Assembly: GCA_964518395.1 (NCBI GenBank)
Contig: CAZFGA010000008.1
Coordinates: 40,699-104,698, forward strand
Source: an uncultured Flavobacterium sp.
Lineage (GTDB): Bacteria; Bacteroidota; Bacteroidia; Flavobacteriales; Flavobacteriaceae
Length of the DNA: 64,000 nt
Direction of reading: 5' to 3'
Both the position numbers and the translations under genes were made by a program. Under the pieces are notes generated by a model that saw nothing but the letters and a program-made list of their open reading frames with translations, ran no database searches and was not told the DNA's origin. Shown here piece after piece: positions 1-64,000 of the stretch. Position 1 is the first letter of the stretch. Every line of letters starts with the position of its first letter.

Positions 1-918
1 TTCTGAAAGTTTTTTGGCGAGGATGGCGTCTTGTTCATCATTTCCGGTTCGTTTGAAAGTTCCGGCAATAGGATGGATTTCTGCTTTGTTGTTTTTGACA
101 ATCAGCTGTGCTTCCGGCGAAGAACCAAAGATTTTGAAATTGCCATAATCAAAAAAGAATAGGTAGGGAGAAGGGTTGATGTTTCGCAAGGCTCTATACA
201 CATTGAACTCGTCGCCCTTAAAGCCTTGTGTGAAACGTCTTGACAGTACAAGTTGGAAAACATCGCCGCGATGGCAGTGTTTTTTTGCCAGATTTACGTT
301 TTCCTTAAATTCAATATCTGTCAGGTTAGAAGATGATGCGCCTTGTTTTGAGAAAGTATAGGAAGCGAAATTTTTAGATAATAGCAACTGCTCAATTTCT
401 GCTATATTGTCTTTGCTGTCAATGCTGTGGCAAAAGATGTAGGCTTCATTTTTGAAATGGTTGATGGCAATTATATTTTGATAAACAGCGTAATAGAGAT
501 CAGGGATTTTTTTGCTGTTTTGTTTTTGTGACACGGTCGTCTTTTCAAAATAGCGCACGGCATCATAGGAAATATATCCAAACAGGCCATTATTTATGAA
601 TTTGAAATTGCTTTTTTCTTCTTTGAACTGAGAAGCAAATTTTTGGATAGCCTGAATGACATCCGCTTCATTTTGAATTTCGATTTCTTGTGAGTTTCCG
701 TCAGGGTAAGCGGTGGTGATAATCTTGTTTTCTACTTTGATTGATGCGATAGGATTGCAGCAGATGTAAGAAAAGCTATTATCACTTGCATGATAATCAC
801 TACTCTCCAACAGAAGGCTGTTTGGGAATTTGTCTCTTATTTTCAGATAGATGCTCACTGGCGTTATAGTATCTGCCAATATTTGCTTGTGTTTTGAATG
901 TAAATTATATACTTTCAT
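1..918 (-). CDS. trpE: Anthranilate synthase component I, N-terminal 306 codons; the 3' end lies beyond the left window edge
   Basis: The minus-strand frame is open from nt 1 to the ATG at 916-918. It is absent from the ORF track because it has no stop inside the window. My translation: MKVYNLHSKHKQILADTITPVSIYLKIR...LLLESSDYH...DVFQLVLSRRF...NPSPYLFFFDYGNFKIFGSSPE...IHPIAGTFKRTG. These are the conserved TrpE/chorismate-binding blocks. Confidence 0.85.
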   Translation of the reverse strand, partial: MKVYNLHSKHKQILADTITPVSIYLKIRDKFPNSLLLESSDYHASDNSFSYICCNPIASIKVENKIITTAYPDGNSQEIEIQNEADVIQAIQKFASQFKEEKSNFKFINNGLFGYISYDAVRYFEKTTVSQKQNSKKIPDLYYAVYQNIIAINHFKNEAYIFCHSIDSKDNIAEIEQLLLSKNFASYTFSKQGASSSNLTDIEFKENVNLAKKHCHRGDVFQLVLSRRFTQGFKGDEFNVYRALRNINPSPYLFFFDYGNFKIFGSSPEAQLIVKNNKAEIHPIAGTFKRTGNDEQDAILAKKLSE

Positions 919-934
919 ATGTTCAGTTTTGGGA

Positions 935-966
935 ATAAAAAAAGGCTTGTCGTGATGACAAGCCTT
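935..966 (-). terminator. Attenuator-type intrinsic terminator between the leader ORF and trpE
   Basis: Perfect 10-bp stem AAGGCTTGTC/GACAAGCCTT (942-951 and 957-966) with a 5-nt loop. On the minus strand it is followed by a run of 7 U, 18 nt before the trpE ATG. Confidence 0.6.
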
Positions 967-1006
967 ATATATTTGGATTTTTAAAAATACAGATAGCAGG
1001 ATTCGC

Positions 1007-1063
1007 TCACGAAGTTCGACGTAAGTAATTCCACCACCAAGTATTGTTTAAAATGCAGTTCAT
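1007..1063 (-). CDS. Candidate trp leader peptide, 18 aa MNCILNNTWWWNYLRRTS
   Basis: ATG at 1061-1063 and TGA at 1007-1009. Three consecutive TGG codons at 1031-1039. It lies between a -7 box and the terminator hairpin upstream of trpE. Confidence 0.55.
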   Translation of the reverse strand: MNCILNNTWWWNYLRRTS

Positions 1064-1080
1064 ATAGCTGATTAATGAGG

Positions 1081-1088
1081 CAAATGTA
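1081..1088 (-). promoter_or_regulatory. Candidate Bacteroidota -7 box (TAnnTTTG): TACATTTG
   Basis: Reads TACATTTG on the minus strand, 17 nt upstream of the leader-peptide ATG. Confidence 0.45.
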
Positions 1089-1130
1089 TAAATGTTTTTT
1101 TAATACAGCCTAATTTTAATATAAATTTAA

Positions 1131-1159
1131 AAAACTGTTCTCGGGAAGAAAACAGTTTT
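1131..1159 (-). terminator. Intrinsic terminator of the lipoprotein gene 1166-1681
   Basis: 9-bp arms AAAACTGTT/AACAGTTTT with an 11-nt loop and a T-rich tail on the minus strand, immediately after the stop at 1166. Confidence 0.55.
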
Positions 1160-1165
1160 TCAAGA

Positions 1166-1681
1166 TTATTGTTTGGTAAATACTGTTGTAACGCTACCAA
1201 CTCTGTTGTAGGCAACACCATCAGCATTTCTGTCTGGGTAGGTTGTCAGGGTTGTCGTCTGGGTCAACGTTCTTCCGTTGTTTGATCTCGCAAAATTCAG
1301 GGTTATATCAGTACCATTTTCTTGCTCATAAGTAGCGGTTATCACATTATTCGTTGCAGTCCATGTACCTGTTACCGTATTTTCTGCACAAACAGCAACG
1401 CCAGTATTGGTGTCAATCAGAATATAATCCATTTCATAGGTGAACGTATTGTCTGAATTGAAATCAATTTTTCGATCATTATAGCAACTACTTTCGTTCA
1501 TCTGGTTTGTAGATGCTGTTCCGTTTTCATCAAAATCTGTTGGTGCTGATGTGTTGAACTCCGTCAGGTCATACACTCCCTCAATAGTTCCCATGTTGTT
1601 GTTTGATGAATCGTCATCACTTGAACAAGCTCCAAAGCCTATAGCTAAAATTGCAAAGACTAAAATTTTTCCTTTTTTCAT
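1166..1681 (-). CDS. Putative lipoprotein, function unknown
   Basis: Signal peptide with lipobox MKKGKILVFAILAIGFGAC-SSDD. The mature part is Thr/Asn-rich. No family recognised with certainty. Confidence 0.7.
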   Translation of the reverse strand: MKKGKILVFAILAIGFGACSSDDDSSNNNMGTIEGVYDLTEFNTSAPTDFDENGTASTNQMNESSCYNDRKIDFNSDNTFTYEMDYILIDTNTGVAVCAENTVTGTWTATNNVITATYEQENGTDITLNFARSNNGRTLTQTTTLTTYPDRNADGVAYNRVGSVTTVFTKQ

Positions 1682-1956
1682 AACACTGTTTTTTTAGGTT
1701 AGTTTTATACTAGTTTTCACAAATTTCAAAAGTAAAGGCTGTTAATTCTTTATACTATTTTCAGTCTTAGTTATATAATTTTTTATAAATGTTAAAAAAA
1801 GTTAATTTTTTAAGATATAATTATGAATAATTCAAAAACAAATAAAGATTTGATCCTGTAGAAAGTATCAGACGTTAAAACTTGGTTAATGCTACTTCAA
1901 ATAAAATGAATCTAAATTTTTAGCCCTATATTTAATAGTAATTAAATTGTTGAAAA

Positions 1957-2631
1957 ATGAAAGTACAAGAAACAATTTCCCGATTATCTGACCTGGAGGT
2001 TAATGTTGGGAGTACGGAAAGATTACTTTCTGTTTTATCAGGTTCGGTACTGCTTTATGATGCCTTAGCCAAAAAACCGAAAAACCTGCCCGGCGCATTG
2101 TTAGCCGGATTTATGATTTTTAGAGGAACGAGCGGACATTGTTTTGGATATTCTTTACTAAAAGACAAACCAAAAGTCGAGAAATCCAAAACCATCCTGA
2201 TTAAGGTTCAGATGATAATTGACCGGCCGGTTTCATCTGTATATAGTTTTTGGCGCAATTTTGAAAACCTGCCTTTGTTTATGGAACATCTGGAAAGTGT
2301 GAATGTTCTTGATGAAGAAACTTCAGAATGGAGAATGAAAATTCCTGGAAATCTTGGAACGATTCCTTGGAAGGCAGCTATTATTAAAGATGAAAAAGAT
2401 AAAGAAATTCGTTGGCGTTCCTATTCAGATTCTTTAATTCATACTATAGGAACGGTGCAATTTTACGATAACGGTAAGGGCGGAACAAAATTATCTGTTA
2501 TAATTGCTTATCAGCTTCCTTTTGGTAACATAGGAGAAACAATTGGAAAAGTACTGGCTCCTATTTTAGAGAATACTGTTGAAGAGGATATTAGAAGATG
2601 TAAGTTGCATTTTGAAAGTGGATTGACATAG
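1957..2631 (+). CDS. SRPBCC (cyclase/dehydrase-like) protein with an N-terminal DUF2892-like membrane hairpin
   Basis: Hydrophobic N-terminal block LSVLSGSVLLYDAL...LLAGFMIFRGTSGHC, then a START/SRPBCC-like block VYSFWRNFENLPLFMEHLESV. Confidence 0.6.
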   Translation: MKVQETISRLSDLEVNVGSTERLLSVLSGSVLLYDALAKKPKNLPGALLAGFMIFRGTSGHCFGYSLLKDKPKVEKSKTILIKVQMIIDRPVSSVYSFWRNFENLPLFMEHLESVNVLDEETSEWRMKIPGNLGTIPWKAAIIKDEKDKEIRWRSYSDSLIHTIGTVQFYDNGKGGTKLSVIIAYQLPFGNIGETIGKVLAPILENTVEEDIRRCKLHFESGLT

Positions 2632-2638
2632 ACATAAA

Positions 2639-2664
2639 AAATCCCCATGGTTAGATGGGGATTT
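2639..2664 (+). terminator. Hairpin terminator after the SRPBCC gene
   Basis: 10-bp arms AAATCCCCAT/ATGGGGATTT with a 6-nt loop, 8 nt after the stop. The T tail is short. Confidence 0.5.
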
Positions 2665-2931
2665 CAAACAAATAATAAACCTCAAAAATAAATACAAACT
2701 CAAGAGTTCTTGAAATTGAAATTTTAATTGTGATTTTTATTATCGGCTTATTACAATAGATTTTTCAATTTTATATTATCAAAGTTACGGTAGCAGATTC
2801 CAAATCGATTATATAATTACACTTAATTTTTATATTATTTGAGAAACAGAAAGCTTATAATTTTTCGTGGAAATTCTATAAAAGCGAATCCGATTTAAAT
2901 TGCCAACTTTAGTGCAAATCTATCTATAGGT

Positions 2932-3375
2932 ATGGAACTTGTGAAAATTTGCTTAGCTGCTTTTGCTGCAACCTATGTCATGACGGTTTTCAGCCGTTAT
3001 GTATCGGAAAGGTTTCAGCATATTTTTAAAGAACCGGTAATATTGGGTTTGGTTTTATCAAAATTAGCCCATAACAAATCTCCAAATCATATATATACTT
3101 GGGAGCAGGCTGTGCGTTATCTCGCCGGATTGTTTGTAGTATTATGCTATCACTATATATGGACGCATACCGATATTGATCCGACCTGGTTCTGCGGTCT
3201 TATTTTTGGTATTTTAACCGGATTAACTGCTGTTTTTTACTGGTTTTTTCTCTTCCGTTTTTCTACTGTATCAAAAGCCCGTTTTAAGGATTATTATCTT
3301 CCGCTAGTTGCCGCTTATGTTTTATTTGCGCTCACTGTAATTGTAGTATACCGCCTTTTTGCTCTTTTTGAATAA
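2932..3375 (+). CDS. Integral membrane protein, unknown function
   Basis: 147 aa with about four hydrophobic helices. No motif recognised. Confidence 0.55.
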   Translation: MELVKICLAAFAATYVMTVFSRYVSERFQHIFKEPVILGLVLSKLAHNKSPNHIYTWEQAVRYLAGLFVVLCYHYIWTHTDIDPTWFCGLIFGILTGLTAVFYWFFLFRFSTVSKARFKDYYLPLVAAYVLFALTVIVVYRLFALFE

Positions 3376-3471
3376 AAAGCCTATTTCTGTAACATTCTAT
3401 TTTCCACATAAAATAATAAACTTAGCATCTCAGCAACTTATAAGCTTAGTCAGAACCTTATCACCTCTTTT

Positions 3472-3500
3472 AACAACAAAAAAACACGGCCGAAGCCGTG
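3472..3500 (-). terminator. Intrinsic terminator closing the VOC/DinB gene block
   Basis: CACGGC-TTCG-GCCGTG tetraloop hairpin, followed on the minus strand by TTTTTTTGTTGTT. It starts 4 nt after the stop at 3504. Confidence 0.75.
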
Positions 3501-3503
3501 TAG

Positions 3504-3908
3504 TTATTGTGGCATTGCGCTTAGATCCATGTAAGCGACTTCCCAAAGATGTCCATCTAGATCCTGAAATCCGTGTCCATACATCCAGCCATGATCTTGC
3601 TTGTCTACTGGTGTAGTAGCACCGGCAGCGACAGCTTTCTTTACCATTTCATCAACGGCATTACGGCTTTCTGCAGAAAGGCAAACGATACATTCTGTGT
3701 ATTTGCGAGTGTCACAAAGCTCATTTTTGGTAAAGTTCAGGAATAAGGGTTCCACTACCAGCATCACAAAAATAGTATCGCTTATAATCATACAGGTTGC
3801 ATTTTCGTATGTAAATTGCGGATTAAAGGTATAGCCCAGTTTCGTAAAAAATTCAATGGAACGATTAAGATTTTTTACGGGAAGATTTACAAAAATTTGT
3901 GTTGCCAT
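3504..3908 (-). CDS. VOC (glyoxalase/bleomycin-resistance fold) family protein
   Basis: Begins MATQIFVNLPVKNLNRSIEFFTKLGYTF and ends with DLDGHLWEV. These are typical paired beta-alpha-beta-beta-beta module signatures. Confidence 0.75.
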   Translation of the reverse strand: MATQIFVNLPVKNLNRSIEFFTKLGYTFNPQFTYENATCMIISDTIFVMLVVEPLFLNFTKNELCDTRKYTECIVCLSAESRNAVDEMVKKAVAAGATTPVDKQDHGWMYGHGFQDLDGHLWEVAYMDLSAMPQ

Positions 3909-3920
3909 AGTCTTGATTTA

Positions 3921-4340
3921 TTATTTTTCGTATTCATAATTAAGCATCCATTGGATACCAAATTTGTCTGTAAACATACCATATAAGGCACCCCAGAACA
4001 TATTGTCCAACGGCATCTGGATTTTGCCACCTTCAGAAAGTTTTGCAAAAAGATCTCTGGTTTGCTGTTCTGAATCGGTATTAACGGATATTGACATACT
4101 GGTTCCGTTTTTAACCTGTTCCATAGTTTCCGGAACATCGGTTCCCATTAGCATATTGCCACCAATAGGCAATGCGATATGCATGATTTTGTTTTTGTCG
4201 GTTGCAGGCATTTCTTCGCACCCGGGAGTGTCTCCAAAACGCATTACGACTGCAAAATCGCCGCCAAAGGCAGCTTTGTAAAAATTAAAAACTTCTTCTG
4301 TGTTACCATTAAAATTAAGGTAAGTGTTGATTGTTGCCAT
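3921..4340 (-). CDS. VOC family protein, PhnB-like
   Basis: TYLNFNGNTEEVFNFYKAAFGG ... DKFGIQWML, the pattern of PhnB/YjdN-type glyoxalase-fold proteins. Confidence 0.75.
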   Translation of the reverse strand: MATINTYLNFNGNTEEVFNFYKAAFGGDFAVVMRFGDTPGCEEMPATDKNKIMHIALPIGGNMLMGTDVPETMEQVKNGTSMSISVNTDSEQQTRDLFAKLSEGGKIQMPLDNMFWGALYGMFTDKFGIQWMLNYEYEK

Positions 4341-4379
4341 TTTGATTTAATTTGATTGTTCGTATTTAATTGATTTATG

Positions 4380-4763
4380 TTATTCTTCTTGAAGCACAGA
4401 AAGGATATTTCCTGCCGGATCTTTGAACCAGGCAATAAGCGGTCCGCCTTCTCTACAAATTCCTTTTTTGTCGGTTTTTATATTTCCGCCATACTGTTCG
4501 AAAGTTATACCTCGTTTTATAAGATCGTCCACTGTTTGCTCAATGTCCTCGACAGGAAAGTTTAGGATTGTGAAAGTAGCCGGCTCATGGTTTTCTTTTG
4601 TATAGATAATTATCGAATTTCCTCCGACTAGTTTTAAGGTTAGCATTCCTTCCATTTCAGGATCTTCTTCTATGTTTAGGCCTAATAGTTCTCCGTAGAA
4701 TTTTTTAGCTTTTTGGCTATCATCTACAGAAAATCCGCTAAATGCTTTGCTATTACTTAACAT
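4380..4763 (-). CDS. VOC (glyoxalase) family protein
   Basis: [19 protein letters not shown] ... [11 protein letters not shown], the glyoxalase-fold termini. Confidence 0.75.
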
Positions 4764-4781
4764 AATTGTGGTGTTTTTGAT

Positions 4782-5285
4782 TTACATATCGTCATATCGT
4801 AAGGCATCATAGCCTAAAAGTCTCCTCCATAAGGCTATCTGTCCGATACAGTTGGCCTCACGGTAAATAATAAAAGTAATCAGCTCATAATAAGTAAGTG
4901 TCATGCCAGGCATCATCTCAAACTTTTCGTCTAGTTTTTGATCCGTTATTTTAGCCAAAAGGTCTTTTAACATCGGGCTGATTTTTTTCCAATCGTCTAA
5001 GAATTCTGATAATGATGGATATTTTATATCGTCTTGAATGCCTTTTCCTTCTTTAAACAATTCGGCTGCTTTTTGTTTTTCAGGATACCCAAGCAGGTTT
5101 GCAATTTCATAACGCTGCTGAACCAAGCTACCAGAAAGCCAAGCTATATGGTTTGCTTTTGTGTCTAATCTTTTGTGGGCATCGTCATCTGAAATTTTTT
5201 CCAAAGCTCTTTCAAAATAGAGCGTCTGCATGTCGTATAAAACAAGCAGGGAAAACATTCTATTGCTTGTGGTTGTGATTTTCAT
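4782..5285 (-). CDS. DinB-fold protein
   Basis: 167 aa, helical. The His-containing blocks (ANHIAWLSG, IYREANCIGQI) resemble the DinB/YfiT four-helix-bundle family. Confidence 0.5.
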   Translation of the reverse strand: MKITTTSNRMFSLLVLYDMQTLYFERALEKISDDDAHKRLDTKANHIAWLSGSLVQQRYEIANLLGYPEKQKAAELFKEGKGIQDDIKYPSLSEFLDDWKKISPMLKDLLAKITDQKLDEKFEMMPGMTLTYYELITFIIYREANCIGQIALWRRLLGYDALRYDDM

Positions 5286-5417
5286 ATCGTTAAATTTTAG
5301 TGTTAAAAATTGAATTAAATATTGTCTTTTATAATGTTTGATAAAATTAATTCAAAAAGCAGTGACGTGTGGAGTGAGTTAAAGTCATTATAAGGGGGGA
5401 TTTAAGACAAAATATTT

Positions 5418-5425
5418 TATATTTG
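5418..5425 (+). promoter_or_regulatory. Candidate -7 box TATATTTG
   Basis: Matches TAnnTTTG, 20 nt upstream of the ATG at 5446. Confidence 0.45.
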
Positions 5426-5445
5426 TTTCTCCTAAAAAACTAGCT

Positions 5446-6408
5446 ATGAAATTAGGTATTTTGCTTACACAAGAACACAGGCTTTTGAGCGTCGCAGCAA
5501 TGCTTGATGTGTTTGAAACCGTTAATAAGTTTTATGTCGAAGATGGGCAGGCTCCTTTTTTTGACATTACGCTTTTGCATATGGATGAGGTGTCACAGAC
5601 CTATTCTGAATACAGTCTGATGCAGCCTGATTCGGAAAGAATTTATGATATTTTACTAATCCCTGCTTTTAAGCATGATATTGTACCAAAAGCAATTTCA
5701 CTCAATATGCAATGGATACAATGGCTACGGCAGCAATATGAAAGAGGAGCTTCCGTTGCGAGTTTTTGCACAGGTGCTTTTCTTTTAGCTTCAACAGGTT
5801 TGCTTGACAACAAGCCGGCAACCACACATATTAATGCAGAATATGCTTTTGCCAATGCATTTCCGGCCGTAAACCTAAAAGTAAATGCAGTCGTTACAGA
5901 AGAAGGAAGAGTATATACAAGCGGTGGTGCTACAAATAGTTTCCATCTGATGTTACGCCTTATTGAAAATTTTTGCAGCAGAAGAATGGCGGTTAGAACC
6001 GCAAAGGTGTTTTCGGTAGATTTGGATAGAAACCAGCAGACCTATTTTGGAACATTCACTCCGGCTGAAGATCATGGTGATGATTTGGTGAAACAGGCAC
6101 AAGATGTCATCAAGAAAAATTTTCGGGAAGCCAATACTATTGAAGAGATTATTACGGATGTTCCTGCCAGTAGAAGAAATCTGGTTAGGCGTTTCAAACA
6201 AGTAACCGGAATTACACCTATAGAATATTTACAGAAAACCAGAATCGAGGCCGCCAAACAAATGTTGGAGCATTCGAGACAGAGCGTCATGGAAGTAATG
6301 TTTGAATCAGGTTATAATGACCTGAAGTCATTTCGAAGCTTATTCAAGAAAAATGTAGGGATGACTCCAACGGCTTACAGGGAAAAATTCAATAATCTTG
6401 TTGCCTGA
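5446..6408 (+). CDS. GlxA-type transcriptional regulator (DJ-1/PfpI domain fused to an AraC HTH)
   Basis: N-terminal amidotransferase-like block SVASFCTGAFLLASTGLL. C-terminal AraC HTH ESGYNDLKSFRSLFKKNVGMTPTAYR. Confidence 0.8.
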   Translation: MKLGILLTQEHRLLSVAAMLDVFETVNKFYVEDGQAPFFDITLLHMDEVSQTYSEYSLMQPDSERIYDILLIPAFKHDIVPKAISLNMQWIQWLRQQYERGASVASFCTGAFLLASTGLLDNKPATTHINAEYAFANAFPAVNLKVNAVVTEEGRVYTSGGATNSFHLMLRLIENFCSRRMAVRTAKVFSVDLDRNQQTYFGTFTPAEDHGDDLVKQAQDVIKKNFREANTIEEIITDVPASRRNLVRRFKQVTGITPIEYLQKTRIEAAKQMLEHSRQSVMEVMFESGYNDLKSFRSLFKKNVGMTPTAYREKFNNLVA

Positions 6409-8409
6409 TTATTCTGCGGGAAGGTAAATTGAAAATATTGAACCAATGCCAGGTATGCCTTGAGCGCGTATGAATCCGTCATGTTTCTGTACTATTTTTT
6501 TACAGATGGCAAGACCAATTCCGGTGCCTTCATAGTCTGATTTACCATGAAGCCTTTTGAATAATTCAAAGATTTGCTGTTCGTATTCTTGCGGAAAGCC
6601 AATTCCATTATCAGCCACATCGAGTTTCCAATATCTTTTTCCTGCAAATTCTTCTGAAGAAACAAGTTCGGCATTTATTTTTATGATTGGAGAGACATCT
6701 GCCTTGCTGTATTTGATGCCATTTGAAATCAGGTTTGTGAGCAGCTGCTGAAACTGTATGGGAATAATGGATAGCATAGGGAGTTTTCCAACTTCAACAC
6801 GTACATTCTTTTTTTCAAGGATATCGGTCATATTATTTTTAATATCATCGATTGCGATATTGAGGTCAGTAGGTACAAAATAAATGTCTGCAGCATCCAT
6901 GCTCGAATAGTTTAGCAAGGATTCGATCAGGTTTTGCATCCGATTGGCAGCATTTGTAATACTCTGAAAATAGGCCCGGGAAGAGTCGCTAAAGTTTTCT
7001 TTTTCTTTAAAAAGGATACGGCTTGCAAAGAGCTGTATTTTACGAAGCGGTTCCTGAAGATCATGAGAGGAAATGTAGGCAAATGAGGCAAGTTCGATGT
7101 TTTGTCTCTCGAGTTCCTTATTTTTCATTTCTAAAAGCTTTTCATTCTGCAAGCGCTCAAATTCCATTCCGCCTCTTTTTGCCGCAATTTTTAGTAAGGA
7201 TTCGATATAGGATATGTCGAGTATTTCGCTTTGATGTAGTACGGCTATGAGTCCAATTACTTTTCCTGAAGAAGCAACAAGCGGATAGGCAACATAACCT
7301 TCAACATCCAGATCGGAAAGCGTCTTGCTTTCGGGAAAAAGCTTTTGACTATCGCGCGGATGGCATACATAATTTCCTTTGATGACTTCATCACAGGGTC
7401 CGTCTTTTATTTGGTATTTGAAATTATCGGCAACTTTTCCAAAGGCTATAACTGAAATACTTTTGATAATTTCTTCTCCTGATTCGTTCAGTTGTACTTC
7501 ACCCAGGAGCACGTAGTCCATTTTTGTTTTTTGGGCTATTTCGAGTAGGAGGGAATTAAAGAAGACTTCTCCGCTGCCATACGAATAAAAGCTATCGGAA
7601 AATTCATGGAGTAATTGCTGCTCGAGTTCTTTGTTTTTGTTTAAGAGTAATGTATTGATGGCTTCGATTTCTAAAGCTGCTATTTTTTCAGAAGTTATGT
7701 TTTTTGATGTTACTGCAACAGCATTGCCTACTTTCTCGATTGTAGCGCTCAGCCACATTGTTTTATCATTATGGCTGACAGCAATTTCATAGCCATCGCG
7801 TAAGCCAGTCTGCATACATTGGACCATCTTTTCAAAAATTCCATTTTCAAAAATTCCGGGATATACTTCCCGACAGGTTTTTCCAATAACATCACTGGGA
7901 TTGAGTCCAAAATTTCTAGGGACTTCAGGATTGGTATAAGTAATCCTAAAATCGTTAATGCTACCAATGTTGTCATAAATGGCCTCATAACTCGCAATTC
8001 CGTAATTTGTCGAGTTCAGTACTGATTGCAGAAAAGATTGCAATTGTTCTCTTTCTTTATAATTGTTAAAAGCCAAAAGCAGAAAAGTTTCACCTTCTGT
8101 ATCTATAGCCTCTATGTTGAATGTAATTGTGTGGTTTTGGGAATTGGAATGAATTTCATAATCAATAACGGTTTCTTTCTTTTGCAAAACATCTATAAGA
8201 AGGAGTTTTAACGAAATTATATCAAAAGATGGGTCTACAATATCAAGAAAATTCAAGTCTTTAACGGGAGCAGATTCAGGTAGACCAAATGTGTATTGGA
8301 AAGAAGCATTTGCACCTATAATAGTAAAAGCTTTGTCTAACAGAACCATAGGTTCGTTGGCCATGGCAATTATCCTTTCAATAGCTGGGAGTATCTTTGA
8401 TATGGACAT
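6409..8409 (-). CDS. PAS-PAS-GAF sensor histidine kinase (no adjacent response regulator)
   Basis: H-box ISSHDLQEPLRKI and ATPase boxes DNGIGF and GTGIGLAICKKIV. The ORF-track start (8448) is a TTG upstream of the -7 box, so I moved the start to the ATG at 8407-8409 (MSISKILP). Confidence 0.8.
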   Translation of the reverse strand: MSISKILPAIERIIAMANEPMVLLDKAFTIIGANASFQYTFGLPESAPVKDLNFLDIVDPSFDIISLKLLLIDVLQKKETVIDYEIHSNSQNHTITFNIEAIDTEGETFLLLAFNNYKEREQLQSFLQSVLNSTNYGIASYEAIYDNIGSINDFRITYTNPEVPRNFGLNPSDVIGKTCREVYPGIFENGIFEKMVQCMQTGLRDGYEIAVSHNDKTMWLSATIEKVGNAVAVTSKNITSEKIAALEIEAINTLLLNKNKELEQQLLHEFSDSFYSYGSGEVFFNSLLLEIAQKTKMDYVLLGEVQLNESGEEIIKSISVIAFGKVADNFKYQIKDGPCDEVIKGNYVCHPRDSQKLFPESKTLSDLDVEGYVAYPLVASSGKVIGLIAVLHQSEILDISYIESLLKIAAKRGGMEFERLQNEKLLEMKNKELERQNIELASFAYISSHDLQEPLRKIQLFASRILFKEKENFSDSSRAYFQSITNAANRMQNLIESLLNYSSMDAADIYFVPTDLNIAIDDIKNNMTDILEKKNVRVEVGKLPMLSIIPIQFQQLLTNLISNGIKYSKADVSPIIKINAELVSSEEFAGKRYWKLDVADNGIGFPQEYEQQIFELFKRLHGKSDYEGTGIGLAICKKIVQKHDGFIRAQGIPGIGSIFSIYLPAE

Positions 8410-8435
8410 GTTGAATGTGGTATTTAGGGTCCTAA

Positions 8436-8443
8436 CAAAGTTA
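8436..8443 (-). promoter_or_regulatory. Candidate -7 box TAACTTTG
   Basis: Minus-strand TAACTTTG, 26 nt upstream of the ATG at 8409. Confidence 0.4.
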
Positions 8444-8519
8444 ATCAAATCTTAAAATATTGCCACTGGAATTGTAAAAATTTTGCTATTCTTTCAGAAT
8501 ATCATGTCAAATATTCCCT

Positions 8520-8527
8520 TAAATTTG
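8520..8527 (+). promoter_or_regulatory. Candidate -7 box TAAATTTG
   Basis: 23 nt upstream of the corA ATG at 8551. Confidence 0.45.
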
Positions 8528-8550
8528 ATAGAAATGAAAAGAATGACCCT

Positions 8551-9453
8551 ATGGCTATAGAAACCTGCAATTTTTCAGAGAGTGCTATTGTTTGGACCGA
8601 TATTACAAATCCGACAAAGGAAGAGCTTGAAAAAGTGAGCAAAATATATGATTTAAATCCTTATACACTGATTGATAGCTTAGATCCGGACCATCTTCCC
8701 AAATATGAAGAGCATAACAAAACGCATTTTTTTATTGCCAGGATTTTGCATCAGTCCCATGAACATGAGCAGACTATTAGAGAATTGAGCAGTAAGATTG
8801 CTGTTTTTTTTAATTCTGATTTTATCATAACCATTCACCGCACGGCGCAGCCAATCATGCAGGAAATACGAGAAACTTGTATACAGACTGGAAAACTGAC
8901 AACAACGGCGGGGATGGCGATAAAAGTCATTTGGGAAATGCTACATTCGTACGAACTTCCGGCTATGAAACTTTCGGAAAAAATTGATTATTACGAATCG
9001 AAAGTTTTTCTAAAAAAGAATATTCCTGCCGATATGATCGAAGGAATGTATTATCTGAAAAGAAAAGCAGGACTTTGCAAAAAGCTGCTGTTGCTCACAA
9101 ACGAAGTTGTTAATTCGGTTAAAGTAGAAGAGAAGAATTTGCCGGCCTTGCAGGATGTTAGGGATCTTCACCTGAAATTACTCACACTATACGGGCAGGT
9201 TCAGGATGATGCTAATAATTTGCTGAATATTTACTTATCACTGTCGGCCAGAAAAACAAATGATGTGATGAAGATTCTTACCATCTTTTCAGTTTTTTTT
9301 ATGCCGCTGACTTTTATTGCGGGTATTTACGGGATGAATTTCAAGTTTATGCCTGAATTGGATGAAAAATTAGGGTATCCGCTTGCTTTACTGGCTATGG
9401 TAATCGTTTCGGTCGTTATTTTTATCTGGTTCCGAAGAAAAAAATGGCTGTAA
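8551..9453 (+). CDS. corA: CorA family magnesium/cobalt transporter
   Basis: 300 aa. C-terminal YGMNF motif flanked by two TM helices (ILTIFSVFFMPLTFIAGIYGMNF ... LALLAMVIVSVVIFIWF). Confidence 0.85.
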   Translation: MAIETCNFSESAIVWTDITNPTKEELEKVSKIYDLNPYTLIDSLDPDHLPKYEEHNKTHFFIARILHQSHEHEQTIRELSSKIAVFFNSDFIITIHRTAQPIMQEIRETCIQTGKLTTTAGMAIKVIWEMLHSYELPAMKLSEKIDYYESKVFLKKNIPADMIEGMYYLKRKAGLCKKLLLLTNEVVNSVKVEEKNLPALQDVRDLHLKLLTLYGQVQDDANNLLNIYLSLSARKTNDVMKILTIFSVFFMPLTFIAGIYGMNFKFMPELDEKLGYPLALLAMVIVSVVIFIWFRRKKWL

Positions 9454-9454
9454 T

Positions 9455-9481
9455 AAAAAAGGCGGAAGTACTACTTCCGCC
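9455..9481. terminator. Bidirectional hairpin terminator between corA and the small minus-strand gene
   Basis: GGCGGAAG / CTTCCGCC stem, with an A-run on the left that gives a U-run on the minus strand. Confidence 0.6.
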
Positions 9482-9503
9482 CCCTAACTAAACTCAAATT
9501 TGT

Positions 9504-9695
9504 TTATGGTATCCCCATGGTTTCATTGTTTTCTGCTTTCGGCTGTTTTGCTTCTTTTAGACTAGGATTAGTTACTTGGTTATTTTTATCGTCTGTAAAG
9601 TTGGCATCTTTATCCAACTTTTGAACCGGTATTTCTGAAACATGAATGTATTTTTCGCCAGCTGTATCCTTTTGCTTTTTTTCGCGATTTTCCAT
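9504..9695 (-). CDS. Small hydrophilic protein, unknown function
   Basis: 63-aa ORF with an ATG start, Lys/Glu/Asn-rich, followed by the terminator at 9455-9481. Confidence 0.4.
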   Translation of the reverse strand: MENREKKQKDTAGEKYIHVSEIPVQKLDKDANFTDDKNNQVTNPSLKEAKQPKAENNETMGIP

Positions 9696-9784
9696 GGCGT
9701 TATGTTTTTACCAAAGTTAGACTCTTTGGTGTTTTTTTGTGTTATATTATTCTTGAAAAAGATTATGTAATTGAAATACGGGGT

Positions 9785-10813
9785 CTAAAGTTCCTTTTTA
9801 ATAGCTTCCATAAATTCCTGTAATGGAAAAGCATCACCTTGGTTTGTCAGTAGAATAATAACAGTTTTATCATGGAGTTTTCTCCAAATACAGGCTCTAT
9901 AACCGTTTAATCCACCTGTATGGCTTACGATTTTATGACCGCTTTTTTCTTCTATATTCCAGCCAAAACCATAATTTGAAATACTTCCGTTATTTAACGT
10001 TGCGGATTTATAAGCGTTTTCCATTTCTTTTAAACTGAGTAGCTTTTGGCTGTAAAGTGCTTCTTCCCAAACAAACAAATCTTCGGTGGTTGAAAAAATA
10101 CTCCCATCACCAGTGGTTAAAATCAAATAATCGTCGAGTTTTTTGTTTTTATCATATCCTATGGCTCTGTTTGTAATTGTGGGTTTGGTTGTGTCATAGA
10201 CGATGGTTCGGTTTAAATTTAATGGCTTAAAAATGGCTTCTTTTAAATAATCAGCATAGGATGAACCGCTTATTTTTTCAATGATGGCTGCTAAAATAAT
10301 ATAACCGGTATTGCTGTATTCGAATTTGTCTCCAGGTAAAAAGTTTAGTTTGTTTTTAGTAGCAAGCCATTGCAATACCTGTGCATTCGTAAGATTTTTT
10401 ACAGGCGACATTTCTTTTTCATAATCAGGAATACCAGATGTATGATTGAGTAATTGGCGTACGGTGACCTTTTTTGTAAATGTTGGTAAGTTGGAGATAT
10501 ATACCGAAATTGGATCTTCATACGTTAATTTCCCCTGTTCTTTCAATTGCATGATAGCTAAAGCAGTAAAAGGCTTGGCAAGCGAGGCAATATAAAATGC
10601 AGTAGCGTTGTTTAAAGGCTGTTTTGTTTTGAAGTCGCTATAACCCAAAACGGTATCGCAAAGAATCTTTCCATCTTTGGCAACTAAAAGCGATCCGTTA
10701 AAAGCTCCTTTTTTGTTATAGCTGCTTGCTATTTCTTTGATATTGTTTTCCGGGATATCATTACATGACATGAATACAGTTACTGTGAGAACCAGAAGAA
10801 GGAAGTTTTTCAT
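9785..10813 (-). CDS. Secreted serine hydrolase of the class C beta-lactamase / PBP fold
   Basis: Signal peptide. SxxK (ASLAK), YSN (EYSNTGY) and an HTG triad (SHTGGL) in the canonical order. Confidence 0.8.
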   Translation of the reverse strand: MKNFLLLVLTVTVFMSCNDIPENNIKEIASSYNKKGAFNGSLLVAKDGKILCDTVLGYSDFKTKQPLNNATAFYIASLAKPFTALAIMQLKEQGKLTYEDPISVYISNLPTFTKKVTVRQLLNHTSGIPDYEKEMSPVKNLTNAQVLQWLATKNKLNFLPGDKFEYSNTGYIILAAIIEKISGSSYADYLKEAIFKPLNLNRTIVYDTTKPTITNRAIGYDKNKKLDDYLILTTGDGSIFSTTEDLFVWEEALYSQKLLSLKEMENAYKSATLNNGSISNYGFGWNIEEKSGHKIVSHTGGLNGYRACIWRKLHDKTVIILLTNQGDAFPLQEFMEAIKKEL

Positions 10814-11113
10814 AGTTGTCTATTTTTTGGTCAGGACTAATTTTTTTAGGATTATAATTTGGGCAAGATGATAATAGTTGCATTCAATAATTCCATTGTT
10901 CCATCGGTTTTATATAATGTTATTTTTTGATTTTTGAAATGGTTTGCCAAATAGCTTTTGAAGGCTTCTCTAAATCATTAACTGCAAGTTTCATTAGAGT
11001 GGTAGTTTTGTTGTGAAATTTCCATATAAAATAAGTTATAAAAAAAATGCACCGGCAAAAGAAAAGCTTTTACAGGTAATTTAATTCAAGGATTGCTATG
11101 TTATTGTAGCGAA

Positions 11114-11767
11114 TTATTTCTTTTTGAAGAAGGTTGCTTCAAGCGCAGGCAGTTCTTTTTTATACTGCTCAACATTCCAATTTAACCCGATTTCTGCCAG
11201 ATATATTTCGAGCTTTGGAAGGCCAACCTCGGCTCTGCGTTTGTCAACGTTGTCAGGATCTTCCAACGGAGCAACAAAACTTATATCTGTTTCCATATTC
11301 CAACTGACCTGACTGCCATAAATTTGTTTTTTTCCTTGTTTCAAAGCGACACGATCTTCAAGCAATGCCAATGAACTAGCTTTTGCGTTCCCCTGTTTTA
11401 CAGCCGCTTTCATCATTGGAAGGTATTTTATCTGTGCCGGAAGATCTGAATGTTGGATGACCATAAACAGAGTAGTGTTGGCTTGGCTGCCAATTTTATC
11501 AGAACCGACCCATCCGTATTTGCTGAGTATTTTCTCTACCTGAATCAAATTTAGAGAATCGGTAGTTTTCATGTTTTTGAAAAGCTCTTTTGCTTCCTTT
11601 GAATTGTTTCCAAAGCGACTGATTGTTTCGTCAATCTTGTTCCGGTATTTCTGGTCTAATTCATCGATTGATAAAAGCTGTTCCGTAATGTCTTTGTAAT
11701 TGACGTCTTGTCCAAATGTGGTAAGCGGGCAGGTGATGAAAAAGACCACTAAGAATTTTAATTTCAT
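11114..11767 (-). CDS. Secreted protein, unknown function
   Basis: Signal peptide MKLKFLVVFFITCPLTTFGQ. 217 aa, helical. No motif recognised. Confidence 0.6.
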   Translation of the reverse strand: MKLKFLVVFFITCPLTTFGQDVNYKDITEQLLSIDELDQKYRNKIDETISRFGNNSKEAKELFKNMKTTDSLNLIQVEKILSKYGWVGSDKIGSQANTTLFMVIQHSDLPAQIKYLPMMKAAVKQGNAKASSLALLEDRVALKQGKKQIYGSQVSWNMETDISFVAPLEDPDNVDKRRAEVGLPKLEIYLAEIGLNWNVEQYKKELPALEATFFKKK

Positions 11768-11831
11768 GAGTTTTTTGATGATGATGATTTTCTTGAGCCC
11801 TAAGCTATGAAAAAATGCCTTTAAAAAAGAA

Positions 11832-11849
11832 AAGCCTTTAAAAAGGCTT
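11832..11849 (-). terminator. Hairpin terminator overlapping the stop codon of 11848-13680
   Basis: AAGCCTT / AAGGCTT stem, followed on the minus strand by TTCTTTTTT. Confidence 0.5.
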
Positions 11850-13680
11850 ATTCTTTGTGATTATTGATGATTATTTTCTGACTGAATTTCTGATTATCGG
11901 AGGAGATAAGATCTACGATATACACACCTTTACTCAGGCCATTGGTTGAAAATAAATAGCTATCATGGATTCCAAGATTGTCTTTTTTGAAAATACTCTT
12001 TCCTGTAATATCAAACAAAGCAACCGAACGAATGTCTGCCAGATTTGGATTTTGTAACGTAAAAGTTTGTGCTGTGTTATCCTGCGTAATTCCAAAAGTA
12101 CTTTTGACCACTTCACCTACACCTAAAACAGAATTTACGAAAGTAACAAAGAAGCGGTCATTATAAATTCCGGTTGGCAGGTTTACTTGATAACTGCTGT
12201 TTTTTATATCATGATAAGAACCATCTGCCGCATCATAAATATAGATCATTTGATCCGGGTCAAAACTTGTTACTTCCGGTACATAAAATTTAATCGATGC
12301 GTTATTGGCAGCCTTTACTCCCAAAGGAATTCTCTTACCCAAATCAAAACTTGTTCCCTGGATTACATATTTGTTGTTGTCCAAGAAAAAATAAGCGTCA
12401 TTTGGTAGTTCTTCCGGAGCTATGCTTAAGGCATCAATACCAACATCAATACCGTCTGTAGCTTCGGGAAGGAATACTAAAGCGATTTGTCTGGTAAATT
12501 CGTTATTGAGAATAATGTTGAGTTTGAATTGCGCTTCAGTAATTATTGTTTCACTTTCCGTTGAATTTGTTTCACCCGAATTTGTTGTCTCATTAAGTTT
12601 TTTTGGAGTCTTTGGTTTGTCAGGGCGCTCAAACTGAGATAATGGACCGCTTTCTTTATAATAAGAACGGTGCGAATTCTTTAAGGTTACTGTACCATTA
12701 GAAGCTCCTTTAATCATAAATCCCTGTCCAACAGGAGCATATTTTCTTTCGATAACCAAACCCGAAGAAGTTCCTACACCATTCAGTGAACCGTCAGAAT
12801 TATAAGAGTTAAATGTGGCAGGCACATAGATTCCATTCGAGCCTAGACTGATAGGGGAGTATGAGCCATAACCACCTTTATAAAGTCCAACGTTGTGGGA
12901 ATTGACAGTTTTGTCTTGTTCCCAATAATAGGCAATACCGGTGGCAGCATTATTTGTTGCGTCGAGAAGAAATGCATTCACGTTTAGTGCAGATGGATAT
13001 GGATTTCCGGTGAGCGTCAGATTATTGGTCGCTACGGTTACAGAAATGTTTCCGTCATTAGGTTTGCCTCTAAAATCATAACGTTGTGCGCCGCTTCCTC
13101 CCGGATTGTTTTGTATGCCGTTTGCTTCAACTATAGTTACATCGCTACCCGAAGTTCCTTTCATAGAAAATCCTTCTCCGGGAGCCAGGGTAGAAGCTGC
13201 CCCTACATATATCCATTGCGAATAGGAAATGGATGATAGGAATTTATAGATCCATCGGGACGATATAGCCAATGGATTTGCTGTACCGTTAGAATTGCTT
13301 GATGGAAGTATTGTCGCCGGAGTACTGGCTGTTGATGTTGTTGGCCTGTGGATCATTGAAATTCCAAAATTTTCATTTCCGGTAGCAGTTGAGGCATTGC
13401 CTACCGGAGAACACCAATAATTATAGTCGAAATTATCTGAGGTTCCTTCCTGGAAAACAGAAACTTTTCCTAGCCCTTTGTTTGCGGAAGCAGTTGTTGT
13501 TCCCTGTAGCAGTTGTGACTCGTTTCTCAGATAGATATTTCCGTTGTTTTGCAGGTTAATATCCTGTTTTACATATAAAACCTGGTCTTTAGCATACATA
13601 TAACTGTTGGTGCTGACATATAATTGTGCATAAGTAGCAGATGAAAGCAATAACGGTAGTAGGTATAAGAGTTTTTTCAT
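11848..13680 (-). CDS. Large secreted protein with a type-A T9SS C-terminal sorting domain, function unknown
   Basis: Signal peptide MKKLLYLLPLLLSSATYAQ. I trimmed the start to the ATG at 13680. The C-terminus LQNPNLADIRSVALFDITGKSIF...GLSKGVYIVDLISSDNQKFSQKIIIN fits the T9SS CTD pattern. Confidence 0.7.
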   Translation of the reverse strand: MKKLLYLLPLLLSSATYAQLYVSTNSYMYAKDQVLYVKQDINLQNNGNIYLRNESQLLQGTTTASANKGLGKVSVFQEGTSDNFDYNYWCSPVGNASTATGNENFGISMIHRPTTSTASTPATILPSSNSNGTANPLAISSRWIYKFLSSISYSQWIYVGAASTLAPGEGFSMKGTSGSDVTIVEANGIQNNPGGSGAQRYDFRGKPNDGNISVTVATNNLTLTGNPYPSALNVNAFLLDATNNAATGIAYYWEQDKTVNSHNVGLYKGGYGSYSPISLGSNGIYVPATFNSYNSDGSLNGVGTSSGLVIERKYAPVGQGFMIKGASNGTVTLKNSHRSYYKESGPLSQFERPDKPKTPKKLNETTNSGETNSTESETIITEAQFKLNIILNNEFTRQIALVFLPEATDGIDVGIDALSIAPEELPNDAYFFLDNNKYVIQGTSFDLGKRIPLGVKAANNASIKFYVPEVTSFDPDQMIYIYDAADGSYHDIKNSSYQVNLPTGIYNDRFFVTFVNSVLGVGEVVKSTFGITQDNTAQTFTLQNPNLADIRSVALFDITGKSIFKKDNLGIHDSYLFSTNGLSKGVYIVDLISSDNQKFSQKIIINNHKE

Positions 13681-13696
13681 GACTTTAAGATTAGGG

Positions 13697-15214
13697 TTAT
13701 TTAACACTCATATTGAATGATCTTACCATGAAGGTTTGTGCAGTGGTACCGGTACCTTGGTTGAGTCTTCTTATCCACAATTCTACTGAGTCTCCTGTGT
13801 TTAGATAAACAGAGCCTTGTACAGGGAAGGCTTGGATATATCCGGCATTGGTATCAATTATGGTTTCTGTGGCTACTTGCGGATCGGTTCCACCGGCTGC
13901 CGGTATTCTCATAATTAAAAAGGCATATTCTGTATTGTTTGTCCCTGCAATATTTCCAAAGGATATGGAGCAGTTTACCTGAAATACTCTACCTTTTTTA
14001 CCGGAGTAGGTAATCCGGTTGGTTTGACTAGACGTTGTCCTGTAAAGATTGGAACTCAGTCCGGCGGCAATAGCAAGTTTTACATTAGTCGCTAATGTTC
14101 CTACAGGGGTCTGGCTTTGTGCTGTTCCTGTTCTGTCGAGATAAACAGTTCCGCTTGCTTGTGAATCTCCTTCATTAGGTATGCCGGTGCATCGCACTGA
14201 CCAGCTATTGTTGAAATTAAAACCGGTATAAGTTCCTACCGTATATGGATTGATATATTTTCCGGTTGTAACTGTTCCGGTAAAGACTACGGTTTCCATT
14301 ACTGCATCGCCCGTGATGGTTGGGTTGGAAGAAACGTCAAACCCAATTTTTGTTCCTGTTACTTCGCTAAAACCGCCTTGCTTTTGTACCAATCCAAAAG
14401 TTCCCTGCAAGGTTTCATAAGTTCCGGAATTGTTGGAAAACCATCCGGCATTGCTTATGAGCAATCGGCTGATATCCTTATAGACGATTCCGGTCGTGTT
14501 ATTGATATATTGTACAATACTTGTAAATACGAGTGCAAAGTTTTCCAACTTTCCAACATTTGCCGAAGAGCTTATGATACAGTCCCTGACAATCATGCTT
14601 TGGGTTTGAGTACCCGCTACAATCGATCCTGTTCCGGTAATATTAAAAATGTTGCCCGTTGTTGCCTGTAATGTCACTACACGCATCGAGCCACCTGTTG
14701 TTCCGACAAACAGATCGCCGGTGGCCCTGACAAGTTTGTCGTCCGATGAATCTTCACCAACAATGTAGGCATTATTCAATTCTATAGGAAGATCTACGTT
14801 AATTATTCCGTTGATTTCATATAATGTAGTGGCATCCAGAAGGTATTTTGTGTTTGACCCTGCTGTTTTTTCAGCTGCGAGCACGGTAGCCAGTACATCT
14901 GTTGATCGGATGAGCTTGTATTTTAATCTGCCATCTTTACCATTGTTGATTTTTACCCATGTAGTATTGGGAGTGTCGTAGAAATAAAATGACCCTAACG
15001 TAGTGTCATAGACCATCATCCCATTGGCAGGAGTTGTTATTGCCGTCCTTTGGGCTGTTGTCATTCTTGGAGTTACGAATCCTTGTGTGGTAGATTCTAC
15101 ATGAAGTGCAGCTGTTGGTTCTGGAGAGATAGTTCCAATCCCAATTTGCGAATATCCGATCGTGCTTAGCAATAGCAAAAGTACCATCGGAATGGTTTTA
15201 GTAATTCTTTTCAT
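13697..15214 (-). CDS. Large secreted Thr/Gly-rich protein, function unknown (no T9SS CTD seen)
   Basis: Signal peptide, then the conserved-looking block QIGIGTISPEPTAALHVES...TPRMTTAQRTAITTPANGMMVYDT...FYFYD. Lies 16 nt upstream of the T9SS cargo gene. Confidence 0.65.
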   Translation of the reverse strand: MKRITKTIPMVLLLLLSTIGYSQIGIGTISPEPTAALHVESTTQGFVTPRMTTAQRTAITTPANGMMVYDTTLGSFYFYDTPNTTWVKINNGKDGRLKYKLIRSTDVLATVLAAEKTAGSNTKYLLDATTLYEINGIINVDLPIELNNAYIVGEDSSDDKLVRATGDLFVGTTGGSMRVVTLQATTGNIFNITGTGSIVAGTQTQSMIVRDCIISSSANVGKLENFALVFTSIVQYINNTTGIVYKDISRLLISNAGWFSNNSGTYETLQGTFGLVQKQGGFSEVTGTKIGFDVSSNPTITGDAVMETVVFTGTVTTGKYINPYTVGTYTGFNFNNSWSVRCTGIPNEGDSQASGTVYLDRTGTAQSQTPVGTLATNVKLAIAAGLSSNLYRTTSSQTNRITYSGKKGRVFQVNCSISFGNIAGTNNTEYAFLIMRIPAAGGTDPQVATETIIDTNAGYIQAFPVQGSVYLNTGDSVELWIRRLNQGTGTTAQTFMVRSFNMSVK

Positions 15215-15236
15215 AGCGATAGATTTGTAGGTATCT

Positions 15237-15244
15237 CAAATTTA
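15237..15244 (-). promoter_or_regulatory. Candidate -7 box TAAATTTG
   Basis: Minus strand, 22 nt upstream of the ATG at 15214. Confidence 0.45.
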
Positions 15245-15391
15245 AATAAAAATTATTGAAGAATTGTTGTTAAATCAATAATTAACAAATTTTTACTCTG
15301 TAATTTACTTGTTTTATTGGCGATTATGTAATTCGCGTTTGGTGACATTTATGGATTTTCTAACTCTTTTAATGCGAAAAATTATACAAAT

Positions 15392-15414
15392 AAAAAGACC
15401 CATAAAGGGTCTTT
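15392..15414 (-). terminator. Intrinsic terminator of the AraC-cytochrome-DUF1772-HEAT operon
   Basis: AAAGACCC / GGGTCTTT stem with a 5-nt loop and a U-run on the minus strand, 24 nt after the stop at 15438. Confidence 0.7.
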
Positions 15415-15437
15415 CAAAAAAATAGAATAAGATTGTT

Positions 15438-16538
15438 TTAGTCATGGAGATGGAATGCTTCAGGGGTATTTTCCTCTCCGTTTACGATTAGTGAAAGCTT
15501 ATGTTCTCCGGGGTAAAATTTACGTGTTGTAATAGGCTTGAATGATTGTTTTCTCTTGATAATTTCTTTTTGTCCGGGAAGATAAGTCCTTTCACTTATT
15601 TTGAAGACTTTTTTAGAGAGATGGCCATTGGCTTTATTGTAATAAACAGCATACTCCAGGCGAATGTGTTTGGGTTCTGTATTGTTGTTTGCAACAAAAA
15701 AATCAAACTCAAGACTTTCCGGTAATTTTACTTTTGGCGTTATAATCCTAAAACCAGAAATTTCAAGGCCTTTGCTGTCAAGTCCGTAATGGCTGAGTAT
15801 TTCCGGATGTCCCTGTTTAAGTAATGTGCGACTGCCGTGTTTTATGATAGCATCGGTTTCTTTACTATGGCCTTTCCATTTTTGCGCTATAGCCAGTACA
15901 ATATGCGGATGGTCTTTGGCAATATCATTCAGGTTGTTTGCTACGCTGCGTCGTACATATTCAGACGGGTCGTTTTTAAGATTTTCCAAAAGCGGCAATA
16001 TGGCTTCCGGATTCTTTTTCAGTTCCGGTAAAGCCATTGCCCACGGCAGTCTTGGCCGGCTTCCTTCGCTGGCCAATCTTCGTACTTTATGGCTTTTGTG
16101 TAGTGACCATTCTTCCATTTGTTTGATCATCTGGTTGCCATACTTAATAATAAAAGGCCTTACGGCAAATTCACAAGATATAAACTGCGTTACAAATTCG
16201 ATTGATTTTACAGCATTGTTATAGTCGTCGAGCCCGTAGGTTTCGATATAATCCGGAATAAAAATATAGGCCAGGCCGTCTTCTCCATGTTGGTTCTTTC
16301 GAAGCAGATGGATGGTCTGCTCTAAAATATCAGAAGCCCTTCCAAAATCATCGGGCATAAAATTGCGCAGTACTTTTGTGGTATGGCGCATACGTTCTTT
16401 TAGCTCTTTTTGCGAAAATGAATCGTCAAAAATTTGTGCAACAAAGCGCTTTTTTTCAAAAAAAGGAATTGTTTGCGCCAAAACATCGGCAAGTCTGTCA
16501 TAGAAAATAGGAGAGTAAATGTTTTTTAGGGCACTCAT
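15438..16538 (-). CDS. DNA alkylation repair (AlkD-like HEAT-repeat) family protein
   Basis: 366 aa, helical repeats. Blocks VRRLASEGSRPRLPWA and DPSEYVRRSVANNLNDIAKDHP are typical of this family. Confidence 0.65.
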   Translation of the reverse strand: MSALKNIYSPIFYDRLADVLAQTIPFFEKKRFVAQIFDDSFSQKELKERMRHTTKVLRNFMPDDFGRASDILEQTIHLLRKNQHGEDGLAYIFIPDYIETYGLDDYNNAVKSIEFVTQFISCEFAVRPFIIKYGNQMIKQMEEWSLHKSHKVRRLASEGSRPRLPWAMALPELKKNPEAILPLLENLKNDPSEYVRRSVANNLNDIAKDHPHIVLAIAQKWKGHSKETDAIIKHGSRTLLKQGHPEILSHYGLDSKGLEISGFRIITPKVKLPESLEFDFFVANNNTEPKHIRLEYAVYYNKANGHLSKKVFKISERTYLPGQKEIIKRKQSFKPITTRKFYPGEHKLSLIVNGEENTPEAFHLHD

Positions 16539-16552
16539 GCAAATCGGTTATT

Positions 16553-17077
16553 TTATGGAGTAATTGATGCTCCGGTTTTTGATTGTATTGTAAGACTTAT
16601 GATTACCAAAAGTAAAGAAATTACAGAAGCGACGGTTCGGATCTTATGGAGATTATTCCAGGGAACTTCGAAATTTTTACGTGCGAGATTAATTTCTCCT
16701 GCGGATGCGTTTTTTAATACGAAAGCATCGAGTGCATCGTTCAAGGGCACATTCCCGAAAATGGTGACGCCAAAAGTTCCACAGGCATATAGGATAAAAG
16801 CCGCAAGCATAAGCAGGAATTTTGGCGAATCCCAAGCCGTAAAATTAAGGAACAGGCTAATGGGAAGAAATAATAGGGTTCCCATAAAACTCAAAAAGAA
16901 CAGGGGATTTAATATTGCCCTGTTAATAGATTGCATTGCTGCAATGTACTCAGAATCTCCCAGCTGTTTAAGTCCCGGATTTACGGAGCAGGAATAGCTG
17001 TAAAATAAGCCTGCTATCAGAGCCAGCATCATAGTCGAAATGATTAAAGTAAGATCTGCCATAGTCGTTTTTTTCAT
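16553..17077 (-). CDS. DUF1772 (anthrone-oxygenase-like) membrane protein
   Basis: Four TM helices and the FGNVPLNDAL block. The ORF-track start is a TTG inside the upstream gene, so I trimmed it to the ATG at 17075-17077 (MKKTTMADL). Confidence 0.55.
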   Translation of the reverse strand: MKKTTMADLTLIISTMMLALIAGLFYSYSCSVNPGLKQLGDSEYIAAMQSINRAILNPLFFLSFMGTLLFLPISLFLNFTAWDSPKFLLMLAAFILYACGTFGVTIFGNVPLNDALDAFVLKNASAGEINLARKNFEVPWNNLHKIRTVASVISLLLVIISLTIQSKTGASITP

Positions 17078-17088
17078 GATTTTTGTTT

Positions 17089-17385
17089 TTATTTTCGTAA
17101 TGATTTTATGTAGGCGGCAACAGATTCGATTTCTGCGGACGATAATTTTCTTTCCCAACGAGGCATTCCTCTTCTGCCTTTAGAAATTATTGAAATAAGC
17201 TCTGTGTTTTCCAGACGGCTGGTTTGAAGGTTTTTTGCCCCAAAAAGCCCTTTTGTGCCGTCACCACCATGACATCGTTGGCATTTGCGCTCAAAAATAG
17301 CTTTACCATTTTCGATGGTGTTGTTCTGGGTTTCAGCCTGATTAATAGTTAAGATCAGAAAGCTAATATGAAGGAATGTTTTCAT
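17089..17385 (-). CDS. Periplasmic monoheme c-type cytochrome
   Basis: Signal peptide MKTFLHISFLILTINQA, heme motif CQRCH, and a distal Met in RRGMPRW. I trimmed the start from GTG (17415) to the ATG at 17385. Confidence 0.8.
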   Translation of the reverse strand: MKTFLHISFLILTINQAETQNNTIENGKAIFERKCQRCHGGDGTKGLFGAKNLQTSRLENTELISIISKGRRGMPRWERKLSSAEIESVAAYIKSLRK

Positions 17386-17430
17386 GCTTTTTTTAGCAAA
17401 GTTGCCAGGAATCACATGAAAAAAATAGAA

Positions 17431-18243
17431 TCAAACCGACACGATTGGTTGTGCCTCAAAATTATTTTCAAATTCGGATAGATATAATTTTGGTGTCACT
17501 CCAGTAAATTCCTTGAATGTACGAATGAAATGCGACTGATCTGAAAAACCATTTTCATAAGCAATATCAGAAAGTTTCGTGAAGTCATATGAATGGAGCT
17601 GTGCAAAAGCGGAACGAAATTGGCAGACTCTCGCAAAGAGGCGAGGCGATACGCCAATAGAATTTTCAAATCTTCTTTCGAATGTGCGCTCCGACAAATC
17701 GAATTTTTTATGTAAATCCGTTAAAATGACTTTGCCATTATAGTGGATGATTGTTTCTGTGGCGTGCTGTAACATCAGATCGGAAGTGTCTTTTGATGCA
17801 ATAGAAGTAAGAAAATCTGAGATGAGTCTGATTTGATTTTCAACAGAAGCAGTCTCCGATAATTTTTCCAGCAAAATAGGCGTTTCCTTCGGCTTTAGTA
17901 GCGAAATGTCCAAACAAGTGTCTGTAATTTCGCTGGCATTGATTTTAAAAAGCGAGCTAAGCACATGCGGCTTTAGGTAAAAGATAATCTTGGTGAATTG
18001 CCCGAAAGAAAAAAAATTGATTGGTTTTATGGTTTGTCCGTAGAGATAGAAGCTGGAAAGTTTTTCATTGCAGGCATTTGTAAAAAAGCCTTGGTCGGAT
18101 TGGCTGAATATAATACCAGGACAACCATCAGCAAAAAAACGTAAATAGCTTTCAGATTGCAGGGAAGCGCCTGAGGTGATTACCTCGATATGTTTTACAA
18201 ATGCCGATAGCTGTAATGTTGGTGCTATGGAATTAAAATTCAT
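17431..18243 (-). CDS. AraC family transcriptional regulator
   Basis: C-terminal HTH blocks ERTFERRFENSIGVSPRLF and ENGFSDQSHFIRTFKEFTGVTPKLY. Confidence 0.8.
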   Translation of the reverse strand: MNFNSIAPTLQLSAFVKHIEVITSGASLQSESYLRFFADGCPGIIFSQSDQGFFTNACNEKLSSFYLYGQTIKPINFFSFGQFTKIIFYLKPHVLSSLFKINASEITDTCLDISLLKPKETPILLEKLSETASVENQIRLISDFLTSIASKDTSDLMLQHATETIIHYNGKVILTDLHKKFDLSERTFERRFENSIGVSPRLFARVCQFRSAFAQLHSYDFTKLSDIAYENGFSDQSHFIRTFKEFTGVTPKLYLSEFENNFEAQPIVSV

Positions 18244-18268
18244 GGTTACTTCTGTCTAATGGTACATA

Positions 18269-18276
18269 CAAATATA
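18269..18276 (-). promoter_or_regulatory. Candidate -7 box TATATTTG
   Basis: Minus strand, 25 nt upstream of the ATG at 18243. Confidence 0.45.
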
Positions 18277-18482
18277 CTAAATGTGTGTTGTGTTTTGGAC
18301 AAAATAAAAAAGGAGGAAACTGCAGTAGCTCAAAAATAAAAAAAGCCTGTCTCATTTAGTAACATGAGAATTGTTATGGCTTCATAGCAAATTATAATAC
18401 TGAGCTACTATTACTTCTCGTTAAATCTGAGTATATTTACGTAAAGTAAAAAGTATCGTTAATTCCCTTTAAACTAGAATTT

Positions 18483-20120
18483 ATGGATAATAACAAAAGA
18501 TCTTTTGAGGAATCTTTGGAAAGCCTGTTTATTGAAGAAAGTGCTATTCCGGAACAGTTCCGAATTGAGGAGATCCACCAAAAAGAATATCTGAGCAATG
18601 GAGAAATGAAGAAGTGGACAGGAGAAGTCCATGAAGTCTATTCGCCAATCTATACAAAAACTCCCAATGGACTGCAACCCAAATTAATAGGCAGTTATCC
18701 GATAGGAACAGAAAAAGAAGCACAAGCATCACTCGACGCTGCTGTCGAAGCTTATAATGATGGCAGGGGAGAATGGCCGACTATGAGCGTATCAGAAAGG
18801 ATTCATCATGTAGAGCTGTTTACAGGTAAGATGATAGCCAAAAAAGAAATGGTTGTCCGGCTTATTATGTGGGAAATCGGAAAGTCGTATGCCGATTCTG
18901 TAAAAGAATTTGACAGGACTGTAGAATATATTTATGCGACAATCGACTCGCTGAAAAACCTTGATAGAGATTCTTCTCGTTTTGAAATTGCAGAAGGTAT
19001 AGCGGCACAAATTCGCCGTTCACCACTTGGAGTAGTACTTTGTATGGGACCATTTAATTACCCGTTGAATGAAACTTTTACGACATTAATTCCTGCGTTG
19101 ATTATGGGGAATACTATTCTCTTTAAACCGCCTAAGTTTGGAACCCTTTTGCATTATCCTTTACAGGAAGCTTTTCAGGAAAGTTTTCCAAAAGGCGTGA
19201 TTAATGTGATTTATGGAAGAGGAAGCGATATTATTCCGGGATTGATGCATTCAGGAAAAATTAATGTACTGACACTCATAGGTTCCAGTAAGGTGGCGAA
19301 TGAGTTGAAAAAGCAACATCCTAAAGTAAATCGTCTTCGTGCGGTATTAGGTCTTGATGCTAAAAATGCTTCAATCATTACTTCAAAAGCGGATATTGGT
19401 TTAGCTGTTAAAGAAACTATTACGGGTTCGTTATCGTTTAACGGACAGCGTTGCACGGCCTTAAAAATTGTATGGGTACATCGAAGTATAGCCGATCAGT
19501 TTTTGAGCGAATTTAGCAAGGCGGTAAGTAATTTGAAATTTGGTCTTCCGTGGGAGGATGGTGTGTCCTTAACGCCGCTTCCTGAGCCTTATAAAATTGA
19601 TTATCTAAATGATTGCATTAAAGATGCTGAAATGCACGGTGCCAAAGTTGTGAATGAAAATGGAGGTGTTTCAAAAGCTTCTTTTTTCTATCCCGCGGTG
19701 GTTTATCCTGTAAATGAAAAGATGAAACTTTACCACGAAGAACAATTCGGACCTATAATTCCGGTTGTTCCGTTTGATGATGTTGAGGAAGTAATTCAAT
19801 ATTTGATAGATGCCCAATACGGGCAACAGGTAAGTATTTTTAGTACCGATGCTTCGGAAGTTGGTTCGCTTATCGACCCATTGGTCAATCAGGTTAGCCG
19901 TGTCAATATCAACAGTCAGTCGCAACGTGGACCGGATATTTTTCCTTTTACAGGAAGAAAAGACAGTGCAGAAGGCACCTTGTCAATTCCAGATGCTATC
20001 CGTTCCTTTTCTATCCGTTCGTTGGTAGCTTTTAAAATGAATGACGCCAATAAGGAATTGATTAATGAAATTGTAAATTCGGATAAATCTAATTTCTTAA
20101 GCACTAAGTTTATTTTTTAG
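18483..20120 (+). CDS. gapN: Non-phosphorylating NADP-dependent glyceraldehyde-3-phosphate dehydrogenase-like aldehyde dehydrogenase
   Basis: ALDH blocks SPLGVVLCMGPFNYPLNE, catalytic Cys in FNGQRCTALK, EEQFGPIIP, and the GapN-type tail NINSQSQRGPDIFPFTGRKDSAEG. It is longer than classical GapN at both termini. Confidence 0.7.
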   Translation: MDNNKRSFEESLESLFIEESAIPEQFRIEEIHQKEYLSNGEMKKWTGEVHEVYSPIYTKTPNGLQPKLIGSYPIGTEKEAQASLDAAVEAYNDGRGEWPTMSVSERIHHVELFTGKMIAKKEMVVRLIMWEIGKSYADSVKEFDRTVEYIYATIDSLKNLDRDSSRFEIAEGIAAQIRRSPLGVVLCMGPFNYPLNETFTTLIPALIMGNTILFKPPKFGTLLHYPLQEAFQESFPKGVINVIYGRGSDIIPGLMHSGKINVLTLIGSSKVANELKKQHPKVNRLRAVLGLDAKNASIITSKADIGLAVKETITGSLSFNGQRCTALKIVWVHRSIADQFLSEFSKAVSNLKFGLPWEDGVSLTPLPEPYKIDYLNDCIKDAEMHGAKVVNENGGVSKASFFYPAVVYPVNEKMKLYHEEQFGPIIPVVPFDDVEEVIQYLIDAQYGQQVSIFSTDASEVGSLIDPLVNQVSRVNINSQSQRGPDIFPFTGRKDSAEGTLSIPDAIRSFSIRSLVAFKMNDANKELINEIVNSDKSNFLSTKFIF

Positions 20121-20121
20121 T

Positions 20122-20156
20122 GGAAAGTTGAAAGTGGAAAGTCTATAGTTGAAAAG
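20122..20156 (+). repeat. Five phased heptads of the NNNNAGT type, directly after the gapN stop
   Basis: GGAAAGT TGAAAGT GGAAAGT CTATAGT TGAAAAG, read in register from 20122. Confidence 0.6.
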
Positions 20157-20178
20157 GTCTGCCTTGGGGTGGGCCTTT

Positions 20179-21207
20179 TTAACTTTCTTCGTTTTCAAGG
20201 ATCTTGATCATCTTGAATGATTTCAGTAAATGGAAAAGTCCGGGAAGGATTATCAATCCACCAATTATGAGTGAAATACCTAAAATGCTTATGGTGCTTT
20301 CGGGAGCCATATTATCCAATAAGCTAATTTGTCCTGATTCTGTAATGATAAGGTTTGGGAAATGAGCTCCAACAGCAGCCGTAAGAATCAATACTACCTG
20401 TAATCCTGCTAAAAACCGACACAAAATGATTTTTCCTTTGCGGATGCTTTTCCATAGTGGTACAATTAGTAATGCGGATAATACTACAGCACCAATGGCA
20501 TAATAATTTTTAAGCACATCCAGAACAAACTTATTTTCTTCAAAATAAGCTACGGCAAGCGTAATAAAGCCTAAAATTACAACAACCCAAGTAGCTATGC
20601 CTGCTTTGCGGATATACATTCTTCTTTCGTATTCTGTGGCTTCACCAATCAGGAAAGTTGCAGAAAGGAAAACGCATAAGGCGCTGAAAAAGAAGCCAGT
20701 CAATATTGGGAACGGTTGTAGCCAAGGTTTTATATAGACCGAAGCAAAATCAGCATTAGGATGATTTTCAAGTAAAATGATATTGCCGCTAATGAGAGCT
20801 CCATAGGTCATGCCTAAGAAGATAGGGGTAACGAGACATGAAAATTCAAACATACGGTCATACAGCAGCTGCGATTTATCTTTTACGGCATCATAATGGC
20901 GAAAAACAAACGCAACACCGCGAAGCGTAATGCCTAATAAAATTAAGGTCAGCGGAATGTGAAGATAGATGATGATGATATTGTAAAATCCGGGAAAAGC
21001 AATCCAAAGAATTACGATTAGGATAATAATCCAAATGTGATTGGCTTCCCAAACTGGCCCCATAACACTGTATACCCTTTTTTTGATGGATGCCTGATGG
21101 TCTTTTGAAGAAAACAATTCCAATATACCGGCACCGAAATCTGCCCCGCCCAGTAAAACATATAGGAAAAACGAAAACAACGTAAAAAATAAGACGACGT
21201 ATAACAT
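20179..21207 (-). CDS. cydB: Cytochrome bd ubiquinol oxidase subunit II
   Basis: 342 aa polytopic protein. N-terminus GGADFGAGILE. Immediately downstream of cydA (6-nt gap). Confidence 0.85.
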   Translation of the reverse strand: MLYVVLFFTLFSFFLYVLLGGADFGAGILELFSSKDHQASIKKRVYSVMGPVWEANHIWIIILIVILWIAFPGFYNIIIIYLHIPLTLILLGITLRGVAFVFRHYDAVKDKSQLLYDRMFEFSCLVTPIFLGMTYGALISGNIILLENHPNADFASVYIKPWLQPFPILTGFFFSALCVFLSATFLIGEATEYERRMYIRKAGIATWVVVILGFITLAVAYFEENKFVLDVLKNYYAIGAVVLSALLIVPLWKSIRKGKIILCRFLAGLQVVLILTAAVGAHFPNLIITESGQISLLDNMAPESTISILGISLIIGGLIILPGLFHLLKSFKMIKILENEES

Positions 21208-21213
21208 AATCTT

Positions 21214-22515
21214 TTAGTTTTCAGAGTTATTAAGTACTTTGATTTGACGTATCATCAGCCAGGTTACCGCAACAGAAAGCACGGCATAAAGGATTACATA
21301 TAGGTAAAAGCTATAAATCATTCCCGGCATTGGTGTTACGGCATCTTTTGTACGCATCACATTATGAATAATCCAGGGCTGTCTGCCAACTTCCGTAACA
21401 ATCCATCCGGCTTCCAGTGCCAAAAAGCCTACAGGTGCCAGACAGGCAAAATACAGCCAGTACTTTTTGGAAGTCTGCCATTTTTTCTTTTTAAGGCTTA
21501 TAAAATAGAGTAAACCCGAAAACATGAGCAGTGTTCCCAAACCTACCATAATCTGGAAAGCATAATGGGTAATGGTAACCGGCGGATGGTCTTCTTTTGG
21601 AAAATCATTCAGCCCTTTTACTTCAGCATTGAAATCTCCAAAAGATAAAAAGGAAAGCGCCTTCGGGATTTCTATTTTATAACTTACTGTTTGAGTTTCT
21701 TCGTCTACAATTCCGCCAATATATAACGGAGCCCCTTTTTCTGTTTCGTAGTGGGCTTCTAAGGCTGCCAGTTTTACAGGCTGTCTTTTGGCAATGTCTT
21801 TGGCTGAAAGGTCGCCGCTCAATGGCTGAAGCAACGCCGCAACAGCTCCAAAAACAATGGCTATCTTAAAGGCCTCAATATGAAGCGCTGTATTTCTGTT
21901 TTTATAAATCTGCCAGGCATGGATTCCTGCTACCGCAAAAGAAGTGGCAACAAAAGCGGCCAGCGTCATGTGTAATGCCTGTGTAAACCATGCCGGATTA
22001 AGAAAAGCTTGTATCGGATCGATATTGAGGAATTCACCGTTTATATAATCAAAACCGGAAGGCGCGTTCATCCAGCTGTTAGCCGAAACCACCAAAATCC
22101 CCGAAGCGACACCGGAAAGTCCCACGATGATTCCTGTAAGCAAATGGAACTTTTCGGGAAGTTTGTTCCATCCATACAAATAAAAACCTAAGGCCAGTGC
22201 TTCAACAAAAAAGGCAGCTCCTTCCAGAGAAAAAGGCATGCCGATAATCGGGCCGGCATGTTTCATGAATTCAGGCCATAATAATCCTAGTTCAAAAGAT
22301 AAGGCAGTGCCCGAAACGGCACCCGTCACAAAGAAAATAGCGACGCCTTTTTGCCAGGATTTTGTCAGTTTCAGAAAGACAGGTTTTCTGGTCTTTAACC
22401 ATTTGTAATGTGAAATTACCATAAAGAAAGGCATCACCATTCCAATACAGGCAAATACGATATGGAAAATAAGGGTGAATGCCATCTGCATTCTAGCAGC
22501 ATCTAAATTATCCAT
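21214..22515 (-). CDS. cydA: Cytochrome bd ubiquinol oxidase subunit I
   Basis: 433 aa. Conserved GWIVTEVGRQPWII block and polytopic topology. Confidence 0.9.
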   Translation of the reverse strand: MDNLDAARMQMAFTLIFHIVFACIGMVMPFFMVISHYKWLKTRKPVFLKLTKSWQKGVAIFFVTGAVSGTALSFELGLLWPEFMKHAGPIIGMPFSLEGAAFFVEALALGFYLYGWNKLPEKFHLLTGIIVGLSGVASGILVVSANSWMNAPSGFDYINGEFLNIDPIQAFLNPAWFTQALHMTLAAFVATSFAVAGIHAWQIYKNRNTALHIEAFKIAIVFGAVAALLQPLSGDLSAKDIAKRQPVKLAALEAHYETEKGAPLYIGGIVDEETQTVSYKIEIPKALSFLSFGDFNAEVKGLNDFPKEDHPPVTITHYAFQIMVGLGTLLMFSGLLYFISLKKKKWQTSKKYWLYFACLAPVGFLALEAGWIVTEVGRQPWIIHNVMRTKDAVTPMPGMIYSFYLYVILYAVLSVAVTWLMIRQIKVLNNSEN

Positions 22516-22536
22516 GAGAGTTTCAATTTAGCCTAA

Positions 22537-22544
22537 CAAAGATA
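22537..22544 (-). promoter_or_regulatory. Candidate -7 box TATCTTTG for cydAB
   Basis: Minus strand, 21 nt upstream of the cydA ATG at 22515. Confidence 0.45.
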
Positions 22545-22812
22545 GTTCAGAAAATGCAGGAATCCTTGTTTTTTCGGGCTTAAATTGCTTGAAAAATAAA
22601 GATTCTATATAGAAAATAGAGGGAGAGATGAAAATAGTTTTTTAACAAAAAGAATGCTTTGGGACGGAATAGGGAAGAAAAAAATAATTCATATCAAAAA
22701 AATCATAAAAGAGCCAATTTTATGAAAGGATTTAGCGTTTATAGGGAAATGAAAAATAACAAATTTTCATATTTCTGTTTTTTGGCATGATTTTGAAATC
22801 GGCAAAAAATAG

Positions 22813-22820
22813 TATCTTTG
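22813..22820 (+). promoter_or_regulatory. Candidate -7 box TATCTTTG
   Basis: 18 nt upstream of the ATG at 22839. It overlaps the TTG used as the start in the ORF track. Confidence 0.45.
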
Positions 22821-22838
22821 GAGCAAATAAATAGCATA

Positions 22839-24323
22839 ATGACCACAACCGAAATGTCCACCGAACTTGAACAGTATTTTCAGCAATTCCGAAACAATAT
22901 TATAGGGATTGATCAGGAATTTATTTCTCCTTTTGGAAAAAAGAAAATCATTTATACGGATTGGACAGCAAGTGGCCGCCTTTATCGCCCGATAGAGGAA
23001 AAGCTTATGAATGATTTTGGACCGTTTGTGGCTAATACGCATACAGAAACGACTGTTTCCGGAACTGCAATGACAATGGCTTATCATGAAGCACGACATA
23101 TTATCAAAAAGCATGTCAATGCCAACGAAGATGATGTTTTGATTGCAGACGGAACCGGTATGACAGGCGTAATTAATAAATTTCAAAGGATTTTGGGATT
23201 GAAGATTCCTGAAAACCTTCGTGAGTTTACAGCGATTCCGGAAGAAAAGCGACCTGTTGTTTTTGTTTCGCATATGGAACACCACTCTAACCAGACTTCA
23301 TGGCTGGAAACCATTGCTAAAGTAGAAGTTATTCCGGCGTGCGAAAAAGGATTGCTTTGCATGGATAGTTTTAAGGCACTTTTAGATAAATATAAAAACC
23401 ATACCCTAAAGATTGCTTCAATTACTTCGTGTTCGAATGTTACAGGTATCAGAACGCCTTATTATGAAGTGGCAAAATTAATGCACCAGAACAACGGTGT
23501 CTGTTTTGTAGATTTTGCCTGTTCGGCTCCTTATGTAGATATCAATATGCATCCGGAAGATAAAGAAGCCTATTTGGATGCTATTTTCTTTTCTCCGCAT
23601 AAATTTCTTGGCGGACCTGGTACTTCAGGAATTTTGATTTTTAATAAGAAACTGTACAAGAATATGATTCCGGATCATCCGGGTGGAGGAACGGTTTCGT
23701 GGACAAACCCATGGGGGGAACATAAATACCTTGACAATATTGAAGAACGCGAAGATGGCGGAACTCCGGGTTTTCTACAGGCAATTAAGACAGCTTTGGC
23801 AGTTCAGCTAAAAGAAAGAATGGGTGTGAACAACATATTAAAAAGAGAACACGAGCTAATTGATTATGTTTTTTCTGAACTGGGTACAGTTCCAAATATA
23901 AATATTTTGGCTGATCAGCATAAAGATAGGCTAGGGGTGATTTCTTTTTACATAGACAATTTGCATTTCAACTTAGGAGTTAAGTTGCTAAACGATAAAT
24001 TCGGAATACAGACACGAGGCGGATGCAGTTGTGCCGGTACTTACGGTCATTACTTGCTTCATGTTGATGAAGAAACATCGCATGATCTTACCAATTTGAT
24101 TACAGCTGGTGACCTGATCAGAAAGCCGGGATGGATTCGAATGTCAATTCACCCTACGACTACCAATGCTGAGATTCAGTTTGTGTGTGATAGTATCAAA
24201 GCGGTTGCAGAAAACCACCAAGAGTGGGGTAACGAATATGGATACCATAAAAAATCAAATGAGTTTACTCATAAGAATGCTTCAAATCCTGAAAAAGACC
24301 TGGTAAAACAGTGGTTTAGTTAG
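22839..24323 (+). CDS. Class V aminotransferase-fold PLP enzyme (cysteine desulfurase/selenocysteine lyase-like)
   Basis: PLP-lysine block FFSPHKFLGGPG and GGCSCAG near the C-terminus. I trimmed the start to the ATG (MTTTEMS) downstream of the -7 box. Confidence 0.7.
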   Translation: MTTTEMSTELEQYFQQFRNNIIGIDQEFISPFGKKKIIYTDWTASGRLYRPIEEKLMNDFGPFVANTHTETTVSGTAMTMAYHEARHIIKKHVNANEDDVLIADGTGMTGVINKFQRILGLKIPENLREFTAIPEEKRPVVFVSHMEHHSNQTSWLETIAKVEVIPACEKGLLCMDSFKALLDKYKNHTLKIASITSCSNVTGIRTPYYEVAKLMHQNNGVCFVDFACSAPYVDINMHPEDKEAYLDAIFFSPHKFLGGPGTSGILIFNKKLYKNMIPDHPGGGTVSWTNPWGEHKYLDNIEEREDGGTPGFLQAIKTALAVQLKERMGVNNILKREHELIDYVFSELGTVPNINILADQHKDRLGVISFYIDNLHFNLGVKLLNDKFGIQTRGGCSCAGTYGHYLLHVDEETSHDLTNLITAGDLIRKPGWIRMSIHPTTTNAEIQFVCDSIKAVAENHQEWGNEYGYHKKSNEFTHKNASNPEKDLVKQWFS

Positions 24324-25197
24324 GAGATTGATTGCGGAATTTCCAACGCTTGTGTGTCCACAGATAATATTCCGGAGCTTTTAATATTTGCTGTTCTACC
24401 ATTCTGAGAAACATATCAGAAATCTGGTAGTTGGGTACTTCTTTTGGATTATCAACCATTTCTGCAAAAGTGGCTTCATAGTAACCGCGTCTGATCTTGA
24501 CCACATCAACAAAAATTACATTCAGATCCATTCGTTTGGCAATCATTTCGGCTCCCGTATGCATTGGTACGTTTACGCCAAAAAACTCTGCCCAATGAAA
24601 AGCTTTAGATGCTTTTGGAGATTGGTCGCTGGCAAAGCCATACACACCCTTTATATCATTTTTCTGATTTTCATGGATGACATTGATGGTTTCCTTTGTA
24701 TCAATAAGATGCGCATGGAATTTCGCTCGTATTTTTCTTACCAGACTATCAAAATATTTATTGCGTATTTTTTTATAGATGGCATAACCTTTAAAAGTGA
24801 TTTTTCGGTTCATTGAAATCAGCCACTCATAACTTCCATAATGAGAACAGAATAAGGCGATACTCTTTCCTCTTTTTTCCATATTTAAATAGACTTCAAG
24901 ATTGGTGAATTTGAAACGTTTCTCAATTTCCGAATCTGAAATAGTCATTGTCTTTATCATTTCAACAAAATTGTCACAGAAATGATGATAGAATTTTTTT
25001 TCTATGATGCGTTTTTCCTGTTTAGAAAGATGGGGAAGAGCAATATCAAGATTTTCCCGAACCGTTTTTTTTCTGTAACCGATAATGTAATAAACCAGAA
25101 TATAAACACAATCAGAGAAAAAATAAAGTACTCTAAAAGGCAATACAGACATCAGCCACAAGAATGGGTAAAGGAAAATAAAAAGTAGTAACTGCAT
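24316..25197 (-). CDS. LpxL/HtrB-like lipid A (lysophospholipid) acyltransferase
   Basis: N-terminal membrane anchor and an acyltransferase H-box-like CSHYGSYEW. 293 aa. The 3' end overlaps the convergent gene by 8 nt. Confidence 0.65.
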   Translation of the reverse strand: MQLLLFIFLYPFLWLMSVLPFRVLYFFSDCVYILVYYIIGYRKKTVRENLDIALPHLSKQEKRIIEKKFYHHFCDNFVEMIKTMTISDSEIEKRFKFTNLEVYLNMEKRGKSIALFCSHYGSYEWLISMNRKITFKGYAIYKKIRNKYFDSLVRKIRAKFHAHLIDTKETINVIHENQKNDIKGVYGFASDQSPKASKAFHWAEFFGVNVPMHTGAEMIAKRMDLNVIFVDVVKIRRGYYEATFAEMVDNPKEVPNYQISDMFLRMVEQQILKAPEYYLWTHKRWKFRNQSPN

Positions 25198-25302
25198 TCG
25201 AGGAATATTTTATGCAAATATAAGGCTAATGCTGTTAAATAGTATAGTGCTTTTACAATTGATAAAGAAAGGGTTTGTATTTTTACGCTCAAATCATCAC
25301 TT

Positions 25303-25926
25303 ATGAATATTTTTCTTATCGTTATCATTGCCCTTAATTTGATTATTAGTTTCAAAGGATTCAACGATTTGTCTTTTTTTAGGAAATATGAATTTCACGT
25401 TGGCAGTATCCGTGCCGGTGAACAGATTCGTATGTTTTCGTCAGCATTTCTTCATGTAGATATTGCCCATTTGGCTTTTAATATGCTTACGCTTTACCTT
25501 TTTGCTCCTGATGTCATAGATGGATTGGGTTGGTTTACTTTTCTTGTAATTTATACAGGGAGTCTTATTTTAGGTAATTTGTTGACCATGGTCATGCATA
25601 AAAATGATTACAGCTACAGAGCTGTTGGAGCTTCAGGAGCGGTGATAGGAATAGTGTATGCTGCTATTTTGGTAAATCCAAATTTGGAAATTTATTTCAT
25701 GCCGGGTTATGTTTTTGGAATTATCTATCTTCTGTATTCGATTTACGGTATGAAGTCTAAAAGTGATAACATTGGGCATACAGCACATTTTGGAGGTGCT
25801 ATTGGCGGTTATGTCATTACTTTATCAAGAGCACCGATTATTATCTCTGAGAATACCTTTACAGTAATTATGCTTGCTATTCCTATTGTCATACTGTTTA
25901 TCATGGCAAAAACAGGAAAATTGTAA
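25303..25926 (+). CDS. Rhomboid family intramembrane serine protease
   Basis: Six TM helices, catalytic GASGAV, and a downstream His in HTAHFGGAIGG. Confidence 0.8.
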   Translation: MNIFLIVIIALNLIISFKGFNDLSFFRKYEFHVGSIRAGEQIRMFSSAFLHVDIAHLAFNMLTLYLFAPDVIDGLGWFTFLVIYTGSLILGNLLTMVMHKNDYSYRAVGASGAVIGIVYAAILVNPNLEIYFMPGYVFGIIYLLYSIYGMKSKSDNIGHTAHFGGAIGGYVITLSRAPIIISENTFTVIMLAIPIVILFIMAKTGKL

Positions 25927-26131
25927 TTTTTTCTAAAATTTTGTTTTGTTGTTTTCTGAACTTTATAGCGCTTAACTTTCAGTCTTTTATGATGGAAAAT
26001 AATTAGTTATTTATTTTTAAAACCTGTATTTTTATGGTGGTATTGTAAAATTAATCCTAAAAATCAGAAGGCAATTTTGATATTGGCACGTAATTTGAAA
26101 ATACTCAGAAAAAAAATAAATACAAAACACT

Positions 26132-26818
26132 ATGAAAAAAACAGTTTTAATCTTGATGACCATTTTTGCAACAGCCGCACAGGCGCAGGAAATTAAACAA
26201 GTTCCACAGATCAATGTATCTGGAGAAGGAAAAATCAAAGTAACGCCAGACTATGCCATCATCTCTATTGGTGTTGAAAACACAGGAGCGGATGCGGCTG
26301 AAGTCAAAAAGAAAAATGACGTGACTGTTGATGCTGTAATCAAATATTTAAAAGGTTTTAAATTGCCTGCATCTGATTACCAGACAAAACAGGTGTACTT
26401 GCACAAAAGCTACGATTACAACAAAAAGAAAAACACTTTTATTGCGTCACAACAGATTACAGTAACTCTTAAGGATCTGTCTAAGTATGATACGTTGATG
26501 ATGGGATTGGTTGATACAGGAATCAATAACATTAATGGAGTGGAGTTCAAGTCTACAAAAGTAGCACAACTCGAATCTGACGCAAGAAAAGCGGCTGTAG
26601 TTGATGCTAAAGCAAAAGCTATGGATTATGCTTCAGCTTTAGGACAAAAAGTAGGTAAGGCTATCATGGTTTCTGATAACTCTCAAACACACTATCCTGT
26701 TCCGGTAATGTATGCTATGAAAGCTGGTGCTGCTGAGGATGCTATGTCAAGAGAAACTTTGGCAATCGGAGAAATCGAAATTACGGCTAACGTAACAATT
26801 AGCTTCTCTTTGGAATAA
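26132..26818 (+). CDS. SIMPL (DUF541) domain periplasmic protein
   Basis: Signal peptide, and the INVSGEGKIKVTPDYAIISIGV opening typical of SIMPL / 26-kDa periplasmic immunogenic proteins. Confidence 0.7.
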   Translation: MKKTVLILMTIFATAAQAQEIKQVPQINVSGEGKIKVTPDYAIISIGVENTGADAAEVKKKNDVTVDAVIKYLKGFKLPASDYQTKQVYLHKSYDYNKKKNTFIASQQITVTLKDLSKYDTLMMGLVDTGINNINGVEFKSTKVAQLESDARKAAVVDAKAKAMDYASALGQKVGKAIMVSDNSQTHYPVPVMYAMKAGAAEDAMSRETLAIGEIEITANVTISFSLE

Positions 26819-26840
26819 TAATCAAATAGAATAAATAAAA

Positions 26841-26869
26841 AAGCCTGAGGATTTTCTCAGGCTTTTTTT
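26841..26869 (+). terminator. Intrinsic terminator after the SIMPL gene
   Basis: AAGCCTGAG / CTCAGGCTT stem with a 6-nt loop, followed by TTTTT. Confidence 0.8.
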
Positions 26870-26953
26870 GTAGTGTAATTTAAAGTTTAGATTGCGTAAT
26901 TGTGAAAGGAGTTAAGAAATGTATTTTTTAGCGTATTCATTTGGATTTTCAGA

Positions 26954-27427
26954 CTATAATTGTTTTGTCATTTTATAGTTTATGATTTCAACTCCTTGTT
27001 TTATGTTTGTCTGCTCTTTAAGTACTATAAATCCATTTTTTTCAAAAAAAGGTTTTGCAGTTTTGCTGATATCTGAGTTTATAACGTTTTGATGTAGTCG
27101 TTTTGCTTCGGCTTCAATATTATCAAGTAATAGTTGTGCAATTCCTTGTCGCTGGTGTTCTTTGTGAACATATAAGAAATCAAGATAATTCCCATTATCA
27201 AGTGTGGCAAAGCCGACAATTTTACTTTTATGTTGAGCCACTATAATAAATTGCTCTGTCATAACCTGATGCCAACGCTGTCTGTTTTCTACACCTGATG
27301 CCCATACTTTTATTTGTTCTCTGTCATAGTCTGCAGTGCAAACTGTGGTTATAGTATCTACATACAAATTTTGCAGTTCAGCTAAATCATTTATGTGTCC
27401 TTTTCTGATTATAAAATGATTTTGCAT
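26954..27427 (-). CDS. GNAT family N-acetyltransferase
   Basis: 157 aa. Acetyl-CoA motif HKEHQRQGIAQLLL. Confidence 0.8.
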   Translation of the reverse strand: MQNHFIIRKGHINDLAELQNLYVDTITTVCTADYDREQIKVWASGVENRQRWHQVMTEQFIIVAQHKSKIVGFATLDNGNYLDFLYVHKEHQRQGIAQLLLDNIEAEAKRLHQNVINSDISKTAKPFFEKNGFIVLKEQTNIKQGVEIINYKMTKQL

Positions 27428-27520
27428 TAGCTATTTTTAGGATTAATAAATGTTTTTTAGCAGTTAAACAAAGTTAAAGGGTATTTAAAATCTTTTACTA
27501 TTTGACCCCTAAAACAAAAA

Positions 27521-27547
27521 AACCTGTAAAACTAAATTTACAGGTTT
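27521..27547 (-). terminator. Intrinsic terminator downstream of tRNA-Tyr
   Basis: AACCTGTAAA / TTTACAGGTT stem, followed on the minus strand by TTTTTTTTG. Confidence 0.7.
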
Positions 27548-27558
27548 TAAGTTTGTTG

Positions 27559-27639
27559 TGGGGGGAGCAGGATTCGAACCTGCGAAGGTTTCCCAACGGA
27601 TTTACAGTCCGTCCTCGTTGGCCGCTTGAGTATCCCCCC
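27559..27639 (-). tRNA. tRNA-Tyr (anticodon GTA), class II with a long variable arm; CCA not encoded
   Basis: Reverse complement: GGGGGGA-TA-CTCAAGCGGCCAACGAG-G-ACGGA-CTGTAAA-TCCGT-variable arm-GCAGGTTCGAATCCTGC-TCCCCCC-A. It has a 7-bp acceptor stem, a TPsiC loop TTCGAAT and the anticodon loop CT-GTA-AA. Confidence 0.9.
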
Positions 27640-27750
27640 GCCTTGCTTATTGCGGTTGCAAATATAGCACTGTTTTTAGTTTATGCAAGTCTTTTTTGTA
27701 GATATTTTACAACAAAATTTTAATGTATTGGTAATGAATAAAATAAAAAA

Positions 27751-27767
27751 ATCTCCACAAGGGAGAT
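27751..27767 (-). terminator. Hairpin terminator after the TlpA-like gene
   Basis: ATCTCC / GGAGAT stem flanked by A/T runs, about 28 nt after the stop at 27795. Confidence 0.55.
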
Positions 27768-27794
27768 TTTTATGATTTGATTCGGAATACGGAA

Positions 27795-28955
27795 TTAAGC
27801 GCCTAAAAGCTCTTTTACTTTTGCTTTCAATTCTTCTCCACGAAGGTCTTTTGCTACAATTTTTCCTGATGCATCAAGTATGAAAGTTGCAGGAATTGAA
27901 GTGATGTTGTATTTCTTAGCGATAGGATCTTGCCAGAATTTCAAATTTGAAACATGTGTCCAAGTCAATTTATCAGCTTCAATAGCCTTTTTCCAGCTTT
28001 CTGCTTCACCTTCTCTGTCTAAAGATACTCCGATAATGTTTAATCCTTTATCGTGGAATTCATTGTATAATGCCACAACGTTCGGATTTTCTTGACGGCA
28101 TGGTCCGCACCATGAAGCCCAAAAATCTATGATTGTTACCTTTCCTAAAGATTCTTTTAGAGAAACTGTCTTTCCTTCCGGATTTTTAGCTGAGAAATCT
28201 GGAGCTTTTTTACCAATTTCAACTGCCAAACGGTTATCTAGTTTTTCTTTGATAGCTTTCCCTGACTTAGTGTTTTTCAGTTCAGAAGTAAGGGCGTCGT
28301 ATATTTTTTGAATTCTTACGAAGTTAGGCTCAGGCGTATTGAAAAGACTTTGTGTAACCAAAGCACTCACATATGATTTTGGGTTTTGCTCAGAATAAGT
28401 GTAATACTTCTCTATAATAGGATCCTGAATTTTTGCAAATTCCTTCATCAGCTGATTGATTACGGCAGTATCTTTAGTTTGTTGTGCCGTTGTCATTTTT
28501 TGCATGTTTTCCTCTTGGAAAGCCATGGCTTTTTTCTGAATCTGTTTCTGAATAACTAGAGTTTCGTCTTTGAATTTGGTTAATTCTTCATTGTTGTACG
28601 TTCCGGTAACTTTTGATTTTGCAAGAGTATCTTTATCAACAGCAATTTTAATATCTCCATTTTCAAGAACGAAATCAATTTGTCCTTGTTTTGTTTCTAT
28701 TTTTAAGAAGTGGATCGATGGCTCAGTGGCAATACCTTTAATCTCAAATTTTCCATTTTCGACTTTTACAGTATCAACAGGAATCATTTTTCCCATAATT
28801 TCTTCATCCTGCTTTTGCAGGACAACAGTTTTTCCATTTTCGACACCAGTTACAGTACCAGTAATAGTATATTCGCCATCACCTGATTTTTTGCAAGAAA
28901 CCATTAATGCCGTAACAGAAAGCAATAAAAGGATTTTTTTCATTTTTAATTTCAT
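27795..28955 (-). CDS. TlpA/ResA-like periplasmic thiol-disulfide oxidoreductase with an N-terminal beta domain
   Basis: Lipoprotein-type signal (LLLLSVTALMVSC) and a C-terminal thioredoxin fold with WASWCGPC. Confidence 0.8.
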   Translation of the reverse strand: MKLKMKKILLLLSVTALMVSCKKSGDGEYTITGTVTGVENGKTVVLQKQDEEIMGKMIPVDTVKVENGKFEIKGIATEPSIHFLKIETKQGQIDFVLENGDIKIAVDKDTLAKSKVTGTYNNEELTKFKDETLVIQKQIQKKAMAFQEENMQKMTTAQQTKDTAVINQLMKEFAKIQDPIIEKYYTYSEQNPKSYVSALVTQSLFNTPEPNFVRIQKIYDALTSELKNTKSGKAIKEKLDNRLAVEIGKKAPDFSAKNPEGKTVSLKESLGKVTIIDFWASWCGPCRQENPNVVALYNEFHDKGLNIIGVSLDREGEAESWKKAIEADKLTWTHVSNLKFWQDPIAKKYNITSIPATFILDASGKIVAKDLRGEELKAKVKELLGA

Positions 28956-28971
28956 TTTTGAATTTAGTTAG

Positions 28972-28979
28972 CAAAAGTA
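28972..28979 (-). promoter_or_regulatory. Candidate -7 box TACTTTTG
   Basis: Minus strand, 16 nt upstream of the ATG at 28955. Confidence 0.4.
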
Positions 28980-29025
28980 TTTAAAATTATAATCTGATTG
29001 CGGCAAACTGCCTAAATTTTAAGAA

Positions 29026-30438
29026 TTATTTATTGGTTGAAGGACACACGAATGAGGTCAGTTTTATATTGGTTTTTCGGACACCGGCCATGCCTTTTTC
29101 CACGTTAATCATATTATGATAACCTCTTGATTTTAATATGGATGCCATGATAACCGAACGATAACCACCAGCACAATGCAAGTAGAAGCTTTCTTCCTTT
29201 GGAACCTCAGATAATTGTTCGTTGACAAAATCTAAAGGAATATTTAATGCATTTTCAATATGTTCAGCCGTAAATTCACCTGGTTTACGGGCATCGACAA
29301 TAATACTTTTCTCATTTGCTTCGGATTCAAATTGTTCCGGAGAAATCGATTCGATGCTATCTGTTTCAAAGCCGGCTTCTTTCCATGCTTCAATTCCGCC
29401 TTTCAGGTATCCTAATGAATTGTCAAAACCAACTCTTGAAAGTCGGGTTATTGTTTCTTCTTCTCTTCCTTCAGGAGTGATTAAAAGCAATGGTTGTTTT
29501 ACGTCTCGGATCAAAGCGCCAACCCAAGGTGCAAATCCGCCCTGAATTCCAATAAAAATAGAACCGGGGATGTGACTTTTTACAAAATCATCTTCATGAC
29601 GCACGTCCAATACCAGAGCTTCGGATTGGTTTGCAATGGTCTCAAATTCTCTTGGAGTTAATGGTTTGGATGATTTTTCAATAATATTGTCAAGACTTTC
29701 GTAGCCCTGAATGTTCATCATTACATTTTGTGGGAAATAAGCAGGAGGTATTCCCAATCCATCAAGAAGTTCTGCCGTAAATTCTTCACGAGTCATGTCG
29801 GCTCTTAATGCGTAATTTGTTTTTTTCTGGTTGCCTAATGTATCAGTTGTTTCCTTGCTCATGTTTTTTCCACAGGCACTGCCGGCGCCGTGGCTTGGAT
29901 AAACAATTAATTCATCAGGTAGTACCATGATTTTGTTTCTCAACGAATCATATAGATAAGATGCCAGCTTTTCCTGCGTTAGGTCGCTAGACATTTTTTG
30001 AGCCAAATCAGGACGCCCAACATCTCCGATAAACAAAGTATCTCCGGTTATAATTCCGTGCTGTTTTCCATTTTCATCCGTAAGAAGGTAACAGGTACTT
30101 TCCATTGTATGTCCCGGCGTATGGATTGCTTTTATGGTATAGGCTCCAACTTTAAATTCCTGTCCGTCTTCTGCTATAATTGCTTCAAAATTAGGATTTG
30201 CTGTTGGTCCGTACACAATCTGTCCACCTGATTTTTTAGCAAGATCAAGATGTCCGGAAACGAAATCGGCATGGAAATGCGTTTCGAAAATATATTTTAT
30301 TTTGGCATTATCCTTTACTGCTCTGTCAATATAAGGTTGCACTTCACGCAGAGGGTCAAAAATAGCCGCTTCGCCGTTGCTTTCCAGATAGTAGGCTGCC
30401 TGGGCGATACAGCCGGTATAAATTTGTTCTAATTTCAT
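29026..30438 (-). CDS. CstB-like persulfide dioxygenase-sulfurtransferase (MBL fold plus two rhodanese domains)
   Basis: Metallo-beta-lactamase motif ETHFHADFVSGH. A middle rhodanese-like domain has no Cys loop. The C-terminal rhodanese carries the active-site loop HCAGGYRS. Confidence 0.75.
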   Translation of the reverse strand: MKLEQIYTGCIAQAAYYLESNGEAAIFDPLREVQPYIDRAVKDNAKIKYIFETHFHADFVSGHLDLAKKSGGQIVYGPTANPNFEAIIAEDGQEFKVGAYTIKAIHTPGHTMESTCYLLTDENGKQHGIITGDTLFIGDVGRPDLAQKMSSDLTQEKLASYLYDSLRNKIMVLPDELIVYPSHGAGSACGKNMSKETTDTLGNQKKTNYALRADMTREEFTAELLDGLGIPPAYFPQNVMMNIQGYESLDNIIEKSSKPLTPREFETIANQSEALVLDVRHEDDFVKSHIPGSIFIGIQGGFAPWVGALIRDVKQPLLLITPEGREEETITRLSRVGFDNSLGYLKGGIEAWKEAGFETDSIESISPEQFESEANEKSIIVDARKPGEFTAEHIENALNIPLDFVNEQLSEVPKEESFYLHCAGGYRSVIMASILKSRGYHNMINVEKGMAGVRKTNIKLTSFVCPSTNK

Positions 30439-30457
30439 AATTTTTATATTTGAGAAT

Positions 30458-31243
30458 CTAAAGGAGTAGCTCTTTGGCCAGAATTACTATTGACATGGTC
30501 AACACAAACCACCCAAAGCCTTTTTTCAGATTTTTTTCGTTGATGAACTTATTGAGGTATATTCCTGCAAAGATACCTAAAATTGAAATAAAAGAGAAAA
30601 TAAATAGGAAACGCCAATCGATGTCGATATTACCTATATCGCCCGTAAATCCGATAAGCGAATTGATAGCGATTATAAATATAGAAGTTCCTACCGCTTT
30701 TTTCATAGGCAGTTTGGCAAGATAGACCAAAGCGGGAATAATCAGGAAGCCTCCACCGGCACCTACAAGCCCAATAACAACACCTACCATACAAATCTGT
30801 ATTACGGTTATAACAGGGTTTGGAAAAACATCTGGTTTTTCGGATTTCTTATTCCTGATCATGGAAAGGGCTGCCATCAGCATTACGATGGCAAACAACA
30901 GCATGATAAATAAATTTTTTGTGATGGAAATTTCTCCAATTGAAAATAAAACTTCAGGAATATTTGGAACGATGAACTTTCGGGTCAGATAGATGGCCGT
31001 TAAAGAGGGAAGGGCGAATTTTAATCCGGTTTTCACTTCAACTAATCCTTTTCTGTAATTCTGAATGGTTCCAAAAGCCGAAGTAGTTCCAACGATAAAT
31101 AAGGAATAGGCAGTAGCCGTAACAGGATGGATTCCTAAAAGATAAACGAGTACAGGGACAGTGAGGATAGAGCCACCTCCACCGGTCAGACCTAAGACCA
31201 GCCCAATTACGAGCGCTCCTAAATAACCAAAAAATTCTTCCAT
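30458..31243 (-). CDS. TauE/SafE family sulfite/anion exporter
   Basis: 261 aa, about 8 TM helices, with duplicated GGGGSILTVP / GAGGGFLIIP blocks. Confidence 0.8.
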   Translation of the reverse strand: MEEFFGYLGALVIGLVLGLTGGGGSILTVPVLVYLLGIHPVTATAYSLFIVGTTSAFGTIQNYRKGLVEVKTGLKFALPSLTAIYLTRKFIVPNIPEVLFSIGEISITKNLFIMLLFAIVMLMAALSMIRNKKSEKPDVFPNPVITVIQICMVGVVIGLVGAGGGFLIIPALVYLAKLPMKKAVGTSIFIIAINSLIGFTGDIGNIDIDWRFLFIFSFISILGIFAGIYLNKFINEKNLKKGFGWFVLTMSIVILAKELLL

Positions 31244-31379
31244 TACAAAAGATTGAAACTATCCCGTAAATATATTAAAACTATTTTATCCTTCTTACAG
31301 GCTCTAAATTTAACCGTTTTGTCAATCGTTAATTAGTTTCATTTAATGTTAAATAGGAGTTTTAAAAATATTAAATGCT

Positions 31380-31387
31380 TAATTTTG
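31380..31387 (+). promoter_or_regulatory. Candidate -7 box TAATTTTG
   Basis: 21 nt upstream of the ATG at 31409. Confidence 0.45.
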
Positions 31388-31408
31388 ACAGTTTAATCAA
31401 AATTACAT

Positions 31409-33376
31409 ATGACAAAAAATTACCTTTCGATTATATTATTACTTTTTTTGGTTCACTTTTCTTATGGGCAGGTAGTAATAAATGAACTTGATTCTGATAC
31501 TCCAAGTATTGACGATAAAGAATTTGTTGAACTCAAATCGGTTACGCCAAATTTTTCATTGGACGGCTATGTACTTGTCTTTTTTAATGGTAATCCGGAA
31601 TCTGCCAGCACAGGGAATAAAAGCTACCTGACAATTTCATTAAATGGTCTTACAACAGATGCAAACGGATTAGTACTGATTGGTAGTAATGCAGTTTCTC
31701 CTGTTCCTCAAAGAATTATTGCCGATAACCTGATTCAGAACGGGGCAGATGCAGTTGCAGTTTATTTAGGATCTGCAGCCGATTTTCCAGATGGTACTTT
31801 GGCAACAACCACAAACCTGATTGATGCTTTGGCTTATGATACCAGTGATCCGGATGCAACGCAGCTCATGGCATTGCTGGGACTAACCATACAGATTAAT
31901 GAAGATCAAAATGGGCAAGGAGCAACCCAATCCATACAAAGAAAACCTGACGGAACTTATGAAGTGAAGGCGCCAACTCCGGGAGCAAATAATGACGGAA
32001 GTGGTATTGTTTTTAACGGAATATCTATCAGCGTTCCATCACTGATATATACTGAAGGCGAAAGTTTTCCTATTACGTTTTCAACACAGACAGCCGTAAC
32101 CAGTGATTTGACTTTTACCTATACGTTGACAAATGGAAGTTTTAATGCAGCCGATTTTACAGCCAACACCACTGTATTGATTCCTGCCGGTTCTACCACA
32201 TTTACAACTACCGTTCAGCTTATTGATGATGCAATAGATGAAGGAGATGAAGTAATGAAAATTAAGTTGGGGACTTTGCCAGCGGGTTATGTAAGACTTA
32301 ATGACAATATTGAAGTTAGAATAATAGATAACGATTTTTCGGTTTCGCCTTGGGGAACGCCATTAAATCCGACACATGGTGTGGTTGCAAGTACAGCACC
32401 TGCAGGATATTATGCTTCACTTGAAGGAAAATCGGGAGCTGTACTAAAACAGGCTGTTCAGGATATTATTGCCAATCCGGCTGTAGTAAGAGCCCATAAT
32501 TATGGCGATATTATCACTATTTTAAAAACAGCAGACCAAAATCCATTAAACAGTAATGAGGTTTGGTTGATGTATAAGGAAGTAAGCCGTTCCAAATTCT
32601 TGTTTCAGGATACCGGAAGTGGAGTAGGAAAATGGAACAGGGAACATATTTATCCGCAATCCAGAGGCGGATTTACAAATGGAACTTCTGATACTCCTGA
32701 TGGAATCAATGTATGGGTGCCTTCTGATGCCACTATGTTGAGTCATGGACATGCAGATGCCCATCACTTAAGAGCTGAGGATGGTCCGGAAAACAGTTCC
32801 CGAAACAATAAAGATTATGGACTGACAGATTATAACGGTTTTTCAGGAAATGCAGGAAGCTGGAAAGGTGATGTTGCTCGTGCCGTATTTTATATGAGCG
32901 TTCGCTATAACGGACTGAGTGTTGTAAACGGAAATCCGCCAGATTCAACTGTTGGCCAATTGGGAGATCTTGCTACTTTGCTTCAGTGGAATGTGAATGA
33001 TCCTGCTGATGATTTCGAAATGAACAGGAACAATTATATCTATACCTGGCAGCAAAACAGGAACCCGTTTATCGATTATCCTTATCTGGCTGATTATATT
33101 TGGGGAAGCAGAGCTGGTGAAGCTTTTTCTCTTTCGGCTCCGGATTTTTCTGAGCTTAAAGTGTCAATATACCCTAATCCGGCAAAAAATCATATCACTA
33201 TTGCAGGTTTACATAATCCTGCAACTTTGGAATTGTTTTCGGTTTCAGGGCAAAAACTGTTGACGGCCGATTTTTCCGGAACATCAACATTGCAGGTCAA
33301 TCTTGCTTCGGGATTATATATTGCTAAAATAGTTTCGGAAGGAAAAACAGCCATCCGAAAAATAGTAATACAGTAA
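31409..33376 (+). CDS. Secreted multidomain endonuclease I family nuclease (LTD - Calx-beta-like - endonuclease I - T9SS CTD)
   Basis: Signal peptide. Lamin-tail-like VVINELDSDTP...EFVELKS. Calx-beta-like QLIDDAIDEGDEVMKI. Endonuclease I blocks NREHIYPQSRGG, HHLRAEDGPENSSRNNKDYG and NRNPFIDYPYLADYIWG. C-terminal IYPNPAKNHITI...GLYIAKIVSEG. Confidence 0.75.
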   Translation: MTKNYLSIILLLFLVHFSYGQVVINELDSDTPSIDDKEFVELKSVTPNFSLDGYVLVFFNGNPESASTGNKSYLTISLNGLTTDANGLVLIGSNAVSPVPQRIIADNLIQNGADAVAVYLGSAADFPDGTLATTTNLIDALAYDTSDPDATQLMALLGLTIQINEDQNGQGATQSIQRKPDGTYEVKAPTPGANNDGSGIVFNGISISVPSLIYTEGESFPITFSTQTAVTSDLTFTYTLTNGSFNAADFTANTTVLIPAGSTTFTTTVQLIDDAIDEGDEVMKIKLGTLPAGYVRLNDNIEVRIIDNDFSVSPWGTPLNPTHGVVASTAPAGYYASLEGKSGAVLKQAVQDIIANPAVVRAHNYGDIITILKTADQNPLNSNEVWLMYKEVSRSKFLFQDTGSGVGKWNREHIYPQSRGGFTNGTSDTPDGINVWVPSDATMLSHGHADAHHLRAEDGPENSSRNNKDYGLTDYNGFSGNAGSWKGDVARAVFYMSVRYNGLSVVNGNPPDSTVGQLGDLATLLQWNVNDPADDFEMNRNNYIYTWQQNRNPFIDYPYLADYIWGSRAGEAFSLSAPDFSELKVSIYPNPAKNHITIAGLHNPATLELFSVSGQKLLTADFSGTSTLQVNLASGLYIAKIVSEGKTAIRKIVIQ

Positions 33377-33395
33377 ATAATAAAAAGTATATAGG

Positions 33396-33427
33396 CAAAG
33401 AGCTAATGATTTTTCATTAGCTCTTTG
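33396..33427. terminator. Bidirectional hairpin between the convergent nuclease and response-regulator genes
   Basis: 13-bp arms CAAAGAGCTAATG / CATTAGCTCTTTG. The right arm contains the regulator stop codon. Confidence 0.6.
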
Positions 33428-33806
33428 CTATTTCTAAGACATTCTGAAGCGTAACAGGTTTTGTAAAATAACCAAGAATCCCATTGTAGGATTTGGACCT
33501 TTCTTTATCGGAATGGGCAATAGAAGAGCTCACAATATAAATCGAGACTTCTTTAGGGAAGATGGTTTTTATCTTATGAAATTGTTCCATAAAATTCCAT
33601 CCGTCCATAACAGGCATCTCGATATCGAGCATAATAATGTCTGGAAATTCCTCAGGTAGATGTACTAATCCCGTTAATCCGTCAATAGCTTCAGCGCCAT
33701 TTGGAAAAGACAGGATTTTGCTTGCCGTTTCTGATTTGTGGATGATTTTTTTGGTTATCGTCTGATAAATAGGGTCATCATCGATAAGACAAATTATCTG
33801 ATTCAT
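33417..33806 (-). CDS. Single-domain (CheY-like) response regulator
   Basis: DDD acidic pocket (LIDDDPIY), phospho-acceptor in IIMLDIEMPVMDG, and conserved SS/K positions. It overlaps the kinase stop by 4 nt. Confidence 0.85.
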   Translation of the reverse strand: MNQIICLIDDDPIYQTITKKIIHKSETASKILSFPNGAEAIDGLTGLVHLPEEFPDIIMLDIEMPVMDGWNFMEQFHKIKTIFPKEVSIYIVSSSIAHSDKERSKSYNGILGYFTKPVTLQNVLEIAKS

Positions 33807-36640
33807 TTAAAGTAGATTTTGAAGGTAGTTCCTATATTGGGTTCGCTTTCAACGGATACACTTCCGCCCATAGCATCGATTTGGTTTTTAGTAATGAAAA
33901 GTCCAATTCCTTTAGAGTCGGGATTTTCGTGAAATGTTTTGTACATCCCGAATAGTTTGTCGCCATATTTTTTCAAGTCAATGCCAAGTCCATTGTCAGA
34001 AATTTCCAAAACAGTTCTGTCATTTTCTGTATAGCTGTTCAGGATAATGACAGCATTGCGCTTAGGATGGCAATAACGGATGGCATTAGAAATAAAATTA
34101 AGCAATATACTTTCCAGATAGGCAGGATTGTAGTGAACAAAGATTTCCGATGATACGTTATTTTTTATAACCGCTTTTTTAAATGCAATCTGCTCAGAAA
34201 CAATATTGATTATCCTGTCAATATTATCTTTTATATTCAGGTTTTCGATAATCAGGTTGATATTGGTCTGAATGTTAACTACTTCATTAAGATTCAGCAT
34301 GGTTTCGTTTAGCGTATTCGAAACATTTTGCAACATTTTGACCAGCTCGTTGCGTTCCTCTTCAGTCTCTGCCGTTTCAATCAAAGTTGATATGGACTGA
34401 ATGTTGCTGGTGTGCGAACGCAAGTTGTGTGAAACGATATAAGAAAAATTCAATAACCTTTTATTCTGTTCTGTAACCAGATCCAGAGAATTACTCAGGT
34501 CATTCTCTGCCTCCTTACTTTTTGTGATGTCAATCATGATACCTTTAAGCGAAACCGGTTTACCATTTTCGTGAATCACATTTACGATATCCCGAATCCA
34601 GAGTATAGAACCGTTTTTGGCAATCATTCTATATTCAAAATCGTATTGCAGGCTTTTCTGGGATTCTATTGCGCAATAATTTACAGCCCAGTGCTTGTCA
34701 TCCGGATGTATGGTATTGGCCCAGAAATTGCCATCGCTACACCATTCTTCTTTGGTATAACCCGTGATTTCTTCGGCTTTTTTATTGACATAGGTAAAGA
34801 CATAGGTGTTATAATCACATTCCCATACAATTCCGTCAATCGTATTGATTAACGATTCCATTTTTTGTTGCGATTGTATCACGATTTCTTCTGAAATCTT
34901 TCGTGCTGTGATATCTTCTGTTGATATGATTATCCGTTCCAGTGTTTCTTCATAGCCAGGCATAACGCTCCAGCGAAGACTGATGTCACGGTATTCGCCA
35001 TCATATTTTTTGACTTTTGAATCGATTGTAAGTCGGGTTTCGCCCTGAGTAATGGCAAGAAGCTGTGCCTTGAAAGAATCCATGGCGTCGTTGTTTAGGA
35101 CATCTCCCAAACGTTGCATAAGGTCTTCCTTTGTTTTAGGATAATGCAATGTCAGGCATTCATTGTTTACATTGATGATTTTTACGAGCGTGATGCATTT
35201 TTGGACTACTTCGGGATGTGCTTCAAAATAAGCTTTTACTTCTTGCCTGCTTTTTCCAATCAGCCTTAATTCTTCCAGATAATTTTTCAGATAAGAGAAG
35301 TCTTCTTCCCACAAGGCAATAGGCGAATCTTCAAAAAGACTTTTGAAGCGTATTTCACTTTTTCGGATAGCATCTTCGGCTTCTTTTTTTGAAGTAATAT
35401 CCTCTACAATCGAAATATGTGAACTTGGTTTTTCTCCTTCTTGCCAAAGAGGCGAATAAGTAATGTTTACCCAAATAAGATTGCCATTTTTATGGATGTA
35501 TCTTTTTTCTATATTGAGCTCTCGGATTTCGCCATTTTTAAGTCTTTCCAGCTGTTTCAGATTGTCCTCGAGATCGTCTTTATAGGTAATGTCTTTGAAG
35601 CTCTTATTTCTCATTTCCTCAAATGTATATCCGAGCATTCGGGAGTACTGTTCGTTTACTTCGATAAGGCATCCGGTTATAGAGTCAACGTGGGCGATAC
35701 CAACGGCAGCCTGATCAAAAATGGATTTGAATTTTATTTCATCATTAAGAATCTTATTCTCCTGTTTCCGAACCAGCAGTTGTAACTCTGCAGGTTTTTT
35801 TAAAACATTGGTTAAAAAAAGAGAAAAGATAAAACAGCACAATATGGTCAATACTAGTGCGGGACGTATTTCGGTAAAAAGCCCATATTTGTTTTTGCTG
35901 ATAAGGTATACTTTCCAATTTCCGTCGGGAATTGACAGCACCTGGAAATATTTATCGCTAAAGTCTTCTTTGTTGGGAAGGAAAAACTCGGTTTGACCCG
36001 TCTTTGGATTTTCTTTTGAAAACTGAAAGTAATATTGGGACTCTTTGATGGAATTTATTCCGGAAGATTTAAGTAAGGTTTCCAGCTTTACGATCACGGC
36101 AGAAAATCCCCAGAATTTTCCTTTTCTATATATAGGAAACCGTCCTATAACTCCAAGTCCGCCTTGTCTTAATTCCAAAGGACCTGCAAAATGGATTTTC
36201 TTTTTTTGAATAGTTTCTAGGGCCTCTTCCTTGACCGATTTTGAATTTAATATGTCATAATTAATGAGGTCAGGGTTATTGGGATACGTATATTTAATCA
36301 CTCCGTTAGGGACTAATTGTACGGCATCAATATTTGGATTGGAATCGACCAGTACTTTTGCCAAAGCATCAAAATTTTCAGGTTTGCCATCCTCATTAAC
36401 GATCATAGCCAAAGAAATTGTTGTCGTTTGGCAGTTTTTAAGCGAATGATTCAGATTTTGCTGTACGACATGGAGAATATTTGACATTTCTCTGTGCCTG
36501 TTTTCCTTGACAACTTCAAAACGTTTTAAAACGATAGGACTAATTAAGGCAAGTAGTATAAGAAAAACTATAAAGGTACTTAATCTGGGCTTTGATATAA
36601 ACCAGCCAGTTATTTTTGACCATTTGTTCTCTATTTTCAT
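33803..36640 (-). CDS. Sensor histidine kinase with an extracytoplasmic sensor domain and several PAS/PAC modules
   Basis: Two TM helices flank a domain of about 230 aa, followed by repeated PAS/PAC blocks. H-box VSHNLRSHTSNI and ATPase boxes SDNGLGID and GIGLFITKNQ. The ORF-track start is a TTG, so I trimmed it to the ATG at 36640 (MKIENKW). Confidence 0.8.
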   Translation of the reverse strand: MKIENKWSKITGWFISKPRLSTFIVFLILLALISPIVLKRFEVVKENRHREMSNILHVVQQNLNHSLKNCQTTTISLAMIVNEDGKPENFDALAKVLVDSNPNIDAVQLVPNGVIKYTYPNNPDLINYDILNSKSVKEEALETIQKKKIHFAGPLELRQGGLGVIGRFPIYRKGKFWGFSAVIVKLETLLKSSGINSIKESQYYFQFSKENPKTGQTEFFLPNKEDFSDKYFQVLSIPDGNWKVYLISKNKYGLFTEIRPALVLTILCCFIFSLFLTNVLKKPAELQLLVRKQENKILNDEIKFKSIFDQAAVGIAHVDSITGCLIEVNEQYSRMLGYTFEEMRNKSFKDITYKDDLEDNLKQLERLKNGEIRELNIEKRYIHKNGNLIWVNITYSPLWQEGEKPSSHISIVEDITSKKEAEDAIRKSEIRFKSLFEDSPIALWEEDFSYLKNYLEELRLIGKSRQEVKAYFEAHPEVVQKCITLVKIINVNNECLTLHYPKTKEDLMQRLGDVLNNDAMDSFKAQLLAITQGETRLTIDSKVKKYDGEYRDISLRWSVMPGYEETLERIIISTEDITARKISEEIVIQSQQKMESLINTIDGIVWECDYNTYVFTYVNKKAEEITGYTKEEWCSDGNFWANTIHPDDKHWAVNYCAIESQKSLQYDFEYRMIAKNGSILWIRDIVNVIHENGKPVSLKGIMIDITKSKEAENDLSNSLDLVTEQNKRLLNFSYIVSHNLRSHTSNIQSISTLIETAETEEERNELVKMLQNVSNTLNETMLNLNEVVNIQTNINLIIENLNIKDNIDRIINIVSEQIAFKKAVIKNNVSSEIFVHYNPAYLESILLNFISNAIRYCHPKRNAVIILNSYTENDRTVLEISDNGLGIDLKKYGDKLFGMYKTFHENPDSKGIGLFITKNQIDAMGGSVSVESEPNIGTTFKIYFK

Positions 36641-36734
36641 CTGGGCTGGAATCTGTTTATTCGGGAGACTAAAATATAAATTAATATTTAATTCTGAAGC
36701 GATTAGCAGGATTTCCGTTAAAGTATAAGGCAAT

Positions 36735-36762
36735 AAAAAAATAGCCCGAGGGCTATTTTTTT
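36735..36762. terminator. Bidirectional terminator after the DUF3037 gene
   Basis: ATAGCC / GGCTAT stem flanked by A6 and T6 runs. Confidence 0.65.
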
Positions 36763-36795
36763 GTAGTTATTTGTTAATAAGTAGATTAGCTTTTT

Positions 36796-37179
36796 TTATA
36801 AAACCAGCTCAGAAAACAAGTGTTCAGAAATTTCTTCCAAATTATTGCATAGTCCGGGATGTGGTCTTGAGGTTTGGATTACGGAACTTCTTACAGCCGT
36901 CATCCAACGGAAGCGAGAAGGGACATCAAATGCCGCAATTGGGCCTCCATCTTTAGCTCCTTGTGCAATTTTTACGAATGCCTGTAGATTTTCTTCCAGC
37001 TGTTCATAATCGAGTTCATCTGAAAAAAGTCCAAGCTTGGTTATGTCTATCTTATAAAGAACTTTGATGTACTGCTCTTTCTTACAGAAGACGATGATTC
37101 CCGTATTGACAAATTCTTCGCGCTCTACCTTAGGCACGATACGAATTACGGCATATTCATATAAGTGTTTGTCTTGCAT
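36796..37179 (-). CDS. DUF3037 family protein
   Basis: 127 aa. N-terminal YEYAVIRIVPKVEREEFVNTGIIVF, characteristic of DUF3037. The start overlaps the kinase 3' end by 23 nt. Confidence 0.7.
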   Translation of the reverse strand: MQDKHLYEYAVIRIVPKVEREEFVNTGIIVFCKKEQYIKVLYKIDITKLGLFSDELDYEQLEENLQAFVKIAQGAKDGGPIAAFDVPSRFRWMTAVRSSVIQTSRPHPGLCNNLEEISEHLFSELVL

Positions 37180-37951
37180 CTTGAGCAGCTTTTATAAAAA
37201 TTTCTGAATTGGCTAAACGTGTAATCAAAAAACTGGAATAGGTATTTCGTATCTGTTCCGGCGTTTCTTCCGAACCTTCCCATTGCAACCATTCTTCAGG
37301 AACTAAAGAAACAATGGAACGAATCTTATCTTCTGTAAGGAGAGATTTAAATTCTTTATCTGTTTCTTCCAATCGCGAAGCTTTTGGCAATAAGACGTGG
37401 TCTTTAATCAAAGCAAATGGGCTTTTGGCGCTATTTTCCCAATTGCTCCATGAATGGTGGAAATACAAGCAGGCACCGTGATCAATCAGCCATAATTCTT
37501 TATGCCATATAAGCATGTTCGTATTCCTGAACGTTCTGTCTACATTGGTTATAAAAGCATCCAGCCATACAATTTTTGAAGCCAGTTCGGCATCTGTTTC
37601 TGTAACAACAGGATCAAAAGTGATGGCTCCGGAAAGAAAGTGAAGCGCAAGGTTTAGTCCCTGGCTTCCTTGCAATAAGTCTTGAATTTCCTCATCGCCT
37701 TCAGTTCTTCCAAAAGCTTCGTCAAGATTTGCGAATACTAATTCCGGTACCGCTAATCCAAGTGCTCTGGCAATTTCGCCTCCAATTAATTCGGCTATTA
37801 ATGCTTTTACGCCATGTCCGGCACCTTTGAATTTTAATACATATTTAAAACCGTCATCTGCATCTGCAAGAGCAGGAAGCGAGCCTCCTTCCCTCAGAGG
37901 AGAAATATAGCGGGTGACGTTGACCGTTCGTAACGAAAATGGATTATCCAT
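37157..37951 (-). CDS. HipA-like serine/threonine kinase family protein
   Basis: Gly-rich KFKGAGHGVKAL, catalytic-loop-like FITNVDRTFRNTNMLI, and the DFG-equivalent WLIDHGA. I trimmed the start to the ATG at 37951 because the upstream codons are a terminator hairpin plus a -7 box. Confidence 0.7.
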   Translation of the reverse strand: MDNPFSLRTVNVTRYISPLREGGSLPALADADDGFKYVLKFKGAGHGVKALIAELIGGEIARALGLAVPELVFANLDEAFGRTEGDEEIQDLLQGSQGLNLALHFLSGAITFDPVVTETDAELASKIVWLDAFITNVDRTFRNTNMLIWHKELWLIDHGACLYFHHSWSNWENSAKSPFALIKDHVLLPKASRLEETDKEFKSLLTEDKIRSIVSLVPEEWLQWEGSEETPEQIRNTYSSFLITRLANSEIFIKAAQDARQTLI

Positions 37952-37968
37952 AAATTTTTTCTTTGATA

Positions 37969-37976
37969 CAAAAATA
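37969..37976 (-). promoter_or_regulatory. Candidate -7 box TATTTTTG for the kinase/DUF3037 pair
   Basis: Minus strand, 17 nt upstream of the ATG at 37951. Confidence 0.45.
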
Positions 37977-37996
37977 GCGCATCGAAACGGATGCGC
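37977..37996 (-). terminator. Hairpin terminator after the DoxX gene
   Basis: GCGCATC-CGTTTC-GATGCGC, followed on the minus strand by TATTTTTG. Confidence 0.55.
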
Positions 37997-38044
37997 CATT
38001 TTTTTGAAAACATATTTTTAAAGCTCCCATAAGGAGTTGCCTGT

Positions 38045-38413
38045 TTAATCCTTTGGATTTAGTTTATGATAGCTGATGTAAGAAAGCATAAGTACTCCCA
38101 ATACAATTAACGGAAAAATAGCCTGAAAGCCAAAGCCATCTACAGCTGCATGGCTTGCGGAAGCGCCAAGAAAATCGAAAGTAAATCCGGCATAAGCCCA
38201 TTCTTTCAAACGGCTAGGTATGGCAGGAATAATTAAGACAAGTGCTCCCAATACTTTAAAAACAGTAATGATAACACCAAAATATTCAGGATATCCTAAA
38301 TGACGAATACCTTCTTTGGCTAATTCGGTTTGTGATGTTAGAGCCGGCATTACGCCTTCAAATAAAAAGATCAAGATGGTAGTAATCCAAAAGATAATTT
38401 TATGTTTTTTCAT
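38045..38413 (-). CDS. DoxX family membrane protein
   Basis: 122 aa with four TM helices. Opens MKKHKIIFWITTILIFLFEGVMPA, typical of DoxX-like proteins. Confidence 0.6.
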   Translation of the reverse strand: MKKHKIIFWITTILIFLFEGVMPALTSQTELAKEGIRHLGYPEYFGVIITVFKVLGALVLIIPAIPSRLKEWAYAGFTFDFLGASASHAAVDGFGFQAIFPLIVLGVLMLSYISYHKLNPKD

Positions 38414-38430
38414 GGTAATTTTAATTAAGG

Positions 38431-38958
38431 TTAGTTTTGTTTTTCTAAGGAAGCAATAGTTTTTCTGACTTGTTCTGTGTGCCTTTGTGCATGAAATAAT
38501 GTGAAGTTAATCCATTCCAGGCAGGTCAGAAAGCCAAAAACAGGTAATTCAAAACCCTTACAGGTCTTTGATAGATCAGCTGATTCGATCAGTTGTAAGG
38601 TGTCATTCTTCAAAACCTTCACTTTGTCCAATTGCTGTTGTTTGTTGTGTATGGTTTCGGTTGGAATAATGAACCCAGGCGCATCCAATTTGGTGCTGAA
38701 ATCTAAAAAGATAGATTTAATAAGAGGCACTCTTTCATCTATCGGTCGGTCTGTTTCATCTATGTTTTCTGCAAACAGATTTTTGAGTCCTGAATTTGCT
38801 TTTAGGATATGTTCCATTATCTGACCTACAGACCAGCTGTTTTCCGCTGGATTCTTATCCCATAAACTAGTATCAATAGATAAAAGAAGTTTTTCTAAGC
38901 CGTCATAAGTTGCATTGGTTTCTCCAATAAGTGCGGCAGTATTAAAGTTGTTAGTCAT
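38431..38958 (-). CDS. DinB family protein
   Basis: 175 aa. His triad candidates in WSVGQIMEHILK and FHAQRHTEQ. Confidence 0.6.
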   Translation of the reverse strand: MTNNFNTAALIGETNATYDGLEKLLLSIDTSLWDKNPAENSWSVGQIMEHILKANSGLKNLFAENIDETDRPIDERVPLIKSIFLDFSTKLDAPGFIIPTETIHNKQQQLDKVKVLKNDTLQLIESADLSKTCKGFELPVFGFLTCLEWINFTLFHAQRHTEQVRKTIASLEKQN

Positions 38959-38984
38959 AGGTTTTACTGTTTGTTATTTTTATT

Positions 38985-38992
38985 CAAAATTA
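38985..38992 (-). promoter_or_regulatory. Candidate -7 box TAATTTTG
   Basis: Minus strand, 26 nt upstream of the ATG at 38958. Confidence 0.45.
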
Positions 38993-39075
38993 AGGTCGAA
39001 GTTTCAATTGTATGCTGTGTAAAAAAGACAATTGGAAGGGGAGATTGCGACAAGCTATCGTTTTGCCGAATTCGT

Positions 39076-39083
39076 TATCTTTG
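39076..39083 (+). promoter_or_regulatory. Candidate -7 box TATCTTTG
   Basis: 24 nt upstream of the ATG at 39108. Confidence 0.4.
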
Positions 39084-39107
39084 TAGGGTGATAGAAAACC
39101 TTTATGT

Positions 39108-39260
39108 ATGGGACGACGCAATGAGGCCAATAGGCTGGAACATAAAAAGAAAACAGACCAGAAAAAGAAGCGGGAGCAGGACGCTGAAAAGCAGAGAAAA
39201 AATAAGCTGAAAGAAATTATCAAAAAAAATAATGCTTCAAATGAAGCACAGACAGAATAA
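39108..39260 (+). CDS. Candidate 50-aa Lys/Arg-rich small protein (below the ORF-track size cutoff)
   Basis: Translation MGRRNEANRLEHKKKTDQKKKREQDAEKQRKNKLKEIIKKNNASNEAQTE. It is the first substantial ORF after the -7 box. The stop lies 1 nt before the ATG at 39262. Confidence 0.3.
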   Translation: MGRRNEANRLEHKKKTDQKKKREQDAEKQRKNKLKEIIKKNNASNEAQTE

Positions 39261-39261
39261 A

Positions 39262-39480
39262 ATGGATAGCAAAGCCTTCGAAGAATTAAAGAAAGACGTA
39301 CAGGAAATCATTGACTTGTTAGCAAGTAAACAAAACAAAGAAGCTAATAATAAATTGGTTGAAGTAAGCGAAAATTTAGATGAATTATTAGACCATGCCG
39401 AAGAAGATGAGGATCTTGTCGAACTCGGTCGTTATATGGTATTGCTGAACCAGCTGCATCAAAAGATTAATGCCGAATAA
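39262..39480 (+). CDS. Small acidic helical protein, unknown function
   Basis: MDSKAFEELKKDVQEIIDLL...EEDEDLVELGRYMVLLNQLHQKINAE. The ORF track starts it at 39232, so either start is possible. Confidence 0.5.
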   Translation: MDSKAFEELKKDVQEIIDLLASKQNKEANNKLVEVSENLDELLDHAEEDEDLVELGRYMVLLNQLHQKINAE

Positions 39481-39481
39481 T

Positions 39482-39865
39482 ATGGCAGCGCTAATCTGTC
39501 CTTGTGGTTCGGGAATGTTATTTGCCCAATGTTGCGAACCTTTCATCAAAGAAATTCATAATCCTCCAACTGCTGAAAAACTAATGCGGTCACGTTACAG
39601 TGCCTATGCTGTACAGGCGGCTGACTATCTAATTGCAACTACACATAGTTCTACAAGAAAGAACCATTCAAAATCGGATATATTGGAATGGTCCAAATCC
39701 AACCAATGGCTGAAACTGGAAGTATTGGAGGTGACAGAGAATACAGTAGAATTTAAAGCCTATTTTTTAGACAGCCATCTCAAAGCACAAATGCACCATG
39801 AAAAATCATTTTTCAGGAAAGAAAATGAGAAGTGGTTTTATGTAGATGGTGAATTTTTCGAATAA
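39482..39865 (+). CDS. ychJ: YchJ family protein (N-terminal SEC-C metal-binding motif plus NTF2-like domain)
   Basis: CPCGSGMLFAQCC, then LMRSRYSAYAVQAADYLIATTH and KWFYVDGE, collinear with E. coli YchJ. The alternative start at 39470 would overlap the upstream stop. Confidence 0.7.
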   Translation: MAALICPCGSGMLFAQCCEPFIKEIHNPPTAEKLMRSRYSAYAVQAADYLIATTHSSTRKNHSKSDILEWSKSNQWLKLEVLEVTENTVEFKAYFLDSHLKAQMHHEKSFFRKENEKWFYVDGEFFE

Positions 39866-39891
39866 AGTTTTATTAAACTATAACATAACGA

Positions 39892-39943
39892 CTCTGCGAC
39901 TTTGCGAGCAATTATTTTCACGCAAAGTCGCAGAGCCGCAAAG
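39892..39943. repeat. REP-like palindromic element
   Basis: Perfect 15-bp inverted repeat CTCTGCGACTTTGCG (39892-39906) / CGCAAAGTCGCAGAG (39921-39935), plus a partial third copy CGCAAAG (39937-39943). Confidence 0.6.
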
Positions 39944-40114
39944 AGATTAAAAAAGAAATGCCCTTCAAAAGTTTGAAGGACATTTACTAACTCTCAAAAT
40001 AACCCCCTCTTATTTTAAGGTCTTAGGGCTCTTTTTTGGAAAAAAATTGGCTCCTGATATTATAACCCAATAATAAATTCAGGAGCCGGTGTATAAACTA
40101 GTAAAAAATATGAA

Positions 40115-40546
40115 CTACTCTTTAGCTCCGTTGAATAAATAAGTAATATCTGAAGCGGACTGTTCTTTTGTAAGAATCGTTAATGCCTTGCTACTATTCT
40201 TATAAAGTATTGTTCCTTCTGGAATATTTCCATCAGATATAATATCGCCGGTGTTATTGTATACTTTCATTGTTTTTTCGGTCACACCCGAGTAGGCTTC
40301 ACCGCTTTTTGCTACTATTTTTAATTGTGTGCCGCTAGCTTTAGTAACAATTATTTTTGCATTAAAGAATTCCTGACCCGCATTTGGACCATTACCTATT
40401 GTAAGTTTACCAGTGAAAGTACCTACAGCAGCGTCAATACTTCCACCACCACCAGGTCCATTGTTATTGTCATCGCTACTGCAAGATGCTAAACCAAATA
40501 ATGCAATTGCAATAATTCCGGCTGTTTTTAAAATTGACTTTTTCAT
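40115..40546 (-). CDS. Putative lipoprotein, unknown function
   Basis: Lipobox IALFGLASC-SSDDNNN. 143 aa, beta-rich. Confidence 0.65.
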   Translation of the reverse strand: MKKSILKTAGIIAIALFGLASCSSDDNNNGPGGGGSIDAAVGTFTGKLTIGNGPNAGQEFFNAKIIVTKASGTQLKIVAKSGEAYSGVTEKTMKVYNNTGDIISDGNIPEGTILYKNSSKALTILTKEQSASDITYLFNGAKE

Positions 40547-40712
40547 TGTTTTAAATTTTTTTTAGGATTTGAAATACAAAGTTAGAATTGTGCTTTTCGG
40601 CTTCCTATACCCTTAAATAGGTAAATTTTTATACCTGATTTCAGGTATTTTTTCGTCGAAAATTTAAAAATTTAACATAAGATATTGTTTAAGTTAATAT
40701 TTTTGTGATGCT

Positions 40713-42716
40713 ATGAAAAACAAATTATTACTCCCGCTTATCTTCTTGATTTCGCAGGCGTTATACTCACAGAGAGTGTATACGCTTGATGATGATCAAT
40801 CCTATACTGATAGTCTTATACAACTTATTAAAACAACCCGAGTTGACAGTATTAAGGGCATTACCAGTTTTCGGCTTGCTGATTTGTACAGAAGAGGCAA
40901 AAAGAACGAACTGGCTGACGAGTATCTGGCCATTGCCAATAAAATTGCTCCCAAATATCCTTTTTTAAAAGATGTAGGTGTTTATTATAACTCTACAACC
41001 TACTTAAGTAAAGGAGATATCGAAAATTTCGGAAAACAGTTAAGTCTTGCCAATACGACACTTAAAAAATATAAGACAAAAGAGGCGTATGCCTTGCGAG
41101 CCTATATTGTAAGAAACCTGTCAATACTCCAGCAGATTAAAAACAACGAAAAGGAGGCCATGCGAATGCTCATAGAAGAAGCGATGCCATTAGCCCAAAA
41201 AAGTGGAGATTATGAGGTGTTAAGCGGCTTGTATAAGTCGGTGGGTATTATTTTTATGAATAGCAATGAAAGGGAAAAGGCAGAAGAATATCTTGAATCC
41301 GCAAAAGAATATATTGAAAAGGCATCCAAAAGAACCAATACCTATAAAGAAACCAAAGCGGAAATCTATATCATAGATACAGAAAATTTGTGCCATCTTG
41401 AAAAACTAGTTGATGCGAAAAAATCATTAGACAAGGCTTATGCGATTGTTAAAGAGTACCCGAAGTCCAATATGAACGGAGGTTATTATTTTTCTGAAGG
41501 TTATTATTTCTATAAGGTAAAACAATATGAAAATGCACTAAAAAGCTATGACAAAGGGATAGTTAACAGTATGCTTTTTCAGGATGTATATTCTGCAAAT
41601 CGTCTGAAATATGCCAAATACCTTCCATTTAAAGCCATGAACAGGCATGAGGATGTCAAAAACACATTGTTGGATCTGATTGAGAATAATACGTCTTTCG
41701 CTATAGATGAAAAAAGATACAGTCTGGAACTGGCCGATGCATTTGAAAAGTTGGGAGATATTAAAAATGCATATAAATATAAATCGAGATATATTGTTCT
41801 TAGTGATAGCATTAATGAAGAATATTCTAAAGATAAGATAACCGCATTGGAAGCAAAATTCAATAAGGCTGAAAATGAAAGAAAAATTGCTCAGCTTGAA
41901 GCTCAGCGGGAACGCGATAAGCTTATTGCAGAAAATAATAAGTTGTATTATGGCTTGCTGGTTGCCATTTCAGTTTTATTACTGTTATTGGTAATCTTCC
42001 TTTGGATCAATTCAAAAAACCAGAAAAAAATAGCTGTAGAGCACGCTAAAAATTATGCGCAAAATTTAAAAAGTCTTAAAGACCAGAAAGAAATTGAGGT
42101 AATGCAGGCCATGATTAAAGGCGAGGAAGAAGAACGAAAAAGGATTGCGAGAGATCTTCATGACGGTATAGGAAGTATGCTGTCATCATTAAAAATGAGA
42201 TTTATGAAAGTAAACAGCGCATCTGAAACGGTCGATCTTAATGAAATTGAAAGTATGAACAAGCTGCTCAATAATTCGATTACTGAATTGCGACAAGTTT
42301 CCTATAATCTCATTCCGGAATCGCTTCTTAAATTAGGGCTTGAACATGCACTCAGCGATTTGTGTCATATGCTAAAGACTGACGATATTCATATTGACTT
42401 TCATGCTAACAACATTAAAGAAGATATTCCGGAAAGTATTCAGATTACTATTTACAGAATCGTGCAGGAACTTCTTAACAATGCCCTGAAACATTCTAAA
42501 AGCAGTGAGATTTTAGTGGATTGTAGCCAGAATCAATCTGTATTTTTTATCACAATTGAGGATAACGGCGTTGGGTTCGATCTTGAAAAAATGAACGAGT
42601 TTAATGGCCAGGGTCTTAAGAATTTGAAAAATAGGGTGGAGCTTCTTAACGGAAAAATAGAAATTGATTCTTCAGACGAAAGAGGAACGGCATTCAATAT
42701 TGAGTTATCTATTTAA
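40713..42716 (+). CDS. TPR-domain sensor histidine kinase, HisKA_3 (NarX/LiaS-like) class
   Basis: Signal peptide, long TPR-like helical region, coiled coil, one TM helix (LYYGLLVAISVLLLLLVIFLWI), H-box ARDLHDGIGSMLSSL, and ATPase box EDNGVGF. Confidence 0.8.
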   Translation: MKNKLLLPLIFLISQALYSQRVYTLDDDQSYTDSLIQLIKTTRVDSIKGITSFRLADLYRRGKKNELADEYLAIANKIAPKYPFLKDVGVYYNSTTYLSKGDIENFGKQLSLANTTLKKYKTKEAYALRAYIVRNLSILQQIKNNEKEAMRMLIEEAMPLAQKSGDYEVLSGLYKSVGIIFMNSNEREKAEEYLESAKEYIEKASKRTNTYKETKAEIYIIDTENLCHLEKLVDAKKSLDKAYAIVKEYPKSNMNGGYYFSEGYYFYKVKQYENALKSYDKGIVNSMLFQDVYSANRLKYAKYLPFKAMNRHEDVKNTLLDLIENNTSFAIDEKRYSLELADAFEKLGDIKNAYKYKSRYIVLSDSINEEYSKDKITALEAKFNKAENERKIAQLEAQRERDKLIAENNKLYYGLLVAISVLLLLLVIFLWINSKNQKKIAVEHAKNYAQNLKSLKDQKEIEVMQAMIKGEEEERKRIARDLHDGIGSMLSSLKMRFMKVNSASETVDLNEIESMNKLLNNSITELRQVSYNLIPESLLKLGLEHALSDLCHMLKTDDIHIDFHANNIKEDIPESIQITIYRIVQELLNNALKHSKSSEILVDCSQNQSVFFITIEDNGVGFDLEKMNEFNGQGLKNLKNRVELLNGKIEIDSSDERGTAFNIELSI

Positions 42717-42722
42717 TCAGAC

Positions 42723-43358
42723 ATGATCATGACAAAACCTTATAAAACAGTAATCGTTGACGATCATCCTATAGTAAGTGAGGGATTACAAGTGCTTTTT
42801 TCGCAGTCTAAAGAAGTAGAAATAATCAGGAGTTTTAAGACAGGAGCTGCATTGCTGGAATATGGAGGTCTGGGAAAAGTTGATATTATTTTATTGGATA
42901 TTTTCCTTCCGGATATCAACGGAATCGATTTGTGCCTGAAAATTAAAAAAAGCCATCCCAAAATTATCATTCTGGCCATGAGCAGTCAGTCGGAAAGGAG
43001 TATTGTGCTTCAGATGATCAAGAATGGGGCTAATGGCTATTTGCTTAAAAGTGCTTCGCTGGAAGAATTTAAGAATTGTATTCATAAAGCGATTGACGGT
43101 GAATTGGCTTTTAGCAATGAGGTGAAGGGAATTGTGCAGAAAACCAATATTCATGATCTTAAAGCTATTCCGAGACTCACACGAAGAGAAAAAGAAATAC
43201 TGCTGTTGCTGGCAGATGGCAAATCGACTCAGGAAATATCAGATACATTGTTTTTAAGTTATCTGACAGTCCAGACACACAGAAGGAACTTACTAAACAA
43301 ATGTCAGGCTAGAAATCTGGCTGAACTTTTGAAATTCGCAAAAGAAAATGCCTTATAA
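42723..43358 (+). CDS. NarL/LuxR family response regulator
   Basis: Receiver (VDDHPIV, LLDIFLPDINGI) plus LuxR HTH (LTRREKEILLLLADGKSTQEISDTLFLSYLTVQTHRRNLL). Confidence 0.9.
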   Translation: MIMTKPYKTVIVDDHPIVSEGLQVLFSQSKEVEIIRSFKTGAALLEYGGLGKVDIILLDIFLPDINGIDLCLKIKKSHPKIIILAMSSQSERSIVLQMIKNGANGYLLKSASLEEFKNCIHKAIDGELAFSNEVKGIVQKTNIHDLKAIPRLTRREKEILLLLADGKSTQEISDTLFLSYLTVQTHRRNLLNKCQARNLAELLKFAKENAL

Positions 43359-43426
43359 CTTACTAATTCTTTTTTGAAGAAAGCTTTTCATTGGTAGGTG
43401 AAATAAAAAATAAAAAGAAAGCAACA

Positions 43427-43705
43427 ATGAGCAACACGATAGTATTTGCAATCGTAGCCTTTCAGACGCTTGTGCATTTTTTGGTAACCGGACAAACAAT
43501 AAGAGAAAGAGTGGCGCTATGGGTTGCAACAAAAGCTGCCGGAAAACAATTCATCCAGGTACATCGCAATTCTGTGGTTAACATGAGCCTTGTCAAAAAA
43601 CTGCATTTGTCAGATAATGACATAGAACTTTTGTCGGGAAACAGAATACCGATGAGCCGAAGGTTTAAGGAAAAATTCATGGAATATTATCCCATTCTCC
43701 GATAA
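43427..43705 (+). CDS. Stand-alone LytTR DNA-binding domain protein (no receiver domain)
   Basis: LytTR hallmark FIQVHRNSVVNMSLVKKL ... GNRIPMSRRFKEKF. The ORF-track start is a TTG, so I used the ATG at 43427. Confidence 0.55.
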   Translation: MSNTIVFAIVAFQTLVHFLVTGQTIRERVALWVATKAAGKQFIQVHRNSVVNMSLVKKLHLSDNDIELLSGNRIPMSRRFKEKFMEYYPILR

Positions 43706-43707
43706 GC

Positions 43708-44565
43708 TTATTTCCTTGACGTAATTGTAGATCCTGCCGATGCGGCAACCACAAAAATAACGGCAAGGATTTCATTGAAGGAAAGGTATTCCTGTAAAAA
43801 TATAAAGGCACAAATGGCCGCGGCAGCCGGTTCTAAACTCATCAAAATACTAAAGGTGCGTGCAGGAAGCCTGCCTAAAGCTTTCATTTCTAAAGTAAAC
43901 GGAATAGCACTTGATAGAAGGGCCAAAGCGATTCCCATGCCTAGAAATTTTGGAGTAAGGCCATCTAATCCATCGCCAAAAATTCCGAAAGGCACGACAA
44001 GACATGCGGCTATAAGCATACCCGTTGCAACGGCTTGATTGCCATCCATTCTTTTTGAAATTTTTCCTCCAAGAACGATATAAGCTGCCCAAAAAACACC
44101 GGCTAGTACGGCTAGAGCCGCACCTAAAATATCAACTCCGTTAGTTTTCCATGGAGCAATCAGCGCAATACCTATAGCGGCAAGTAATACCCACAAAAAA
44201 TCAACTGCCCGCTTAGAACCCAAAACTGCTACCATCAGCGGACCTATGAATTCCAATGTCACGGCCAACCCAATAGGAATTCTTTCAATTGCAAAATAAA
44301 AAACGAGATTCATGGCTCCTAAACAAAGACCGTAGGGAATCACAAACTTCCATTGCTCTTTGGTGAGTTTTGTCAAATTTGGTCTGTAGACTGCCATTAA
44401 GATCAATGCCGATATACCAATACGTAGTGATGCAGTTCCCGCCGCACCTATTGAAGGAAAAAGCGTTTTGGCAATTGCTGCTCCTGACTGTACACTGATT
44501 ATAGCTAAAAGAACAGCAGGAATAGGAGGTATGTTGATGTTTCTGAGTCTCATAGAAGGTTGCAT
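43708..44565 (-). CDS. rhtA: EamA/DMT family exporter, RhtA (threonine/homoserine exporter)-like
   Basis: Collinear with E. coli RhtA by eye: SVQSGAAIAKTLFP, TLEFIGPL, LSSAIPFTLEMKALGRLPARTFSILMSLEPA. The ORF-track start is a TTG. ATG candidates are at 44565 and 44553. Confidence 0.7.
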   Translation of the reverse strand: MQPSMRLRNINIPPIPAVLLAIISVQSGAAIAKTLFPSIGAAGTASLRIGISALILMAVYRPNLTKLTKEQWKFVIPYGLCLGAMNLVFYFAIERIPIGLAVTLEFIGPLMVAVLGSKRAVDFLWVLLAAIGIALIAPWKTNGVDILGAALAVLAGVFWAAYIVLGGKISKRMDGNQAVATGMLIAACLVVPFGIFGDGLDGLTPKFLGMGIALALLSSAIPFTLEMKALGRLPARTFSILMSLEPAAAAICAFIFLQEYLSFNEILAVIFVVAASAGSTITSRK

Positions 44566-44664
44566 TTGGGTAAGCAAAATTACAAAATTGCAAGGTATAA
44601 TAACGAGTTGTCAGGATTTTTACGAATTTGTTATAAAACTATATAAGTTTGTTGAAGGAACTCT

Positions 44665-44672
44665 TATATTTG
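44665..44672 (+). promoter_or_regulatory. Candidate -7 box TATATTTG
   Basis: 26 nt upstream of the ATG at 44699. Confidence 0.45.
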
Positions 44673-44698
44673 GCAACGAAGACAGAAAATAATATTCC

Positions 44699-45574
44699 AT
44701 GAAGAAAATCTTGTTTGCACTATTTGCTTTTGCATCTGTAAGTGCTGTCGGACAGACTAAAAATTCATTAAGCGATACTATTCCCTTAGTTATCAACAGC
44801 CAGAATACAATCTATGTTAAGGCTGTTTTTAATAAAACCGATACCTTAAACCTGAATTTTGATACCGGTACGACAGAATTGGTACTGACAAACGATGTCA
44901 TGAAAAACAAGTTAAAAGTCGCACCTAAGCTTTACAATACGTTTTACGATGTCAGAATAGGAGAACATGATTACACTACAAAAGTGTATGATGCGGAATT
45001 GACAGGTCATGGCACGGATGGAAGATTTGGTTGGGATTTATTCAAAGGCAAAGTAGTAGAGCTCAATTATAGCAAGAACATTATGGTTGTTCATTCGCAA
45101 TTGCCTGAATATGTTTTAAAAGACAATGCATTTTCAAAGCTTGGAATTACCTTTTTCAAGGGACTTGTTTTTGTAGAAAGCAAAATCTCGCATGATGGAG
45201 TAGACAATACAGCTTTGTTTTTATTTGATTCCGGATATCAAAGAACAGCCATGCTCGACAATGATTTGCTCAAAGAAGGCAATTTTCCTGCCGGGAAGAT
45301 GAAAGTGATAAAAAAAGTAATCATGAGAGGTGCACAAGGAAACGAAGTTCCGGTGATTACATCTGATTTGCAGCTGCTGAAAATTGGGAAATATGAATTA
45401 AAAGATGTGCCTGTACAGCAAATCACATCAAATAAGCCATTACATGGTGCCAATATCCATATTCTAGGGAATGAAGTATTGAAAAGATTTGACACCTTTC
45501 TTGATTTTCAAAATAACGTTATCTACCTGAAGCCAAATCATCTTTTTAAAGCAGAATATATTGAGAAAACCTAA
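44699..45574 (+). CDS. Secreted retropepsin-like (two-lobed) aspartyl protease family protein
   Basis: Signal peptide and two Asp motifs, LNFDTGTTELVL and FLFDSGYQRTAML. Confidence 0.6.
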   Translation: MKKILFALFAFASVSAVGQTKNSLSDTIPLVINSQNTIYVKAVFNKTDTLNLNFDTGTTELVLTNDVMKNKLKVAPKLYNTFYDVRIGEHDYTTKVYDAELTGHGTDGRFGWDLFKGKVVELNYSKNIMVVHSQLPEYVLKDNAFSKLGITFFKGLVFVESKISHDGVDNTALFLFDSGYQRTAMLDNDLLKEGNFPAGKMKVIKKVIMRGAQGNEVPVITSDLQLLKIGKYELKDVPVQQITSNKPLHGANIHILGNEVLKRFDTFLDFQNNVIYLKPNHLFKAEYIEKT

Positions 45575-45739
45575 AAGGTAGCCATTCACTTTTGATTGCT
45601 TTTTATGTATTGGTTCAGAATAAATTACACTGAAAAAAACATTTTTGGAATCAATGATAACGTTTTCGAAACATTTACTTGTTAAAGCGTAGTGAAAATT
45701 CTTTTTTTGTTTCAATACTTTGTTTACTTTTGGCGGCAA

Positions 45740-46129
45740 ATGAGAAAGCTATTTGCATTATTCGTATATGTCTCTTTACTTCTGCTAAGCGGAGGGCAAT
45801 ACCTTAATGCAGCTACGCAACCAACTTCACATTCGTCTCATAGTTTTCAGAAAAAACACAGGGTAAAATATACCAATCAGGACACAAGCAACACTTTAAT
45901 TGAAGATGCTGACCTAGATCTTGATGAAGGTCACCCCGGCGGAGACGATCTCAAAGATGGGATTTGGAATAAACTTTTCATAGGAAATTATAGCTTATCT
46001 GATAACTGGTACGAGACAATCTACTGTCAACCTATCGTAGGCCGTTATCAAAGGAATTTTAAAACCTTCGCGCCATTTTGTGGCCAATCAAATCCTATTT
46101 ACATAACCCATAGGGTATTACGTATTTGA
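45740..46129 (+). CDS. Small secreted protein, unknown function, upstream of the RND operon
   Basis: Signal peptide MRKLFALFVYVSLLLLSGGQYLNA, an acidic middle (EDADLDLDEGHPGGDDL), and a conserved-looking tail NPIYITHRVLRI. The ORF-track GTG start was trimmed to the ATG. Confidence 0.5.
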   Translation: MRKLFALFVYVSLLLLSGGQYLNAATQPTSHSSHSFQKKHRVKYTNQDTSNTLIEDADLDLDEGHPGGDDLKDGIWNKLFIGNYSLSDNWYETIYCQPIVGRYQRNFKTFAPFCGQSNPIYITHRVLRI

Positions 46130-46217
46130 TTAACTCGAATATATCGGTCGCCTAAAGTGTGATCATTATATTTTGTAGTTGTTATTTACTCACTTCTTCA
46201 GATATGGCTGTTCATGC

Positions 46218-46231
46218 GTAACCATGGTTAC
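46218..46231. promoter_or_regulatory. Perfect 14-bp palindrome GTAACCATGGTTAC upstream of the RND operon (candidate operator)
   Basis: Seen directly, 72 nt upstream of the adaptor ATG at 46304. Confidence 0.3.
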
Positions 46232-46303
46232 TGATGTTTTATTATACCTAACGGAATCATTGCATTCCAAGCATTCAATCGCTTAATTTCCATTTTTCAC
46301 CTA

Positions 46304-47383
46304 ATGAAGAAAATCATCCTAACAGGCATCATTGCCTTGTTGTGCCTTGCTAGTTGCACAACTAAAAAAGTAGAAAAAGAAGAAGCCGATAAATTTACAG
46401 TTACCAGCCCTGTGAAAATCGACACTACTTTTACTAAAGAATACGTATCGCAAATCAGATCGGTACGTAACATAGAAATCCGTGCTCAGGAAAAAGGATT
46501 CTTACAAAACATTTATGTTGATGAAGGCCAATTCGTAAAAGCAGGACAATTGTTATTTAAGATTATGCCTAAAATGTATGAGGCAGAATTGCTTAAAGCT
46601 CAGGCAGAACAAAAATCGGCCGAAATAGAATTACAGAACACCAAAATTTTAGCAGATAAAAACGTAGTTTCAAAGAACGAACTGGCAGCAGCCCAGGCAA
46701 AACTTCAGGCAGCAAAAGCAGAAGTTTCGTTGGCTAAACTTCACTTGTCATTCACAGAAATCAGAGCTCCGTTTGACGGTACTATCGACCGTATTCCATT
46801 AAAATTAGGAAGCCTTATTGATGAAGGCGAATTGCTGACTACTCTTTCAGACAACAGCCAGATGTTTGCGTATTTCAACGTGTCTGAACCAGAATACATA
46901 CAATATCAGACCAACGTAAAAGACCGCGCGGAAACTAAAGTAAACCTGATTTTAGCCGATGGACAGCCGTTTAAATTTAAAGGAGACGTAGAAGTAATCG
47001 AAAGTGAATTTAATAACGAAACAGGAAACATCGCCTTTAGGGCCCGATTCCCAAATTCGACCAAACTCCTAAGAAATGGAGAAACAGGACAAGTCCAAAT
47101 GCTTGTGCCTTTAAAAAATGCCATCGTAATTCCACAAAAAGCTACCTATGAAATCCAGGACAAAAAATATGTTTTTGTGGTAGGCAAAAACAATGTACTG
47201 AGCTCAAAGGAAATTACTATTGGTGGTGAAATGCCAGACTTATATGTTGTCAATAAAGGCATTAACGAAAATGATAAAATCTTATTGGATGGCGTCCAAA
47301 AAGTAAAAGACGATGACAGAATCGCTTACGGTTATGTGGCTCCTAAAAAGGTAATGAGTAATCTACGATTAAAAGCAGAATAA
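46304..47383 (+). CDS. RND efflux periplasmic adaptor (membrane fusion protein, AcrA/MexA-like)
   Basis: Lipoprotein signal LLCLASC, a coiled-coil hairpin (AELLKAQAEQKSAEIELQN...AAAQAKLQAAKAEVSLAKLHL), and the IRAPFDGTIDRI lipoyl motif. Confidence 0.85.
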   Translation: MKKIILTGIIALLCLASCTTKKVEKEEADKFTVTSPVKIDTTFTKEYVSQIRSVRNIEIRAQEKGFLQNIYVDEGQFVKAGQLLFKIMPKMYEAELLKAQAEQKSAEIELQNTKILADKNVVSKNELAAAQAKLQAAKAEVSLAKLHLSFTEIRAPFDGTIDRIPLKLGSLIDEGELLTTLSDNSQMFAYFNVSEPEYIQYQTNVKDRAETKVNLILADGQPFKFKGDVEVIESEFNNETGNIAFRARFPNSTKLLRNGETGQVQMLVPLKNAIVIPQKATYEIQDKKYVFVVGKNNVLSSKEITIGGEMPDLYVVNKGINENDKILLDGVQKVKDDDRIAYGYVAPKKVMSNLRLKAE

Positions 47384-47386
47384 ACG

Positions 47387-47554
47387 AATTAGTTTATAGG
47401 GGATAGTTTTTAGTTGACAATGGATAGTTTTTAGTGGATAGTTGACAATTGATAGTGTATAGTTATTAGTCTATTCATCTATCATCTATTCTCTATTGTC
47501 CAAAATCTAAAATCTGAAATCTGCCTTCCAAACTCATCCTTCTTTAATCATTAA
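47387..47554 (+). repeat. About 24 consecutive phased heptads (NNNNAGT type, then TCNNNNN type) filling the adaptor-pump intercistronic gap
   Basis: In register from 47387: AATTAGT TTATAGG GGATAGT TTTTAGT TGACAAT GGATAGT TTTTAGT GGATAGT TGACAAT TGATAGT GTATAGT TATTAGT CTATTCA TCTATCA TCTATTC TCTATTG TCCAAAA TCTAAAA TCTGAAA TCTGCCT TCCAAAC TCATCCT TCTTTAA TCATTAA. Confidence 0.7.
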
Positions 47555-47567
47555 AAAATCAAAATAG

Positions 47568-50500
47568 ATGTTTAATAAATTTATACAAAGACCTGTATTG
47601 TCGATAGTAATATCGCTTATAATTGTCTTTTTAGGAGCCTTGTCAGTACTCAACCTGCCAGTGACCCAATTCCCTTCGATATCGCCTCCAAAAGTAAATA
47701 TAACAGCAGATTATCCGGGTTCTAACGGGGAACTTATGATCAAGTCCGTAATTATTCCTTTGGAAAGAGCGCTGAACGGAGTACCCGGAATGAAATACAT
47801 GACCTCAGATGCCGGTAACGATGGTGAAGCCAGTATTCAGGTCGTATTCAACCTCGGGACGGACCCCAACCTGGCGGCCGTTAACGTGCAAAACCGTGTA
47901 GCCTCAGTAGTAAACAAACTACCGCCATTGGTAGTTAGGGAAGGAGTTAAGATTACGCGTGAAGAATCAAGTATGCTGATGTATGTCAACCTTTATAGCG
48001 ATGACAAAAATACCGACCAGAAGTTCTTATACAACTTTGCCGATATTAACATCCTGTCAGAATTGAAAAGGGTAAATGGTGTTGGTGTTGCCGATATTTT
48101 AGGAACGCGTGAATATGCCATGAGAATCTGGCTAAAACCGGACCGCATGCTGGCTTACAAAATTTCTGCCGATGAAGTGATGGAAGCTTTGGCGAGCCAA
48201 AGTTTGGAAGCTTCACCAGGAAAAACAGGTGAAAGTTCCGGAAAAAGATCTCAGGCGTTTGAATATGTATTAAAATATTCCGGTCGTTTTACGACTAAAG
48301 AACAATACGGAAACGTAGTATTACGCTCCAACCCTAATGGAGAGTTATTACGACTAAAAGACGTGGCCGATATTGAACTCGGAAGCTCCATGTACGATAT
48401 CTATTCCAACCTGAACGGAAAACCTTCGGCGGCAATCGTATTAAAGCAATCGTACGGAAGTAATGCGAGTCAGGTTATTAAAGACGTCAAGGCTAAATTA
48501 GAGGAAATCAAAAAAAGTTCTTTCCCAAAAGGAATGAACTATGAAATCAGTTATGACGTTTCTAAATTCCTGGATGCCTCTATTGAAAAAGTAATCCATA
48601 CGTTGGTTGAAGCCTTTATCCTGGTAGGTATTGTAGTATTTATCTTCTTAGGCGACTGGAGGTCGACGGTTATTCCGGCAATAGCGGTACCGGTTTCTCT
48701 TATCGGAACCTTTGTTTTCATGCAGTTCTTTGGAATTACCTTAAACCTTATTACATTATTCGCTTTGGTATTGGCAATTGGGGTCGTCGTCGATGATGCC
48801 ATTGTCGTCATCGAGGCCGTCCATGCCAAGATGGAAGAGGAACATCTCTCGGCACGAAAGGCAACCAAACAAGCGATGCATGAAATTGCAGGAGCTATTA
48901 TCGCAATTACATTCCTGATGGCAGCGGTATTTATTCCGGTAGCCTTTATGTCGGGCCCGGTAGGTATATTCTACCGTCAGTTCTCGATTACTATGGCAAC
49001 TGCAATTATCCTTTCGGGTATTGTAGCCTTGACGCTTACTCCTGCGCTTTGTGCCATCATGTTGAAAAATCATCATGGCAAACCAAAAAAGAGAACTCCT
49101 GTAAAAATCTTTATTGATGGTTTCAATAAGACCTTTAACATTGCTTCTGATAAGTACCAAAATGTATTAGGGAAAATAGTAAACAGAAGAACAGTGACTT
49201 TTGCCGCATTGATTGGTTTCTGTGCCGGAACCTGGTTCATAAGCAGCACGGTTCCTTCCGGATTTATCCCGAATGAAGATCAGGGAATGTTTTATGCCAT
49301 TATTCAAACGCCACCGGGTTCTTCACTGGAAAGAACAAACAATGTTGCCGAAAGACTTCAGAAAATGGCAGAAACAGTAGAAGGCGTTCAATCGGTTTCA
49401 GCTTTGGCGGGATATGAAATCCTTACAGAAGGTACGGGTGCCAACTCCGGAACCTGTTTGATTAACCTGAAAGATTGGAACGAAAGAAAACATTCCGTAC
49501 AGGAAGTAATGGAAGAGTTGGAAGAAAAATCGAAAGATATTCCGGGTGCGAATATCGAATTTTTCCAACCGCCGGCCGTTCCGGGTTATGGAGCTGCAGG
49601 TGGATTTGAATTACGTCTGTTAGATAAAACAGGCTCGGGTGACTATAAGAAAATGGAAACCGTTACTCAGGATTTTGTTAAAGAATTGAACAAGCGTCCA
49701 GAGCTTTCTTCTGTATTTAGTTTTTACAGTGCGAGTTTCCCTCAGTTCATGCTAAAAGTAGATAACGATCTGGCACAGCAAAAAGGAGTTTCTATTGAAA
49801 ATGCCATGAATACACTTTCAACATTAGTAGGTAGTAACTATGAAATCAGTTTCATCAAATACGGATTCAACTATAAAGTAATCGTTCAGGCGGCGCCACA
49901 GTACAGAGCTTTGCCGGATGATATTTTAAAGCTGTATGTGAAAAATAATAAAGATGAAATGGTGCCCTTTTCTGCTTTTATGAGAATGGAAAAAGTATAC
50001 GGACTCTCTGAAATTACAAGACACAATATGTATACTTCTGCTGAAATCAGTGGAGCTGCCGCGGCAGGATATAGTAGCGGTACAGCAATTAAAGCCATTA
50101 AAGAAGTGGCCGAGAAAAAACTGCCAAGAGGTTATGGAATCGACTGGGCTGGTATTTCTGCCGATGAAGTGGCGCAAGGAAATCAGGCTATCTGGGTTTT
50201 CCTTATCTGTTTGGGCTTCGTTTACCTGGTACTGGCTGCACAATATGAAAGTTTTATTCTGCCATTGTCAGTTATCCTATCGCTTCCGGCAGGTATTTTT
50301 GGAGCGTTCCTATTGCTGAAAATCATGGGACTGGAAAATAACATTTATGCTCAGGTTGCTATGGTAATGTTGATTGGTCTGTTGGGTAAAAATGCCGTGT
50401 TGATTGTCGAATTTGCCATCCAAAGGCATGCCGCCGGTAAGTCGGTTTTAGAATCGGCTATGGAAGGAGCAAAAGCGAGATTCCGTCCTATTTTGATGAC

Positions 50501-50738
50501 TTCGTTTGCCTTTATCGCAGGTTTGATTCCGTTGGTTTTTGCCACCGGACCCGGAAAAATAGGTAACAGAACCATTGGTACTGCAGCAGCAGGAGGGATG
50601 CTTCTCGGAACGATTTGCGGTGTGTTTGTGATACCCGGATTGTATTACATTTTTGCCCGAATTGCCGAAAAGCACAAATTGGTGAAAAATGAAGAAGAAA
50701 ACCCATTAACAGAAGAAATCGATAACAATCATGTTTAA
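47568..50738 (+). CDS. RND efflux pump inner-membrane permease (AcrB/MexB family)
   Basis: 1056 aa. Opens MFNKFIQRPVLSIVISLIIVFLG, has VVDDAIVVIE-type TM4 and 12-TM topology. Confidence 0.95.
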   Translation: MFNKFIQRPVLSIVISLIIVFLGALSVLNLPVTQFPSISPPKVNITADYPGSNGELMIKSVIIPLERALNGVPGMKYMTSDAGNDGEASIQVVFNLGTDPNLAAVNVQNRVASVVNKLPPLVVREGVKITREESSMLMYVNLYSDDKNTDQKFLYNFADINILSELKRVNGVGVADILGTREYAMRIWLKPDRMLAYKISADEVMEALASQSLEASPGKTGESSGKRSQAFEYVLKYSGRFTTKEQYGNVVLRSNPNGELLRLKDVADIELGSSMYDIYSNLNGKPSAAIVLKQSYGSNASQVIKDVKAKLEEIKKSSFPKGMNYEISYDVSKFLDASIEKVIHTLVEAFILVGIVVFIFLGDWRSTVIPAIAVPVSLIGTFVFMQFFGITLNLITLFALVLAIGVVVDDAIVVIEAVHAKMEEEHLSARKATKQAMHEIAGAIIAITFLMAAVFIPVAFMSGPVGIFYRQFSITMATAIILSGIVALTLTPALCAIMLKNHHGKPKKRTPVKIFIDGFNKTFNIASDKYQNVLGKIVNRRTVTFAALIGFCAGTWFISSTVPSGFIPNEDQGMFYAIIQTPPGSSLERTNNVAERLQKMAETVEGVQSVSALAGYEILTEGTGANSGTCLINLKDWNERKHSVQEVMEELEEKSKDIPGANIEFFQPPAVPGYGAAGGFELRLLDKTGSGDYKKMETVTQDFVKELNKRPELSSVFSFYSASFPQFMLKVDNDLAQQKGVSIENAMNTLSTLVGSNYEISFIKYGFNYKVIVQAAPQYRALPDDILKLYVKNNKDEMVPFSAFMRMEKVYGLSEITRHNMYTSAEISGAAAAGYSSGTAIKAIKEVAEKKLPRGYGIDWAGISADEVAQGNQAIWVFLICLGFVYLVLAAQYESFILPLSVILSLPAGIFGAFLLLKIMGLENNIYAQVAMVMLIGLLGKNAVLIVEFAIQRHAAGKSVLESAMEGAKARFRPILMTSFAFIAGLIPLVFATGPGKIGNRTIGTAAAGGMLLGTICGVFVIPGLYYIFARIAEKHKLVKNEEENPLTEEIDNNHV

Positions 50739-52164
50739 ATCCAAAATATACCAATATAGTATTGTCGTAGCGCTTTGCCTTGCCGTAGTTGGCTGTAAGG
50801 CGCCACAGACAATAGCTGAGACTCCAAGCAAGCCTGTTCCGGAATCTTTCGGAACCAGCAAGGATACGACGAATATGTCGACCGTTAAATGGAATGAATT
50901 CTTTAAGGACCCGAATCTGGTGGAATTGATTGACACGGCATTGAAAAACAACCAGGAACTGAATATCACTTTGCAGGAAATTGAAATCGCAAAAAACGAT
51001 GTGCGTGTTAAAAAAGGATTATTGCTGCCAACCGTGGGACTTCGTGCCGGAGCCGGACTCGAAAAAGTAGGAAGGTATACAAGCCAGGGTGCGGGTGATG
51101 CCACAACCGAAATCAAACCCGGAGTTGAAACACCAGACCCGTTACCGGATTACACGATTGGTGCTTACGCCAATTGGGAAGTTGATATCTGGAAAAAGCT
51201 GCGCAATTCTAAAAAAGCGGCAGTCAACAGATATTTGGCTACTGTTGAAGGAAAGAACTTTGTGGTTACAAACCTTATTGCAGAAGTTGCCGATTCGTAT
51301 TATGAGTTGCTGGCTTTAGATAGTCAGTTGGATATTGTGAAACAGACTATTGCTTTGCAGTCGAACGCTCTGGAAATTGTGAAAATCCAGAAACAGGCAG
51401 CCAGGGCAACAGAATTGGCAGTTCAGAAGTTTCAAGCAGAAGTACTGACTTCAAAAAGTCTGGAGTTTGAGATCCTGCAAAAAATCAAGGAAACGGAGAA
51501 TAAGATCAACTTTTTATTAGCGCGTTATCCGCAGGAAATCAAAAGGGATAAGACCAATTTTGCGGATTTAGTTCCGGCTACTGTAAATTCTGGTATTCCA
51601 TCGCAATTGTTGACCAATCGCCCGGATATCAAAAAGGCAGAATTGGAATTAGTGGCTGCAAAATTGGATGTAAAAGTAGCCCGTGCCGAGTTTTATCCGT
51701 CGCTTGATATATCGGCGGCATTTGGTGTAAGAGCTTTCAAACCGGCCTATCTGTTTACGTTCCCGGAATCGCTTTTGTATTCTGTGGCAGGTGATTTGGC
51801 AGCACCGCTGATTAACAGAAATGCGATTAAAGCTGAATTTAAAAGTGCCAACGCAAGACAGCTTCAGGCATTGTACAATTACGACCGTACGGTTTTAAAT
51901 GCCTATCTGGAAGTATCTACACAGCTTTCTAAAATCGAAAACCTCCAAAAAGGCTACGATTTAAAATCGCAACAGGTAGATGCCTTAAACCGATCTATTG
52001 ATATTTCAAACGATTTGTTTAAATCGGCAAGAGTCGATTATTTCGAGGTACTGATGACCCAAAGAGATGCTCTGGAATCGAAACTCGAACTGATAGAAAC
52101 CAAAAAAGAACAACTGAACGCTGTTGTTCATGTATATAAAAATTTAGGAGGAGGCTGGAAATAG
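50731..52164 (+). CDS. RND efflux outer-membrane factor lipoprotein (NodT/OprM family)
   Basis: Lipobox LAVVGC, two repeated TolC-like halves, and a C-terminal YKNLGGGW. It overlaps the pump gene by 8 nt. Confidence 0.85.
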   Translation: MFKSKIYQYSIVVALCLAVVGCKAPQTIAETPSKPVPESFGTSKDTTNMSTVKWNEFFKDPNLVELIDTALKNNQELNITLQEIEIAKNDVRVKKGLLLPTVGLRAGAGLEKVGRYTSQGAGDATTEIKPGVETPDPLPDYTIGAYANWEVDIWKKLRNSKKAAVNRYLATVEGKNFVVTNLIAEVADSYYELLALDSQLDIVKQTIALQSNALEIVKIQKQAARATELAVQKFQAEVLTSKSLEFEILQKIKETENKINFLLARYPQEIKRDKTNFADLVPATVNSGIPSQLLTNRPDIKKAELELVAAKLDVKVARAEFYPSLDISAAFGVRAFKPAYLFTFPESLLYSVAGDLAAPLINRNAIKAEFKSANARQLQALYNYDRTVLNAYLEVSTQLSKIENLQKGYDLKSQQVDALNRSIDISNDLFKSARVDYFEVLMTQRDALESKLELIETKKEQLNAVVHVYKNLGGGWK

Positions 52165-52189
52165 GTTGATTTGTTAGGTTGATTGGAGA

Positions 52190-52228
52190 ACTAGTCAAGG
52201 GGTATTATTCCTTGGCTAGTTTTTTTTT
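52190..52228 (+). terminator. Intrinsic terminator of the RND operon
   Basis: ACTAGTCAAGG / CCTTGGCTAGT stem (one G-U) with a 9-nt loop, followed by T8. Confidence 0.75.
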
Positions 52229-52472
52229 GTTATTTGATGAGACCAGAGGTTTAAAAAGACTTTAATGTGTAAACTGCTTCTGAAATTTTCTCAATTTGTT
52301 CTCTAATTAAGTTTATGACATTCATTTATAAGAATTTATTTTTATGAGACTTGTACAAGTGATATATTTATAAAATTATGATTATTAATTTTATTAACAA
52401 TTTTTATAATGACCAAAGAAACAACTATTGGAAATAAATAAAAACACAATTGAAAATCAAAAGAACAAGAAG

Positions 52473-53249
52473 ATGAATTACTCCAACGAACCTAAACCGG
52501 CAAAAATTCTAAACCTTCAATCATTAGATGACATCAGCGACACTATTTTTCTAAGGAAAGAACTTGACGTACACCACTTCAGTGCTAAAAAGCCTGAAAA
52601 TAATGTAAATAGATTAGTTTTTCATATCGAAACGGCAAATATTAATATAACGCCAAATGTGAGACTGGTTAAATATAAGAGAAAAGGTATAGAAGTAGGC
52701 GATTATCATTCATTTGTTATCGAACCCAAAGAAAAATCAACAGGAATTGTTGTTATATCCGTTAAATCTGATGGTGATAAAGTTTTCAATTTCAATATAA
52801 AAATACTGCCGCTAAATACTCTTAACGATATAGCTGAACCTGAAGTCGATACAAACCTACTTGCCATAAATCTGGAAAAGTCCAATCTTGTTCTAAAAAC
52901 GGATATCAGTATAGCGGGGTCTGATACAGGTCAAGCGCTATATTCGGTTCTGGATATAGATGTAAATGCTGTTTCTGATCTGATTACACTATCAGGAATA
53001 GTTGAGTTAAAAAGAGAATTAGAATTTCAAGGGGCTAAACTCATGGCTCATTATTTAAATGAAGTTATGTGGCTTTTCGAATCGAATACCAAACAAGTTC
53101 TGGAGCTTCCTACTGACCAATTAAAAAAACTATTATTGGCTAACGCCATAGCAGGTTGTATCGCTTTGGAAATAGTAGGGTCAACTGCTATTCTGGATTT
53201 AAACAGAGACTGGACGGCAGCTTCTACCTTTATTGGGAATCTTCTTTAG
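52473..53249 (+). CDS. Orphan cytoplasmic protein, unknown function
   Basis: The ORF-track start is a TTG, so I used the first ATG at 52473 (MNYSNEPKP). No signal peptide and no motif recognised. The coding region is AT-rich. Confidence 0.5.
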   Translation: MNYSNEPKPAKILNLQSLDDISDTIFLRKELDVHHFSAKKPENNVNRLVFHIETANINITPNVRLVKYKRKGIEVGDYHSFVIEPKEKSTGIVVISVKSDGDKVFNFNIKILPLNTLNDIAEPEVDTNLLAINLEKSNLVLKTDISIAGSDTGQALYSVLDIDVNAVSDLITLSGIVELKRELEFQGAKLMAHYLNEVMWLFESNTKQVLELPTDQLKKLLLANAIAGCIALEIVGSTAILDLNRDWTAASTFIGNLL

Positions 53250-53322
53250 TATGTATTTTTTGTGTAGAAATTGAATATGTTTTTCAGCTTCTCACATAAT
53301 CAAAACCATCCATAAAAATAAA

Positions 53323-53348
53323 AACCAGTTAAAGTGCTTTAACTGGTT
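53323..53348. terminator. Bidirectional terminator; first copy of a duplicated terminator
   Basis: AACCAGTTAAAG / CTTTAACTGGTT stem flanked by A and T runs. A near-identical copy lies at 55619-55644. Confidence 0.75.
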
Positions 53349-53389
53349 TTTTTAAATTACTTTTTTAGGAGTTGGTATTATGTATCACT

Positions 53390-55537
53390 TTAGCTTTCAT
53401 AAATATACGGAACTTCAAAAGCAACTTTGGCTCCTTCTATAGTTCCGTCTGAAGCGATTACGTTATTGGTTTCCACTATAAAATCCTTATTTTTTGTGTA
53501 TGAAACCAAACGTTCTTTGGTAATCGTCATGGCCAGTGATTTGTGATTGCTGACCTTTTCATCTGTGCCAAATCCTTTACCGTTATCGGTTACTTCAAAA
53601 TAGAGTTTTTCTTCTTTCAGATAATAGTGGATATCGATTTTGCCATTTACTGTTGTGTTGCTTAAACCGTGTTTGATGGCGTTTTCAATGTAGGGCTGCG
53701 CCAGCATTGGCGGTAAAAATATGGATTCAGTATCAATGTTTTCTTCTATATGGATATTGGAAGTGAATTTGTTTTCATATAAAAGCTGCTGTATGGCGAG
53801 GTAATTCTCAAGCATTGAAACTTCTTCTGCCAATGAAATATAGTTCTGGTTGGAGTGTTCAAGAATTTGTCGGGTTAGTTTAGAAAACTTGCCCAAATAG
53901 TTCACGGCTTCATCGTTTTGCCTGTTGTTAATCAGGCTCCTGATGTTCTGAATCGAATTGAATATAAAATGCGGGTTCATCTGGGTGATGAGCAGCTTTT
54001 GCTTGATTTGGTTTTTTTCCAGTACCGTAATGGCTTGTTTCTGCTTATTGTTTCGGTAGTAGAAATAAGCACCCAGCAACGAAAGCAGAAATACAGAAGA
54101 AACGGCAATCAGCCAGTTATTTTTAACGGCCGTTTTCTTTTCGGAACTTAATTTGATGGCTGCTGTTTTCTTTTCAGAACTTAGTTTGATGGCGGCTACC
54201 TTTTTTTCCTGACTGAGTTTCTGGTTCAGCTGTTTTTTTTCAAAATCGTATACTAACTGTTGTCGGGCTAATTTGTTTTTTGAAGTTTCCAGTGCGATTT
54301 TCTTTTGGGCTTCAAGCTCGAGGGCGGTTACTTTCTTTTGCTGGATTATTTTTTGCTGCAGTTCTTTTTTCTCAAACTGGTATTTGAGTTCCTGTTGCGC
54401 CAATTCGTTTTTTGAGGCTTCTAAATTTGTAGAATCTTTTATAACGATATTCGCTTCATGCATTTTTAATGCTTTTTCATACTGTCCGCTTTCTTTATAA
54501 ATTTTGTACAGCAAGGAGGTGATACCGGACTGCGAATTGATGTTTTTATTTTTTTTTGCCAGGCTGTAACTCAATTCACCGTACTCCGCAGCCTTATCAT
54601 AGTTTTTATTTTTGTAATTAATGCGTGCTGCACTTCCATATACTCCTTGCCTTGAAGTGTCATCATTACATAAATCCAAGGCTCTTTTTAAATAATCTTC
54701 CGACTCAGCCAGTTTTCCCAATTCACTGGAGGATTGAGCCAATTGTACTAAAATTATCGATTCTGCCTGCGGATCTTTATTCTTTTTGATATAATAGTAC
54801 GCTTTTAGAAAATTGTTATGGGCTTCGGTAAAGTTTTTAAGACGGTTATAAGCTGTGCCTATGTTATTATGAATGACCGCTAAACTATGGCGGTCTGATT
54901 TTCTTAATTCTGACTCCGGGACATCAAAGTAGGGCAATGCTTTTTTTAGATGAACAATAGCTTTATTCCAGTCCTGCTGTGCCAAACAAGCAGTTCCTAT
55001 TTCCATATTTACGGTTGATATTCCGCTTTCATTATTAATACTCTCGTAGAATTTTAATGCTTCAAAAAAGTATTTGAACGTATTGGGCCAGTCGGCAATA
55101 TGGCGGTAGTACGCACCTTTACCAACCATCGCTAATGCCATAGGCTTATAGTCTTTTGAGTCTTTCCAATACTTTATAGCTTCATCAAAGTGCATTGGCG
55201 CATTTTTGTTACCTTCACTTGTTTCTTTTTTTGCGGTATTGTAGTAATACACTCCCGCAGCAAATTGGTATTTTTGCTTTACTTTTGGGTGAAGTTTGGG
55301 CATTGCCAATCCTTTGGTAAAAACAGGAAGTAACTGATTGAAGTAAGCCACATGTGCTTTGCTCAACATGATTGTGTTATCCATACCCGCAATAATTGTA
55401 TTAATGCGTGTCGTATCACTAATTTTGCGATTAGCTAATATCGTTTCTATAGAATCAATTGTTTTATTCTGGGAATAAACAGGGAGACTGATATAGAGAA
55501 GAAGTAAAAAAAGTGCTAAATGCTTGCAATTTAACAT
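53390..55537 (-). CDS. TPR-domain sensor kinase of the LytS/YehU (His_kinase) class, paralog A
   Basis: Signal peptide MLNCKHLALFLLLLYISLPVYSQ, TPR-like repeats, Lys-rich coiled coil, one TM helix, then QMNPHFIFNSIQNIRSLI and the ATPase box TDNGKGFG. The start is uncertain (ATG at 55537 or 55594). Confidence 0.8.
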   Translation of the reverse strand: MLNCKHLALFLLLLYISLPVYSQNKTIDSIETILANRKISDTTRINTIIAGMDNTIMLSKAHVAYFNQLLPVFTKGLAMPKLHPKVKQKYQFAAGVYYYNTAKKETSEGNKNAPMHFDEAIKYWKDSKDYKPMALAMVGKGAYYRHIADWPNTFKYFFEALKFYESINNESGISTVNMEIGTACLAQQDWNKAIVHLKKALPYFDVPESELRKSDRHSLAVIHNNIGTAYNRLKNFTEAHNNFLKAYYYIKKNKDPQAESIILVQLAQSSSELGKLAESEDYLKRALDLCNDDTSRQGVYGSAARINYKNKNYDKAAEYGELSYSLAKKNKNINSQSGITSLLYKIYKESGQYEKALKMHEANIVIKDSTNLEASKNELAQQELKYQFEKKELQQKIIQQKKVTALELEAQKKIALETSKNKLARQQLVYDFEKKQLNQKLSQEKKVAAIKLSSEKKTAAIKLSSEKKTAVKNNWLIAVSSVFLLSLLGAYFYYRNNKQKQAITVLEKNQIKQKLLITQMNPHFIFNSIQNIRSLINNRQNDEAVNYLGKFSKLTRQILEHSNQNYISLAEEVSMLENYLAIQQLLYENKFTSNIHIEENIDTESIFLPPMLAQPYIENAIKHGLSNTTVNGKIDIHYYLKEEKLYFEVTDNGKGFGTDEKVSNHKSLAMTITKERLVSYTKNKDFIVETNNVIASDGTIEGAKVAFEVPYIYES
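54132..54197 (-). repeat. In-frame 33-bp tandem duplication inside kinase paralog A
   Basis: Copies at 54132-54164 and 54165-54197 differ at 3 positions and encode AAIKLSSEKKT twice. Confidence 0.8.
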
Positions 55538-55618
55538 AAATACAAGGGATTTAATTAAAAAACGGAGGTAAAAATAATCAATTGATAGATACATACTACC
55601 CAACCAGCGGAAATAAAA

Positions 55619-55644
55619 AACCAGTTAAAATACTTTAACTGGTT
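55619..55644 (-). terminator. Second copy of the duplicated terminator, after kinase paralog B
   Basis: AACCAGTTAAA / TTTAACTGGTT stem flanked by A and T runs. Confidence 0.75.
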
Positions 55645-55682
55645 TTTTATTACTTTTTTAGGAGTTTGTACTATGTATCACT

Positions 55683-57842
55683 TTAGCTTTCATAAATATA
55701 CGGAACCTCAAAAGCAACTTTAGCTCCTTCTATAGTTCCATCAGAAGCGATTACATTATTGGTTTGCACCACGAAATCTTTGTTTTTAGTATAGAATGTT
55801 AAACGTTCTTTGGTGATGGTCATGGCCAGTGATTTGTGATTGCTGACTTTTTCATCTGTGCCAAAACCTTTACCGTTATCGGTCACTTCAAAATAGAGTT
55901 TTTCTTCTTTTAAATAATAATGAACATCAATTTTTCCGTTTTCCGTCGTATTGCTTAACCCGTGTTTGATGGCATTTTCAATGTAAGGTTGTGCTAACAT
56001 TGGCGGTAAGAATATCGATTCAGGATCAATATTCTCTTCTATATGAATATTGAATTTGAATTTATTTTCATACAAAAGTTGCTGTATGGTAAGATAGTTC
56101 TCAAGCATTTCAATCTCTTCCTCTAATGAAATATAGTTTTGGTTCGAGTGTTCAAGAATTTGTCGGGTTAGTTTGGAAAATTTGCCCAGATAATTTACCG
56201 CTTCATCATTTTGTCGGTTGTTAATCAAACTCCTGATGTTTTGTATGGAATTGAATATAAAATGTGGGTTCATTTGAGTAATCAGTAATTTCTGTTCTAA
56301 CAGCAGCTGTTGGTTCTGCATTTTCACTCGTCTGATTTTTAATAAAGCAATTAAAAAACCCAAAACAATCAGAAGACCTATGAAACCGGCAATCAGCCAT
56401 TTCTTTTGTAATTGAGAAACGGCTACGGTTTTCTTTAAAGAATTCACACTTTTCTTTGCCGTGGTTAAGGTGTCCTTATAAGCATATTCATATTTTATTT
56501 CTGCCAGTTTATCAAAGGTTTCTTTTTTATACAGGCTGTCGTTCAGTTCCTTATGGGTTTGACTGCTCTCAGAAGCTAACTTATATTCTTTTATCGCATA
56601 ATAGATTTTTGAAAACAAAAGAGAGTAATCGGTTTGCAGACTCAGGAGTTTGAGTTCATTAGCAATATCACTTCCTTCTTTGGCAAACTGCATGGCTTTA
56701 TCATATTCCTTTTTTGCAAAATAAATCCTGCCTATGTTCAGGTAACTGCTAGAAAGTTCGCGCTGAGCTCCTACTTGTTTATATGTTTTTGCTGCTTTTT
56801 CATAATAACGGAGTGATTCATCGTATTTTTCAAACATAAAGTAATAAGCCCCAATATTGTTATTGAAATAAGCAGCCGTAAAGTCATCATTGGCTTCCTG
56901 GCTTAGTTTTAAACCTCTATTAAATATTTTCAAGGCTTTAGGATTTTTTTCATACATCAGAATAAGACCGATGTTACTTAGGGAACCCATAACCTGCTTG
57001 TCTTTTTTTAGCTTTTCAAAGATGGCTAATGCTTTGTTGAAATAAGGAAGAGCGGCTTTAGGGTTTTCCATTTCCTGATACATCGTACCAATATTGTTTA
57101 AATTGGAAGCAATGCTATATTCGTCGTTAAACTGTTTGCTGATCTCTATTGATTTATTATAGTATTCTAAAGCAAGAGTGGGCTGGTTTTGCTGTTTATA
57201 AAGATTTGCCAAATTGATATACGTAATGGCGAGTCCTTTTCGATCTCCTAACTTTTCATCAATTGCTATTGTTTTTTTATAATATTCAAGGCTTTTGTCA
57301 TAATCTCCCTGAGTATTATGTATCAGGGCAATAATCATCAAAGCGTTTGAGGCTACCCTTAACTTACCGGATTGTTCACTAAGTTCTGTAGCAGTTTTAA
57401 GATGTTCCAGAGCTTTTGGAAAATCAGTAAGATAGTAGTATGATGTGCCTATATTCAAATGACAATTAGCAACACTTACCTTAATCTTCAAATCCTCATA
57501 AACTTCCAGGGAATTTTGAAAATAAGTAATGGAAGTTGCATAGTCACCTTTTTTTGAATAGGCTCTACCCGACATTAGTAAGCTATACGCTTTCCCTTTT
57601 TTATACTGTAGGGCTTCAGAGAGTTGTTCCGATTCTTTATATAACTGCAATGCTTTATCAGTATCGCTATTTATTAGTTTAAGTGCTGCTGCATTTAATA
57701 GTTTGACTCTTATAGTATCCTTTTTTGTATAGGTCTGTAAGCTGTCTGCTGTTTTGTTTTGTGAGAAACCATTGGATAGGTTGGCTAAAAAGAGTATAAG
57801 AAAAATTCGTTTTATAAATTGAGAGGAATTGATAGTAAACAT
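55683..57842 (-). CDS. TPR-domain sensor kinase of the LytS/YehU (His_kinase) class, paralog B
   Basis: Signal peptide, long TPR array, one TM helix (WLIAGFIGLLIVLGFLIALL). The C-terminal region of about 215 aa is almost identical to paralog A (QMNPHFIFNSIQNIRSLINNRQNDEAVNYLGKFSKLTRQILEHSNQNYISL...). Confidence 0.8.
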   Translation of the reverse strand: MFTINSSQFIKRIFLILFLANLSNGFSQNKTADSLQTYTKKDTIRVKLLNAAALKLINSDTDKALQLYKESEQLSEALQYKKGKAYSLLMSGRAYSKKGDYATSITYFQNSLEVYEDLKIKVSVANCHLNIGTSYYYLTDFPKALEHLKTATELSEQSGKLRVASNALMIIALIHNTQGDYDKSLEYYKKTIAIDEKLGDRKGLAITYINLANLYKQQNQPTLALEYYNKSIEISKQFNDEYSIASNLNNIGTMYQEMENPKAALPYFNKALAIFEKLKKDKQVMGSLSNIGLILMYEKNPKALKIFNRGLKLSQEANDDFTAAYFNNNIGAYYFMFEKYDESLRYYEKAAKTYKQVGAQRELSSSYLNIGRIYFAKKEYDKAMQFAKEGSDIANELKLLSLQTDYSLLFSKIYYAIKEYKLASESSQTHKELNDSLYKKETFDKLAEIKYEYAYKDTLTTAKKSVNSLKKTVAVSQLQKKWLIAGFIGLLIVLGFLIALLKIRRVKMQNQQLLLEQKLLITQMNPHFIFNSIQNIRSLINNRQNDEAVNYLGKFSKLTRQILEHSNQNYISLEEEIEMLENYLTIQQLLYENKFKFNIHIEENIDPESIFLPPMLAQPYIENAIKHGLSNTTENGKIDVHYYLKEEKLYFEVTDNGKGFGTDEKVSNHKSLAMTITKERLTFYTKNKDFVVQTNNVIASDGTIEGAKVAFEVPYIYES

Positions 57843-57947
57843 TAGTAAGGTGGTGGTTTGTTTTTGGGTTGTTACGTTTTAGAAAACCAAAAATAGAATA
57901 ATTTTTGTAGTAAATTGACTAAACCACTATCTAAACCAATTTTTCTC

Positions 57948-57955
57948 TACATTTG
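57948..57955 (+). promoter_or_regulatory. Candidate -7 box TACATTTG for the four-gene cassette
   Basis: 14 nt upstream of the ATG at 57970. Confidence 0.4.
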
Positions 57956-57969
57956 AAAAAATCAATCCA

Positions 57970-58764
57970 ATGAATATCCTAAAAATCAAAGACTACATAT
58001 TTCCCATTAATATTGAAAAATCATTCATAAAAGAATACAACCAAGAAGATTCAGAGCCCGTTTGCACCGTATGGGATATTTGGGTACAAAGTGATGAAGC
58101 TCCTTTTATAGAAGGAAATCGTAGCGGGAATATCCGTTGTGAGCAAATGATGGCTACACAGGGCAATCTGCAATCGCTCGTTGGTAAAACAATCCATATA
58201 AAAGACGCCTATGACTATGTGACAGATGAACATCTGTTTACCTTTTATATGTTTAGACACAACGGTATCAAGGACAATGAAATCACATTTGAAAAAATTG
58301 AAAACAATAAAGCCTCTGTACACTGGAAAGGCATAATTGAAGAACTGGGTTTTGAAGGTGAATACAATACCAATGTGCCTTTTGAGCTTTCCTGCGTATT
58401 GGAAATTAAACAAATGGTGGATAACAAAGACTATAAATCACCATCTGTTGAAGCGTTAAGGCTTATCGCTACTGCTGATGACGATTTTGAAAACAACCGG
58501 GAGCTACTTGATGCGATTACGGATATTACTGACGAATACCGACTTGATGACGAAGCTTATAATGCGATCATAGGCCTTTTAAGTTCTGAATCTTTTCTCG
58601 AAACCTTTGAAGATGAAATTGACAGTCTGGAGGATTTTATCTCAAATTTCACCCATTTCAGCAACGACCGTACTACTCCAGTACCACAAAACATTTCAAA
58701 AAAAGCCCTGAAAAAGTGGCGTAAAATAGCAATGCTGGCTGAAATTATTGGAGATGAGGAATAA
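57970..58764 (+). CDS. Cytoplasmic hypothetical protein with an acidic C-terminal half
   Basis: 264 aa with no signal peptide. The tail is Asp/Glu-rich (ADDDFENNRELLDAITDITDEYRLDDEAY...EDEIDSLEDF). No family recognised. Confidence 0.55.
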   Translation: MNILKIKDYIFPINIEKSFIKEYNQEDSEPVCTVWDIWVQSDEAPFIEGNRSGNIRCEQMMATQGNLQSLVGKTIHIKDAYDYVTDEHLFTFYMFRHNGIKDNEITFEKIENNKASVHWKGIIEELGFEGEYNTNVPFELSCVLEIKQMVDNKDYKSPSVEALRLIATADDDFENNRELLDAITDITDEYRLDDEAYNAIIGLLSSESFLETFEDEIDSLEDFISNFTHFSNDRTTPVPQNISKKALKKWRKIAMLAEIIGDEE

Positions 58765-58794
58765 CCGCGAGTATCAATTGACAGTAGCAAAATA

Positions 58795-59655
58795 ATGAAA
58801 TATCCTATACCTTATAGAAAAATTGACAAATGGGGCTTTTCAGATGCTGAGAAGTCGATACTCATTGACTGTATTTATGATGATGTGATCTTTCCGTTTA
58901 GTGAAGAAAATTTTGATCTGGCTCTTGTAAAAATTGCTGACAAAAAATGTTGGATCAATACAAACGGAAAGCAGGTATCACCACTTGCAGACAGTGTATT
59001 CCCATTTACCAAAAAAGAAATATCGGTACTGATTATTGATAATAAAAATGTGGAAGAAAGACAATCAATTGATAATTGTTTATTCATAAATCGCTTTGGC
59101 GAGAGTGTCTTTACACTTCAGGCAATAACTGCAAATGGCTTTCAAAATGACAAGTGTATTGTTTATTTTCCAAACCATCATTATGGTGCTGTAAATTCAA
59201 AAGGAGAAATTGTTGTGGAACCCAAATTTGACGATCTTAATGCTGTTTGGAATGAAATAGGGCGACCTTATTCTGATGATAGAAACCGAAAGCTTAAGAA
59301 AGATCAAGAGCTGATAAAATTTGAAAAAGACAGGTACTTTGGATTTAAAAACAGGGATGGAAATGTGATTATTGAAGCCCATTATTTTTCTGCCAGCGAG
59401 TTTGATGAAGGAACATCTATAGTTGCAAAAAATTCCAAAGCATTTTATCATATTGATAGTAGCGGACAAAGACTTTACAATAAAGAATATTACTTCGGAT
59501 TTAATTATGAATATGATATTGCAAAAGTAGTAACCGACATGCCGGACGTTAACCCATTTGTTCATGAACGATGGGGCGTTGACTACTATATTCCGGGAAA
59601 TTCAAAATGGGGATATATTGATAAAAAAGGACAGGAATTTTGGGAAGACAGATAA
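58795..59655 (+). CDS. WG-repeat (KWG-type beta-repeat) protein, cytoplasmic
   Basis: Repeated motifs KWGFSD, YGAVNSKGEIVVEPKFDD, YFGFKNRDGNVIIEAHY and KWGYIDKKGQEF. No signal peptide. Confidence 0.65.
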   Translation: MKYPIPYRKIDKWGFSDAEKSILIDCIYDDVIFPFSEENFDLALVKIADKKCWINTNGKQVSPLADSVFPFTKKEISVLIIDNKNVEERQSIDNCLFINRFGESVFTLQAITANGFQNDKCIVYFPNHHYGAVNSKGEIVVEPKFDDLNAVWNEIGRPYSDDRNRKLKKDQELIKFEKDRYFGFKNRDGNVIIEAHYFSASEFDEGTSIVAKNSKAFYHIDSSGQRLYNKEYYFGFNYEYDIAKVVTDMPDVNPFVHERWGVDYYIPGNSKWGYIDKKGQEFWEDR

Positions 59656-59704
59656 TTATGAGACACGAAAATTTATATAGCAAAGAGCTGATGGATAGGA
59701 TAGA

Positions 59705-60160
59705 ATGGACAGCCATGGTATATTTTTAGTAGAAAAATTTTCTGTTATGATTTATATCGATAAAACAACAATTCCGCATTGTTATATAGAAGAAAAAAAA
59801 TTTGAATGGGGCGAAACTTATACCTGTACCACACCGATATTCAACGTAAGTATAAACCCGGAACTGCCCAATATCGAATTTACGATTGAATTGTTGGGCA
59901 AAAATAACTTTAAAGACACCTTGTTGAAGCTGTATAACATTTTGCTTAACCTGGAAGAAAAAGAGCGCTTGGATGATCTCAGCGATGCCATTACCAACAG
60001 GGAATCTTTATTGAAAAAAATAAACGATTATTTAGCAAAAAATACTAATAACAGGGCACCTTGGAAAGATAACTATGAAGTGATAGATGAAACATACTAT
60101 CTTGAAATGATTGAACACGACTTGCAGCGGAAATTATGCTATGAAACAAAAAACTATTAA
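59705..60160 (+). CDS. Hypothetical protein
   Basis: 151-aa ORF with an alternative start at 59747 (MIYIDK). No motif recognised. A 23-codon ORF (59658-59729) in another frame precedes it. Confidence 0.5.
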   Translation: MDSHGIFLVEKFSVMIYIDKTTIPHCYIEEKKFEWGETYTCTTPIFNVSINPELPNIEFTIELLGKNNFKDTLLKLYNILLNLEEKERLDDLSDAITNRESLLKKINDYLAKNTNNRAPWKDNYEVIDETYYLEMIEHDLQRKLCYETKNY

Positions 60161-60397
60161 ATGAACACCAAGGAATTATTAGAAAAAAAAGATTGGCATT
60201 ATTATGTTTATGAAGAAAACAATAGTATCACATTATCTGTTCCTATTCCTAAACCAAATCCGGGATTTGATGTTCTATATACCTTGAGTGAGTCTGAAAA
60301 GGAAAAATATTTAAGTACAGGGATTAAATCCTTTGAAAACAGGATAGAAGATATGAAAACAAACTTTTTAAATTATGAAATGAATTCCTGGAGATAG
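60161..60397 (+). CDS. Small hypothetical protein
   Basis: 78 aa. The ATG directly abuts the preceding TAA (TAAATG). No signal peptide. Confidence 0.5.
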   Translation: MNTKELLEKKDWHYYVYEENNSITLSVPIPKPNPGFDVLYTLSESEKEKYLSTGIKSFENRIEDMKTNFLNYEMNSWR

Positions 60398-60453
60398 GAA
60401 GTTATTGATTTAATAAAGGGAAATGGAAGCAGATCTATTATAGTAAATATAAC

Positions 60454-60480
60454 AAAACCAACCTACTACAGGTTGGTTTT
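60454..60480. terminator. Bidirectional terminator after the four-gene cassette
   Basis: AAAACCAACCT / AGGTTGGTTTT stem with a 5-nt loop. Confidence 0.7.
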
Positions 60481-60543
60481 GTTATAAGGTATTGATTTAA
60501 AAATTATGGAGATAACAGTAATACAGGGTAACTTCTGCAAAAT

Positions 60544-61046
60544 TTAGTTCGGGAATCGAGAGCATAAAATGTTCTTTTGGCTTTCAATACCATGTATGCC
60601 TAATGAATAGGCTCCCTTAGCCTGATAGAGTAGAGAAAAAAGATTAGTTTTTTGAGATAATGCATTTTCGTAAACACCTAATGACAAATCATATAGCCCA
60701 ACCATTCCTGAATCAAACATGAGAATTTCAGTTGCTTCAGTATCATTATTTTTTATGTCAATCTTTAACTAAGGATTACTTTGAAATTTGTCTGGTAATA
60801 AACCGGCACTTTTCTTTTTATCAGTGCTGAAGTTTTTCAGTTTATCTGTAAAGCTAACGGTCTTGTCCTTATATGAAATTTCACAATGCTGTTACGCATC
60901 ATATTGCTACCAATAAATCAGTCAATTCCTAGGCAATCAAAGAAAAAAATGTTATCGGTAACCACTGCAGGAACATCAGCAAGGGTAATATCGCGCAAAT
61001 TACTGGAGTCGCCAACATCAAGCCCATTAACCGATTCCGCCCCAAT
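60544..61046 (-). pseudogene. Decayed retropepsin-like aspartyl protease gene (5'-truncated, with two in-frame stops and one frameshift)
   Basis: My minus-strand translation: IGAESVNGLDVGDSSNLRDITLADVPAVVTDNIFFFDCLGID-TGA(60918-60920)-FIGSNMMRNSIVKF, then a frame change near 60870-60890 to EISYKDKTVSFTDKLKNF...FQSNP-TAG(60769-60771)-LKIDIKNNDTEATEILMFDSGMVGLYDLS..., ending at TAA 60544-60546. The MFDSG and GID-x-FIG motifs resemble the protease-like gene at 44699-45574. Confidence 0.55.
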
Positions 61047-61101
61047 TCATTATACAACTCTTGCGAAATGGCGCTCAGTGCTCCGGCTGTTAAAGTAATT
61101 A

Positions 61102-62490
61102 TTAAGGAATGCTCAAGATTTTATAAAGGTTGGCTATTGAGGCAAGAAGCCTGTTTTCTGTATTAATTTCGGCCAGTCTGCTGCTAACCACATTATTTTC
61201 TCTGGAATTAATAAGGAAAAGCGAGCTTTCCCCATAGGCAAACAATTTTTCTTCCGATGAAAGCATTACGGTATAATCCTTTACAAGTTCAGCCGCGGTT
61301 AGCTGCTGTTGGTTAAGCGATTCAATTTCTGCACTATAGGTAAGGATTTTATTTTTTAGCGCTACACGTTGCAATTCCAGATCAAGTTGGCTATCCTGAA
61401 TTTTCAGTTTGGCTAGCTGCAATGCGCCTCTTTCTTTACGAAGGAATAGGGGGAAACTGAAATTTAGACCTATCTTATAATCCTGAAACCTGTAATCTGT
61501 AAAATAGGCAGGCTCAGAAAGATAATTGTAGCTTACGTTGACTTCCGGGAGTAGCATGTTTGCCTTATAATGACGTTCAATTTCGAGCATACTCAACTTA
61601 CTTTGCAAAGACTGTATTTTAGGATGGCTGTCTAGAGCAGCAGATGGGTTTACTTGTAAGTTGGTGTTCAGGCTGGCATCGACGCTGTTTCTGACATTTT
61701 CTTCCGGAGTGATATTCTCTTCTAGCTCAACGGGAACGTCATCAATCCATAGAAAATTGGACAATTCCAATCGCGACTTAGTAAGTTTTAGCAGGGCATC
61801 TTTTAGGCTTAGCTCGCGTGTCTTAACCAAAATGCCTGCTTCTACGCTGTCGATTGCCGGTTTGTCACCTGTTTCTATAAGACGTAAAATCCCATCGTAG
61901 CGCTTCTGTGCATATACCAGATAGGTTTTATATAACTCCGATTCGTCGAATGCCCTTTTCCAGTTAAAATAGGCTAGGGATGCTTCATATATGACATCTG
62001 TTGTCTCCATTTTTTGCTCTGCGGCACTAAGCTGAAGTTGCACCTTTGCCATCCTAACATCGGCCATGCGTTTATTGATAAAAAGTCCCTGTCCCAAAGG
62101 GATGGATATTCCTATGGACGTCAGGCCATTGTTTGGTGTCGTATTTTGTGGATTCACATATAGTCCTTCGCTGTTGTCAAATGCAGCCTTAACCTCAATT
62201 CCATACCAGGTGGGTATCTTAAAAGTACTTTTTAGCAGTGAATAATAATTCTTATCCTTAAAATCCTTCTGATCATAGTCTACCTCAATCTTAGGGTCAA
62301 ATCCACCACGGGCTGTCAAAAGCTCGGCTTCTGATTTGCTGAGTATTAATCCGGACTGCCTGACAAGCGGATGGTATTTCTTTACATAACCAATATATTC
62401 GCCAAAGCTAAGCTCTTTTTCTTTGAATGATTGAGCTTTAATGTGATAGCAGGTCAGTGTCAATAAGATTATAAAAGCTCGTTTCATCAT
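61102..62490 (-). CDS. TolC family outer-membrane channel protein
   Basis: Signal peptide. 462 aa with two repeated coiled-coil/beta halves. It overlaps the HlyD gene stop by 4 nt. Confidence 0.8.
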   Translation of the reverse strand: MMKRAFIILLTLTCYHIKAQSFKEKELSFGEYIGYVKKYHPLVRQSGLILSKSEAELLTARGGFDPKIEVDYDQKDFKDKNYYSLLKSTFKIPTWYGIEVKAAFDNSEGLYVNPQNTTPNNGLTSIGISIPLGQGLFINKRMADVRMAKVQLQLSAAEQKMETTDVIYEASLAYFNWKRAFDESELYKTYLVYAQKRYDGILRLIETGDKPAIDSVEAGILVKTRELSLKDALLKLTKSRLELSNFLWIDDVPVELEENITPEENVRNSVDASLNTNLQVNPSAALDSHPKIQSLQSKLSMLEIERHYKANMLLPEVNVSYNYLSEPAYFTDYRFQDYKIGLNFSFPLFLRKERGALQLAKLKIQDSQLDLELQRVALKNKILTYSAEIESLNQQQLTAAELVKDYTVMLSSEEKLFAYGESSLFLINSRENNVVSSRLAEINTENRLLASIANLYKILSIP

Positions 62491-63836
62491 TTTTCTTTAG
62501 AATTCTGATTTTGGGAATGCTGATAATAATTAGGAGGAAACCCGTTAAGCGTTCTCCAGATTTCAAACCATATCGGTACGGTATCGAGCAGGGTTATAGT
62601 CTGTACTCCGGCACCAATGCTGAGTTGTTTTGGCCATGGAGCTTCATTTTTGTCTGGTGCGATCAGCACTCTGTACTTGCCATTCGTACTGATGAAATTT
62701 TCAATAGCAACTATTCTTCCGCCAAATGTGCCATAGGACATGCCCGGCCACCCAGAGAAAACGATGGTTGGCCACCCGTCAAACCACACGCGTACTCTGT
62801 CGCCTTTTTTAAGCAGGGGAAGATCAATAGGCTTGACATAGGTCTCAACCGCAATTTCGTAGCTTGCCGGCATTATACTTACAACAGGCATTCCTTCTTT
62901 TATGGTTTCGCCAATCCCTGATTGTAGGGCACGGTTAACAAAGCCACTTTGGGGCGCTTTTATGTAATACATGCCATTGCGTATACTATAATTGACATAC
63001 TGGTTCTCAAGCTTTGATACCTGAGCCTCCGTATCATATTGGCTGCTTAGTGCCGTAAATTTATCACTGCTTGACTTTGCAATTTTTTCATTGTATTCTG
63101 CCGTTATCCTTCCAATCTCGACTTTCGAATTAATGAGCTCATTTCTAGCGGTAAGCAATTTATTTTCCTGTGTGATAATCTTGGCCTGCGCATCCTGGAG
63201 CTTAAGGCGTTTTTCTTCCACATCAGTAAGAGGCTTCAGGCCATCCTTATTGAGCTGTACAGAACGGTCAAATTGTGTGTTGGCAATTTTTAGCTGTGTT
63301 TTGACCGCCTCCAAATCAATACTGTCGCTTTTAACCTTTAGTGCTGCCTGCCTGATTTTGTTGGTGGCCTGTTGTATTTTTAAAGTCTGCTCCTTTGAAA
63401 GTGCACTCATTTGTGATTCCAGTGATTTGACCTTACCATCATAGGACTGCAGGGCGCTTTTTTTTGCATCTACCTGTTGTTTGGTATTTTTTACCAGGTT
63501 CGGATCAAAATAATCTTCCTTAATTTCTGAAATATAGAGTATCGTATCGCCTTTCTCTACAAAATCTCCTTCCTGGACATACCATTTTTCGATTCTACCT
63601 GCTATGGCAGTATGGATGGTCTGCGGACGCTGATTTGGCTTTAGTGTTGTGACTGCTCCGTTGCCGGAAACATTTTGTGTCCAGGGAAGGAATAGCAGCA
63701 CTATCCCCAATAAGCATAGTCCTATGATTATTCTTTTCAATATCTTATAATGCGGCCTTTCTGACAATTGCTTTATTGTACTTAAGTGCTCCATTGACTC
63801 AATTCGCACTTTTTTATTATTTGAAATATTTAGCAT
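62487..63836 (-). CDS. HlyD family secretion adaptor protein
   Basis: N-terminal TM anchor (IIIGLCLLGIVLLFLPW), lipoyl-like GRIEKWYVQEGDFVEKGDTILYI, a long coiled coil, and a beta-barrel tail. Confidence 0.8.
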   Translation of the reverse strand: MLNISNNKKVRIESMEHLSTIKQLSERPHYKILKRIIIGLCLLGIVLLFLPWTQNVSGNGAVTTLKPNQRPQTIHTAIAGRIEKWYVQEGDFVEKGDTILYISEIKEDYFDPNLVKNTKQQVDAKKSALQSYDGKVKSLESQMSALSKEQTLKIQQATNKIRQAALKVKSDSIDLEAVKTQLKIANTQFDRSVQLNKDGLKPLTDVEEKRLKLQDAQAKIITQENKLLTARNELINSKVEIGRITAEYNEKIAKSSSDKFTALSSQYDTEAQVSKLENQYVNYSIRNGMYYIKAPQSGFVNRALQSGIGETIKEGMPVVSIMPASYEIAVETYVKPIDLPLLKKGDRVRVWFDGWPTIVFSGWPGMSYGTFGGRIVAIENFISTNGKYRVLIAPDKNEAPWPKQLSIGAGVQTITLLDTVPIWFEIWRTLNGFPPNYYQHSQNQNSKEK

Positions 63837-64000
63837 GGCGTGAAGTATTGATCGTTAATTATCTTACCGTTTTCCATTGTAATGCGTCTTGTGGCTCCTT
63901 CTTCCCAATGTAAACTGGCAGAGGAAACCACCACGGTCCAAGGATTTTTATCTGAAAAAATAAATTTTATGATTGCTTTTGTGGCTTCGTTATCCATACG
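63830..64000 (-). CDS. C-terminal 56 codons of a probable ABC transporter ATPase (5' part beyond the right window edge)
   Basis: Open minus-strand frame RMDNEATKAIIKFIFSDKNPWTVVVSSASLHWEEGATRRITMENGKIINDQYFTPC with stop at 63830-63832, overlapping the HlyD start. The position upstream of HlyD/TolC and the D-x-x-T...I motif after Walker B are suggestive only. Confidence 0.45.
   Translation of the reverse strand, partial: RMDNEATKAIIKFIFSDKNPWTVVVSSASLHWEEGATRRITMENGKIINDQYFTPC

Follow-up and report, generated by a model that had tools for sequence, protein, structure and literature searches.

A conserved chromosomal HipA_2-family kinase and its short DUF3037 partner in Flavobacterium: a likely kinase-plus-neutraliser pair homologous to HipAD

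What might a HipA-like kinase do on the chromosome of an uncultured Flavobacterium when its gene runs into that of a DUF3037 protein? The pair lies in a stretch of 64,000 nucleotides, called the window here, for which a first-pass annotation proposed a toxin–antitoxin, persistence or phage-defence module and supposed that the function of the pairing had never been shown experimentally. The latter statement is out of date, as phage- and plasmid-borne relatives have been demonstrated (PMC12548924, PMC13092281), and the combination of a HipA-like kinase with DUF3037 was validated as a defence system only recently (2025–2026). In the Retron-Sda1 operon, defence against Bas51 was lost when the HipA-like kinase was deleted, and deletion of DUF3037 proved toxic (PMC12548924). 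Similarly, DS-6 (HipAD) defends E. coli and its kinase mutant D139A loses defence, while AlphaFold3 gives an ipTM of 0.76–0.79 for the DS-6 A–B complex (PMC13092281). PADLOC holds the same kinase/DUF3037 pair as the candidate system PDC-M66. The proposal was therefore a reasonable one and has been demonstrated for relatives with a long partner, but these demonstrations do not come from the clade of the window: kinase-dependent phage protection and a toxic partner deletion have been seen in long-partner relatives only. For the pair in the window, the likeliest reading is a module of kinase and neutraliser with homology to HipAD.

A scan for open reading frames and hairpins placed two overlapping minus-strand genes, the kinase gene at 37951–37157 and the DUF3037 gene at 37179–36796, between two hairpins. 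The layout described by the first-pass annotation was borne out: a self-contained two-gene unit, kinase first and DUF3037 second, with coordinates as described, and with the upstream hairpin, the -7 box, the kinase ATG (37951) and the 23-nt overlap all at the positions claimed for them. The upstream hairpin (minus strand, 37977–37996) reads GCGCATC-CGTTTC-GATGCGC, a 7-bp stem with five G-C pairs and a 6-nt loop that was picked up by the scan for terminator-like structures, and is followed by a T-run; it is probably the terminator of the upstream DoxX_2 gene. The box TATTTTTG (minus strand, 37969–37976), whose end lies 17 nt before the kinase ATG, fits TAnnTTTG, the -7 promoter consensus of Bacteroidota. 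In 73 of 79 related loci, TAnnTTTG is likewise found no more than 120 nt ahead of the kinase gene. The box may act as a promoter. The overlap of the kinase 3' end with the DUF3037 5' end (minus strand, 37157–37179) is out of frame and suggests translational coupling. The unit is closed by a perfect palindromic hairpin, A7-TAGCC-loop-GGCTA-T7 (36733–36764, assigned to neither strand), found both in the sequence and in the terminator-like scan. It had been described as a bidirectional terminator; the hairpin stands, but ‘bidirectional’ is a remark on its structure only, because the next gene, a PAS histidine kinase (36640–33803), is on the same strand as the pair. A further hairpin on the plus strand (37233–37261), within the kinase gene, was treated as a chance structure, as its G-T pairs become mismatches in the mRNA strand.

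The kinase was read from the ATG at 37951 to the stop at 37157 (minus strand), which gives 264 aa; a longer frame from the ATG at 37999 begins beside the hairpin, and the shorter one is favoured because the homologues have 260–264 aa. Its residues 16–238 match positions 5–223 of 240 of PF20613, HipA_2 (73.1 bits, with a gathering threshold of 27; 2.7e-20), and it also matches the PADLOC model PDC-M66A (4.2e-26) and phrog_3162 (9e-31), as well as, weakly, PF00454 (PI3_PI4_kinase) in the Pfam search. There was no Pfam match to HipA_N or HipA_C. PF20613 shares the Pfam clan CL0016 with PF07804, and in KINtaro the two form a single family. No NCBIfam model matched the kinase or the DUF3037 protein, and sequence and profile searches against PDB chains with both proteins gave no match, including, for the kinase, the solved HipA structures. 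The motifs noted earlier are intact: a Gly-rich loop KFKGAGHGVK (K40–K49), the catalytic D138 in NVDRTFRNTN and a DHG triad (157–159), with K40, K42, G43, G45, D138, R139, N143, N145, D157, H158 and G159 invariant in 30 homologues. Together with the alignment of D138 to the residue that is essential in DS-6A, these motifs support a catalytically competent kinase. The AlphaFold2 model of the kinase is weak (pLDDT 66, falling below 50 across the catalytic region; pTM 0.71), and the fold matches have to be read with this in mind. The best in the PDB are chains of CtkA, a HipA-like protein kinase, at probabilities of 0.91–0.99 with a TM score of only 0.34–0.42, which may indicate a protein-kinase-like fold; HipA itself (3tpv) was matched at E=1, and the remaining matches, all with a probability of at most 0.25, include macrolide and aminoglycoside phosphotransferases and PI3/PI4 kinases.

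The partner (minus strand, 36796–37179) is a stand-alone acidic protein (pI 5.4) of 127 aa that covers PF11236 completely (model positions 1–118 of 118; 141.5 bits, with a gathering threshold of 22.6; 1.8e-41). It matches only positions 3–128 of 281 in PDC-M66B and 4–129 of 279 in phrog_5137. The N-terminus MQDKHLYEYAVIR is kept in homologues, the residues Y9, R13, P16, E19, E21, E22, F23, N25, G27 and F90 form a motif common to short and long partners, and S99 and S104 are nearly invariant. Its AlphaFold2 model is confident (pLDDT 92.6), but has no match in the PDB at E≤0.001 (best E-value 0.69, top TM about 0.2), so that the structure lends no support to an inhibitor role. The basic C-terminal half found in HipD is missing from this protein, which is therefore probably neither DNA-binding nor involved in autoregulation of its operon. 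Fusions of kinase and DUF3037, which would have served as Rosetta-stone evidence of an interaction, were sought as well; the long matches P0121, P0444, P0485 and P0491 turned out to be internal duplications or to carry unrelated tails, and no fusion was found.

In a comparison set of 80 related loci or genomes, nearly all from Flavobacterium, the pair is intact in every one, with strict co-occurrence of kinase and partner. The overlap, too, is kept throughout, measuring 23 nt in 34 of the loci and 11 nt in the other 46, and the partner always starts with ATG and has 127 aa. A housekeeping gene, nnrD, precedes the pair in 61 of the 80 loci, and in most Flavobacterium the pair keeps its position after nnrD, near gcvT, tsp and yebC. 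Compared pairwise, the kinases have a median identity of 92.7%, next to 91.7% for GcvT and 73.7% for NnrD; the dN/dS of the kinase (0.023) is the lowest of the neighbourhood, and its divergence tracks that of the neighbouring genes (Spearman rho 0.80–0.89). Farther afield, the kinase is 40–77% identical to short-partner kinases of Bacteroides, Parabacteroides, a Cytophagales species and Streptomyces; the values are 69–72% in Bacteroidales, 60% in the Cytophagales species and 43% in actinomycetes, and in all of these the partner is short and the surrounding genes are metabolic. This compares with 16–26% for the long-partner phage and plasmid kinases compared. By sequence, the window kinase is thus a member of a separate short-partner clade. 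The short-form pair shows strict conservation and slow evolution; it occurs in actinomycetes and throughout Bacteroidota, gut Bacteroides and Parabacteroides among them. Clustering of the partners at 90% identity gave about 121 long-partner clusters, from a word-limited search, versus more than 3,600 of the short form, so that the mobile version that has been tested appears to be the minority form among the relatives sampled.

The immediate neighbours of the pair encode DoxX_2, DinB_2, YchJ, two-component sensors and similar proteins; neither defence genes nor mobile genes lie within 10 kb. Housekeeping or sensory genes surround the pair, which belongs to no defence island and no mobile element. 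A foreign origin of the window was also considered and set aside: the GC content is unremarkable, and neither a nearby tRNA nor an Rfam element was found at the locus. On the viral contigs scanned there was no close relative; one of them, L096, encodes a kinase of the DS-6 type and next to it a partner of 127 aa. The first-pass annotation was sound on structure, but overlooked the half length of the partner, the slow evolution of the pair in step with its neighbours and the housekeeping or sensory context.

Taken together, we consider it somewhat better than an even bet (probability about 0.55) that the unit is a chromosomal HipA_2-kinase/DUF3037 module of the HipAD family, short-partner clade, in which the kinase is held inactive by its partner until release. 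Both genes would be transcribed from their own -7-box promoter, and the conserved overlap of 11 or 23 nt would have them translated in a fixed ratio. By homology, the 127-aa protein would then bind the kinase and keep it inactive, as argued by the toxicity of partner deletion in relatives and by the AlphaFold3 prediction of an A–B complex; the DUF3037 protein is thus, by analogy, probably both the binding partner and the neutraliser of the kinase. If the partner were lost or displaced, the kinase might phosphorylate a cellular target, resulting in growth arrest. The slow evolution in step with the neighbours and the lack of a mobile or defence context make a built-in growth switch, triggered by stress or infection, likelier than a recently acquired cassette. 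Against this reading, one Streptomyces replicon carries a short-clade kinase without an adjacent DUF3037 gene, and free kinase may therefore be tolerated.

Slow change, a stable position and divergence in step with the neighbours are unusual for a toxin–antitoxin or defence system and fit a housekeeping role equally well. Under such a role, the kinase would serve core physiology as a Ser/Thr kinase that is regulated and not toxic, and DUF3037 would be its regulatory subunit, adaptor or substrate, with HipAD as a derived, mobilised offshoot. A kinase as conserved as GcvT and under the strongest constraint of its neighbourhood, the stable place after nnrD in most Flavobacterium, the metabolic surroundings of the pairs in Bacteroidales, a Cytophagales species and actinomycetes and the absence of this kinase from the viral contigs scanned all speak for it, and one may speculate that S99 and S104 of the partner are phospho-acceptors. 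Yet the homologous system has a toxin-like kinase with a neutralising partner, and across phyla the partner is the only functionally linked gene that accompanies the kinase. Moreover, chromosomal Hip-type toxin–antitoxin systems can be conserved: according to the abstract of PMC10653801, HipBST is highly conserved across Legionella, so that conservation alone does not exclude a toxin–antitoxin system. On balance, we find this housekeeping role rather doubtful. Only a little less doubtful, and put forward tentatively, is a broader evolutionary proposal, namely that the short-partner pair, as a regulatory kinase module with a core physiological role, is of ancient origin and has been passed on vertically in Bacteroidota, with members in actinomycetes too, and that HipAD was derived from it when DUF3037 gained a C-terminal DNA-binding or sensor domain and the pair became mobile.

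A working anti-phage abortive-infection system, functionally equivalent to HipAD/DS-6 despite the shorter partner, is a still weaker candidate. Kinase and partner have homologues in DS-6A and DS-6B, with the same gene order, the pair matches both PDC-M66A and PDC-M66B models, and the short partner of L096, if genuine, indicates that the N-terminal domain alone may suffice. On the other hand, the C-terminal half that the window partner lacks is present in the validated DS-6/HipD and in the plasmid and virus relatives examined, L096 excepted; the setting is not that of a defence island, prophage or plasmid; close relatives are missing from the viral contigs scanned; and the patchy distribution and fast divergence of the long-partner clade are not shared by the short-partner pair. 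We therefore regard such a system as unlikely here. Finally, it is highly improbable that the kinase acts on small molecules or lipids, aided by an accessory protein, and serves in metabolism or resistance instead of phosphorylating proteins. The phosphotransferase and PI3/PI4-kinase fold matches, the weak PF00454 match and one Streptomyces pair between a PPTase gene and ccrA, adjoining an elfamycin efflux gene, speak for such an enzyme; against it stand CtkA as the best fold match, actinomycete contexts otherwise unrelated to biosynthesis, and a toxicity in relatives that points to a cellular protein target. A general link to antibiotic biosynthesis, suggested by that elfamycin-cluster context, was rejected, as the neighbours at the other actinomycete loci are unrelated.

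Either outcome for the kinase-plus-neutraliser reading would be informative. If the short form is toxic and can be neutralised, the minimal kinase-binding domain of DUF3037 would have been isolated, and the pair would become a tractable system for substrate finding, given that genetic tools exist for Flavobacterium as well as for Bacteroides. Should toxicity be lacking, the family would have a core cellular function from which the defence system was derived. Should the pair indeed be an ancient module, it would represent either a kinase switch of housekeeping origin that immunity has taken over or, in reverse, a defence toxin–antitoxin system domesticated into a core gene.

Among the known systems, HipBA of E. 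coli K-12 resembles the window pair in having a kinase of the HipA-like branch of the protein-kinase-like superfamily and a small adjacent partner gene. However, HipA has about 440 aa, with N-terminal domains, versus 264 aa for the window kinase, and HipBA has the HTH protein HipB encoded upstream, whereas the window pair has no HipB-type HTH protein and the reverse gene order. As the first-pass annotation had recognised, the gene upstream of the kinase is no HTH antitoxin, being DoxX_2 beyond the terminator hairpin, and the partner encoded downstream is a full-length PF11236 protein. HipBST and the short Hip kinases HipG, HipI, HipJ and HipM, as described in PMC8262856, combine a short, core-only kinase with a separate small putative neutraliser; some of these short-kinase systems also have the partner downstream. 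Unlike the window pair, HipBST has a third gene, encoding an HTH protein, and the passages searched of the survey by Gerdes et al. 2021 (PMC8262856) hold nothing that resembles a DUF3037 partner. An equivalence of DUF3037 with HipS, the counterpart of HipA N-terminal subdomain 1, was rejected, as the confident partner model has no PDB match, assuming that the HipBST structures (PMC9325769, PMC10627512) are in the PDB copy used.

The closest comparison is with HipAD/DS-6, an E. coli prophage system made up of the kinase WP_000389051 and HipD (WP_000210934). The window partner is acidic and has 127 aa, whereas HipD has about 270–280 aa and is basic, in both halves in the case of DS-6B, with a C-terminal half of about 150 aa, DUF1829-like or DNA-binding-like, that the window partner lacks; the Retron-Sda1 partner also has a C-terminal region. 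The genes overlap by 23 or 11 nt in the window clade versus 4 nt in DS-6. Long-partner relatives adjoin phage cI or lie between IS91 copies on conjugative plasmids, in contrast to the chromosomal housekeeping setting of the window pair, which evolves much more slowly than the HipAD-type relatives. Yet neither system has an HTH HipB, and in both, as in the phage PhiR5_1, the kinase gene comes first with the DUF3037 gene directly downstream, in DS-6 and the window overlapping it. The kinase shares 31% identity with DS-6A across 230 aa (E=4e-16), its D138 falling on D139 of DS-6A, the partner is 23% identical to residues 7–125 of DS-6B, and the motif P-x2-E-x-EEF-x-N-x-G is invariant in both the window DUF3037 protein and HipD.

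The kinase and its DUF3037 partner form a genuine, overlapping two-gene unit, as the first-pass annotation had observed; the two genes are co-conserved, and the catalytic residues of the kinase are intact. The kinase reading frame lies on the minus strand and stops at 37157. Two candidate starts are available, an ATG at 37999 (280 aa), which directly adjoins the upstream hairpin, and one at 37951 (264 aa); the latter, as proposed earlier, is the likely start, because homologues in many species are 260–264 aa long and their alignment begins at residue 1. The partner (37179–36796, minus strand, 127 aa) overlaps the kinase out of frame by 23 nt (37157–37179, minus strand). This overlap is real, since every short homologue keeps the partner N-terminus, MQDKHLYEYAVIR, of which Y9 and R13 persist in remote homologues too. 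The upstream elements were also present as described: a hairpin at 37977–37996 (minus strand), with a 7-bp stem, five G-C pairs and a T-run after it, and a putative -7 box, TATTTTTG (37969–37976, minus strand), which matches TAnnTTTG, the Bacteroidota -7 promoter consensus, and ends 17 nt before the kinase ATG. Downstream, a scan for terminator-like hairpins returned a long, A/T-flanked palindrome at 36733–36764. The closing hairpin is thus present, but the word 'bidirectional' applied to it is a structural remark only, because the genes neighbouring the pair share one strand. A 13-pair terminator-like hairpin on the plus strand (37233–37261), within the kinase coding region and some 55 nt before DUF3037 begins, relies on antisense-strand G-T pairing and is probably a chance feature.

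The kinase belongs to the HipA_2 family (PF20613, 73 bits against a cutoff of 27), which Pfam places in the protein-kinase clan and KINtaro merges with HipA_C, and the partner covers all 118 positions of the DUF3037 model (PF11236); NCBIfam has no model for either protein. PADLOC assigns the kinase to PDC-M66A (4e-26) and the partner to PDC-M66B (3.5e-10), the latter only over positions 3–128 of 281, and the corresponding PHROGs matches are phrog_3162 (9e-31) and phrog_5137, the latter only over positions 4–129 of 279. Both collections agree that, of the phage-type model, the window partner covers the first half only. Some existing annotations are misleading: several 127-aa DUF3037 homologues (P0057, P0068, P0087) are recorded by JGI as 'predicted patatin/cPLA2 family phospholipase', and several homologous kinases (P0136, P0139, P0209) are named 'aminotransferase class I and II'.

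The earlier statement that such a pairing had not been shown experimentally is outdated. An environmental isolate carries, in its Retron-Sda1 operon, a HipA-like/DUF3037 pair that needs neither the retron RT nor the ncRNA to defend against phage Bas51; deletion of the kinase abolishes defence, and deletion of DUF3037 is toxic. Its authors describe DUF3037 as strongly associated with HipA-like proteins and give PDC-M66 as the PADLOC name of the pair (PMC12548924). E. coli DS-6, validated in the DefensePredictor study and renamed HipAD after Brenes and Laub 2025, consists of the kinase DS-6A and of DS-6B, which joins DUF3037 to DUF1829. Its catalytic mutant D139A in DS-6A loses defence (residue and both sequences in the supplement), and AlphaFold3 predicts an A–B complex (ipTM 0.76–0.79) and, more weakly, DNA binding by DS-6B (PMC13092281). 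E. coli phage PhiR5_1 carries exactly the DS-6 genes beside cI, annotated as 'HipA toxin' and 'HipD antitoxin'. The toxin-antitoxin or phage-defence reading first offered for the window pair thus pointed in the right direction, given these validated relatives, but its claim of novelty falls, and it missed the features that distinguish the window copy.

A genome scan gave at least 569 confirmed matching stretches, the closest among the matches listed being F. microcysteis (98%), and the best 80 loci, nearly all from Flavobacterium, were analysed. The 127-aa partner lies directly downstream of the kinase in 80 of these best 80 loci, overlapping it by 23 nt in 34 and by 11 nt in 46, so that the co-occurrence and overlap proposed as a check hold throughout this set. 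The same-strand gene upstream encodes NAD(P)H-hydrate dehydratase in 61 of the 80, with gcvT, a tail-specific protease gene and yebC further upstream and a GNAT gene downstream. The window's own lineage (loci L005, L006 and L011) has a rearranged context: DoxX_2, DinB_2 and YchJ are retained upstream in L005, only YchJ and a small ORF in L006 and L011, and a PAS histidine kinase lies downstream in all three. The window itself has directly downstream of the pair a CHASE/PAS sensor histidine kinase (33803–36640, minus strand) and a stand-alone response regulator, followed by a secreted Endonuclease_1 protein with Por_Secre_tail, a type IX secretion signal; these genes were recorded at L001 (10540–15771) as well. 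A small acidic ORF of 82 aa (39232–39480, plus strand; partly overlapping 39108–39260) lies directly upstream of, and overlaps, the YchJ-like gene (39470–39865); it is conserved in L005 (96%), L006 (69%) and L011 (74%), has no recorded Pfam match and might act as a small, conserved partner to YchJ. Within 10 kb of the pair, the window carries no gene for defence, an integrase or a transposase, and neither a GC anomaly nor an Rfam RNA family was found at the pair locus. The sole tRNA in the window, tRNA-Tyr (GTA; 27558–27639, minus strand), is about 9 kb away, and nothing at the pair locus therefore points to an integration site. Rfam also identified a Bacteroid-trp tryptophan peptide leader RNA at 957–1083 (minus strand; 58 bits, gathering score 49).

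The window pair falls in a separate clade that evolves slowly, has a partner of one domain and shows divergence parallel to that of the adjoining chromosomal genes. Over 51 syntenic loci, median pairwise identity is 97.9% for YebC, 92.7% for the kinase, 91.7% for GcvT, 83.5% for DUF3037, 82.0% for the tail-specific protease, 78.4% for GNAT and 73.7% for NnrD. Divergence of the kinase correlates with that of its neighbours (Spearman rho 0.80–0.89), which correlate with one another no better (0.73–0.84), and comparison of the window with L005 gives dN/dS values of 0.023 (kinase), 0.056 (partner) and 0.05–0.08 (neighbouring genes). Such a pattern speaks against recent acquisition as a defence cassette and keeps in play a serious rival, namely that the pair has a housekeeping role in signalling.

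The short form, with DUF3037 alone, is a large group, the window partner having matches in over 3,600 clusters (90% identity). Clustering at 50% identity leaves 1,188 representatives of DUF3037 overall; of the 150 nearest, those matched over their full length are mostly of 125–137 aa, and many others are shorter fragments. Outside Flavobacteriia, kinases of Parabacteroides (72% identical to the window kinase), Bacteroides (69%) and Chondrinema (60%) each have a short partner and metabolic neighbours, those of Streptomyces and Nonomuraea are 43% identical, and no close relative of the window kinase was found among 2.9 million viral contigs searched. At L086 (Streptomyces sp. 2P-4, NZ_CP095012.1, 5939–12118), the pair lies between genes for a PPTase and a crotonyl-CoA carboxylase/reductase and has next to it facT, a gene for elfamycin efflux, and a large PKS gene, a biosynthetic context not found at the other actinomycete loci compared. 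The long-partner family, in which DUF3037 carries a C-terminal half, is small and patchy, with at least 121 clusters in Enterobacterales, Pseudomonas, Idiomarina and sphingomonads, a lower bound because a relative had to have exact 5-residue words in common with DS-6B to be reached by the search. Members lie next to cI in a lambdoid phage, are flanked by IS91 copies on conjugative plasmids of P. syringae, and are present on 11 IMG/VR contigs.

The model of DUF3037 (pLDDT 92.6) is an alpha/beta domain with a conserved acidic motif in the beta1-beta2 connection. This confident model finds no match in the PDB (best E-value 0.69), and the domain is therefore judged to be unlike HipS, the neutraliser of HipBST systems; BFVD gives four matches only, all of them viral proteins that are uncharacterised or lack a name. 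For the kinase, a shallow alignment left a weak model (pLDDT 66); CtkA, a HipA-like kinase, gives its best PDB matches, with a probability of up to 0.99, and other protein-kinase-like enzymes and HipA follow with non-significant scores. We propose that DUF3037 may bind and neutralise the kinase, that the 23-nt overlap may couple translation of the two proteins, and that loss of the partner would release a growth-arresting kinase.

By sequence comparison, both window genes are homologous to those of the validated kinase-toxin/partner system. The window kinase shares 31% identity with DS-6A (E=4e-16), its D138 aligning with D139 of DS-6A, and the partner is 23% identical to DS-6B residues 7–125 (E=7e-8). 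Across short and long partners, P16, E19, E22, F23, N25, G27 and F90 are invariant, and Y9, R13, E21, S99 and S104 nearly so. The window partner ends where the C-terminal half of DS-6B starts, and it is acidic (pI 5.4), whereas DS-6B is basic in both halves. The kinases compared at 13 loci separate into two groups according to the length of the partner, L096 being the sole exception: short-partner kinases (window, Parabacteroides, Bacteroides, Chondrinema, Streptomyces) are 40–77% identical across two phyla, long-partner kinases from phage and plasmid loci 27–46% (outliers: one pair at 76%, one at 46%), and identity between the groups is 16–26%. Two exceptions to the pairing of clade and partner were recorded. 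L102 (Streptomyces nigrescens SNP1, NZ_AP026074.1, 7653–9491) has a short-clade HipA_2 kinase, 43% identical to the window's and followed by a TetR-family gene; with no DUF3037 detectable in the 16.7-kb locus, it is an orphan. L096 (IMG/VR contig IMGVR_UViG_3300005086_000010, 5237–6366) has a viral DS-6-type kinase, 44% identical to DS-6A, with a partner ORF of 127 aa only that aligns to DS-6B residues 1–126: a truncated HipD or else, in this phage setting, a short form of independent standing. The kinase/DUF3037 kind is already published; the conserved short-partner clade, to which this copy belongs, could show both which minimal domain neutralises and what the family's ancestral function was.
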